From sequence record SRR2962707_3821: a DNA stretch of 35,762 nucleotides; one strand, written 5' to 3'. Below the pieces are notes generated by a model. It was given only the letters and a program-made list of their open reading frames with translations. It searched no databases and was not told the origin of the DNA. A program made the position numbers and the translations under genes. Shown here one piece after another: positions 1-35,762 of the stretch. How positions within the stretch are numbered: the first letter of the stretch is position 1; each line of letters starts with the position of its first letter.

Positions 1-57
1 GCGATAGGCTTTGCCAATCGGGGTACGGGCTGTGGATACGATTACTGCGTCACGCAT
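1..57 (-). CDS. Acetyl-CoA C-acyltransferase (thiolase), 5' fragment; continues beyond the left edge
   Basis: Not in the ORF track. Reverse complement of 1-57 reads MRDAVIVSTARTPIGKAYR, a typical thiolase N-terminus. ATG at 57-55 with RBS AAGGGAG upstream; co-oriented with the adjacent SDR/ACAD operon. Confidence 0.85.
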   Translation of the reverse strand, partial: MRDAVIVSTARTPIGKAYR

Positions 58-83
58 GGTGATCTCCCTTTAAATTTAGTCTC

Positions 84-1013
84 TTAGCTCCAATCCAGAT
101 CAAGACCTTGGGCCTTGGCTGCATTGAGTGCGTATTTCTTGGTTTGGCTAAAGGCATCGGTCAGCTCTTGCTGGCCTGCCGCGTCGGTAATTTGGTCAAA
201 GGCCGCTGCAACACCTTCGGGGGTGTTGTCATCGCCGGTCAGCGTCACCCCTTCGGTCTCGTAGACGCGCGTTTGGGCAAAGCTGCCAGCCCCCGCGCCA
301 AGGATGACCCGGCTGGGGCCGTCTTCGCTGACCAGATACAGCAGGCCCGGAGTGATGGTTTCGGGGGCCAGCAGTTCTTGGGCCTGTTCGGGCAGCAGGT
401 CGGCGGTCATGCGGGTCGCGGCCGTGGGGGCCAGCGTGTTGACGCGGATATTGTCGCGCCCCCCTTCCAGATGCAGCACGTTCATCAGCCCCATCATCGC
501 CGCCTTGGCCGCACCATAGTTGGACTGGCCAAAGTTGCCATAAAGACCCGATGCCGACGATGTCAGCACGATACGTCCGTATTTCTGTTGGCGCATGATC
601 GGCCAGCACGCGTGGGTCACATTGGCAGAACCAATCAGATGCACGTCAATGACCTTGCGGAAATCAGACATCTCCATCTTGGAGAACGTCTTGTCGCGCA
701 AGATACCAGCGTTGTTGACCACGATATCAATGCGGCCCCATGCCTCCATGACCTTGGCGACCATATCCGCCACGCCAACCTCGTCCGACACATCGCAACC
801 ATGTGCCATTGCCTCGCCACCCGCATCGCGGATTTCCTGTGCCACGGCTTCGGCGGCGGTGGATGATGCCCCCTGCCCGTCTGTTGTCACGCCAAGGTCG
901 TTAACCATGACACGCGCGCCACGTGCAGCCAGCCCCAAGGCGTGACTACGGCCAAGGCCGGTACCAGCGCCTGTGACAATCGCCACGCGGTTATCAAATC
1001 GGATGTCCATCAT
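84..1013 (-). CDS. SDR family oxidoreductase resembling the hydroxyacyl-CoA dehydrogenase domain of MFE-2
   Basis: TGAGTGLG Rossmann motif, VNDLG, NNAGILRD, catalytic YGAAK, GLYGNFGQSNY typical of MFE-2-like SDRs. Confidence 0.9.
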   Translation of the reverse strand: MMDIRFDNRVAIVTGAGTGLGRSHALGLAARGARVMVNDLGVTTDGQGASSTAAEAVAQEIRDAGGEAMAHGCDVSDEVGVADMVAKVMEAWGRIDIVVNNAGILRDKTFSKMEMSDFRKVIDVHLIGSANVTHACWPIMRQQKYGRIVLTSSASGLYGNFGQSNYGAAKAAMMGLMNVLHLEGGRDNIRVNTLAPTAATRMTADLLPEQAQELLAPETITPGLLYLVSEDGPSRVILGAGAGSFAQTRVYETEGVTLTGDDNTPEGVAAAFDQITDAAGQQELTDAFSQTKKYALNAAKAQGLDLDWS

Positions 1014-1019
1014 AGCCCC

Positions 1020-1841
1020 TTAATGCAGTGCTTGTTCAAAGATGTTAGGGCCGCTCATCACGTTGATGCCGCCGCTCACCGGAATAACGGCACCCGTGAT
1101 ATAGGCCCCGCCGATACCGCATAGAAACAGCATACAGCCCGCGATGTCAGTATCCGTACCCACGCGACGTAGCGGCACATCTTCGCCGACCTTGCTGCGC
1201 ATACCTTCGTCATGGGTGGCAAAGGCGGTCATGCGCGACACGAACGGCCCCGGTGCCAAAGCGTTCACGGTGATCGCATCGCCCGCCAGTTCTTTGGCCA
1301 GAATTTTGCTCAGGTGGATCACGGCGGCCTTGGATGCGGAATAGCTGTAGGCACCGTCGCCCATCTCGCGTTCACCCATGACCGAGCCGACATTCACAAC
1401 CCGTGCCGGGTCTTCGATGGTCGCGTGTTTCTTGAGCATTGGAAGCAGCTTTTGTGTCAGGTCGAACAGACCGGCCACATTGACGTTCATCACCTTTTCC
1501 CACGCCTTGAAGGGGAAATCGCCCAAGGGCGCGCCCCAAGTGATCCCGGCGTTGTTCATCAAGATATCAAGGCGATCAGTGCGCGCTTTCACGGCCTCTA
1601 CCATCGCATCCACACCTTCTTCGGTGCCGACATCACCAGCAAACCCGATGGCTTTGCCACTGGCACCCATCGCGTTCAGCTCTTTTGCAACAGCCTCGCA
1701 AGCGTCGCCTTTGCGGCTGGCGATCAGGACAGTCGCGCCTGCGCGGACCAGCGCTTCGGCAGCCATGCGGCCAATGCCTGTGGCACCGCCGGTGACTAGG
1801 GCGGTTTTACCCTCAAGCCCGAAAAGTGTATTGATATCCAT
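1020..1841 (-). CDS. SDR family oxidoreductase (RhlG/gluconate dehydrogenase-like)
   Basis: TGGATGIG, NNAGITWGAP, YSASK, NALAPG motifs. Confidence 0.9.
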   Translation of the reverse strand: MDINTLFGLEGKTALVTGGATGIGRMAAEALVRAGATVLIASRKGDACEAVAKELNAMGASGKAIGFAGDVGTEEGVDAMVEAVKARTDRLDILMNNAGITWGAPLGDFPFKAWEKVMNVNVAGLFDLTQKLLPMLKKHATIEDPARVVNVGSVMGEREMGDGAYSYSASKAAVIHLSKILAKELAGDAITVNALAPGPFVSRMTAFATHDEGMRSKVGEDVPLRRVGTDTDIAGCMLFLCGIGGAYITGAVIPVSGGINVMSGPNIFEQALH

Positions 1842-1844
1842 GGT

Positions 1845-2960
1845 TTAAAATCCTCTGTGCTTGGCGACTTGGTTCGCGTGATAACCATAATCACCCAGCC
1901 ATTCAGCGCCCACACGGGCGCGTTTCATATAAAATCCGATGTCATAAGCGTCGGTCATGCCGATACCCCCATGCATCTGAACACCCTCTTGCACCGCCAG
2001 TTGCGCCGTCGAAGTGGCACGTGCCTTGGCGAGTGAGACTGCTATGGTGGCGTTGTCAGGGTCTTCGTCCAGCATGCGGCCCGCGTTCATGATTGCTGAT
2101 GCTGTCACTTCGATCTCGCACCACAGATGGGCGGCGCGGTGCTGCAAGGCTTGGAAGTTGCCAATGACAGTACCGAATTGCTTGCGCTCTTTCAGGTAAG
2201 CCACAGTCATCCCGAACGCACCAGCAGACAGGCCAGCCATTTCGGCGGCCAGTGCTGCCTGACCTGCTTCTAGCGCGGGCTTCAACACGCTCATCGCGCT
2301 ATCGACCTGCCCCAGAACATCTTCGCCCGTGGCTTCGACGTTATCAAAATCGATCCGCGCGGAATCCCGTGCGTCAATCATGTTTTGCGCAGTGCGGGCG
2401 ATGCCTGCACGGTCAGCCGGAATATCAAACAGCGTCAGACCGTCATCGGTTTTCGCCAGCAACAGCAAACGATCTGCCAGCGCACCATCCACAACGAATG
2501 TTTTCTTACCACTCAGCCGGAAACCGTTGCCTTCGCGGGTTGCAACCATCGATGTTGCTTCGGGGTTGAACTTTGACGTTTCATCAACGGCGAGCGCATA
2601 GGTCACATCGCCCGTGGCAATCGCCGCCAAAGCCTTTTCCGCCCGCGCATCGCTGACATTGCGAAGCGCAGTCGCCGCGATCACAGCAGTCGACAGAAAC
2701 GGGCTGACGACCAGGGTCTTGCCCATTTCATGTGCCAGCACACCCGCAGCGGCATGGCCCATATCCGAACCGCCAGCAGATTCAGGCACCAACACACCCG
2801 CCCAGCCCATATCGGCCATTTCTTTCCACATCTTCGCATCGTGGGTTTTACCGGCATCCCGCAGATCGCGGAACGCTTTGACGGGGGCGGACTTATCCAG
2901 AAAACCCCGCGCGGCATCGGCCAGCATGGTTTCGTCTTCGGTCATTACCAGATTTGCCAT
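1845..2960 (-). CDS. Acyl-CoA dehydrogenase family protein (PimD-like, shorter subunit)
   Basis: GKKTFV, ERKQFG..IGNFQALQHRAA, QMHGGIGMT motifs; 3-bp gap to the upstream ACAD. Confidence 0.9.
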   Translation of the reverse strand: MANLVMTEDETMLADAARGFLDKSAPVKAFRDLRDAGKTHDAKMWKEMADMGWAGVLVPESAGGSDMGHAAAGVLAHEMGKTLVVSPFLSTAVIAATALRNVSDARAEKALAAIATGDVTYALAVDETSKFNPEATSMVATREGNGFRLSGKKTFVVDGALADRLLLLAKTDDGLTLFDIPADRAGIARTAQNMIDARDSARIDFDNVEATGEDVLGQVDSAMSVLKPALEAGQAALAAEMAGLSAGAFGMTVAYLKERKQFGTVIGNFQALQHRAAHLWCEIEVTASAIMNAGRMLDEDPDNATIAVSLAKARATSTAQLAVQEGVQMHGGIGMTDAYDIGFYMKRARVGAEWLGDYGYHANQVAKHRGF

Positions 2961-2963
2961 GAT

Positions 2964-4139
2964 TTATGCCCCCAGCCCAAGAACGCGGCGCGATACGATG
3001 CTTAGCATCACCTCGGATGTGCCGCCTTCGATAGAATTCGCTTTGGTACGCAGCCAATCCGCAGGCCGGTTGCCCAAAGGCCCGTCCCATTCCAGCGCAT
3101 CACTGCCGCCCGCAGCCATCAGCAATTCATGGCGCTGTTTGTTCAGTTCGGTGCCCATGTATTTCAACATCGCGGACGCATCACCTGCGCCAGTTCCCGC
3201 TTCGGCCTGATCCTTGTAGCGTTCCAAAGTCAGACCAATCGCCAGCGCGTCCACTTCGCAACGCATCGCGTCAGCGCGCAGGGTGGTTTCCATTTCCTGA
3301 CCTTCGCCAAGGGATTCGTTCAAAACGGCCCCCAAAGCACGCCCGCCAGACAGGCCCTGACCCCCGCCCGAGATCATCTCGCGTTCGTGGGTCAGCAGGT
3401 ATTTAGCAACGTCCCAGCCGCGGTTTTCCGTGCCGACGATCTGGTGTTTTGGAACCTTCACATCGGTAAAGAAGGTTTCGCAAAATACCGACGCGCCCGA
3501 GATCAGTTTGATCGGGCGGGTTTCAACGCCTGCGTCTTCCATGTTGATCAGCAGGAACGAAATGCCCTTGTGCTTTGGCGCTTCGCGGTCGGTGCGGATC
3601 AGCGCGAAAATCCAGTCGGCTTTGTCAGCATATGACGTCCAGATTTTCTGGCCGTTGACCAACCAATGATCGCCCTTGTCTTCGCCCTTGGTCTGAACAC
3701 TGGCCAGATCGGACCCGGCACCCGGTTCGGAATAGCCTTGGCACCAGCGGATTTCACCGCGCGCAATCGGGGGCAAATAGTGCAGTTTTTGTTCGTGCGA
3801 CCCAAAGTGCAACAAGGCTGGGCCAAGCATCCAGATGCCAAAGCTGTCCAGCGGACTGCGGGCACCGATACGGTCCATTTCCTCTTTGAAAATCTTTTCT
3901 TGCGAACGGTTTAGCCCGGCACCGCCGTATTCGACCGGCCACGTGGGCACGGTGTACCCCTTAGATGCAGCGCGTTCCATCCAGTCGCGTTGCGCGTCTG
4001 TTTCGAACTTAAAATTCTTGCCACCCCAACAGATGGATGCTTCACTGGCCTCGCCACCACGCATTTCGGCTGGGCAATTTGCCTCCAGCCAATCGCGCAG
4101 TTCAACTCGGAAACCCTCCAGTTCCTGATTGGACTGCAT
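2964..4139 (-). CDS. Acyl-CoA dehydrogenase family protein (PimC-like)
   Basis: WCQGYSEPGAGSDLA, NGQKIWTS, SIEGGTSE motifs. Start moved from 4397 to ATG 4139 (MQSNQELEGF), which has a purine-rich RBS and avoids overlap with the divergent gene. Confidence 0.9.
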   Translation of the reverse strand: MQSNQELEGFRVELRDWLEANCPAEMRGGEASEASICWGGKNFKFETDAQRDWMERAASKGYTVPTWPVEYGGAGLNRSQEKIFKEEMDRIGARSPLDSFGIWMLGPALLHFGSHEQKLHYLPPIARGEIRWCQGYSEPGAGSDLASVQTKGEDKGDHWLVNGQKIWTSYADKADWIFALIRTDREAPKHKGISFLLINMEDAGVETRPIKLISGASVFCETFFTDVKVPKHQIVGTENRGWDVAKYLLTHEREMISGGGQGLSGGRALGAVLNESLGEGQEMETTLRADAMRCEVDALAIGLTLERYKDQAEAGTGAGDASAMLKYMGTELNKQRHELLMAAGGSDALEWDGPLGNRPADWLRTKANSIEGGTSEVMLSIVSRRVLGLGA

Positions 4140-4180
4140 CGTATTCTCCCCCCTCGATTTTGCGGATAACAATTCCGCAC

Positions 4181-4237
4181 TGCAAAATTGCATTTCGAAA
4201 TTCGATTGACAAGACAGTTTCTGAACGCGCCTATTGC
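4181..4237. promoter_or_regulatory. Divergent promoter region with short palindromes and a TTGACA -35 element
   Basis: TGCAA-AA-TTGCA at 4181-4192, perfect palindrome ATTTCGAAAT at 4192-4201, TTGACA at 4206-4211. No -10 at canonical spacing is evident. Confidence 0.4.
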
Positions 4238-4266
4238 TTTGCAAATTCTTGAGGAGGAATGTCGAA

Positions 4267-5265
4267 ATGAAAGCCATGCTAAGCACCGCACCCGGTGGCC
4301 CGGAAACCCTGGAGCTGACAGAGCTGCCGCAGCCCGAACCCAAAAAAGGCGAGGTCCGCATTCGGGTCCGTGCTGCTGGTCTGAATTTCCCTGACACGTT
4401 GATTATTCAGGATCTTTACCAGATGAAACCACCCCGCCCCTTTGCCCCCGGTGGCGAGGTTGCAGGCGATATCGACGCGGTTGGTGAAGGCGTCACAAAC
4501 GTTGCTGTCGGTGACCGTGTTCTGGCGATGACGGGCTTTGGCGGCTTTGCCACTGACATGTGTATTGATGCCGGTCGGGTCATGAAAATACCCGATGCGA
4601 TGCCATATGACGAAGCGTCATGTTTGGTGCTGACCTATGGCACGTCGCATCACGCGTTGAAAAACCGCGCTGAAATCAAGGCGGGCGAATCCTTGCTGAT
4701 CCTTGGGGCTGCGGGCGGCGTGGGTGCTGCCGCCATCGAACTGGGCAAGGCTGCCGGTGCCAAGGTGATCGCCGCGGTTTCCTCCGAGGAAAAGGCGCAG
4801 TTCTGTCGTGATTTGGGTGCAGACGAAACAATCGTCTACAGCCGCGATATGGATGACCGCGCCTCACAAAAAGAGTTCTCGAACCAGATCAAACAGCTTG
4901 CAGGCGGCGACGGTGTTGATGTCGTCTATGACGCCGTGGGCGGTGCATATGCTGAACCTGCCGTGCGCGCGCTAGCGTGGAAAGGCCGCTATCTGGTTGT
5001 CGGTTTCCCCGCTGGTATCCCGAAGATTCCGCTGAACCTGACGCTGCTAAAAGGGTGCCAGATCGTTGGCGTCTTTTGGGGCGCACACACGGTCCGCGAA
5101 CCGCAGGCCCATGCCGAAAACATGGCCGATCTGTTCCGCATGTACGCAAACGGCCAGATCAAACCGCGTATCTCTGCCCGTTTCCCGTTGGAAAAGGCAG
5201 CCGATGCGTTGACCCTGATGCAGGACCGCAAGGTTCTGGGCAAAGTCGTTCTTGACGTTGATTGA
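4267..5265 (+). CDS. NADPH:quinone oxidoreductase family protein (MDR, zeta-crystallin-like)
   Basis: GLNFPD, PGGEVAG, GAAGGVG motifs; ATG 4267 preceded by GAGGAGG. Confidence 0.9.
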   Translation: MKAMLSTAPGGPETLELTELPQPEPKKGEVRIRVRAAGLNFPDTLIIQDLYQMKPPRPFAPGGEVAGDIDAVGEGVTNVAVGDRVLAMTGFGGFATDMCIDAGRVMKIPDAMPYDEASCLVLTYGTSHHALKNRAEIKAGESLLILGAAGGVGAAAIELGKAAGAKVIAAVSSEEKAQFCRDLGADETIVYSRDMDDRASQKEFSNQIKQLAGGDGVDVVYDAVGGAYAEPAVRALAWKGRYLVVGFPAGIPKIPLNLTLLKGCQIVGVFWGAHTVREPQAHAENMADLFRMYANGQIKPRISARFPLEKAADALTLMQDRKVLGKVVLDVD

Positions 5266-5283
5266 GCCTGAAAGGAAAGCAAC

Positions 5284-6288
5284 ATGACAAACCGACAAAT
5301 CGTTATCGCCGAACTGCCGACCGATGCCCTGACGCCCGCACATTTCAAGGAGACCACAACCGATATGCCCACAGCGGGCGACGGTCAGGTGGTGCTCAAG
5401 GTCATTTTGATGTCCATCGACGCGGCAAACCGGTCTTGGATGAAGGGCGCGACATACCGCGCTGCTGTGAATGCCGGCGACGCAATGCCGACATATGCAA
5501 TCTGCGAAGTCACCGAAAGCAAATCAGACCGTCTGGCCGTTGGTGATATCGTCGCCGCCGAAGCAACTTGGTCAAATTACATCGTCGCCGAGGCACGCAA
5601 ATGCGAAAAGCTGCCCAAAGTACCGGAACTGTCCAACCTGATGTCTGTCTATGGCATTGCGGGCAAGACCGCATTTCACGGGCTGATTTCCGTTGGCCAA
5701 CCCATTGCAGGCGAAACCGTGCTGGTATCGGCGGCGGCGGGGTCGGTCGGCGGCTACGTTGGGCAAATCGCCAAGGCGCTTGGCTGCCGCGTTGTCGGCA
5801 TCGCCGGTGGCACCGAAAAATGCAAATGGGTCAAAGAAGAGCTCGGCTTTGACGAGTGTCTTGATTACCGCGCACCGGGCTTGGGCAAAGCATTGCGCGC
5901 CGCCTGCCCTGATGGGGTCGATGTGTATTTCGACAATGTCGGCGGTGCCGTGTTGGAAACCGCTCTATTCAGCATGAACGAAAAGGGCCGCATCGTCTGC
6001 TGCGGCGCGATCAGCCAGTATGATACCGAAACACCAACCGGCCCGCGCAACCTGCCCGGTCTTGTTGTTGTTAAACGGCTGCGCATGGAAGGGTTCATTG
6101 TGATGGACTGGGCCCATGACGATGCAAAAGCCCTGCGTGCGTTACAAACTTGGGTCGCGAATGGTCAGATCAAAGTGACCGAAGACATTGTCGAAGGTCT
6201 TGAGAACGCGCCGCAAGCGTTGATTGGCCTTTTGGCAGGCGACAACAAAGGCAAGCGTATGGTGCGCGTTGCCGCTGATCCAGCATAG
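5284..6288 (+). CDS. NADP-dependent oxidoreductase (prostaglandin reductase/CurA-like alkenal reductase, MDR)
   Basis: VSAAAGSVG, GVDVYFDNVGG, CGAISQY, RMEGFIV, GDNKGK motifs. Confidence 0.9.
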   Translation: MTNRQIVIAELPTDALTPAHFKETTTDMPTAGDGQVVLKVILMSIDAANRSWMKGATYRAAVNAGDAMPTYAICEVTESKSDRLAVGDIVAAEATWSNYIVAEARKCEKLPKVPELSNLMSVYGIAGKTAFHGLISVGQPIAGETVLVSAAAGSVGGYVGQIAKALGCRVVGIAGGTEKCKWVKEELGFDECLDYRAPGLGKALRAACPDGVDVYFDNVGGAVLETALFSMNEKGRIVCCGAISQYDTETPTGPRNLPGLVVVKRLRMEGFIVMDWAHDDAKALRALQTWVANGQIKVTEDIVEGLENAPQALIGLLAGDNKGKRMVRVAADPA

Positions 6289-6300
6289 GAGGAAGCCATA

Positions 6301-6771
6301 ATGTCTTCATTGAAAAAGGCGGTTGAGCACAGCGAAACCTTGATCGGGACCGAAGTCGGGGTCTCCGACTGGATCACCGTTGACCAAGAAATGATCGATC
6401 AATTCGCGAAAACAACTCATGATATGCAATGGATCCACATCGATCCTGTGCGCGCCGCCGCAGAAACCCCGTTCGGGGGCACGATTGCCCATGGTTTCCT
6501 GACATTGTCGCTGGCCAGCCGCTTTGCCTATGATTGCTTTAGCATGATGCCGGGTCAGGTGATGGGCATTAACTATGGCATGAACAAACTGCGCTTTTTA
6601 CGGCCTGTTCCTGCCGGATCGCGTCTGCGTGGGCGGTTCACCTTGCAAAAAGTCACAGCCCGCAACGCAACAGACATGCTGCGGGAAAACCTGCTAACGA
6701 TCGAGATTGAAGGCGAGGAAACCCCTGCCCTGATCTGCGAATGGCTGGGGCTTGCCGTCTTTAAAGACTAA
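6301..6771 (+). CDS. MaoC family dehydratase (hotdog fold, NodN-like)
   Basis: DMQWIHIDP..A..TPFGGTIAHGFLTLSL and NYGMNKLRF; RBS AGGAGG. Confidence 0.9.
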   Translation: MSSLKKAVEHSETLIGTEVGVSDWITVDQEMIDQFAKTTHDMQWIHIDPVRAAAETPFGGTIAHGFLTLSLASRFAYDCFSMMPGQVMGINYGMNKLRFLRPVPAGSRLRGRFTLQKVTARNATDMLRENLLTIEIEGEETPALICEWLGLAVFKD

Positions 6772-6789
6772 ACCGTTCTGCATTTGACA

Positions 6790-6819
6790 CAAAGGCCGCC
6801 TTGTATTGGGCGGCCTTTG
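6790..6819. terminator. Probable bidirectional intrinsic terminator
   Basis: 11-bp perfect inverted repeat CAAAGGCCGCC / GGCGGCCTTTG with an 8-nt loop, between the convergent MaoC and MFS genes. Confidence 0.75.
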
Positions 6820-6847
6820 GTATTTCCGGCACGCCAAAGGTGCCTGC

Positions 6848-8116
6848 CTATTTGTCGGGGGCTGTCACGGGGCTGGATTGCGCAGCCAACGGACCGCATT
6901 GCGCCGGCGATTGATCAGGCAGCGGTTTGGCAACAGCCGGACCCAGTCTGTGATACCATGCAAACGCAATACACGCGACAATACCCATGATCGGGATCAA
7001 GGTGCCCATCGCAACAACTGCATCTCCCATCAACGCACCCAGCGACCCCATCAACAGTCCTGATCCCATCTGAATAAAGCCCAACATCGATGCAGCGGCA
7101 CCAGCGGCACGCCCAAATGGCGCAAGGGCGGCTGTCGACATGGCCGGCATCACAAATGCAATCCCGAAGGAATAAACCGCCACGGGGATCATCACATGCA
7201 AGAAGCTGGGCGACCACATCAGCAGCGTCAATGTCCCCATGCTGCCCAATGCGATAAACACCAGGCCAGGGGCAACCAAAGCATTGGCACCATATCTTTT
7301 CATAAGAGTGCGACAGATCAGGGAGGCCGCGAAAAAGCTGCCTGATTGCGCCAGCATCGAGGCCCCGAATTGCGCAGGTGACAGGCCGACCTCATTCATC
7401 AGGATGAACGGCAAAAACGTCGCCTGTGCGTAAACAGCACCCAATGCACCCCCCATAACCAACGACGCTGAAATAAAGTGCTTGTTGGTCAAGAGCATCT
7501 TGTAAGTGCGCCCAAGCGCTGGAAAATTTAGCCGCGATCGGTCGGCGACAACCGTTTCCTTCAACGCGAAAATGACGACCGCGATAATACCGGCACCAAA
7601 CACCGTCATTAACAAAAAGATCGACCGCCAGCCAAACAACGGCAGCATCAGCCCACCGATTGTTGGGGCCAGCGCAGGCCCAAGCGCCAGAATAATACCA
7701 ATCAGATTCATGATCCGCGACGACTGGTCATCGGTGAACAGATCGCGCACCAACGCCCGTGAAATCGCCACACCAACCGACGCGCCGATCCCTTGGACAA
7801 AGCGCGCGCCCATCAGAACCTCGACCGACGGGGATAACATCGCTGCCAGACTTGCAACGCAATACAAAGCCATGAATGCAATCGTCACCGGACGCCGACC
7901 CAATGCATCAGACAACGGCCCCGCAACCAATTGCGCGCAGGCAAAACCGCCGAAATACAACGTCAGGGTCAGCTTGATGACCGATTCAGTTGACCCAAAA
8001 TGGCGCACCAGCTCGGTCATGGCGGGGGTGTATAAGGCCATGGAAACCGGCCCGATGGCCACCAACATTGCGCCAATGATACTGACCCTGCGTTCGGTCA
8101 TTAAGGGGGCGGTCAT
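6848..8116 (-). CDS. Bcr/CflA (DHA1) family MFS multidrug efflux transporter
   Basis: About 12 hydrophobic segments; motif A GPLSDALGRRP; SMALYTPAM; GPALAPTIGG; ATGA overlap with the upstream MarR gene. Confidence 0.9.
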   Translation of the reverse strand: MTAPLMTERRVSIIGAMLVAIGPVSMALYTPAMTELVRHFGSTESVIKLTLTLYFGGFACAQLVAGPLSDALGRRPVTIAFMALYCVASLAAMLSPSVEVLMGARFVQGIGASVGVAISRALVRDLFTDDQSSRIMNLIGIILALGPALAPTIGGLMLPLFGWRSIFLLMTVFGAGIIAVVIFALKETVVADRSRLNFPALGRTYKMLLTNKHFISASLVMGGALGAVYAQATFLPFILMNEVGLSPAQFGASMLAQSGSFFAASLICRTLMKRYGANALVAPGLVFIALGSMGTLTLLMWSPSFLHVMIPVAVYSFGIAFVMPAMSTAALAPFGRAAGAAASMLGFIQMGSGLLMGSLGALMGDAVVAMGTLIPIMGIVACIAFAWYHRLGPAVAKPLPDQSPAQCGPLAAQSSPVTAPDK

Positions 8117-8586
8117 AGTGTGTCTTCCGCTTTCGAAACAGCAACCCGCGGGCCATCGATATTGGCGCGCAGCTTGCGCGCGGTCTCAAGGAATGTTTTC
8201 CAATCCTCGGGACAGAGTCCGTTTGAGATCAGATTTTCCGTCCGCTCACCCGCTTGGGCGATCTGCGCCAACGTATCCGCCGCTTTCGGTGTGAGGGTTA
8301 CGATCTTGGCCCGGCGATCTTTTGGATCAGCTTCCCGCGCGACCAGACCGTCTGTCTCAAGCCGGTCAAGAAAGCCGGTCAGGCTCATGGGGGTCATGCC
8401 AAGGCTTTCGGCCAATAGATGTTGGCGGGTAGGACCACACCGGGCCATATGCGCCAAAACGCGGGCCTCGGCCGCTGTAACCGTTAGTTGACCCGCTTCG
8501 ATTTCACGGGCAAACACGCCACGGGTGATCCGCGCAATATCATTAAACAAAAATCCAAAACTATCGGTATCAATCGTTGTACGCAT
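8113..8586 (-). CDS. MarR family transcriptional regulator
   Basis: LDRLETDGLVAREADPKDRRAKIVTLT winged-helix signature. ATG 8586 chosen; TTG 8589 is an alternative. Confidence 0.9.
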   Translation of the reverse strand: MRTTIDTDSFGFLFNDIARITRGVFAREIEAGQLTVTAAEARVLAHMARCGPTRQHLLAESLGMTPMSLTGFLDRLETDGLVAREADPKDRRAKIVTLTPKAADTLAQIAQAGERTENLISNGLCPEDWKTFLETARKLRANIDGPRVAVSKAEDTL

Positions 8587-8607
8587 CAAGGGTCCATTAT
8601 TCTCTTT

Positions 8608-8622
8608 GTAAGCCTGCCTTAC
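8608..8622. promoter_or_regulatory. Candidate MarR autoregulatory operator
   Basis: GTAAG-N5-CTTAC inverted repeat 22-36 bp upstream of the MarR start. Confidence 0.4.
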
Positions 8623-8721
8623 TATATAGCAAGACCTAGCATTTATCCGTCCCCTGTCAAATTTTTATCGTTGAATAACTGGCATCAAATGCGCTGCATC
8701 CCTACCCTGCGCGGTATTTAG

Positions 8722-9708
8722 TCAGCGCAAATCTGAAACCTCAAACCGGGAGCGGCTCACAAAGGTATCCCTGGCTTTCAGAAAGCTGGACGGAAAGCTG
8801 GGTTGATTGGGTGTATCCGGCCAGAATTGCGGCTCAATCGCAAGCCCCGCGCAAGGGCCATACGGCGTGCCAAGATGCCCGTTAACCGGCGCGGTATCGA
8901 TATGAAGCCCATTATAAACTTGAACGCCCGGTTGATTGGTCTGAACCTCTAACACAATACCCGACGCTTCCAACCGGCAAACCGTCTGCATCGGAGCGTT
9001 AGAGGCATCAAGGCAGAAATTATGATCCAAAACGGCACCGACATGACGTGGTTGCCGATAATCGAATCCCGTGCCCGCCACCGGTTCGGGCGAACCGACG
9101 GGGATTTGTTCGCCATCCACGGGTAAATACGTATCAGCCAAAACGGTAAGCATATGACCCGAAAGGTCGGTCTGGCCGGACAGGTTCCAGTATCCATGGA
9201 ACGCGGGGCTGAAATACATGTCCGCATCCGACCGCCCTGTAATCTCGATCTCCAACGCGCCCGAGGCGGTCAGACGGTAAACTGCGGTCGCAACGATATT
9301 TCCGGGAAATCCACCCAGCCCATCAGGGTGTTCAAGGGTTAATTCGCACGCGTCCTCAGACACTTGGGTAAAGGTCCAGTTCCGGTCACTAAAGCCGGCG
9401 CATCCGCTGTGTAGCGTCGTACAACCGTTTTCGTTCTTGTCTAGATCGAACAATTCGCCATTAATCTGCATCCGGCCCTTGGCGATCCGATTTGCAACCG
9501 GCCCAACTATGGCCCCGAAATAGCGCATCTGACCCAGATACGAATCGAGGGTTTCGCCACCCAGAACCAGACTGTGCTTAATACCCGCCACCCTATAATC
9601 CTGAAGTGTGGCACCCCAAGATAGAACCCGCGCAACGGCCCCACCAGCGCGCAATTCACACGCGTGGACCAGTGTACCATCGGGAAAAACATCAAACTTT
9701 TCTACCAT
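8722..9708 (-). CDS. galM: Aldose 1-epimerase (galactose mutarotase)
   Basis: VGPVANRI, LHSG, HGYWNL, LDHNF, IEPQFWPD motifs. Confidence 0.85.
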   Translation of the reverse strand: MVEKFDVFPDGTLVHACELRAGGAVARVLSWGATLQDYRVAGIKHSLVLGGETLDSYLGQMRYFGAIVGPVANRIAKGRMQINGELFDLDKNENGCTTLHSGCAGFSDRNWTFTQVSEDACELTLEHPDGLGGFPGNIVATAVYRLTASGALEIEITGRSDADMYFSPAFHGYWNLSGQTDLSGHMLTVLADTYLPVDGEQIPVGSPEPVAGTGFDYRQPRHVGAVLDHNFCLDASNAPMQTVCRLEASGIVLEVQTNQPGVQVYNGLHIDTAPVNGHLGTPYGPCAGLAIEPQFWPDTPNQPSFPSSFLKARDTFVSRSRFEVSDLR

Positions 9709-9879
9709 TTACCCACGTATCCTGCTCTTGAGGTCTGCAGGAATTTCATTCGTATACACAGAGATTCCCTGATAATGTATCAATATTGCCCATATTTTGA
9801 CACGTTTCCCTTACACCTTGTTAATAGATTTAGCGGGGCGTTGATGCTCTGCATGTTAATATTTGGTGGGGCTAGGTAA

Positions 9880-10863
9880 ATGAAAATTCTTGCGGTTGAT
9901 GACGATCCAATCATCCTTGAACTGCTCGCGCATTTCATCGAGACAATGACAGAACACAAGCTGGTTATGGCCTCAAGTGCTGATGAAGCCATTGAAACGA
10001 TCAGATCGAATGCGCGTGCGCCTTTCGATTGCTTCTTGCTTGATATCCAAATGCCCGGAACAGATGGCATCGCCCTTGCTGGCAAAATCCGCGACATGGA
10101 TAACTATGTCGATACGCCTATCCTGATGCTTACCGCGATGTCAGAAAAAGATTACATCGATGCAGCCTTTGCTGCCGGCGCGACGGATTATGTGACCAAA
10201 CCCTTTGAGATGTTCGAACTCAAGGCACGGCTGGCGCTTGTTGAGCGCGCTTTTTCTGAACGCGAAGCGCGCCCGACCAAGATTTTCGCGGCCCAGAAAG
10301 TGAACCCCAACCAAGGTCGGGGCACACCGCCAATTGATCTGCATAACCCTGTCGCGATCCACGACATCGAAAACCTGATCGATTTCATGGCGTTCGAAAA
10401 CTATATCCGCCAGCTTAGCCGGAACGATCTGTTCGGTTCGACCGCCTTTGCCTTTACGATCCGCGGGATTGCACATTATCACGCCACCATGTCGCCGTTC
10501 GAGTTCTATTCCGTGCTGACAGATGTTGCTGAAATCATTTCGGACACATTGGGCGACGGCCAGTTCCTGATGTCCTATGCCGGAAACGGTACATTCGTTT
10601 GCATCACCGAAGCCGGCTGGCAGCCCGATATGAAGGCGCTTGGCCTTAGCGTAAACCTGACCCTCGCCAAGACTGAACTTTTTGACAACCAAGGCGAGCG
10701 GATCGAACCGCGGGTTTGCGCAGGTAATGCGATTAGGTTAATGTGGAAGACGAGCGCGACCGTTATGGACGCAATTTCCGCAGCACATGCCTCGTCCGAG
10801 GAATCCGTTGCTGCTCATGAACATGCACATAAAAACGCATGGCAAATTGGTCTGACTGCATGA
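9880..10863 (+). CDS. Response regulator: N-terminal receiver plus a degenerate GGDEF-like C-terminal domain
   Basis: Receiver residues intact (ILAVDDD, LLDIQMP, MLTA, KPF). C-terminal region has SYAGNGTF where RYGGEEF would lie. Confidence 0.8.
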   Translation: MKILAVDDDPIILELLAHFIETMTEHKLVMASSADEAIETIRSNARAPFDCFLLDIQMPGTDGIALAGKIRDMDNYVDTPILMLTAMSEKDYIDAAFAAGATDYVTKPFEMFELKARLALVERAFSEREARPTKIFAAQKVNPNQGRGTPPIDLHNPVAIHDIENLIDFMAFENYIRQLSRNDLFGSTAFAFTIRGIAHYHATMSPFEFYSVLTDVAEIISDTLGDGQFLMSYAGNGTFVCITEAGWQPDMKALGLSVNLTLAKTELFDNQGERIEPRVCAGNAIRLMWKTSATVMDAISAAHASSEESVAAHEHAHKNAWQIGLTA

Positions 10864-11237
10864 TGCACCAAAAACTCAAACTGCCAGGAATCGACCGGAT
10901 CAGAAGTCGGTTTCTTGAGATGTTGAAAACCCGACAGGTTTCAATTGCCGAATATGCACTCGTTGCATGGGAAAGCTATGAACTCGAAGAGGTCAACGGT
11001 AGTTTGACGCTGGCACGGACGTTGCTACATCAGATCGCCGGCACTGCCGGTTCTCTTGGTTTTGAGGAACTGGGAAATGAGGCGCGGAGCGTAGAGACCG
11101 AGATTGATGACCATCTAAACGGCCCTGATGCCGACCTAGCCATCTGCCCCGGCCCTTTGTTTTTTCACCTAGATAGCTTTGTGCAACTTTGCCAAACCGT
11201 GCTTGATGCACAGCCGGAAACTGTCGATCCGTCTTAA
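10860..11237 (+). CDS. Hpt (histidine phosphotransfer) domain protein
   Basis: LHQIAGTAGSLGF motif, helical acidic protein; start at ATG 10860 forms an ATGA overlap with the response regulator stop. Confidence 0.85.
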   Translation: MMHQKLKLPGIDRIRSRFLEMLKTRQVSIAEYALVAWESYELEEVNGSLTLARTLLHQIAGTAGSLGFEELGNEARSVETEIDDHLNGPDADLAICPGPLFFHLDSFVQLCQTVLDAQPETVDPS

Positions 11238-11246
11238 CCCGGACCG

Positions 11247-11615
11247 TCAGCCCACCACGGCTCTGATCTGATCCCCCAATGTGATGGGATCAAAAGGCTT
11301 GCTGATCACATCAACCGCCCCGATCTGACGCAATTCGTCCATCTCGTTTGGTTGCGCGCGCGCTGTCATAAAGATCGCAGGGATCTCTGCAAATTCGGGC
11401 CGTTCACGCAGCCGTTCCAATGTCTGACGACCCGTCAACCCGGGCATCATCATATCAAGCAGTAAAACGTCAGGAATATAATCAAGCGCCCGCGCAAGAG
11501 CGTCTTCACCACTGTCACATTGGACAACCTCAAAACCGCCCGCCATCTCTAGCGCCAGCTCTACGATTTCGCGGATCGACTCGTCATCCTCAACGTGAAG
11601 AATTTTTATCACCAT
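11247..11615 (-). CDS. Single-domain response regulator (CheY-like receiver)
   Basis: ILHVEDD, LLLDMMMP, FMTA, SKPF; RBS GGGAGGG. Confidence 0.9.
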   Translation of the reverse strand: MVIKILHVEDDESIREIVELALEMAGGFEVVQCDSGEDALARALDYIPDVLLLDMMMPGLTGRQTLERLRERPEFAEIPAIFMTARAQPNEMDELRQIGAVDVISKPFDPITLGDQIRAVVG

Positions 11616-11698
11616 TACCCTCCCAAGTAAAAAAACGTTTGTTATCTAGGGTAAAGCACCGCAATTTGGCTAGGCTTACAACCCACAGCTTCATTAGA

Positions 11699-14600
11699 CT
11701 ATGCCCCGTTTTCGGCAAAATTTATAACGCAATCGATGATACGATTCATGTCAGCATGCGATTTCACCATATGCTCGCTGACGCGCTCATCTTTTGCGCG
11801 TACGGCATCAGACGTAAGCACGACGATACGTGCATTCGGTTGTTTCTCTTTTATCTCATCCAGCAAACCGGACGCGTCCCCGTCTGGGACAGTCCAATCC
11901 AGTATGATGACATCCCAAGCTTCGTCCGACAGCAAGCCACGCGTATTTCTGATCCGCGTGACATTATGCACATCCGCATAAGCGCTAATTCCCGCGCGGA
12001 TGACTTCGGCAAAATCCTCGTCATCCTCAAGGTGCAGAACCTTTAGCCGCTTGCCCGGGACAGGGCGCGGTAACTTCTCAGTCGCGGGGACTTGCCCCTC
12101 GGAGAGTTGCGTAATCGGGCAGGTGAACCAAAATATCGTCGGCCCCTCGGGCGTGCTCTCAAATCCGATTTCACCGCCGTGCCGCCAGACGATCTCGCGG
12201 GTGATGTTCAAACCCAGACCTGTCCCGCCTTTGGCACGTGTATCTGATCCGTCCGCTTGCGAGAAACGTTGGAAAATGCGCCCTTTGAACGATTCAGGTA
12301 CACCTGGCCCAATGTTCTGAACATAGACGACGGCGACATCGTCCCGCTTTTCGACGGTCACAGTCACATCTGTATCTTCATACGAATACTTGCACGCATT
12401 CGAAATCAAGTTGGCCATAACCTGCATCATACGCCCGGAATCCGCGGCGATGTGCAGCTCGTCTTTGGGCAAAACGAGCTCGAGCTTTGTCTTATGCGTG
12501 ACGGCGAACGGCATCATTTCGCTTTGCGCAGATTGCACCAGCGCGCAAAGATCGACATCCACCATGCTAAAGCTGATCTCGCCCGAGGAAATCTTTTCGA
12601 GGTCCAGAATATCGTTCACGATATCCGTCAGCCGGTCGGAATTGGATTGTGCAATCTGCACCAATCGCAGGGCAGATGGGGGCAGCTTGTCGCGTGCTGC
12701 CAGCTCAATCAGGCCCAACGCCCCCTTGATAGATGTAAGCGGCGTGCGCAACTCATGGCTGACCGTTGAAACAAATTCGCTCTTGATCTGCTCCATCTTC
12801 TTTTTGTCGGTAATATCGACGACCTGCGCGATATAAACATAGGACCCTATGTTCTTGTCGTAGTTCCACGTGATGTTGAACAAGCCCCAACGGTGCCCGC
12901 CGCTCTTGTGGCGGATCCTGAACTCCTCGCGATAAACATCTTGGTTACCCGCGCGCACCGTACTCAATACCGCTGCGATCATCCGGTCCATGTCGTCTTT
13001 GGGGATGATCCTGTCCAAATTGAAATCCTTGAGCATTTCAATATCGGAATAGCCTGTCAGCTCGGTCAATGCGGGGTTCACACCGATGAAATACCCACCA
13101 CTGTTAAGCGTTGCCATCCCCACCGGAGCTGCCTCAAGCACGACACGGAAACGCTTTTCGCTTGCTTCAAGGGCATTGCGGGAATGTCGCAGTTCGGTCA
13201 CGTCGGTCTGCGTGCCGACCATGCGCAAAGCATTGCCATCGTCATCGCGCTGCACAACAACGGCATCGGACCGCATCCAGCGCCAGTTGGTGCCAAACGC
13301 CACCCGGTATTCCGCGATCGAACGGACCGTTTCACCCCTGATGCACCGACGGTCGGCTTCTAACAGCATCGTCATATCTTCTGGGTGGATCCGCTCCATA
13401 AAGATGTCTTGGGGGTTTTCGACATCTTGCTTGATATCCATGATGTCGCGCCACGTGTGCGAGACGACAGATCTGCCGGTCTTAAGATCAATCTCGAACA
13501 CACCAATTTGCGAACCGGACAACGCCGCATCAAAGCGCTGTTTGGTGATCACCAGTTCATTCGCAATTTCGACATCTGTCGTCACATCACGCAAAATCAC
13601 GGTCGTGCGACGCTTGCCAGAGGACGTAACCCACCCGTTTGTATGCAAATCAATGAACAATTCGCGCCCGGTCATCGTGTGACCTAACGCATTATAGTTT
13701 GGACGCGATTCATCTTCGGAAAGCTCTGTAACAAAATCCGAAAAAGACAACCCATGCAGCCCGTCCCGCTTGCCATCAAAACAACTGGTCGCCGCATGGT
13801 TGGCAAATACGATCTTGCGATCCGAGTCCAAAATCATCACGGCGACGACCGTATTCTCGACCAAAGACCGGTTTTCTTCTTCCCGTGCACTGATCTTTTT
13901 CGCCCGTAACGTCGCGATCTCGCGCAGGCTTTCGTTGCGCATTCGCAGGGCACGCATTGCGAATGCCAACATCAAAGAAAGCAGCAGCCCGCCGACCAGA
14001 ACCAAAAATGGCGTGCGTGTGGTAAAGGTTTCGTTGAAAAGTTCCGTGCTGTGATAGTGGAGTGTCCACTGCCGGCCGAACATTTCCACGGTATAATCCG
14101 CACTATAAAGCGTATCCGTATATTCGTGTTCATGGCTGCTATAGATCAAAGCATCGTTGTGAGCGGCGATCCCATCATAAACTTCGAAATCAAACAGCCT
14201 CCCCTCCTCGGGGTTCAATCCTTCCAGCAGATTACGACCGACAAAAGGCGCGTATACCCACCCCTTCAGGTCAACTCCCTCAAAGTACGGCTGCAGCAAA
14301 AGGAAGCCAGGCTGTGCCGTGTCATCCTGCACCAACAAAATACGCGGAGTGAGCTGCGGCAATCCTGTTTCCCGCGCACGGTCTGCAGTTTCGCGGCGAC
14401 CTCGCTCAAAGCTGATATCAAGGCCAACCGCCGCGGCGTTAATGTCCATTGGCGCGATATACTTGATAATGTATTTTATATCGCTTTCGGTTTCAGGATG
14501 CACAGTGAAACTCTGAATGCCCGCTTCACGCATACCCGCTACAAATTCCGGCACCTCATCCGCAGGAACAGGCTCGATAAAGCCAATTCCGTTTATACCG

Positions 14601-14869
14601 GGCAAGCTCTCTTTCACATTCAAGCTGCTCGCAAACATTTCGAAATCATCAGCCTCAGTATTTTCTGACGCGCGCATCATGCCCGCAGCACCGTTGAGAC
14701 TTTGCAAATAGACATCCAAACGGGTTTTAAGCTTCTGAAGAGCTACGTCGGTAATCCGCTGGAACTCTGCATTGGCCGCGGCTTTGCTCATCCGCGAACT
14801 CTCCGCGAACACCCCGAAGGTCACCAATACACACAAGATCACCAGAATTATATCAAGACGTTTGAACAA
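11699..14869 (-). CDS. CHASE-domain, PAS-containing hybrid sensor histidine kinase with C-terminal receiver
   Basis: Two TM segments flank a CHASE region (PGINGIGFI, VGLDISFE..RR, GWVYAPF); three PAS/PAC-like regions; H-box SHELRTPL; N-box NLISNACKY; G2 GGTGLGL; C-terminal receiver (LEDD, ILDW, LTS, VKS). TTG start. Confidence 0.9.
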   Translation of the reverse strand: MFKRLDIILVILCVLVTFGVFAESSRMSKAAANAEFQRITDVALQKLKTRLDVYLQSLNGAAGMMRASENTEADDFEMFASSLNVKESLPGINGIGFIEPVPADEVPEFVAGMREAGIQSFTVHPETESDIKYIIKYIAPMDINAAAVGLDISFERGRRETADRARETGLPQLTPRILLVQDDTAQPGFLLLQPYFEGVDLKGWVYAPFVGRNLLEGLNPEEGRLFDFEVYDGIAAHNDALIYSSHEHEYTDTLYSADYTVEMFGRQWTLHYHSTELFNETFTTRTPFLVLVGGLLLSLMLAFAMRALRMRNESLREIATLRAKKISAREEENRSLVENTVVAVMILDSDRKIVFANHAATSCFDGKRDGLHGLSFSDFVTELSEDESRPNYNALGHTMTGRELFIDLHTNGWVTSSGKRRTTVILRDVTTDVEIANELVITKQRFDAALSGSQIGVFEIDLKTGRSVVSHTWRDIMDIKQDVENPQDIFMERIHPEDMTMLLEADRRCIRGETVRSIAEYRVAFGTNWRWMRSDAVVVQRDDDGNALRMVGTQTDVTELRHSRNALEASEKRFRVVLEAAPVGMATLNSGGYFIGVNPALTELTGYSDIEMLKDFNLDRIIPKDDMDRMIAAVLSTVRAGNQDVYREEFRIRHKSGGHRWGLFNITWNYDKNIGSYVYIAQVVDITDKKKMEQIKSEFVSTVSHELRTPLTSIKGALGLIELAARDKLPPSALRLVQIAQSNSDRLTDIVNDILDLEKISSGEISFSMVDVDLCALVQSAQSEMMPFAVTHKTKLELVLPKDELHIAADSGRMMQVMANLISNACKYSYEDTDVTVTVEKRDDVAVVYVQNIGPGVPESFKGRIFQRFSQADGSDTRAKGGTGLGLNITREIVWRHGGEIGFESTPEGPTIFWFTCPITQLSEGQVPATEKLPRPVPGKRLKVLHLEDDEDFAEVIRAGISAYADVHNVTRIRNTRGLLSDEAWDVIILDWTVPDGDASGLLDEIKEKQPNARIVVLTSDAVRAKDERVSEHMVKSHADMNRIIDCVINFAENGA

Positions 14870-15051
14870 CCACTAAACCCATTTAAACTTGTGCCGGGCA
14901 CCTAGCGCTTTCGCATCGTTGGTGCAGCAAGGGAGACCTTATTCATTTATAGGTTGTGCTAAACTCTCAAACAACCCAAAAGCCCGCGAACCGTCAGATA
15001 TTGTTGCACATGATGAAACAATGAGAGCGATTGAAGCATCCCATATGCTTG

Positions 15052-16320
15052 CTAAGCCTTGGGGTATACCAATATCGCCCGAAAATCGTTTACATTTGTG
15101 AGGGTTGGGCCGGTAATGACCTGACCGTCCACCCGTTTGAAAAACCCGTGCGCATCGTTAGTTGCCAATGCTTTAGCAGGGTCAATGGCTTCGGTTTTCG
15201 CAGTGTTCAGGGTATTGGCTCCGATGCATGCGCCGGCAACTTCGTCCGCACCGTCTACGCCATCGGTATCACAGGCCAGCGCCCAAAGATTCGGCGCGCC
15301 GTCCAACGCCAGGGCCAATGCCAGGCAGTATTCCGCATTTGGGCCACCGATACCGTCCCCGCGCCGTGTCACAGTCAATTCGCCGCCCGACAACATCACA
15401 ACAGGCGGATCGCCCGCGTTCAGCTTGGCTTGTGTGGCTAGGGCAATTTTTGCGTGTTCTTGTGCGACATCACGCGCCTCGCCTTCCAGGTCATTACCTA
15501 ACCGGATAACATCCAAACCCACCGACCGGGCGTGCTGTTCTGCAGCATCCAGTGATTGCTTGGGGGCCGCATATATCTGGTTGGTCACGCGCGATAAACG
15601 CTGGTCGCCCGGCGCGATCACTTGCGACCCTTGGGCAAGCGCTGCGCTGACAGACGGCGGCACCGAAATCTTCCACTTGTCCAATATCGCCTGCACATCC
15701 GCGACCGTGCTTGCATCACCGACCGTAGGGCCCGATCCGATCATCGCCATATCATCACCAGGCACGTCCGAAATCATCAGGGCCAACATCTGCGCAGGAT
15801 AGGTCGCCGCAGCCAGTTGCCCGCCTTTGACACGGGAAAGATGCTTGCGCACCACGTTCATCTTCTGGATCGGCGCGCCGGACGACAGCAACTCTTGGTT
15901 AACGGATTGTTTCTCGGAGAGGGTTATTTCACCCAAAGGTGCCACCAGCAAAGCCGATGCCCCGCCTGAGATCAACGCCAGCACGAAATCGTCCTCGCCC
16001 AATCCATCAACCAAGGCAATCATACGTTGTGTGGCAGTAGCCCCGGCCTGATCCGGCACAGGGTGCGCCGCCTCGACGATCTCGATCCCCTGACAGGGCC
16101 GCGCGTACCCATAGCGGGTGATCACCAGCCCCTCGCAAGGCCCCCATTCGGCCTCGACCGCCTCGGCCATGCGTGCGCTGGCCTTGCCGGCACCGATCAC
16201 CACGACCCGACCCACAGGCCGCGCCGGCAGGAACCGCGCCAAACTTTGCATCGGGTCCGCAACTTCGACGGCGACATCAAACAAATTGCGCAGCAGCGTT
16301 TCAGGATCGATGGATGCCAT
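15052..16320 (-). CDS. Glycerate 2-kinase (type 2, TtuD/MOFRL family)
   Basis: GAGKAS, AAHPVPD, ISGGASAL, SDVPGD, SGGE, GGPNAE, TDGVDG, TLTNVND motifs. Confidence 0.9.
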   Translation of the reverse strand: MASIDPETLLRNLFDVAVEVADPMQSLARFLPARPVGRVVVIGAGKASARMAEAVEAEWGPCEGLVITRYGYARPCQGIEIVEAAHPVPDQAGATATQRMIALVDGLGEDDFVLALISGGASALLVAPLGEITLSEKQSVNQELLSSGAPIQKMNVVRKHLSRVKGGQLAAATYPAQMLALMISDVPGDDMAMIGSGPTVGDASTVADVQAILDKWKISVPPSVSAALAQGSQVIAPGDQRLSRVTNQIYAAPKQSLDAAEQHARSVGLDVIRLGNDLEGEARDVAQEHAKIALATQAKLNAGDPPVVMLSGGELTVTRRGDGIGGPNAEYCLALALALDGAPNLWALACDTDGVDGADEVAGACIGANTLNTAKTEAIDPAKALATNDAHGFFKRVDGQVITGPTLTNVNDFRAILVYPKA

Positions 16321-16335
16321 AGTTATCTACCCTGA

Positions 16336-17901
16336 CTAAAACCCGACCGCACAGCCGTCTTTGCGGTGATCCGATCCGGCCACATACCCATCACCCTGCC
16401 GCACAATCAGCTGTGCGCCGCCAAAGCCAAACGCATTATCAGGCGCTTCGCGGGTGATCTTGTGGCCCATGCTTTCCAGCGCAGCGACAGTTTCGTCCGG
16501 CATGGTGCTTTCCACCGCCACCTCAACCCCCGACACAAAACGCCAGCGCGGCGCATCACTTGCGGCTTGCGGCGATTGCCCGTGCACCATCATCCGGGTC
16601 ACCATTTGCACATGGCCCTGCGCCTGCATCGGTCCGCCCATGACGCCAAAGCTCATCAAGGGGGCACCATCTTGCATGACAAAGCCCGGAATAATCGTCT
16701 GGAACGGCCGCTTGCTTGGCCCGATCTGGTTCGCGTGACCAGGGGTTTCTACAAACCCCGCGCCACGGTTTTGTAGGCTGATCCCTGTATCAGGCACAAC
16801 AACCCCTGATCCGAAACCCATATAGTTCGACTGGATCAGCGACACCATTTTGCCCGACGCATCCGCCGCTGTAATATAAACCGTGCCGCCATGTTTCGGC
16901 GCGCCTTCGACAGCGACTTTCGCCTTGTCGGGGTCGATTTCTGCCGCCCGCCGCGCCAAATACGCCGGGTTCAGCATCTCGCTTGGCGTGACGTCCATAT
17001 GGGCTGGATCCGCGACAAACGCCTCGGCGTCAGCGAGGCCCAGCTTGATCGCTTCGATCTGCAAATGCAGTGCTTGCGGGCTGTCGGGGGCGTGGCTGGC
17101 AAGATCAAAGTGACCCAGAATACCAAGCGCGCTTAGCGCGGCGATGCCTTGCCCATTTGGCGGAATTTCATGCAGGGCCACGGCCGCATAATCCTGGCTT
17201 AGGGTGCCGCACCAATCGGGGCTGTGGTCGGCCAAATCCGACATTGCCAAGGCTGACCCATGGCGCGCCGCATCTGCCACGATCTGTTCAGCCAGCACAC
17301 CAGTATAGAAAGCAGCACCCTTGGTTTCGGCAATCAACCTGAGTGATTTCGCCTGCGCAGGGTTGCGAAAAACCTCGCCTGCTTTGGGCGCGCGGCCATT
17401 TGGCAAAAAGCAATCGGCGAAGCCCGGTTGCTGGCCCAAAGTCTTGCCGGCGATTTCCCAAAGCCGCGCGATAATCGGCGACACGGGGAACCCGTTTTCG
17501 GCATAATCGATTGCGGGGCCGAACAGTGTCTCGAATGGCAACGCGCCAAACCGGTCCGACAGCGCGACCCAGCCCGATACCGCCCCCGGCACCGTAACGC
17601 TGCCCCAGCCGCGTTCTGTGACTTCGGTCGCGGTCAATCCTGCTGGCGATCTGCCCGATGCGTTTAACCCATGCAACGCGTCGCCGTCCCACAAAATAGC
17701 GAATGCATCACTGCCAAGGCCGTTTCCAGATGGTTCAACAACCGTCAGCGTAATCGCCGCTGCAAGGGCTGCATCAATGGCGTTTCCGCCTTTGTACAAC
17801 ATCGAAAGTCCGGCTTGCGCAGCCAGAGGTTGCGAGGTTGCGACCACATTACGGGCCAGCAAAGGACCGCGACGAATATCATAGGGTGTATCAAATTTCA
17901 T
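16336..17901 (-). CDS. Gamma-glutamyltransferase family Ntn-hydrolase (YwrD-like, no signal peptide)
   Basis: SQPLAAQAG, GGNAIDAA, autoprocessing Thr in GGTVYITAAD, LQNRG, KRPFQTIIP, GVMGG motifs. Confidence 0.9.
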   Translation of the reverse strand: MKFDTPYDIRRGPLLARNVVATSQPLAAQAGLSMLYKGGNAIDAALAAAITLTVVEPSGNGLGSDAFAILWDGDALHGLNASGRSPAGLTATEVTERGWGSVTVPGAVSGWVALSDRFGALPFETLFGPAIDYAENGFPVSPIIARLWEIAGKTLGQQPGFADCFLPNGRAPKAGEVFRNPAQAKSLRLIAETKGAAFYTGVLAEQIVADAARHGSALAMSDLADHSPDWCGTLSQDYAAVALHEIPPNGQGIAALSALGILGHFDLASHAPDSPQALHLQIEAIKLGLADAEAFVADPAHMDVTPSEMLNPAYLARRAAEIDPDKAKVAVEGAPKHGGTVYITAADASGKMVSLIQSNYMGFGSGVVVPDTGISLQNRGAGFVETPGHANQIGPSKRPFQTIIPGFVMQDGAPLMSFGVMGGPMQAQGHVQMVTRMMVHGQSPQAASDAPRWRFVSGVEVAVESTMPDETVAALESMGHKITREAPDNAFGFGGAQLIVRQGDGYVAGSDHRKDGCAVGF

Positions 17902-17993
17902 GCGGCATCCTGCGACCGGAATTAAGCCGGACGCAAGCAGATAAATTGCATCTTATGGCAATTTACAAACAGGGCAGTGCGCCCAAAGCCAAC

Positions 17994-18971
17994 TTACGCA
18001 GTCTGATCAAACAGACGTTGGCGCGCCGCTGCATATTCAGTCGCAATACGTTCGACCAACTCCGCCGCTGGCATCACTGATTTAACAGCACCAATGCCCT
18101 GACCCGCGCCCCAAATCTCTTTCCAGCTTTTGGGTTTTTCACGGTCCGTACCGAAATTCATATTCGACGGGTCTGACCGCTCTAGGTTATTGGGGTCCAT
18201 GCCTTGCGCCTCGATCGACGGCTTTAGGTAGTTACCCCAGACACCTGTAAACAGATCGGAATAGACGATATCCGATGCGCCCGAATCCGCGATCATCTGC
18301 TTGTAACGTTCATCTGCATTGGCTTCCTTGGTCGCGATAAACGCCGACCCGGCATAGCCGCCATCAGCACCCATAGCCTGTGCCGCCAGAAGGCTGGCAC
18401 CGCTTGCAATCGCACCCGACAAGAACAACGGCCCATCAAACCATTCGCGAATTTCCTGAATCAACGCCAACGGGGATAGCGCACCAGCATGCCCCCCTGC
18501 CCCGGCGGCCACAGCGATCAGGCCATCAGCCCCTTTTTCAATCGCCTTATGTGCAAAACGGTTGTTGATCACATCGTGCAACACCACGCCACCCGCACTA
18601 TGCGCTGCATCGTTCAGCCAGTTCTGCGCACCCAGCGACGTGATCCACAACGGCACCTCGTGTTTGACGCAAATCTCGACGTCACGTTCCAGCCGTGCGT
18701 TCGATTTATGCACAATCTGGTTCACCGCATAGGGCGCTGCCGGATTGTCGGGGTTCGCTTGGTTATGGCGGTCCAGCTCTTCTTTGATGCGAGTCAGCCA
18801 TCGGTCCAGCTCAATCGGTTCGCCTTCGGCCTCGCGGGCATTCAGCGCGGGAAAACTGCCAACGATCCCAGCCTTACACTGCGCAATAACCAGATCAGGA
18901 TTAGAGATGATAAACAAAGGGCTGCCAATCAGCGGAATGCGCAAATTGTCAAAAAGGGCTGGTAGCGTCAT
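17994..18971 (-). CDS. Nitronate monooxygenase / FabK-like flavin oxidoreductase
   Basis: GSPLFIIS, GSFPALNAR, GAGGHAG, IWGAGQG motifs. Start moved to ATG 18971 (RBS GAGGA). Confidence 0.85.
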   Translation of the reverse strand: MTLPALFDNLRIPLIGSPLFIISNPDLVIAQCKAGIVGSFPALNAREAEGEPIELDRWLTRIKEELDRHNQANPDNPAAPYAVNQIVHKSNARLERDVEICVKHEVPLWITSLGAQNWLNDAAHSAGGVVLHDVINNRFAHKAIEKGADGLIAVAAGAGGHAGALSPLALIQEIREWFDGPLFLSGAIASGASLLAAQAMGADGGYAGSAFIATKEANADERYKQMIADSGASDIVYSDLFTGVWGNYLKPSIEAQGMDPNNLERSDPSNMNFGTDREKPKSWKEIWGAGQGIGAVKSVMPAAELVERIATEYAAARQRLFDQTA

Positions 18972-19076
18972 GGGTTCCTCCGGGAAGCGTTCTTTTGCCT
19001 GCAACTTGTCAGGATGCTGAAGATTTGGGAATGACAAACGTTGCGTCCGTTATTCCCTATTGCCGTGATTTCGGTC

Positions 19077-20237
19077 CTAGACTGCCTCGATGATTGTGAC
19101 GTTGGCGATACCGCCGCCCTCGCACATTGTTTGCAACCCGTATTTCTTGCCCTGTGCATGCAGGCTGTGCACTAGCGTCGTCATCAAGCGCGCCCCTGAC
19201 GCCCCCAACGGATGGCCAAGCGCAATAGCGCCACCATTTACGTTCAGCTTTTCAGGATCGGCACCCGTATGCTTGAGCCAAGCCATAGGGATCGGCGCAA
19301 AGGCTTCGTTCACCTCGAACAGATCAATATCGCCGATCTTCATGCCCGCACGTTCCAATGCACGGTCGGTGGCGGGCAGTGGCTCTTCCAGCATGATCAC
19401 AGGATCACCTGCCGTCACCGTCAGGTTTACGATCCGCGCCTTGGGGGTCAGGTTGTATTTCTTTAACGCCGCCTCGGACACGACCAGCACACCTGCTGCG
19501 CCATCACAAATCTGCGACGCATTCGCAGCCGAAATCATGCCGTTCGGATCCAGCAGCTTTACGCTTGAAATAGTCTCTAATGTTGCGTCATCGCGAATGC
19601 CTTCGTCGCGGGTGTGCATGCCGCCTTCGATGGCCAGCGGTACGATTTCAGCATCAAACGCGCCTGCATTGCTGGCGGCCGTGGCACGGCGGTGGCTTTC
19701 CAAAGCATAGCTGTCCAGCTCTTCGCGGTTAAACCCGTGTTTTTGCGCGACCATCTCGGCCCCGATAAACTGGCTAAAGTTCTTGGTGCCATAGCGTTCC
19801 GCGATACGGTCGCTAAACGGCCCCTCGCCCAGCCCCGCCTTGGCGTGCAAGGTCACGTTCGACATCATCGGCACCCGCGTCATGCTTTCGACACCCATGG
19901 CGACGACCACATCTTGCGTGCCCGACATCACCGCTTGGGCCGCGAATTGTACCGCTTGTTGCGAGCTACCACATTGCCGGTCAATCGTTACGGCAGGCAC
20001 CGATTGCGGGAGGTTTGACGCCAAGACGCAATTGCGCCCGAACGCAAAGGATTGTTCGCCCGCTTGGGTCACACAGCCAACGATCACATCGTCGATGATT
20101 GCCCCGTCAATGCCACTGCGCGCGACCAGTGCATTCAGCACCTCGGCCCCTAAATCTGCCGGGTGCCAATCACGCAAAGCACCCCCGCGGCGCCCGCCAG
20201 CCGTGCGAACTGTTTCTACGATATATGCGTCAGCCAT
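19077..20237 (-). CDS. Acetyl-CoA C-acetyltransferase (thiolase)
   Basis: DRQCGSS (catalytic Cys), NEAFA, GHPLGASG, CEGGG motifs. Confidence 0.92.
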   Translation of the reverse strand: MADAYIVETVRTAGGRRGGALRDWHPADLGAEVLNALVARSGIDGAIIDDVIVGCVTQAGEQSFAFGRNCVLASNLPQSVPAVTIDRQCGSSQQAVQFAAQAVMSGTQDVVVAMGVESMTRVPMMSNVTLHAKAGLGEGPFSDRIAERYGTKNFSQFIGAEMVAQKHGFNREELDSYALESHRRATAASNAGAFDAEIVPLAIEGGMHTRDEGIRDDATLETISSVKLLDPNGMISAANASQICDGAAGVLVVSEAALKKYNLTPKARIVNLTVTAGDPVIMLEEPLPATDRALERAGMKIGDIDLFEVNEAFAPIPMAWLKHTGADPEKLNVNGGAIALGHPLGASGARLMTTLVHSLHAQGKKYGLQTMCEGGGIANVTIIEAV

Positions 20238-20261
20238 GGTTTTCCCCTCCCGGAAAGATCG

Positions 20262-21023
20262 TTACTTCGGTGCCATACGGATGGCACCGTCAAGGCGGAT
20301 TGTTTCCCCGTTCAGCATCGGATTATCAATGATTGCGCCAACCATCTTGGCGTATTCCGATGGATCACCCAACCGGCTTGGGAACGGCACTTGCGCGCCC
20401 AGTGATGTCTGCGCTTCTTCTGGCAAGCTGGCCAAAAGCGGCGTCAGGAAAAGACCCGGTGCGATTGTCATTACGCGGATGCCATAGCGCGCCAGTTCGC
20501 GGGCGATCGGCAGGGTCATGCCCACAATACCGCCCTTGGACGCGGCATAGGCCGCCTGCCCGATCTGCCCGTCAAACGCTGCAACCGATGCGGTGTTGAT
20601 GATCACCCCACGCTCTTCCCCGATGGGGTCGGCCTTGTGCAATGCGGCGGCAAACTTCGACAAAACGTTGAACGACCCCAAAAGGTTGACGTTGATTACC
20701 CCCGCAAAGCTGTCCAGCGGCAGCGCGTCACCTTCGCGGCTGACAACCTTGGCTGGTGGTCCGATGCCCGCACAGTTAACCAAGATGCGCGCCTTGCCAT
20801 GCACGCCTTCGGCATCTGCAATCGCAGTGGCGACAGCGTTTTCATCCGTCACGTTCACCTTGAAAAATTTACCACCGATTTCGGCGGCTTTGGCTTCACC
20901 CATCTCGGCATTCATGTCAAAGATCGCGACCTTGGCACCGGCCTTGGCCAGCATTTCAGCTGTCGCACCCCCCAAACCAGATGCGCCGCCGGTTACAATC
21001 GCCGCTTGTCCTTGAAGTTCCAT
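20262..21023 (-). CDS. 3-hydroxyacyl-CoA dehydrogenase, HSD10-like SDR
   Basis: TGGASGLG, NCAGI, NTASVAAFDGQIGQAAYAASKGG, RLDGAIRM motifs. Confidence 0.92.
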   Translation of the reverse strand: MELQGQAAIVTGGASGLGGATAEMLAKAGAKVAIFDMNAEMGEAKAAEIGGKFFKVNVTDENAVATAIADAEGVHGKARILVNCAGIGPPAKVVSREGDALPLDSFAGVINVNLLGSFNVLSKFAAALHKADPIGEERGVIINTASVAAFDGQIGQAAYAASKGGIVGMTLPIARELARYGIRVMTIAPGLFLTPLLASLPEEAQTSLGAQVPFPSRLGDPSEYAKMVGAIIDNPMLNGETIRLDGAIRMAPK

Positions 21024-21062
21024 AGTCTGTCTTCCCCCTGGCAGCCTACGCCGCCCCCTTAT

Positions 21063-21105
21063 TTGAATTTCACGGGAATGTTGCGCGGGGCGCGGGGGAA
21101 TTCAA
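21063..21105 (-). promoter_or_regulatory. Candidate sigma70 promoter for the SDR-thiolase operon, bracketed by a 7-bp inverted repeat
   Basis: Minus strand reads TTGAAT-N17-AACATT; TTGAATT (21063-21069) and AATTCAA (21099-21105) form an inverted repeat. Confidence 0.35.
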
Positions 21106-21143
21106 TCGAAAAGCCGGAAAGATGCAGAATAATACGCAGCCCG

Positions 21144-22424
21144 TTACTCGGGCACCTTGGCCCCTTGGGCAATCGTCGGCGGTGCGTTGTTCAGCTGTTC
21201 AATCGCAAAACCGGCGGCGGCTTTATAGCCGGCCATAAAGGCATTGCGTTCCTCCTCAGGGACCACATCATTGATGTCGGTAAACTCCCCTGCACAGCGA
21301 TCGTTCACCATGTTCAAAAGGCCAAAAGGCCCTGCCCCACGGTTGCGCAAGATCAGCTCTGATACAGGTCCGCACAGCGCGTCGTCATACGCGTGCAAAG
21401 CGGCGGGCGTCACACCATGTTCCAACATAAACGCCCCGATGGTGCGTGCATCGATGATCGCCTGGCTGGCCCCGTTTGACCCGGTAGGATACATCGCATG
21501 GGCGGCATCCCCCATCAAAGCCACAGATCCATCGACCCAAGTATCAACCGGATCACGGTCGATCATCGGGTTTTCATAGGCAATTTCGGCACCATTCAAC
21601 AAGGCAGGCACATCTAGCCAATCATAGGTCCAGCCTTCGAAATGGTGGATGAAATCGGACACTTTGGCGGGCTTGTACCAGCCGCTTTTGCGGTCTTCGG
21701 TTTCGTCTAACGTGACTTCGGCGATCCAGTTGATATCGGCATAGCCCTGATCATCCACCTGCGAAATCGGATAGATCACCATGCGTTGCAGATGCGTGCC
21801 CAACCCAATAAAGGACGATCCCGTCCGGCTGGGTTTTGCCCGCGTCGTGCCGCGCCACATCAAGGCACCGCCCCAATGGATCGGCGGCTGATCGGGGTGC
21901 ATCTGCGCACGGATCGCCGAATGAATACCGTCTGCGCCAATCAGCAACGCCCCAATTTCAACGCTCTTGCGGCCATCGGCGTGGGCGATCTGCGCGCTGA
22001 CTGTCCCGTCGGCGTTCTGGACATACCCTGTGACCTTTGCACCCAACTGCACGGCACTACTGCCTGCGCGTTCAATCAGCGTGTCATACATCAGCATATG
22101 CAGCTTGCCCCGGTGTGCTGCGTATTGTGCCCAGTTATAGCCAGCTTCGGTCCCGCGCGGTTCGGCGTATATTTCCTGCCCCTGCTGTCCGACCAACGCC
22201 CATTCGCGCGCGGGTAATCCGACCTTGTCCAGATCGGCAGCGGTGATACCCAGATCAAACAATTCGCGCACCGCGTTTGGCTGGATGTTGATCCCGACGC
22301 CCAAAGGTTTCAATTCGCGCACCGATTCAAAAACGGTGCAGCGCACCCCAATCTGATCCAGCGTCAAGGCAAGCGCCAACCCACCAATGCCACCACCAGC
22401 AATCAAGACATGGGGTTTGGACAT
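21144..22424 (-). CDS. Group A flavin-dependent monooxygenase (PhzS-like)
   Basis: GGGIGG, LGVGINIQP, GADGIHS, GDAAHAMYPTGSNGASQAI motifs. Confidence 0.85.
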   Translation of the reverse strand: MSKPHVLIAGGGIGGLALALTLDQIGVRCTVFESVRELKPLGVGINIQPNAVRELFDLGITAADLDKVGLPAREWALVGQQGQEIYAEPRGTEAGYNWAQYAAHRGKLHMLMYDTLIERAGSSAVQLGAKVTGYVQNADGTVSAQIAHADGRKSVEIGALLIGADGIHSAIRAQMHPDQPPIHWGGALMWRGTTRAKPSRTGSSFIGLGTHLQRMVIYPISQVDDQGYADINWIAEVTLDETEDRKSGWYKPAKVSDFIHHFEGWTYDWLDVPALLNGAEIAYENPMIDRDPVDTWVDGSVALMGDAAHAMYPTGSNGASQAIIDARTIGAFMLEHGVTPAALHAYDDALCGPVSELILRNRGAGPFGLLNMVNDRCAGEFTDINDVVPEEERNAFMAGYKAAAGFAIEQLNNAPPTIAQGAKVPE

Positions 22425-22466
22425 AATTTTTACCGCCTTTGAAGAAATTTAAGATGTGTTAGCAGA

Positions 22467-22910
22467 TCACCGAAGCGGGTCAAACCCATCCTCAAGGCCA
22501 ACCGCCTTGCTGGTCAATGCGATGAACTGCGCGCGCTCGGCACCCGAAAGCCCGCTCAGGATGTCACTTTGCAGGGCGCTGACGATTGGCGCTGCCTTTT
22601 GCAAAACCTCCCTCCCCTGCGCGGTTAGCGTGACGTGCCGGGCGCGTTTATCGTCGGGGTTAATGCTGCGGGTGACCCAGGTTTTACGCTCAAGCCGGTC
22701 AACAACGCCCCCGATGGTCGCGCGGTCATACGCAATGTGATGCGCAAGGCGGGCCTGATCCATGCCGGGCGTATCGTTGATGGTCTGCAAAGCCGCAAAC
22801 TGCACCGACGTCATATCGATACCCGCAGCTTTCATCTGCTCGGAAAACGTGGCGGTCGAAAGCTGGTGCAATCGCCGGATCAAATGGCCGGGCATAGCGT
22901 TTAAGGGCAT
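22467..22910 (-). CDS. MarR family regulator (MobR-like by position)
   Basis: PGHLIRRLHQ, YDRATIGGVVDRLE, DKRAR motifs; divergent from the MobA-like gene. Confidence 0.88.
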   Translation of the reverse strand: MPLNAMPGHLIRRLHQLSTATFSEQMKAAGIDMTSVQFAALQTINDTPGMDQARLAHHIAYDRATIGGVVDRLERKTWVTRSINPDDKRARHVTLTAQGREVLQKAAPIVSALQSDILSGLSGAERAQFIALTSKAVGLEDGFDPLR

Positions 22911-22926
22911 GTGTCACCTCTAATTG

Positions 22927-22985
22927 GTATGCATACTTACCATATTGACGCCGCCATGAAAGACCCGTTATGGTAAGTATACTTA
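22927..22985. promoter_or_regulatory. Divergent promoter with candidate MarR operators
   Basis: Palindromes GTATGCATAC (22927-22936) and TAAGTATACTTA (22974-22985); 12-bp inverted repeat ATACTTACCATA (22933-22944) / TATGGTAAGTAT (22969-22980); TTGACG-N18-TATGGT pointing at the monooxygenase. Confidence 0.7.
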
Positions 22986-23002
22986 TTAACTAGGGGCGCA
23001 AG

Positions 23003-24877
23003 ATGCAGTACCACCTGAACGGCTTTCGCGCGGGCAACCCGGATATCGCGGCATCCACCCGTCCGGACCATCCCGCCGCGCCCCCTGCGCAGGTTGACGT
23101 TCTGATCGTTGGGTGTGGCCCTGCGGGGTTGACCCTAGCCGCGCAACTGTCTGCCTTTGGCGACATATCAACCTGCATCATCGACCAGAAATCCGGCCCG
23201 CTACAGATGGGCCAAGCCGATGGCATTTCTTGCCGGTCGGTCGAGATGTTCGAAGCTTTCGGGTTTTCCGAACGGGTGCTGCGCGAAGCCTATTGGGTGA
23301 ATGAAACGACGTTCTGGAAACCTGATCCTGCGAGACCGGATCACATCGCCCGCAGTGGCCGTATCCAAGACACCGAAGACGGGCTGTCGGAAATGCCCCA
23401 TGTGATCCTAAGCCAAGCGCGGGTGCATGATTTCTATCTTGATGTGATGCGGCAAGGCCCCCGGCGGTTAGAGCCGCATTACGATCGCACGTTCATCAGC
23501 CTGACGCGCGATGACAGCGCAGATTATCCCGTCAAGGTTACCATCGCGCATACACCCGACGGTGCCCCGCCCGTGACCGAGACAATCCATGCCCGTTATG
23601 TCATCGGTTGCGATGGCGCGCGCAGTGGGGTGCGCCGCGCGATAGGTCGCGATCTGGTTGGCGATGCCGCCAATCAGGCGTGGGGTGTCATGGATGTGCT
23701 GGTCGAAACAGACTTTCCCGATATCCGGTTGAAATCCGTGATCCATTCAGCGGCCCAAGGCTCCGTTCTGATTATCCCGCGCGAGGGTGGGTATCTGGTG
23801 CGCCTGTATATCGAACTGGACAAGCTGAACCCGGACCAACGCGTATCGCAAAAAAACATCACCGCCCCCCAATTGATCGCGGCAGCACAGCGGATCATGG
23901 CCCCTTATACGCTAGAGGTTAAGGAAATCGCGTGGTGGTCCGTGTACGAAATTGGCCAACGACTGTGCGATCAGTTTGATGATGCGGAAAACGGTGGCGA
24001 CCCAAGGGTGTTTATCGCTGGCGATGCCGGCCACACCCACAGCCCCAAAGCCGGGCAAGGCATGAATGTATCGATGGGTGATGCTTTCAATCTGGGCTGG
24101 AAACTGGCTGCTGTCCTGCGCGGGCAATCTGCGCCATCGCTTTTGCACAGCTACTCGGCCGAGCGTCAGGCCATCGCGCAGGACCTGATCGATTTCGACC
24201 GTGCCTTTGCCAAGATGTTCAGCGCGCGGCCCAAAACGGCACAGGATGCCGGGCAAGACACCGTAGATCCCGCAGAATTCCAGCGCTATTTCCAAAAGCA
24301 GGGGCGCTTTACCGCTGGTACATCTGTGCATTATGGCCCGTCCCTTTTCGTCGGCGATGCGCGGCATCAAAATTTGGCCAAAGGGTTGGTTGTGGGCATG
24401 CGTTTTCATTCAGCGCCCGTGATCCGCGTTGCAGATGCAAAACCGGTGCACCTAGGTCATATGTTAAAGGCTGATGGCCGATGGCGTATTCTGGCCTTTG
24501 CCGGAAAAGACAACGACCTTCGGTCCCTATGCCGCCATTTAGGGTCAAAATCATCGCCCATCGTCAAAATGACACCTCGCGGTGCCGACGCCGATGCCGT
24601 CATTGATTTTCGGGCAGTTTATCAAACCCCGCACCGCCACATCGACCTGCGCGCCCTGCCCTCTTTGCTGCTCCCTAAAAAGGGGAAACATCAGCTGACC
24701 GATTACGAAAAGATATTTAGCGCCGATCCAGCATCAGATATTTTCGATCTGCGCGACATCGACAGGGTAAGCGGATGCATCGTGATCGTGCGACCGGATC
24801 AGTATATCGCCGACGTTCTACCCTTGGACGCACATAGCGCGGTGTCGGAATTCTTTGAAACCGTTCTGACCGCTTAG
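23003..24877 (+). CDS. mobA: 3-hydroxybenzoate 4-monooxygenase / phenol 2-monooxygenase family FAD monooxygenase
   Basis: N-terminus MQYHLNGFRAGNP..VDVLIVGCGPAGL, GQADGI, QDTEDGLSE, GDAGHTHSPKAGQGMN and C-terminal VRPDQY match my recollection of Comamonas testosteroni MobA. The substrate is inferred. Confidence 0.8.
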   Translation: MQYHLNGFRAGNPDIAASTRPDHPAAPPAQVDVLIVGCGPAGLTLAAQLSAFGDISTCIIDQKSGPLQMGQADGISCRSVEMFEAFGFSERVLREAYWVNETTFWKPDPARPDHIARSGRIQDTEDGLSEMPHVILSQARVHDFYLDVMRQGPRRLEPHYDRTFISLTRDDSADYPVKVTIAHTPDGAPPVTETIHARYVIGCDGARSGVRRAIGRDLVGDAANQAWGVMDVLVETDFPDIRLKSVIHSAAQGSVLIIPREGGYLVRLYIELDKLNPDQRVSQKNITAPQLIAAAQRIMAPYTLEVKEIAWWSVYEIGQRLCDQFDDAENGGDPRVFIAGDAGHTHSPKAGQGMNVSMGDAFNLGWKLAAVLRGQSAPSLLHSYSAERQAIAQDLIDFDRAFAKMFSARPKTAQDAGQDTVDPAEFQRYFQKQGRFTAGTSVHYGPSLFVGDARHQNLAKGLVVGMRFHSAPVIRVADAKPVHLGHMLKADGRWRILAFAGKDNDLRSLCRHLGSKSSPIVKMTPRGADADAVIDFRAVYQTPHRHIDLRALPSLLLPKKGKHQLTDYEKIFSADPASDIFDLRDIDRVSGCIVIVRPDQYIADVLPLDAHSAVSEFFETVLTA

Positions 24878-24882
24878 GTTCA

Positions 24883-26013
24883 TCAAGCCGGTTTCTGCGC
24901 CAACTGCCATTTGATCCGGACGAACCCCATCTGAAGCGCAAGACCGACAAAAACAAACGCCATATCAAAGATCCAAGGATCGTAAATCAACGCGGCTTTG
25001 ATCGACTGACCCAAGATCGACAACACCGTTCCGAGCGCGAAACACGCCAATCCAAACCGCCCCATCAGCTCGACCGGCCAGACCCAACGGCTGGCCGATA
25101 GACGCGTGACCCAGCTTTGCGTCGACAGGAAATACACCAACGCCAAAAGATGCAGCAAACGCGGCGCGGCAAGAAACGTTTTGTCGAAACCCGTTATGTA
25201 GAAGGGAAACCCGTGGTCGTGCAGAAACGACAGCCCGGCGCGGCCATAGAACTGAACGATCTCGATTTTCAACCACGCCAGAACAAAGATCAGAAACGCC
25301 AGCGTTGCCCATCTGGCCCAGGCGACATCGGGGACAAGCCGCTTGCCGGATTTCAACCGCATCCCGGTGGCCAGACCAATCGCGAACAGGAACTGCCACG
25401 CGAAGGGGTTAAAGAACCACCCGCCCTCATTGGGGAAGGCGGGGATATTCAGCCGCGCTTCGCCAGTCACAACCCACAGCAGGAACGACCCGCCAAGCAT
25501 GACCCACATGTTGCGTCGCCCGACCAGAATCATCACCGGCGTCATCAACAGCAATGCCGCGTACATCGGCAAGATGTTCAGATACCCGAACTGATGCCCC
25601 AATGTCGCAATACCGATGGTCGCCTGAACGGGTGCCGCGATCCATGGGGCAACATTGTTAACGCCCCACATCTTTTCGGCACCAAACCAATATGCCGACC
25701 CCATCATAATCGCCAAACTGATCATCGTAATGACCAGATGCACCGAATAAAGCGTCCAGGCGCGGCCCCAGCATTTTGCCACAGCGCGCCAAAGCGGCAG
25801 GCGTTCAAATGCCATCGGATAGGCCAGCCCTGCCGCCATGCCGGACATGAACACAAACCCCTCGGCCGCGTCGGAAAAGCCAAAGTTACGGTTTGTAAAA
25901 AGCTCAAGCGGGTTGCCCGGCACATGGTTGATGAAAATCATCACCAGCGCCAACCCCCGAAAAAAATCAAGACGCGGGTCGCGAGAGGACGCAGGATGGC
26001 TGGATAGGGTCAT
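24883..26013 (-). CDS. opgC: OpgC family membrane protein (OPG succinylation)
   Basis: RDPRLDFFRGL, FINHVP, GFSDAAEGFV, ILPMY, FNPFAWQ motifs. Start moved to ATG 26013, just after the opgH stop. Confidence 0.9.
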   Translation of the reverse strand: MTLSSHPASSRDPRLDFFRGLALVMIFINHVPGNPLELFTNRNFGFSDAAEGFVFMSGMAAGLAYPMAFERLPLWRAVAKCWGRAWTLYSVHLVITMISLAIMMGSAYWFGAEKMWGVNNVAPWIAAPVQATIGIATLGHQFGYLNILPMYAALLLMTPVMILVGRRNMWVMLGGSFLLWVVTGEARLNIPAFPNEGGWFFNPFAWQFLFAIGLATGMRLKSGKRLVPDVAWARWATLAFLIFVLAWLKIEIVQFYGRAGLSFLHDHGFPFYITGFDKTFLAAPRLLHLLALVYFLSTQSWVTRLSASRWVWPVELMGRFGLACFALGTVLSILGQSIKAALIYDPWIFDMAFVFVGLALQMGFVRIKWQLAQKPA

Positions 26014-26026
26014 GGGTGCAGACAAT

Positions 26027-27835
26027 TCAGGCTGGAACAGGTGCGTTCGTCGCATTGGGCGACGCGAATGAAATCGGGGTTTCGGCCCATTGGCCCATGA
26101 TCCGATGGTGATCGGCAATGACGCGCGGCAGGGAAAGCTCTTCGGGTGTGGCGAAAACCACCCCTTTAGACGGCTGCGATGTGAACCAGATGACCAATGG
26201 GGCCAACACCAGCGGAATGCCGATCGGCAAAACCCAAAACATCAGGTTAGCAGCAAAACTATAGGTCAGAAAAATGATCGCGATACCCCAAAGCTGTATC
26301 CACCATCCAGCGGCAAAGGCTTCGGGCAGGGTCAACCGCCCGTCGCCGCGGGTTTGCGCAGGCCACCCGCCATCCCGCCCGCTAAGCACCTGAACCACGG
26401 CGCGCGTCTGCCACATCAGCATAATCGGCGCGTTGATCGACGACATCAGCAATTCCCGCAGCATCCCCCGCAAGGCGGTCAGCGCCCCGCCAAACTGCGA
26501 CACCCGCCCCCGCAATGCCGCATCCAGCAGGATAAGCACCTTGGGAAGGACCAACAAACCAAAGACCCCAACTGCGACACCGACAGCTTTTGAGGTTTGA
26601 TCTGACGGGAAAACCGGAAATAATTGAAAGGGTTCTGGGAAAAAGTCAGGCGCGGGTGCGGTTGCCGTGGCGTATAAGTTAGACGCTAGAAACATCATCC
26701 AGAACAGCGGCGCAATATAGCTTAGGATACCTTGGAATAGCGCAAACCGCGACCAGGCTTTCAGCCCCGGCGCGGAAATCACGCGGATATGTTGCAGGTT
26801 CCCCTGACACCAGCGCCGGTCGCGTTTGGCAAAATCGATCATGTTTTCCGGCCCTTCCTCAAAGGACCCTTCAAGATCGGGATCAACGCGAACCACCCAG
26901 CCTGCGCGCGCCAACAGGGCGGCTTCGACATAATCGTGGCTTAGGATATGGCCGCCAAAAGGGGGCGGTCCAGACAGCTCGGGCAGTGCGCAGCTTTCGG
27001 CAAAGGCGCGCACCCGGACCAAGGCATTGTGGCCCCAAAACGCCCCTGTGGCCCCCTGCATTGCGGCCTGCCCTTGGGCGAATACTGGCGAATAAAAACC
27101 CGCCGCGAATTGCATCGCACGGCCAAACCGGGACTGCGCGCCGATGATACGTGGCAAGGTCTGCAACAGCCCCAGCTTTGGCGCGGCCTGCATCCGGCGC
27201 ACCATTTCCGCAATGGTCGCCCCTTCCATCAAGCTGTCCGCATCAAGGATCAGCGCAAAGTCGTAATTTGCCCCGGAGGTTTCAAAGAAATCCTGAATGT
27301 TGCCAGCCTTGCGCCCGATGTTGCGCACGCGGCGTCGATAGAAAAACCTTTGCGGTTTACCTTCCGCTTTGCGGGCATCTTGCTGGCGGTCCTCCCATAA
27401 ATGGACAAACCAACGCTCCTCCTCGGCCCCGACCCTAGCGTCCTGCGTGTCAGACAGAATGGCGAAATCAAAATGCTCGGTCAGCCCGAGGCGCGCAATG
27501 GCATCATCCATTGCGGCCACGCGGGCAAAAACTGCACCGGGGTCTTCGTTATAGACGGGCATCAAAATGGCAGTGCGGGCGGTGATCGGCGTTGTCATCG
27601 CGGCGGCAGGCTTGCGCATGGCAACCAACCCCTCGACCGATTGCATCGCGCCCCAAGCCAGCCAAAACGTGGTGATAAACACCAATGCGGCGCGCACCCC
27701 GTCGACCATCTGGTACCCATCCGCGGCACCAAACTGCAAAAACAGCGCAGCGGCACCAGCCCCAAGGCCGATGCTCATTACCAACGCAAAGACCCGCGCC
27801 GAAAGCACGCCGCCCGAGAAGGATTTAGCGTTCAT
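26027..27835 (-). CDS. opgH: Glucans biosynthesis glucosyltransferase H (GT2)
   Basis: MPVYNED, GRKAGNI, ILDADS, FWGHNA, LSHDYVEA, RDRRWCQGNLQH motifs. Confidence 0.95.
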   Translation of the reverse strand: MNAKSFSGGVLSARVFALVMSIGLGAGAAALFLQFGAADGYQMVDGVRAALVFITTFWLAWGAMQSVEGLVAMRKPAAAMTTPITARTAILMPVYNEDPGAVFARVAAMDDAIARLGLTEHFDFAILSDTQDARVGAEEERWFVHLWEDRQQDARKAEGKPQRFFYRRRVRNIGRKAGNIQDFFETSGANYDFALILDADSLMEGATIAEMVRRMQAAPKLGLLQTLPRIIGAQSRFGRAMQFAAGFYSPVFAQGQAAMQGATGAFWGHNALVRVRAFAESCALPELSGPPPFGGHILSHDYVEAALLARAGWVVRVDPDLEGSFEEGPENMIDFAKRDRRWCQGNLQHIRVISAPGLKAWSRFALFQGILSYIAPLFWMMFLASNLYATATAPAPDFFPEPFQLFPVFPSDQTSKAVGVAVGVFGLLVLPKVLILLDAALRGRVSQFGGALTALRGMLRELLMSSINAPIMLMWQTRAVVQVLSGRDGGWPAQTRGDGRLTLPEAFAAGWWIQLWGIAIIFLTYSFAANLMFWVLPIGIPLVLAPLVIWFTSQPSKGVVFATPEELSLPRVIADHHRIMGQWAETPISFASPNATNAPVPA

Positions 27836-27838
27836 CTA

Positions 27839-28063
27839 TTAGCGGCCACGCGCCACGAGGCCGAAACTTTGGATCAGAACAGCCATCATCCGGCGCAGCC
27901 CGCTTTCTGCGGCCTCAACAACCGTGATGCGTGGCAGTTCAATCACCTGCTGTGGCATCACCAAAGGGGCATCGGGCAAGGCACCGTCACGCAAAATGGC
28001 CGCTTTGCGAGTTTCAAACGCAAAGGGGTCTGAGATAGAATTTATAGTATTCTGAGCAATCAT
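27839..28063 (-). CDS. Small protein between opgG and opgH (OpgI-like by position)
   Basis: ATG 28063 overlaps the opgG stop (ATGA); stop lies 3 bp before opgH; 74 aa. Synteny matches Rhodobacter sphaeroides opgGIHC. Confidence 0.65.
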   Translation of the reverse strand: MIAQNTINSISDPFAFETRKAAILRDGALPDAPLVMPQQVIELPRITVVEAAESGLRRMMAVLIQSFGLVARGR

Positions 28064-29718
28064 GTGCGCATCCATTGATAAATCCATGTTTCGGTCAACT
28101 TCCGACCAAAACCCGCGACATGGGCAACCAGTTCCACAAGACGTTCATTTCCGCCATCAACATCGATCACCAAACGCCACTTGGTCGTGTTTTCAATCTT
28201 TGACAGGGCGATATGCTGAATTTCGCCATGCGACAGGGTCACGACGGGCTCCATCTTGGCGTCTGCCGGCAGATCGGCCATCAGGCCGCCGTCAAAATCG
28301 ATCACAAACTTGCGCAGCGATTCTTTGGCACCGGACACGCCTGACGTACCGCCCTGCCCCGCCAACGTGTTCACAATCCACGCGCGGTCGCCGTCACGGT
28401 TGGTGCCAAGCGTCCCCCACCGCAAGCGATATGAATATTCACGGCTCTCGCCAGCGCGCGGTTTTTCCAAAGGCACCCAAAAGCTTACGATGTTGTCATT
28501 GCCCTCAAGGTCGGAAGGAATCTCAACCAGTCGTATCGCACCGGCACCCCACTCCCCCTTGGGTTCGACCAAAACCGAAGGGCGGTCTTGATATTGCGCG
28601 CCTGCATCTTGGTAATCGGTGAAATCACGGTCGCGCTGGATCAGACCAAAGGACTTGAGGTTTGGTTCATTCAGATAGGTGCTGGCCAGACGTGGCGGAT
28701 TATTCAGGGGCCGCCACAAGACGTCACCGTCCGTGCGCACCACCATCAATGCGTTGCTGTCATGCACCTGAGGACGGTAATCATCGAATGTATCGCTGTT
28801 TTTTTCGTCGAACAAAAACATCGACGTCAACGCAGCAACGCCCAGTTGTTCGACGTCTTTGCGGAAATGCAGTTTGGCGGTGACATCAATGGTCGTTTCA
28901 GCGCCCGGCCGGATCACAAAGCGGTACGCGCCGGTGCAAGACGGACTGTCGAGCGCAGCATAGACCACAACATTTTCCTGCCCCGCTTTCGGACGTTCCA
29001 GCCAAAACTCGGAAAAGCGCGGAAATTCTTCTTCGCGGCCAAGGCCGGTGTTGATCGCAAGGCCCCGCGCCGACAAGCCATAGCTGCTGTCACGTGCCAA
29101 GGCGCGGAAATAGGATGCGCCGACAAAGGCGATCAGCTCATCGAACATATCAGCCCGGTTCAGGGGCGTATTCAGGCGAAACCCTGCCACGCCGGGCAAC
29201 TCGACATGCTGAGGGACCCGTGGGGCAAGGTCTTCGTAATACAGGAAATCATCTGTGGAAAAGCCCATCGGGGTCTGAAACCCGTCTACGACCTCGTGAA
29301 TGGCCACGGTTTGTTTGTACAGCCACCCCGGGTGAAAGGCGTGCAGGCGGAACAAAACGCCGTCGTCTTGCCAACGGGACCGTTTCGGATCGAACTGGAT
29401 TTTACGGTAGTCATCATAATCAAGGTTTTCGATAACCTCTGGCGCATCAACCGCCGGCACATACTCTGCCTCGGACGCCTGTTTCATCTGCGCGTCCAGC
29501 CATTCAAACGAAAACGGCTGCGGCCCCGCAGGCACGGGTGCCTGACCGTCAGACACGCTTGGTTCAATGGCTGTCTCGGTATCAGACGCTGCAACAGTTT
29601 GCCCCAGTGCCCCACGCGAAAGCGCAACGGCAGCAACCGAGCTGGTGAGAGCGCCCAAAAGGGTGCGGCGATTGAGGTGGAGCAGATCCTGTGTGGGGGA
29701 CCCAAGTTTATTTAGCAT
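28060..29718 (-). CDS. opgG: Glucan biosynthesis protein G/D family (periplasmic, Tat-like signal)
   Basis: NRRTLL twin-arginine signal; YDDYRKIQF, FVGASYFRA, GLSARGLAI, EEFPRF, RPQVHDS, NDNIVSFW motifs. Confidence 0.93.
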   Translation of the reverse strand: MLNKLGSPTQDLLHLNRRTLLGALTSSVAAVALSRGALGQTVAASDTETAIEPSVSDGQAPVPAGPQPFSFEWLDAQMKQASEAEYVPAVDAPEVIENLDYDDYRKIQFDPKRSRWQDDGVLFRLHAFHPGWLYKQTVAIHEVVDGFQTPMGFSTDDFLYYEDLAPRVPQHVELPGVAGFRLNTPLNRADMFDELIAFVGASYFRALARDSSYGLSARGLAINTGLGREEEFPRFSEFWLERPKAGQENVVVYAALDSPSCTGAYRFVIRPGAETTIDVTAKLHFRKDVEQLGVAALTSMFLFDEKNSDTFDDYRPQVHDSNALMVVRTDGDVLWRPLNNPPRLASTYLNEPNLKSFGLIQRDRDFTDYQDAGAQYQDRPSVLVEPKGEWGAGAIRLVEIPSDLEGNDNIVSFWVPLEKPRAGESREYSYRLRWGTLGTNRDGDRAWIVNTLAGQGGTSGVSGAKESLRKFVIDFDGGLMADLPADAKMEPVVTLSHGEIQHIALSKIENTTKWRLVIDVDGGNERLVELVAHVAGFGRKLTETWIYQWMRT

Positions 29719-30110
29719 TGAAACCCAATAACTTAGTTAGAGAATGATGGCCTATGTCCAAACGACTCAGTCGCAGGGCAATTCCATATTATGTGATCCA
29801 TTATGTCCGGTTTCGATGCGCCGCCACAGAAATATGCGGAACTGATTGAGAACAAGCGAGTTTTCGCAAGTTAAGCGCGTACAAACAGGCAAGTTTCGGC
29901 ACGTATGCGGTAATTTCAAGCAACTGAGGTTAAAATTGCCGGAATACGGGCCAGACTATCATGTCGCAGCAGCATTGATCGACGGTACGCACCAGAACCC
30001 TCACTAGAGGAAACCGTTCACATCCTCTATCCTCGCAACCAATCGGGACCGCCGTTTACATATCGCCCTGAGCAGCGAATGCGGACGCAATTGAGGGCAG
30101 ATCAAACGCG

Positions 30111-30761
30111 ATGGGAAATCACGTTCCAGAGTTTTTTGAACCGCAGGGGGCACCGGTAGCAGCGGTGTTGGCTTTGTGTGATCGGAGTGATGCCAATACC
30201 TCTGCGCAAGCGGATGCAGGCAAACGTGCAGATCTGATACGATCCGCACAGCGGCACCTTGGGGTGCCTGAAACATCCATCACATCCGAACCAACGGGGG
30301 CACCCGTCTGGCCAAATTCGCACCGCGGCAGCCTCAGCCATTGGGGCAGCAAAACCGTGTGTTTGTTGGCCAAGGGAAACGCATGGGATTGGGGCGCTGA
30401 TATAGAAGGGCACGCGGATGCAGATGCAGTTCAATCGATATCCCAAGTAGCAATGGATGCGAGCGAGCGGCGCATGCTGGCGCAATCCGATGACAAGGGG
30501 CGTTTCTGCGCTTTGGTATTCTCGGCTAAAGAGAGCTTTTTTAAAGCCGCGTTCCCGCGCGTCGGGCGCGTCTTCGGGTTCGAGGCGCTACGGCTTTTGT
30601 CGGCCCCTGGCTCTGGGCAGATGAACTTTGTCACCGCTATTCCGCTCGCGCCGGACCTGCCCCGTGGAACGCAGGTAACGGTTCACTATATTCAGGTACA
30701 AGAAGCGGTCATTACATGGACAGCACTTCAGGCGTCTTCACCTAATTCATTGGCAAGATAG
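30111..30761 (+). CDS. 4'-phosphopantetheinyl transferase (EntD-like)
   Basis: GAPVWP, GSLSH, GADIE, FSAKESFFKA motifs; GAGGG RBS upstream. Confidence 0.85.
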   Translation: MGNHVPEFFEPQGAPVAAVLALCDRSDANTSAQADAGKRADLIRSAQRHLGVPETSITSEPTGAPVWPNSHRGSLSHWGSKTVCLLAKGNAWDWGADIEGHADADAVQSISQVAMDASERRMLAQSDDKGRFCALVFSAKESFFKAAFPRVGRVFGFEALRLLSAPGSGQMNFVTAIPLAPDLPRGTQVTVHYIQVQEAVITWTALQASSPNSLAR

Positions 30762-31291
30762 GCCTGAGCGCTGTGAATAAGCGCATGCACACGGGCCGGC
30801 GACAACCCCATTTCAGATGCTATTTCATTCTGGCGGCGCGCCTTTAGCCGATGTTCTGTAAACGCATGTTTCTGGGTCTCTGGAAGCGCGACAATCGCCC
30901 GCGCCATTGCGCTAAGTGTTTCATATGCAACCAGTGACTGCTCGGCGGTTGGGCCGCTCGCGACCGGCTCTGGTGTGGTGTCATCCATTGATGTCTCATA
31001 GCCGTTGCGGCGCCAGTGATCTAACGCCAGATTGCGTACCATCCGACGCAGTAAACCGCGCGGGCTATTGGGCTGCATTGTGATGGCGCGGCTAGATAAG
31101 CAGCGCAAAGCGGCGTCTTGCAGGACATCTTCGGCGCGGTCACGCGACCCGAGAATTCTGACGGCATCGCATAAAAAGAGCTCTCGTTCTTGCATGAGAT
31201 GCTCGATCAGCTTGTGGCGTGTGGCAATGCAGGCAGGCGCATTCGGAAACAAATTTGCGGGCAAAGATGCAGAATTTCGTATCTCAGACAT
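30728..31291 (-). CDS. Iron-starvation type ECF sigma factor (PvdS/OrbS/RpoI-like)
   Basis: RILGSRDRAEDVLQDA, MVRNLALDHWRR and region 4 LPETQKHAFTEHRL..QNEIASEMGLSP resemble PvdS. Start moved to ATG 31291. Confidence 0.85.
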   Translation of the reverse strand: MSEIRNSASLPANLFPNAPACIATRHKLIEHLMQERELFLCDAVRILGSRDRAEDVLQDAALRCLSSRAITMQPNSPRGLLRRMVRNLALDHWRRNGYETSMDDTTPEPVASGPTAEQSLVAYETLSAMARAIVALPETQKHAFTEHRLKARRQNEIASEMGLSPARVHALIHSAQAYLANELGEDA

Positions 31292-31439
31292 GACGTATCC
31301 CGATGTAGATTTGCGCACTAATCTACCGGGCGCGTTGCTGAGTGGATGCCGGGATCCCGTAACATAGAATACGCGCGACCGCCAACATAGCACCCGCGCG
31401 ATAAGAAGACTTTCCCGCAATAGTTGAAATTAAAGACGA

Positions 31440-32717
31440 TTATTCCGCGGCGATTTCGCGGGTATGTTTCGGTGCCGCCGCAAGCGTCGCGACGATCTCT
31501 TCGGACCTTTGGGCAAGAACCGACAACAACGTATCGCTTAACCCGTGGGTTGCCTCACTGTAGCCTTGAATATAGATCGAAGGGGAAAACCCATCTGCCA
31601 TGGGAAGCCGATAATCGCGCCCCGGTACAGCCTTGAGGCAATATTTTGCGACCCCGTGCAAGATATCTTGATCAAGCGCGCGGGAATACCCGGTTGCACA
31701 GATGATCCGGTCATAATGTTCCGTTCGCAATTGGCCCGCGCTGGACAGTGTTAAAGCCAGCGCATCCCCTGCAACCGCCAACCCTGTCACCTGCGTATCT
31801 GGCTGAATTGAAAGGCGTTTCCCTGCAATCACAGATTGCTCATAGACCATTTCGTAGATGGCGTTAATGACGTCTTCATCGACGACCGAATAGTTCGTTG
31901 CCGCCAGTTCATCCAGCGCGGCATGGCGCGCGTTTTCGGGCAAGGCATAGAAAGCATCGGTTTGGCTGGGGTCAAAAATCTCGTTCACAAAGGGGCTGTC
32001 ATCAGACGGTTTAATCGTGCGACCGCGCATGATCAGATCAAGCTTTGGCGCTTCGGGTCGAACGGCCAGATCGGCAAAAATCTCGGCAGCACTTTGCCCC
32101 GCGCCGATGATGGCAATCCGTTCGCCTGCGCGCAGGCTTGGCACAGCCGTGGTCATATAATCTTTGGAATGTATCACGCGTGGGTCATCGGCAAAATCGC
32201 TGCAAAACGCAGGGAGCTTGGGGGCACCACCCGGCGCGATCACAAGATTGCGCGCCCGATATCTGGTTTCTTGACCGCTGGCCTCGCGCGTGATGACGTC
32301 AATTGCGTCAACCGTGCCGTGATGGTCCACCGCTTCGATCCCGACCACCCTGCGGTCATAATCACAGACCGGAAATTGCGCAGCCACCCAGCATAGGTAA
32401 TCGTTGAATTCCACACGGCTGGGAAAGAATGTCTTGCGATTGATGAACCGGTTCAACCGCCCTTTTTGGTGCAGATAGCTTACAAAGGTATAGGGGCTTT
32501 GCGGGTTACGTTGGCCCACCAGATCCTTGAGGAATGAAATCTGCATATCCGCCCCGGGGATCATCATGCCGGGGTGCCATGCAAATTGCGGCTGTGCCTC
32601 AAGAAATTTCGCACGGATCGGCGTTTGTGCTTCGCCCAATGCGACAGCAAGCGAGAGGTTGGAGGGGCCAAAGCCCACACCGATAAGATCGAATGTCTCT
32701 TGATCAGATGTCGTCAT
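31440..32717 (-). CDS. L-ornithine N5-monooxygenase (PvdA/VbsO/IucD family)
   Basis: GVGFGPSNL, WHPGMM, MQISFLKDLV, GAGQSAAE, PSDDSPFVNEIF, TNYSVVD, CATGY, THGLSDTLLS motifs. Start ATG 32717 with AGGAG RBS. Confidence 0.93.
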   Translation of the reverse strand: MTTSDQETFDLIGVGFGPSNLSLAVALGEAQTPIRAKFLEAQPQFAWHPGMMIPGADMQISFLKDLVGQRNPQSPYTFVSYLHQKGRLNRFINRKTFFPSRVEFNDYLCWVAAQFPVCDYDRRVVGIEAVDHHGTVDAIDVITREASGQETRYRARNLVIAPGGAPKLPAFCSDFADDPRVIHSKDYMTTAVPSLRAGERIAIIGAGQSAAEIFADLAVRPEAPKLDLIMRGRTIKPSDDSPFVNEIFDPSQTDAFYALPENARHAALDELAATNYSVVDEDVINAIYEMVYEQSVIAGKRLSIQPDTQVTGLAVAGDALALTLSSAGQLRTEHYDRIICATGYSRALDQDILHGVAKYCLKAVPGRDYRLPMADGFSPSIYIQGYSEATHGLSDTLLSVLAQRSEEIVATLAAAPKHTREIAAE

Positions 32718-33763
32718 GTCCAGTCTCCTGTGGTGGGAAGGCGCGCGGGGGAAAAGCAAAGCGGTTCGCCGCGTCCGGTTTCGGGCCGAGCCCAAAGGCG
32801 GGCTTCAAAGAAATGCTGGCGTTCGAGTTGAACAAGACTCGCGCGTTTGTGGGAAAAATCGAATTCACGGATATGGGCAAAACCACCGCGAGACAGGTTT
32901 TTCAGCTGCTGCGCATGGCTTGCTTTGGGTTCGCCCATAAGCGATTGCGTGCGTGGTTCTGACAGGAACATGTAATGCATTAGTGAGGGCAGCCATGCGG
33001 TGACATAGTCGGCACCGCGCACGTTTTCTTCGCCAATTAATACATGCCACCCCCGATCCCATGGGCCAGCGTCATATTGCGCGCCTATCCGGTTTTCGCG
33101 CGCCCAGTACAGTTCGAAATACCCGAAATCCTGCCCGTCAAGCGCGCCAATCACCGGCAACATATGCGGGTCAGCCATAAGCGTTTCCAGATAGGCGCGG
33201 TGTTTTTCAATCGTGCCGGATTCTTCAAAAAACTCAGCGACGCGCGGATCATTTTGCCAGCGATGAAACGTCTGAAGATCGCTTTCGTCTAATGCCCGCA
33301 AGGTCAACATCTGATCCAGCCATGGGATATGACGCTGGTACAACAACCCCATTGGTTTAGGCGGGCGGATGGGGTGGCGCCCATACGGCCCTTGTTGCCA
33401 CAGTGTCGGATAATTCGGTGCGGGTTGCGGGCACCAACGGTCGGGAGCCTGCCACAAGGAAGCGGGCAAAACCACAGGCCCGATCTCGGTCCGAAGGGCG
33501 ATGCCTTTGGCCAAGAGATCCGGCAACAGGGGTGCCCAGTTCGGATCGACCAAGCGGATCGCGCATTCGTCCCCGTGGTTGGTCAGCGCTTCAAATGCCG
33601 CAAGCGCGATATCTAGGGCAACAGCACCCGCTTCTTGGGGGGCCGAAAGCTCAAGCCGCCCACCCCCAAGGTCAGAGAGTTGTAACGACGCGTGGTTTTC
33701 CACAAGTACGGAGCTGCCATCGCGCCGCGTACGGATCGGGTAAGGTGTTAGATCGCGGGGCAT
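32714..33763 (-). CDS. Siderophore N-hydroxy-ornithine/lysine acyltransferase (IucB/AlcB/PvdY/VbsA-like GNAT)
   Basis: HPIRPPKP, WQNDPRV, GYFELYWAREN, DRGWHVLIGE, FDFSHKRA motifs. Start ATG 33763 (TGATG overlap with the esterase stop). Confidence 0.9.
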   Translation of the reverse strand: MPRDLTPYPIRTRRDGSSVLVENHASLQLSDLGGGRLELSAPQEAGAVALDIALAAFEALTNHGDECAIRLVDPNWAPLLPDLLAKGIALRTEIGPVVLPASLWQAPDRWCPQPAPNYPTLWQQGPYGRHPIRPPKPMGLLYQRHIPWLDQMLTLRALDESDLQTFHRWQNDPRVAEFFEESGTIEKHRAYLETLMADPHMLPVIGALDGQDFGYFELYWARENRIGAQYDAGPWDRGWHVLIGEENVRGADYVTAWLPSLMHYMFLSEPRTQSLMGEPKASHAQQLKNLSRGGFAHIREFDFSHKRASLVQLERQHFFEARLWARPETGRGEPLCFSPARLPTTGDWT

Positions 33764-34701
33764 CAAATGTCCTTTTCCAATGTCTGAGGGATAGGGGGCG
33801 TTTGCGCCGATGCGGGCCAAAGATCGAAATGTGACCGATCAATCGCAAAGGCCCACCCAAGCGCCCTGTTCACGGCGACCGGCAGAACAGACATGTGCGT
33901 CTCACCGGCGTAGGTTTCATAGGCCACATCCAGCCCGCGCGCGGTCAGCTCGCTGGCCATTTCCTGTGCGGCCGCAATAGTGCGTGTGCTGGTTTTCTCG
34001 GCAAGGCGTGCTTTGACCTCGTCCCCGTGTCTTTGAAACGGGGCAAGGTCAAACCCCTCCCATTCTCCGGCGGACAAGTGCACACGCGGCTGGTTTTCAG
34101 GTGCCGTAAAGGCCTCGAGATGATCCAGTAATGCGCTGTCTTCCCAAGTGATCGCAGGGCTGGCCGCGATCACATTGCGAAACGCACCCGCGTGGTTGAA
34201 CAGCATCCAAAGGGCAAACAGCCCGCCAAAGGAATGGCCAAACAGCGACTGGTTTTGTGGATCGAGACGCACGTGACCGGCCAGAAATTCGCGGACATCC
34301 TCAAGCAGAAAACGCGCCATTTCGCCGCCGCCGCCGGTTTTGACCTCTGGCCCGTCATCATAGAACGGCGGATAGCTGCGCCCGGGTGGTGGGCCCAGAT
34401 CCCAACTGCGGCGAAAGCTGTCGTATGCATCATCACTGGGGTAGCCAACGGCAATCAGCGCGCCCCATCCAAGGTTCGTGCCACTGGGCCAAAAGGCCTG
34501 CGCCCGCATGGTGTCGACCGCTGTGCCAATCACCGCATTCCCGTCCATCAACCAAAGCGCGGGCCAGCCCGCCTCGGGCTCTGGTCCGGGCGGGATCCAT
34601 AAAAACACCCGTCGCACGGCCCCTGTGACGCTGTCGCGCAGGTCAAACCAGCGGGTGCCGCCAACCGTCCATTGCCCTTGACCGACGACTATGCCGCTCA
34701 T
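33763..34701 (-). CDS. IroE/BesA-like alpha/beta hydrolase (putative ferri-siderophore esterase)
   Basis: WPALWLMDGNA, VGYP, nucleophile GHSFGG, AASPAI, ETHMSV; no signal peptide. Start ATG 34701 (ATGA overlap). Confidence 0.85.
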   Translation of the reverse strand: MSGIVVGQGQWTVGGTRWFDLRDSVTGAVRRVFLWIPPGPEPEAGWPALWLMDGNAVIGTAVDTMRAQAFWPSGTNLGWGALIAVGYPSDDAYDSFRRSWDLGPPPGRSYPPFYDDGPEVKTGGGGEMARFLLEDVREFLAGHVRLDPQNQSLFGHSFGGLFALWMLFNHAGAFRNVIAASPAITWEDSALLDHLEAFTAPENQPRVHLSAGEWEGFDLAPFQRHGDEVKARLAEKTSTRTIAAAQEMASELTARGLDVAYETYAGETHMSVLPVAVNRALGWAFAIDRSHFDLWPASAQTPPIPQTLEKDI

Positions 34702-35762
34702 GCTGCGATGGCCTGTGCTTGATCGATGGCTTGGGTCAGATCGGCCAAAAGCACATCTGCCGGCTCTAGACCCGCCGCCAGCCGGATGGTACGCGGGCTG
34801 ACTTTGAACCGCTGAAATGAGTTGGCCGCGCCCGCCAAACCGCACGCAGCCTGCCCCGGCACGATCAGGCTTTCCGGTCCGCCCCAACTGACGCCAAGGC
34901 GGATCACGTCCAGCGCATCACAGAACTGTTCGACGTTCACGCCTTCAGCCAGATCAAAAGCGAACAAACCGCCATAGCCGCGCAGCCCGGCGGGGTGCTC
35001 TGACAGCAAGCCGGGATGATGCACCTTTGTCACCATCGGATGCGCGTTCAAGGCCCCCGCCAGCGTCATGCCGGTTTGCATATGCGCATGCATACGCAGT
35101 TCGAGGGTGCGCATACCGCGCAGCACCAAAAACGCATCCATCGGCGACATGCGTCCACCGAACAGATGTGTGGCCTCGTGGTCGATCTGTTTGATCATCG
35201 CTGATGACCCGGTGACCAGCCCACCCAAAGTGTCGCTATGTCCTGACAGATATTTCGATGCAGCGTGCACGATAAGGTCAATGCCGAGGGCGGCGGGATT
35301 CTGAAAAATCGGTGTCGCCCAGCTGTTGTCGATCACAGAAATCACGCCGTGATGCTGCGCCGCCGCGGCAATTGACCCAAGATCTTGGAGCCTGAACGTC
35401 CAGCTTGTCGGGCTTTCTAGGTACACCAACCGCGCGCCCGGAAGTGCCGCAATCACCCCCGCCGTGTCGGTCCCATCGACATAGACCGTTTCCACGCCGA
35501 ACCGACGCAACACCGTTTCGAACAGCCGGTAAGCGTCAGAATATACGTGTTCGATGGCCACAATCCGGTCACCCGATTTCACAAAGGGCAACACCGCACC
35601 GCATATCGCCGCCATGCCCGACGAAAAACCGCGCGCAGCTTCGGTGCCCTCGAGCCGCGCAATCAGGGCTTCAAGTTCGCTGACTGTCGGATTGTCACCA
35701 CGTGAATACACCAGCTGATCCGAGCGCCCTGAAAAGACGGCCTCGATCTGAGCATAGGTTTC
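34698..35762 (-). CDS. Cys/Met metabolism PLP-dependent enzyme (cystathionine beta-lyase/gamma-synthase family), 5' end outside the window
   Basis: YSRGDNPT, SSGMAAI, LESPT, DNSWATP, PLP-lysine HAASKYLSGHSD, SWGGPESL. The frame stays open from 35711 to the window edge (ETYAQIEAVFSGRSDQLV), so the tracked GTG start is not the real one. Confidence 0.88.
   Translation of the reverse strand, partial: ETYAQIEAVFSGRSDQLVYSRGDNPTVSELEALIARLEGTEAARGFSSGMAAICGAVLPFVKSGDRIVAIEHVYSDAYRLFETVLRRFGVETVYVDGTDTAGVIAALPGARLVYLESPTSWTFRLQDLGSIAAAAQHHGVISVIDNSWATPIFQNPAALGIDLIVHAASKYLSGHSDTLGGLVTGSSAMIKQIDHEATHLFGGRMSPMDAFLVLRGMRTLELRMHAHMQTGMTLAGALNAHPMVTKVHHPGLLSEHPAGLRGYGGLFAFDLAEGVNVEQFCDALDVIRLGVSWGGPESLIVPGQAACGLAGAANSFQRFKVSPRTIRLAAGLEPADVLLADLTQAIDQAQAIAA

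Follow-up and report, generated by a model that had tools for sequence, protein, structure and literature searches.

The gene at 34698..35762 on the minus strand of the window, by which we mean the whole 35,762-nucleotide stretch analysed here, is on the evidence of its sequence very probably the Sulfitobacter orthologue of vbsL, and its product a fold-type I PLP enzyme that appears to have been recruited as an amino-acid epimerase in a vicibactin-type pathway. By analogy, the enzyme most likely epimerises N5-acyl-N5-hydroxy-L-ornithine and so would supply the NRPS with the D form. The gene belongs to the family and to the clade of VbsL, shares the synteny of the vicibactin cluster and is coupled into its operon, and close relatives of the organism carry separate housekeeping paralogues; in its substrate, its epimerase activity and its product, the Sulfitobacter enzyme would follow the Rhizobium pathway. 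Since phylogeny and synteny identify the gene as a vbsL orthologue, it is a routine core part of a known pathway rather than an unexplained addition. The sequence-only reading knew of no such enzyme in the vicibactin core pathway, a premise that is wrong, as PMC12971057 calls VbsL “the characteristic acyl-hydroxyornithine epimerase” and reports that antiSMASH uses it to recognise vicibactin clusters.

Results

Extent and family of the PLP gene

The open reading frame runs open into the edge of the window, which holds 354 encoded amino acids. Judged from a 98%-identical locus of Sulfitobacter sp. CW3 (L004), the full gene has 388 codons, about 34 N-terminal codons lying beyond the window. In translation, the PLP-lysine motif HAASK is found at 35253..35267 and the motif SWGGPESL at 34866..34889, both on the minus strand. 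The Lys of HAASK, the residue that binds PLP in this family, corresponds in the alignment to the Lys of HSVSK in methionine gamma-lyase 3acz, of HSATK in the racemase 9iz5 and of HSATK in methionine gamma-lyase 1e5e.

The protein matches PF01053 (Cys_Met_Meta_PP) with an E-value of 9.4e-90 and 301.3 bits (cut-off 27), covering profile positions 29-380 of 381, the N-terminal gap being due solely to the end of the window; from the sequence, its family is beyond doubt. Among NCBIfam models, NF004627/PRK05968, labelled “hypothetical protein” and with a cut-off of 508 bits, fits best; it is passed by the truncated protein (513.7 bits), by the full-length form (543.7 bits) and by the protein at the vbsL position of R. 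johnstonii 3841 (661.3 bits). The earlier description of a transsulfuration-family gene that overlaps the start of the esterase gene and carries HAASK and SWGG.ESL is thereby borne out. Its label “MetC-like” is loose, the cystathionine beta-lyase model TIGR01324 giving 246.5 bits for the full-length homologue P0121 where 365.9 are needed, with NF004627 as the best model. For the same homologue, TIGR02080 (213.9 against 504.55 bits), TIGR01325 (237.2 against 510.05) and TIGR01326 (222.5 against 495.1) likewise remain below their cut-offs. The best among the lyase and synthase equivalog models, none of which was passed, is the NCBIfam model for methionine gamma-lyase, at 289 bits against 549.7. 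Methionine gamma-lyase, MetC and cystathionine gamma-synthase have the PF01053 fold, and their PLP lysine and YSR, DN and IRL stretches align with the window protein, but every one of their equivalog cut-offs is missed, and the Ser that the lyases have three residues before the lysine (K-3) is Ala here.

The second NCBIfam model is that of the archaeal L-alanine/L-glutamate racemase (NF041088), which at 335.5 bits fails its cut-off of 629, and among solved structures the racemase 9iz5 (234.6 bits) likewise comes second, after a methionine gamma-lyase (238 bits). Close to this branch of the family there is thus another precedent for racemase chemistry. The archaeal enzyme has the same fold and family, shares SWG with the window protein, and both have a Y-S-x-A stretch at the position of the lyase Y-G-C-T; it differs, however, in retaining HSATK, in acting on simple amino acids and in having no siderophore context. 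We rejected HAASK as a sign of racemase chemistry in general, as the solved archaeal racemase has HSATK.

Phylogeny and clade-marking residues

In a FastTree phylogeny of 157 rows, a single branch (support 98) separates 83 siderophore-linked rows from 74 unlinked ones. An IQ-TREE analysis under LG+C20 of 59 picked rows placed all 32 linked rows in one clade (SH-aLRT 97), which takes in both the window protein and the vbsL gene of R. johnstonii 3841 and leaves the non-alphaproteobacterial homologues outside. The same division is seen in the residues: HAASK occurs in 87/87 linked rows and in 0/74 unlinked rows, and in the alignment the K-3 residue is Ala in all 83 clade rows and Ser in all 84 others. 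SWGGP is present in 85 of the 87 linked rows and in no unlinked row; Pro330 is carried by 98% of clade rows as against 0% outside the clade, and it is one of six clade-specific residues in the alignment (V43, A201, T212, P330, F350 and R352).

Overall similarity does not discriminate in this way. The window protein is 50% identical (E-value 2e-128) to the protein at the vbsL position of R. johnstonii, with HAASK and SWGGPE in both, and 51% identical to an unlinked Rhizobium paralogue that adjoins a GntR regulator and a sugar ABC transporter; these values being about equal, the assignment to vbsL rests on tree and synteny and not on similarity. The unlinked PRK05968-family paralogues of Alphaproteobacteria, such as that of Rhizobium binae p3, with the same two neighbours, are close look-alikes (51% identity, NF004627 at 725.9 bits, SWGG present), but they have HSASK for HAASK and His rather than Pro after SWGG, form separate clades (support 100) and have no siderophore genes nearby.

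Gene context across homologues

Within 10 kb of the PLP gene, the best 80 loci by family alignment contain an acyltransferase in 79 cases, a monooxygenase in 79 and an NRPS in 78, in a set that is biased towards the clade because one of the two search patterns was HAASKYL itself. Two further sets are free of this bias. Patterns that avoid the lysine motif yielded 74 more distant homologues, not one of which has an acyltransferase, monooxygenase or NRPS nearby. A reverse search that used only the acyltransferase gave 80 loci; in 33 of these a PLP homologue is encoded no more than 10 kb away, with HAASK in 33/33. All 32 clade rows adjoin a VbsA-type acyltransferase, an ornithine hydroxylase or a VbsS-type NRPS. 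The clade phylogeny and neighbourhood analysis proposed from the sequence alone, with its expected linkage to PvdA/IucB-type genes, thus came out positive. Of the 80 VbsL-type loci, 76 have a sigma factor homologue within 10 kb, and 44, including Rhizobium loci with known vicibactin, have no esterase homologue within that distance. The pair of PLP and esterase genes is kept in 18 of 19 Rhodobacterales-type loci.

The operon and its relation to the Rhizobium cluster

The PLP gene is translationally coupled to its downstream neighbour on the minus strand through an ATGA overlap read directly at 34698..34701, in which its TGA stop (34700..34698) overlaps the ATG (34701..34699) of the esterase gene. 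This gene (33763..34701, minus; PF00756, E-value 1.9e-14) encodes 312 amino acids from the ATG at 34701 and is of the IroE/EstB/BesA siderophore esterase type, its best solved relatives being BesA 2qm0 (E-value 3.7e-29) and the fungal siderophore-degrading esterase 6guo (5.3e-28), along with the triacetylfusarinine C esterase 6gud, PfeE 6gi0 and IroE 2gzr. Its TGA has the single base 33763 in common with the ATG of a VbsA-type N5-hydroxyornithine acyltransferase gene (Acetyltransf_8; 32714..33763, minus; PF13523, E-value 1.1e-51), which is 46% identical to the gene at the vbsA position in R. johnstonii. The acyltransferase stop in turn overlaps, as ATGA at 32717..32714, the start of an L-ornithine N5-monooxygenase gene (31440..32717, minus, ATG at 32717; PF13434, E-value 4.2e-114), only 33% identical to the gene at the Rhizobium vbsO position. 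Beyond it lie an ECF sigma factor gene at the RpoI position (30728..31420, minus, coordinates of the longest open reading frame; Sigma70_r2 and r4_2) and a 4'-phosphopantetheinyl transferase gene at the VbsP position (30111..30761, plus; PF01648 and PF17837). The window ends before the remaining genes, which are known from L004: a MATE gene, which lies upstream of the PLP gene and overlaps it in another ATGA, an MbtH gene, and a 1292-residue NRPS with Condensation, AMP-binding, PP-binding and Thioesterase domains (C-A-T-TE), 49% identical to the Rhizobium NRPS.

On pRL12 of R. johnstonii 3841 the genes run, away from the sigma factor, PLP, MATE, GNAT, MbtH, NRPS, monooxygenase and PPTase, an order that matches the published one, rpoI, vbsLDAGSO(P), as given in PMC6421345. 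The review PMC9694258 mentions vicibactin but not the vicibactin enzymes. The window protein and Rhizobium VbsL have in common the Pfam family, NF004627, the clade in both trees, and HAASK and SWGGPE, and their clusters share the MATE pump, VbsA-type acyltransferase, ornithine hydroxylase, MbtH, single-module NRPS, ECF sigma factor and PPTase. The clusters differ in gene order (MATE-L-esterase-A-O in Sulfitobacter, A-D-L in Rhizobium), in the esterase inserted directly downstream of the Sulfitobacter PLP gene, and in that Rhodobacterales-type loci are without VbsC in their 10-kb flanks and have a partner hydroxylase of 33% identity. The added esterase, the lack of VbsC in these flanks and the divergent hydroxylase imply a possible difference from Rhizobium in the acyl group and in the final product.

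Discussion

Proposed pathway

By analogy with the Rhizobium pathway, L-ornithine would be hydroxylated at N5 by the monooxygenase, and the hydroxyornithine would be converted to a hydroxamate by the VbsA-type acyltransferase. The VbsL-type enzyme could then bind the free acyl-hydroxyornithine as an external aldimine on the Lys of HAASK, take off the alpha-proton and put it back on the opposite face, to give the D-isomer. The single-module C-A-T-TE NRPS, with MbtH, would oligomerise and cyclise this monomer to a vicibactin-type trihydroxamate macrolactone, for which the MATE pump is the likely exporter. Among the options raised by the sequence-only reading, VbsL clade and synteny favour that of a tailoring racemase by which a D-residue is made.

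Alternative roles

The overlap with the esterase gene invites another reading, in which the two enzymes act in salvage: once an imported ferric macrolactone has been hydrolysed, the PLP enzyme would return the D-monomer to the L form, or degrade it, for reuse. The esterase is indeed of a siderophore-hydrolysing type (IroE/EstB/BesA), the two genes share an ATGA, and they stay together in 18/19 Rhodobacterales-type loci. Yet the PLP gene is coupled equally to the MATE exporter upstream and shares its operon with the biosynthetic acyltransferase and hydroxylase, and the 44 of 80 VbsL-type loci that have no esterase within 10 kb, Rhizobium vicibactin loci among them, indicate that it is kept independently of the esterase. 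Recycling with the esterase, as suggested earlier, is therefore improbable as the primary role, although, an epimerase being reversible, salvage could coexist with the biosynthetic one. We regard as more improbable still a tailoring reaction of the lyase or synthase type, that is, a beta/gamma-elimination or replacement leading to a non-proteinogenic or sulfur-containing block. Characterised members of the family are mostly lyases and sulfhydrylases, and the best solved match is a methionine gamma-lyase, but the window protein lies in the clade of a gene named epimerase, stays below the cut-offs of all lyase and synthase equivalog models, and has no sulfur-handling or additional precursor genes in its cluster; the elimination, replacement or sulfur-containing block envisaged from the sequence alone finds no support in the analysis.

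That the gene is a housekeeping transsulfuration or methionine enzyme (MetC, MetB or MetZ) merely adjoining siderophore genes is hardly credible. Public annotations of close homologues do read “cystathionine beta-lyase/cystathionine gamma-synthase”, but the MetC, MetB and MetZ equivalog cut-offs are all missed, the gene is translationally coupled within the operon, and the relatives covered by the paralogue check (G002-G005) have other full-length PF01053 genes. Three close Sulfitobacter genomes (G002, G003 and G004) contain four full-length PF01053 matches each, the vbsL-type copy and three others, and the more distant Pseudosulfitobacter genome G005 contains five, the vbsL-type copy and four others; in all four genomes the vbsL-type copy is the lowest-scoring of these matches. 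In S. marinus the other three are MetY-like (TIGR01326, 582 bits, above the cut-off), MetZ-like (TIGR01325, 496 bits) and CGS/CGL-like, so that the case named beforehand as counting against a siderophore role, a gene that is the sole housekeeping metC/metB orthologue, does not hold in these close relatives.

A possible Rhodobacterales variant

Returning to the epimerase, one could speculate that the Rhodobacterales clusters represent a separate variant of the vicibactin system rather than a copy of it, a reading that we put forward only tentatively. It draws on the 19 Rhodobacterales-type loci, in which no VbsC N-acetyltransferase or FhuF reductase homologue was found within 10 kb (0/19) and an esterase is part of the operon in 18, and on the affinity of the hydroxylase, which shares 43-53% identity with its counterparts in clusters that lack VbsL and 33% with Rhizobium VbsO. 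If it is correct, the product would be an undescribed marine congener, a non-acetylated, fusarinine-C-like macrolactone possibly with another acyl group, from which iron would be freed by hydrolysis of the esters, the route that fungi take with triacetylfusarinine C, and the epimerase might also recycle the freed D-monomer. A literature search for the chemistry of a Sulfitobacter siderophore found none, and the entries listed by taxonomy in the VbsL column of the available part of the supplementary table of PMC12971057 include no Sulfitobacter or Rhodobacter.

Implications

The findings on the PLP gene raise no new mechanistic question, and the practical gain is a better annotation of this gene and its relatives, which publicly bear the names “cystathionine beta-lyase/gamma-synthase”, “methionine gamma-lyase” or “PLP-dependent transferase”. 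The change of Ser to Ala at K-3 (HAASK), together with SWGGP, provides a simple marker by which members of the siderophore epimerase clade can be told from similar-looking paralogues. Genes for vicibactin-type siderophores occur commonly among marine Roseobacteraceae and Paracoccaceae, also on plasmids of diatom-associated Pseudosulfitobacter, for which the exchange of iron with algae is of ecological interest.

The PLP gene and its operon

The PLP gene occupies 34698..35762 on the minus strand as an open reading frame of 354 aa that runs off the end of the window, with ~34 N-terminal codons falling outside it. Its translation matches PF01053 (Cys/Met metabolism PLP-dependent enzyme) with an E-value of 9.4e-90, covering positions 29-380 of the 381-position profile, and contains the motifs HAASK (35267..35253) and SWGGPESL (34889..34866). 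The stop codon (TGA, 34700..34698) and the start codon of the next gene (ATG, 34701..34699) overlap in an ATGA, and such tight coupling is also present further down this minus-strand operon, where the esterase stop and acyltransferase start share one base (33763) and the acyltransferase stop and monooxygenase start form another ATGA (32717..32714). This confirms in every detail the observation by the sequence-only reading of a PLP-family gene with HAASK and SWGG.ESL overlapping an esterase start.

On the minus strand, the PLP gene is followed by a PF00756 esterase (33763..34701; the protein begins MSGIVVG at the ATGA junction), an Acetyltransf_8 (IucB/VbsA-type) acyltransferase, a Lys_Orn_oxgnase ornithine monooxygenase (31440..32717) and an ECF sigma factor; on the plus strand there is a 4'-phosphopantetheinyl transferase (PPTase) gene. 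Just past the latter is an osmoregulated periplasmic glucan set (MdoG/OpgG, MdoH/OpgH glucosyltransferase and OpgC; 24883..29718, minus strand), which has no connection with the siderophore genes and bounds the cluster on that side. What lies beyond the window edge can be seen in Sulfitobacter sp. CW3 (locus L004), whose cluster genes are 96-100% identical to those of the window (PLP protein 98%): a MATE exporter gene precedes the PLP gene, its stop overlapping the PLP start as ATGA, and MbtH and a 1292-aa NRPS (Condensation, AMP-binding, PP-binding and Thioesterase domains) are divergent from it. A Pseudosulfitobacter plasmid carries the same gene block together with genes for an iron ABC transporter and for a siderophore receptor of the TonB-dependent type.

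Relation to VbsL

In Rhizobium johnstonii 3841, plasmid pRL12 has, beside an ECF sigma factor, genes for a PLP enzyme, MATE, GNAT, MbtH, NRPS, a SidA/IucD/PvdA-family monooxygenase and a PPTase. This order equals that of the vicibactin cluster, rpoI, vbsLDAGSO(P), as printed in an excerpt of PMC6421345, and the strain is cited as a vicibactin producer in a passage of PMC12815270. VbsL is described, in the relevant section of PMC12971057 and its preprint version, as the "characteristic acyl-hydroxyornithine epimerase" and serves as the vicibactin marker in the antiSMASH NRP-metallophore rule. The sequence-only reading, which knew of no such enzyme in the vicibactin core pathway, was thus mistaken on this point, although its suggestion of a racemase giving a D-residue stands, in the form of an enzyme that is very probably a vbsL-type epimerase, as judged from the tree and from synteny.

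Identity between the window protein and the PLP protein of pRL12 is 50% (E 2e-128); the latter also has HAASK and SWGGPE, and both window-type and pRL12 proteins pass NCBIfam NF004627/PRK05968, labelled just "hypothetical protein". A second Rhizobium family member, which has a GntR regulator and a sugar ABC transporter as neighbours, reads HSASK; since this unlinked paralogue is equally similar to the window protein (51% identity), orthology had to be tested beyond similarity.

Phylogeny and sequence markers

The siderophore-linked members fall in one clade in the phylogeny that the sequence-only reading had proposed as a check. In a FastTree analysis of the 157 rows left once four duplicate loci had been dropped, a single branch (support 98) splits all 83 linked from all 74 unlinked rows. 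A short IQ-TREE search under LG+C20 on 59 picked rows (32 linked, 27 unlinked) places all 32 linked rows, the R. johnstonii gene included, in one clade with an SH-aLRT of 97; the supports are SH-type only and the outgroups have long branches. Within this clade, the window protein belongs to a subclade of 13 Rhodobacterales rows (support 99). Two unlinked alphaproteobacterial clades adjoin the clade of 32, and the homologues from Firmicutes, Spirochaetes and elsewhere are placed outside it.

One sister clade (L003, positions 8881-10053, and L008-L017) consists of alphaproteobacterial PRK05968-family PLP enzymes with HSASK and SWGGH and without siderophore genes; in Rhizobium binae the gene has a GntR regulator on one side and a sugar ABC transporter on the other. 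With epimerase and racemase branches close to it, this clade may hold another amino-acid racemase. VbsL-type clusters also occur outside Alphaproteobacteria, in Trinickia diaoshuihuensis (L114, Burkholderiaceae) and in a record titled Nocardioides marinus (L199). In the tree, the position of the Trinickia copy within those of Rhizobiaceae and Brucellaceae suggests horizontal transfer; the "Nocardioides" contig, with its cluster of Rhodobacterales type, may be contaminant DNA or wrongly labelled.

HAASK is found in 87/87 linked and 0/74 unlinked rows, the latter reading HS-x-[ST]-K. Aligning 83 clade rows with 84 others (13 sister, 59 distant and 12 housekeeping copies) gave six clade-specific positions (conserved to 95% or more in the clade and shared to 5% or less outside it), V43, A201, T212, P330, F350 and R352 in full-length numbering. 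All 84 non-clade rows have Ser at the position of A201, and in this family it is that Ser which contacts the PLP phosphate. The Ala of HAASK is not a general racemase trait, a solved archaeal L-alanine/L-glutamate racemase having HSATK. The Y-S-R, D-N-S-W and I-R-L stretches, which in this family bind the cofactor and the substrate alpha-carboxylate, align with those of methionine gamma-lyases, as would fit an enzyme whose substrate is a free alpha-amino acid.

Gene neighbourhood

Three sets of loci were searched by tblastn with the cluster proteins, counting neighbours within 10 kb if at least half of the query was covered. Set one, retrieved with peptide patterns outside the lysine motif, comprised four loci from Sulfitobacter, each with the complete cluster, and 75 others, 74 of which gave a usable PLP match (L081 is frameshifted, on a 1.9-kb contig); none of these 74 had an acyltransferase, monooxygenase, NRPS or esterase nearby. 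Among 76 unlinked loci, including the Rhizobium paralogue locus, flanks of at least 5 kb were available on both sides in 48, on one side only in 21 and on neither in 7, so that for most the absence of siderophore genes is real. Set two, the best 80 loci from an alignment of 20 homologues, is biased towards HAASK, as one of its two patterns was HAASKYL; here the acyltransferase and the monooxygenase were each present in 79/80 loci, the NRPS in 78, the sigma factor in 76 and MATE in 69. The gene-neighbourhood check put forward by the sequence-only reading thus has a positive outcome, the clade being found next to PvdA/IucB-type genes.

Set three was retrieved via the acyltransferase alone: 33 of its 80 loci had a PLP homologue within 10 kb, with HAASK in all 33, and the 47 that had none are other hydroxamate clusters (Azospirillum, Duganella, Cupriavidus, Methylobacterium, Bradyrhizobium and others). 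Nine Chelatococcus, Rhodomicrobium, Methylobacterium and Duganella loci (L210, L211, L225, L227, L235, L239, L241, L243 and L251) have acyltransferase, hydroxylase, MATE and an NRPS 43-47% identical to that of Sulfitobacter, yet lack a PLP homologue within 10 kb; their product may be an all-L relative of vicibactin, or the D-residue may arise by another route.

Proposed pathway and alternative roles

Heemstra, Walsh and Sattely (2009) reportedly described PLP-dependent epimerisation of free N5-acyl-N5-hydroxy-L-ornithine ahead of NRPS loading. While homology, membership in the clade, synteny and the coupling of the operon genes are established by the present data, the chemistry and product of the Sulfitobacter pathway are inferred: the monooxygenase would convert L-ornithine to N5-hydroxy-L-ornithine, the acyltransferase would turn this into the hydroxamate monomer, and the VbsL-type enzyme would epimerise the monomer at C-alpha via a PLP aldimine formed with the HAASK lysine. 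The single-module NRPS, primed by the PPTase and partnered by MbtH, would then load, trimerise and cyclise the D-monomer, the MATE pump would export the product, and the ECF sigma factor would direct transcription of the cluster.

The gene could instead be a housekeeping enzyme merely placed in a siderophore cluster, and the sequence-only reading had raised the possibility of a sole metC/metB. Relatives speak against this: PF01053 has four full-length matches in each of three Sulfitobacter genomes, whose vbsL-type proteins share 93-95% identity with the full-length homologue of L004, and five in one Pseudosulfitobacter genome, the vbsL-type copy scoring lowest of the full-length matches in all four genomes. 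In S. marinus, the other copies best match O-acetylhomoserine sulfhydrylase (TIGR01326, 582 bits, over the cut-off), O-succinylhomoserine sulfhydrylase (TIGR01325, 496 bits against a cut-off of 510) and a cystathionine gamma-synthase/lyase type, while the vbsL-type protein reaches none of the NCBIfam equivalog cut-offs for MetC, MetB, MetZ and MetY. We consider a housekeeping role extremely improbable, and tailoring by elimination or replacement very unlikely. Salvage together with the adjoining esterase also seems unlikely: an esterase homologue lies within 10 kb in 36/80 VbsL-type loci (18/19 Rhodobacterales-type and 18/61 others, mostly Phyllobacterium, Bradyrhizobium and Methylopila), and the PLP gene is retained in the other 44, so the esterase cannot be necessary for what it primarily does.

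Proposed iron release and the Rhodobacterales variant

By homology, the esterase of the window belongs with the siderophore esterases of IroE/EstB/BesA type. The solved structures closest to it all come from siderophore esterases, namely BesA (2qm0, E 3.7e-29) and an Aspergillus siderophore-degrading esterase (6guo, 5.3e-28), followed by triacetylfusarinine C esterase (6gud), the ferric enterobactin esterase PfeE (6gi0) and IroE (2gzr). Vicibactin, like fusarinine C, is a cyclic triester, so the obvious role for the enzyme would be to release iron by hydrolysing the ester bonds. Its presence in nearly all Rhodobacterales-type loci, against its absence from the Rhizobium loci, several of which have FhuF instead, suggests hydrolytic rather than reductive iron release in the marine version. 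FhuF is found within 10 kb in 0/19 Rhodobacterales-type loci. Likewise, a small GNAT at the vbsC position (VbsC-type N2-acetyltransferase) occurs within 10 kb in 0/19 Rhodobacterales-type but 26/61 other VbsL loci, so the marine product may be without N2-acetyl groups. The ornithine hydroxylase of the window shares only 33% identity with the gene at the Rhizobium vbsO position, against 43-53% with its counterparts in VbsL-less acyltransferase clusters (Azospirillum, Chelatococcus, Duganella and others); the cluster looks mosaic.

Partial similarity to vicibactin has been noted for Paracoccus NRPS clusters (an excerpt of PMC8273931), and a Pseudosulfitobacter pseudonitzschiae cluster is called "similar to" vicibactin in a passage of PMC12376047; in open-access text we found no description of the chemistry of the Sulfitobacter/Pseudosulfitobacter vicibactin-type siderophore. 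Both the enzyme type to which the PLP gene belongs and its pathway have been described before, and such clusters are already flagged by genome-mining tools. The Rhodobacterales version is a modest variation on the vicibactin cluster, in which the added esterase, the lack of VbsC and FhuF nearby and the divergent hydroxylase make a non-acetylated congener with hydrolytic iron release plausible.
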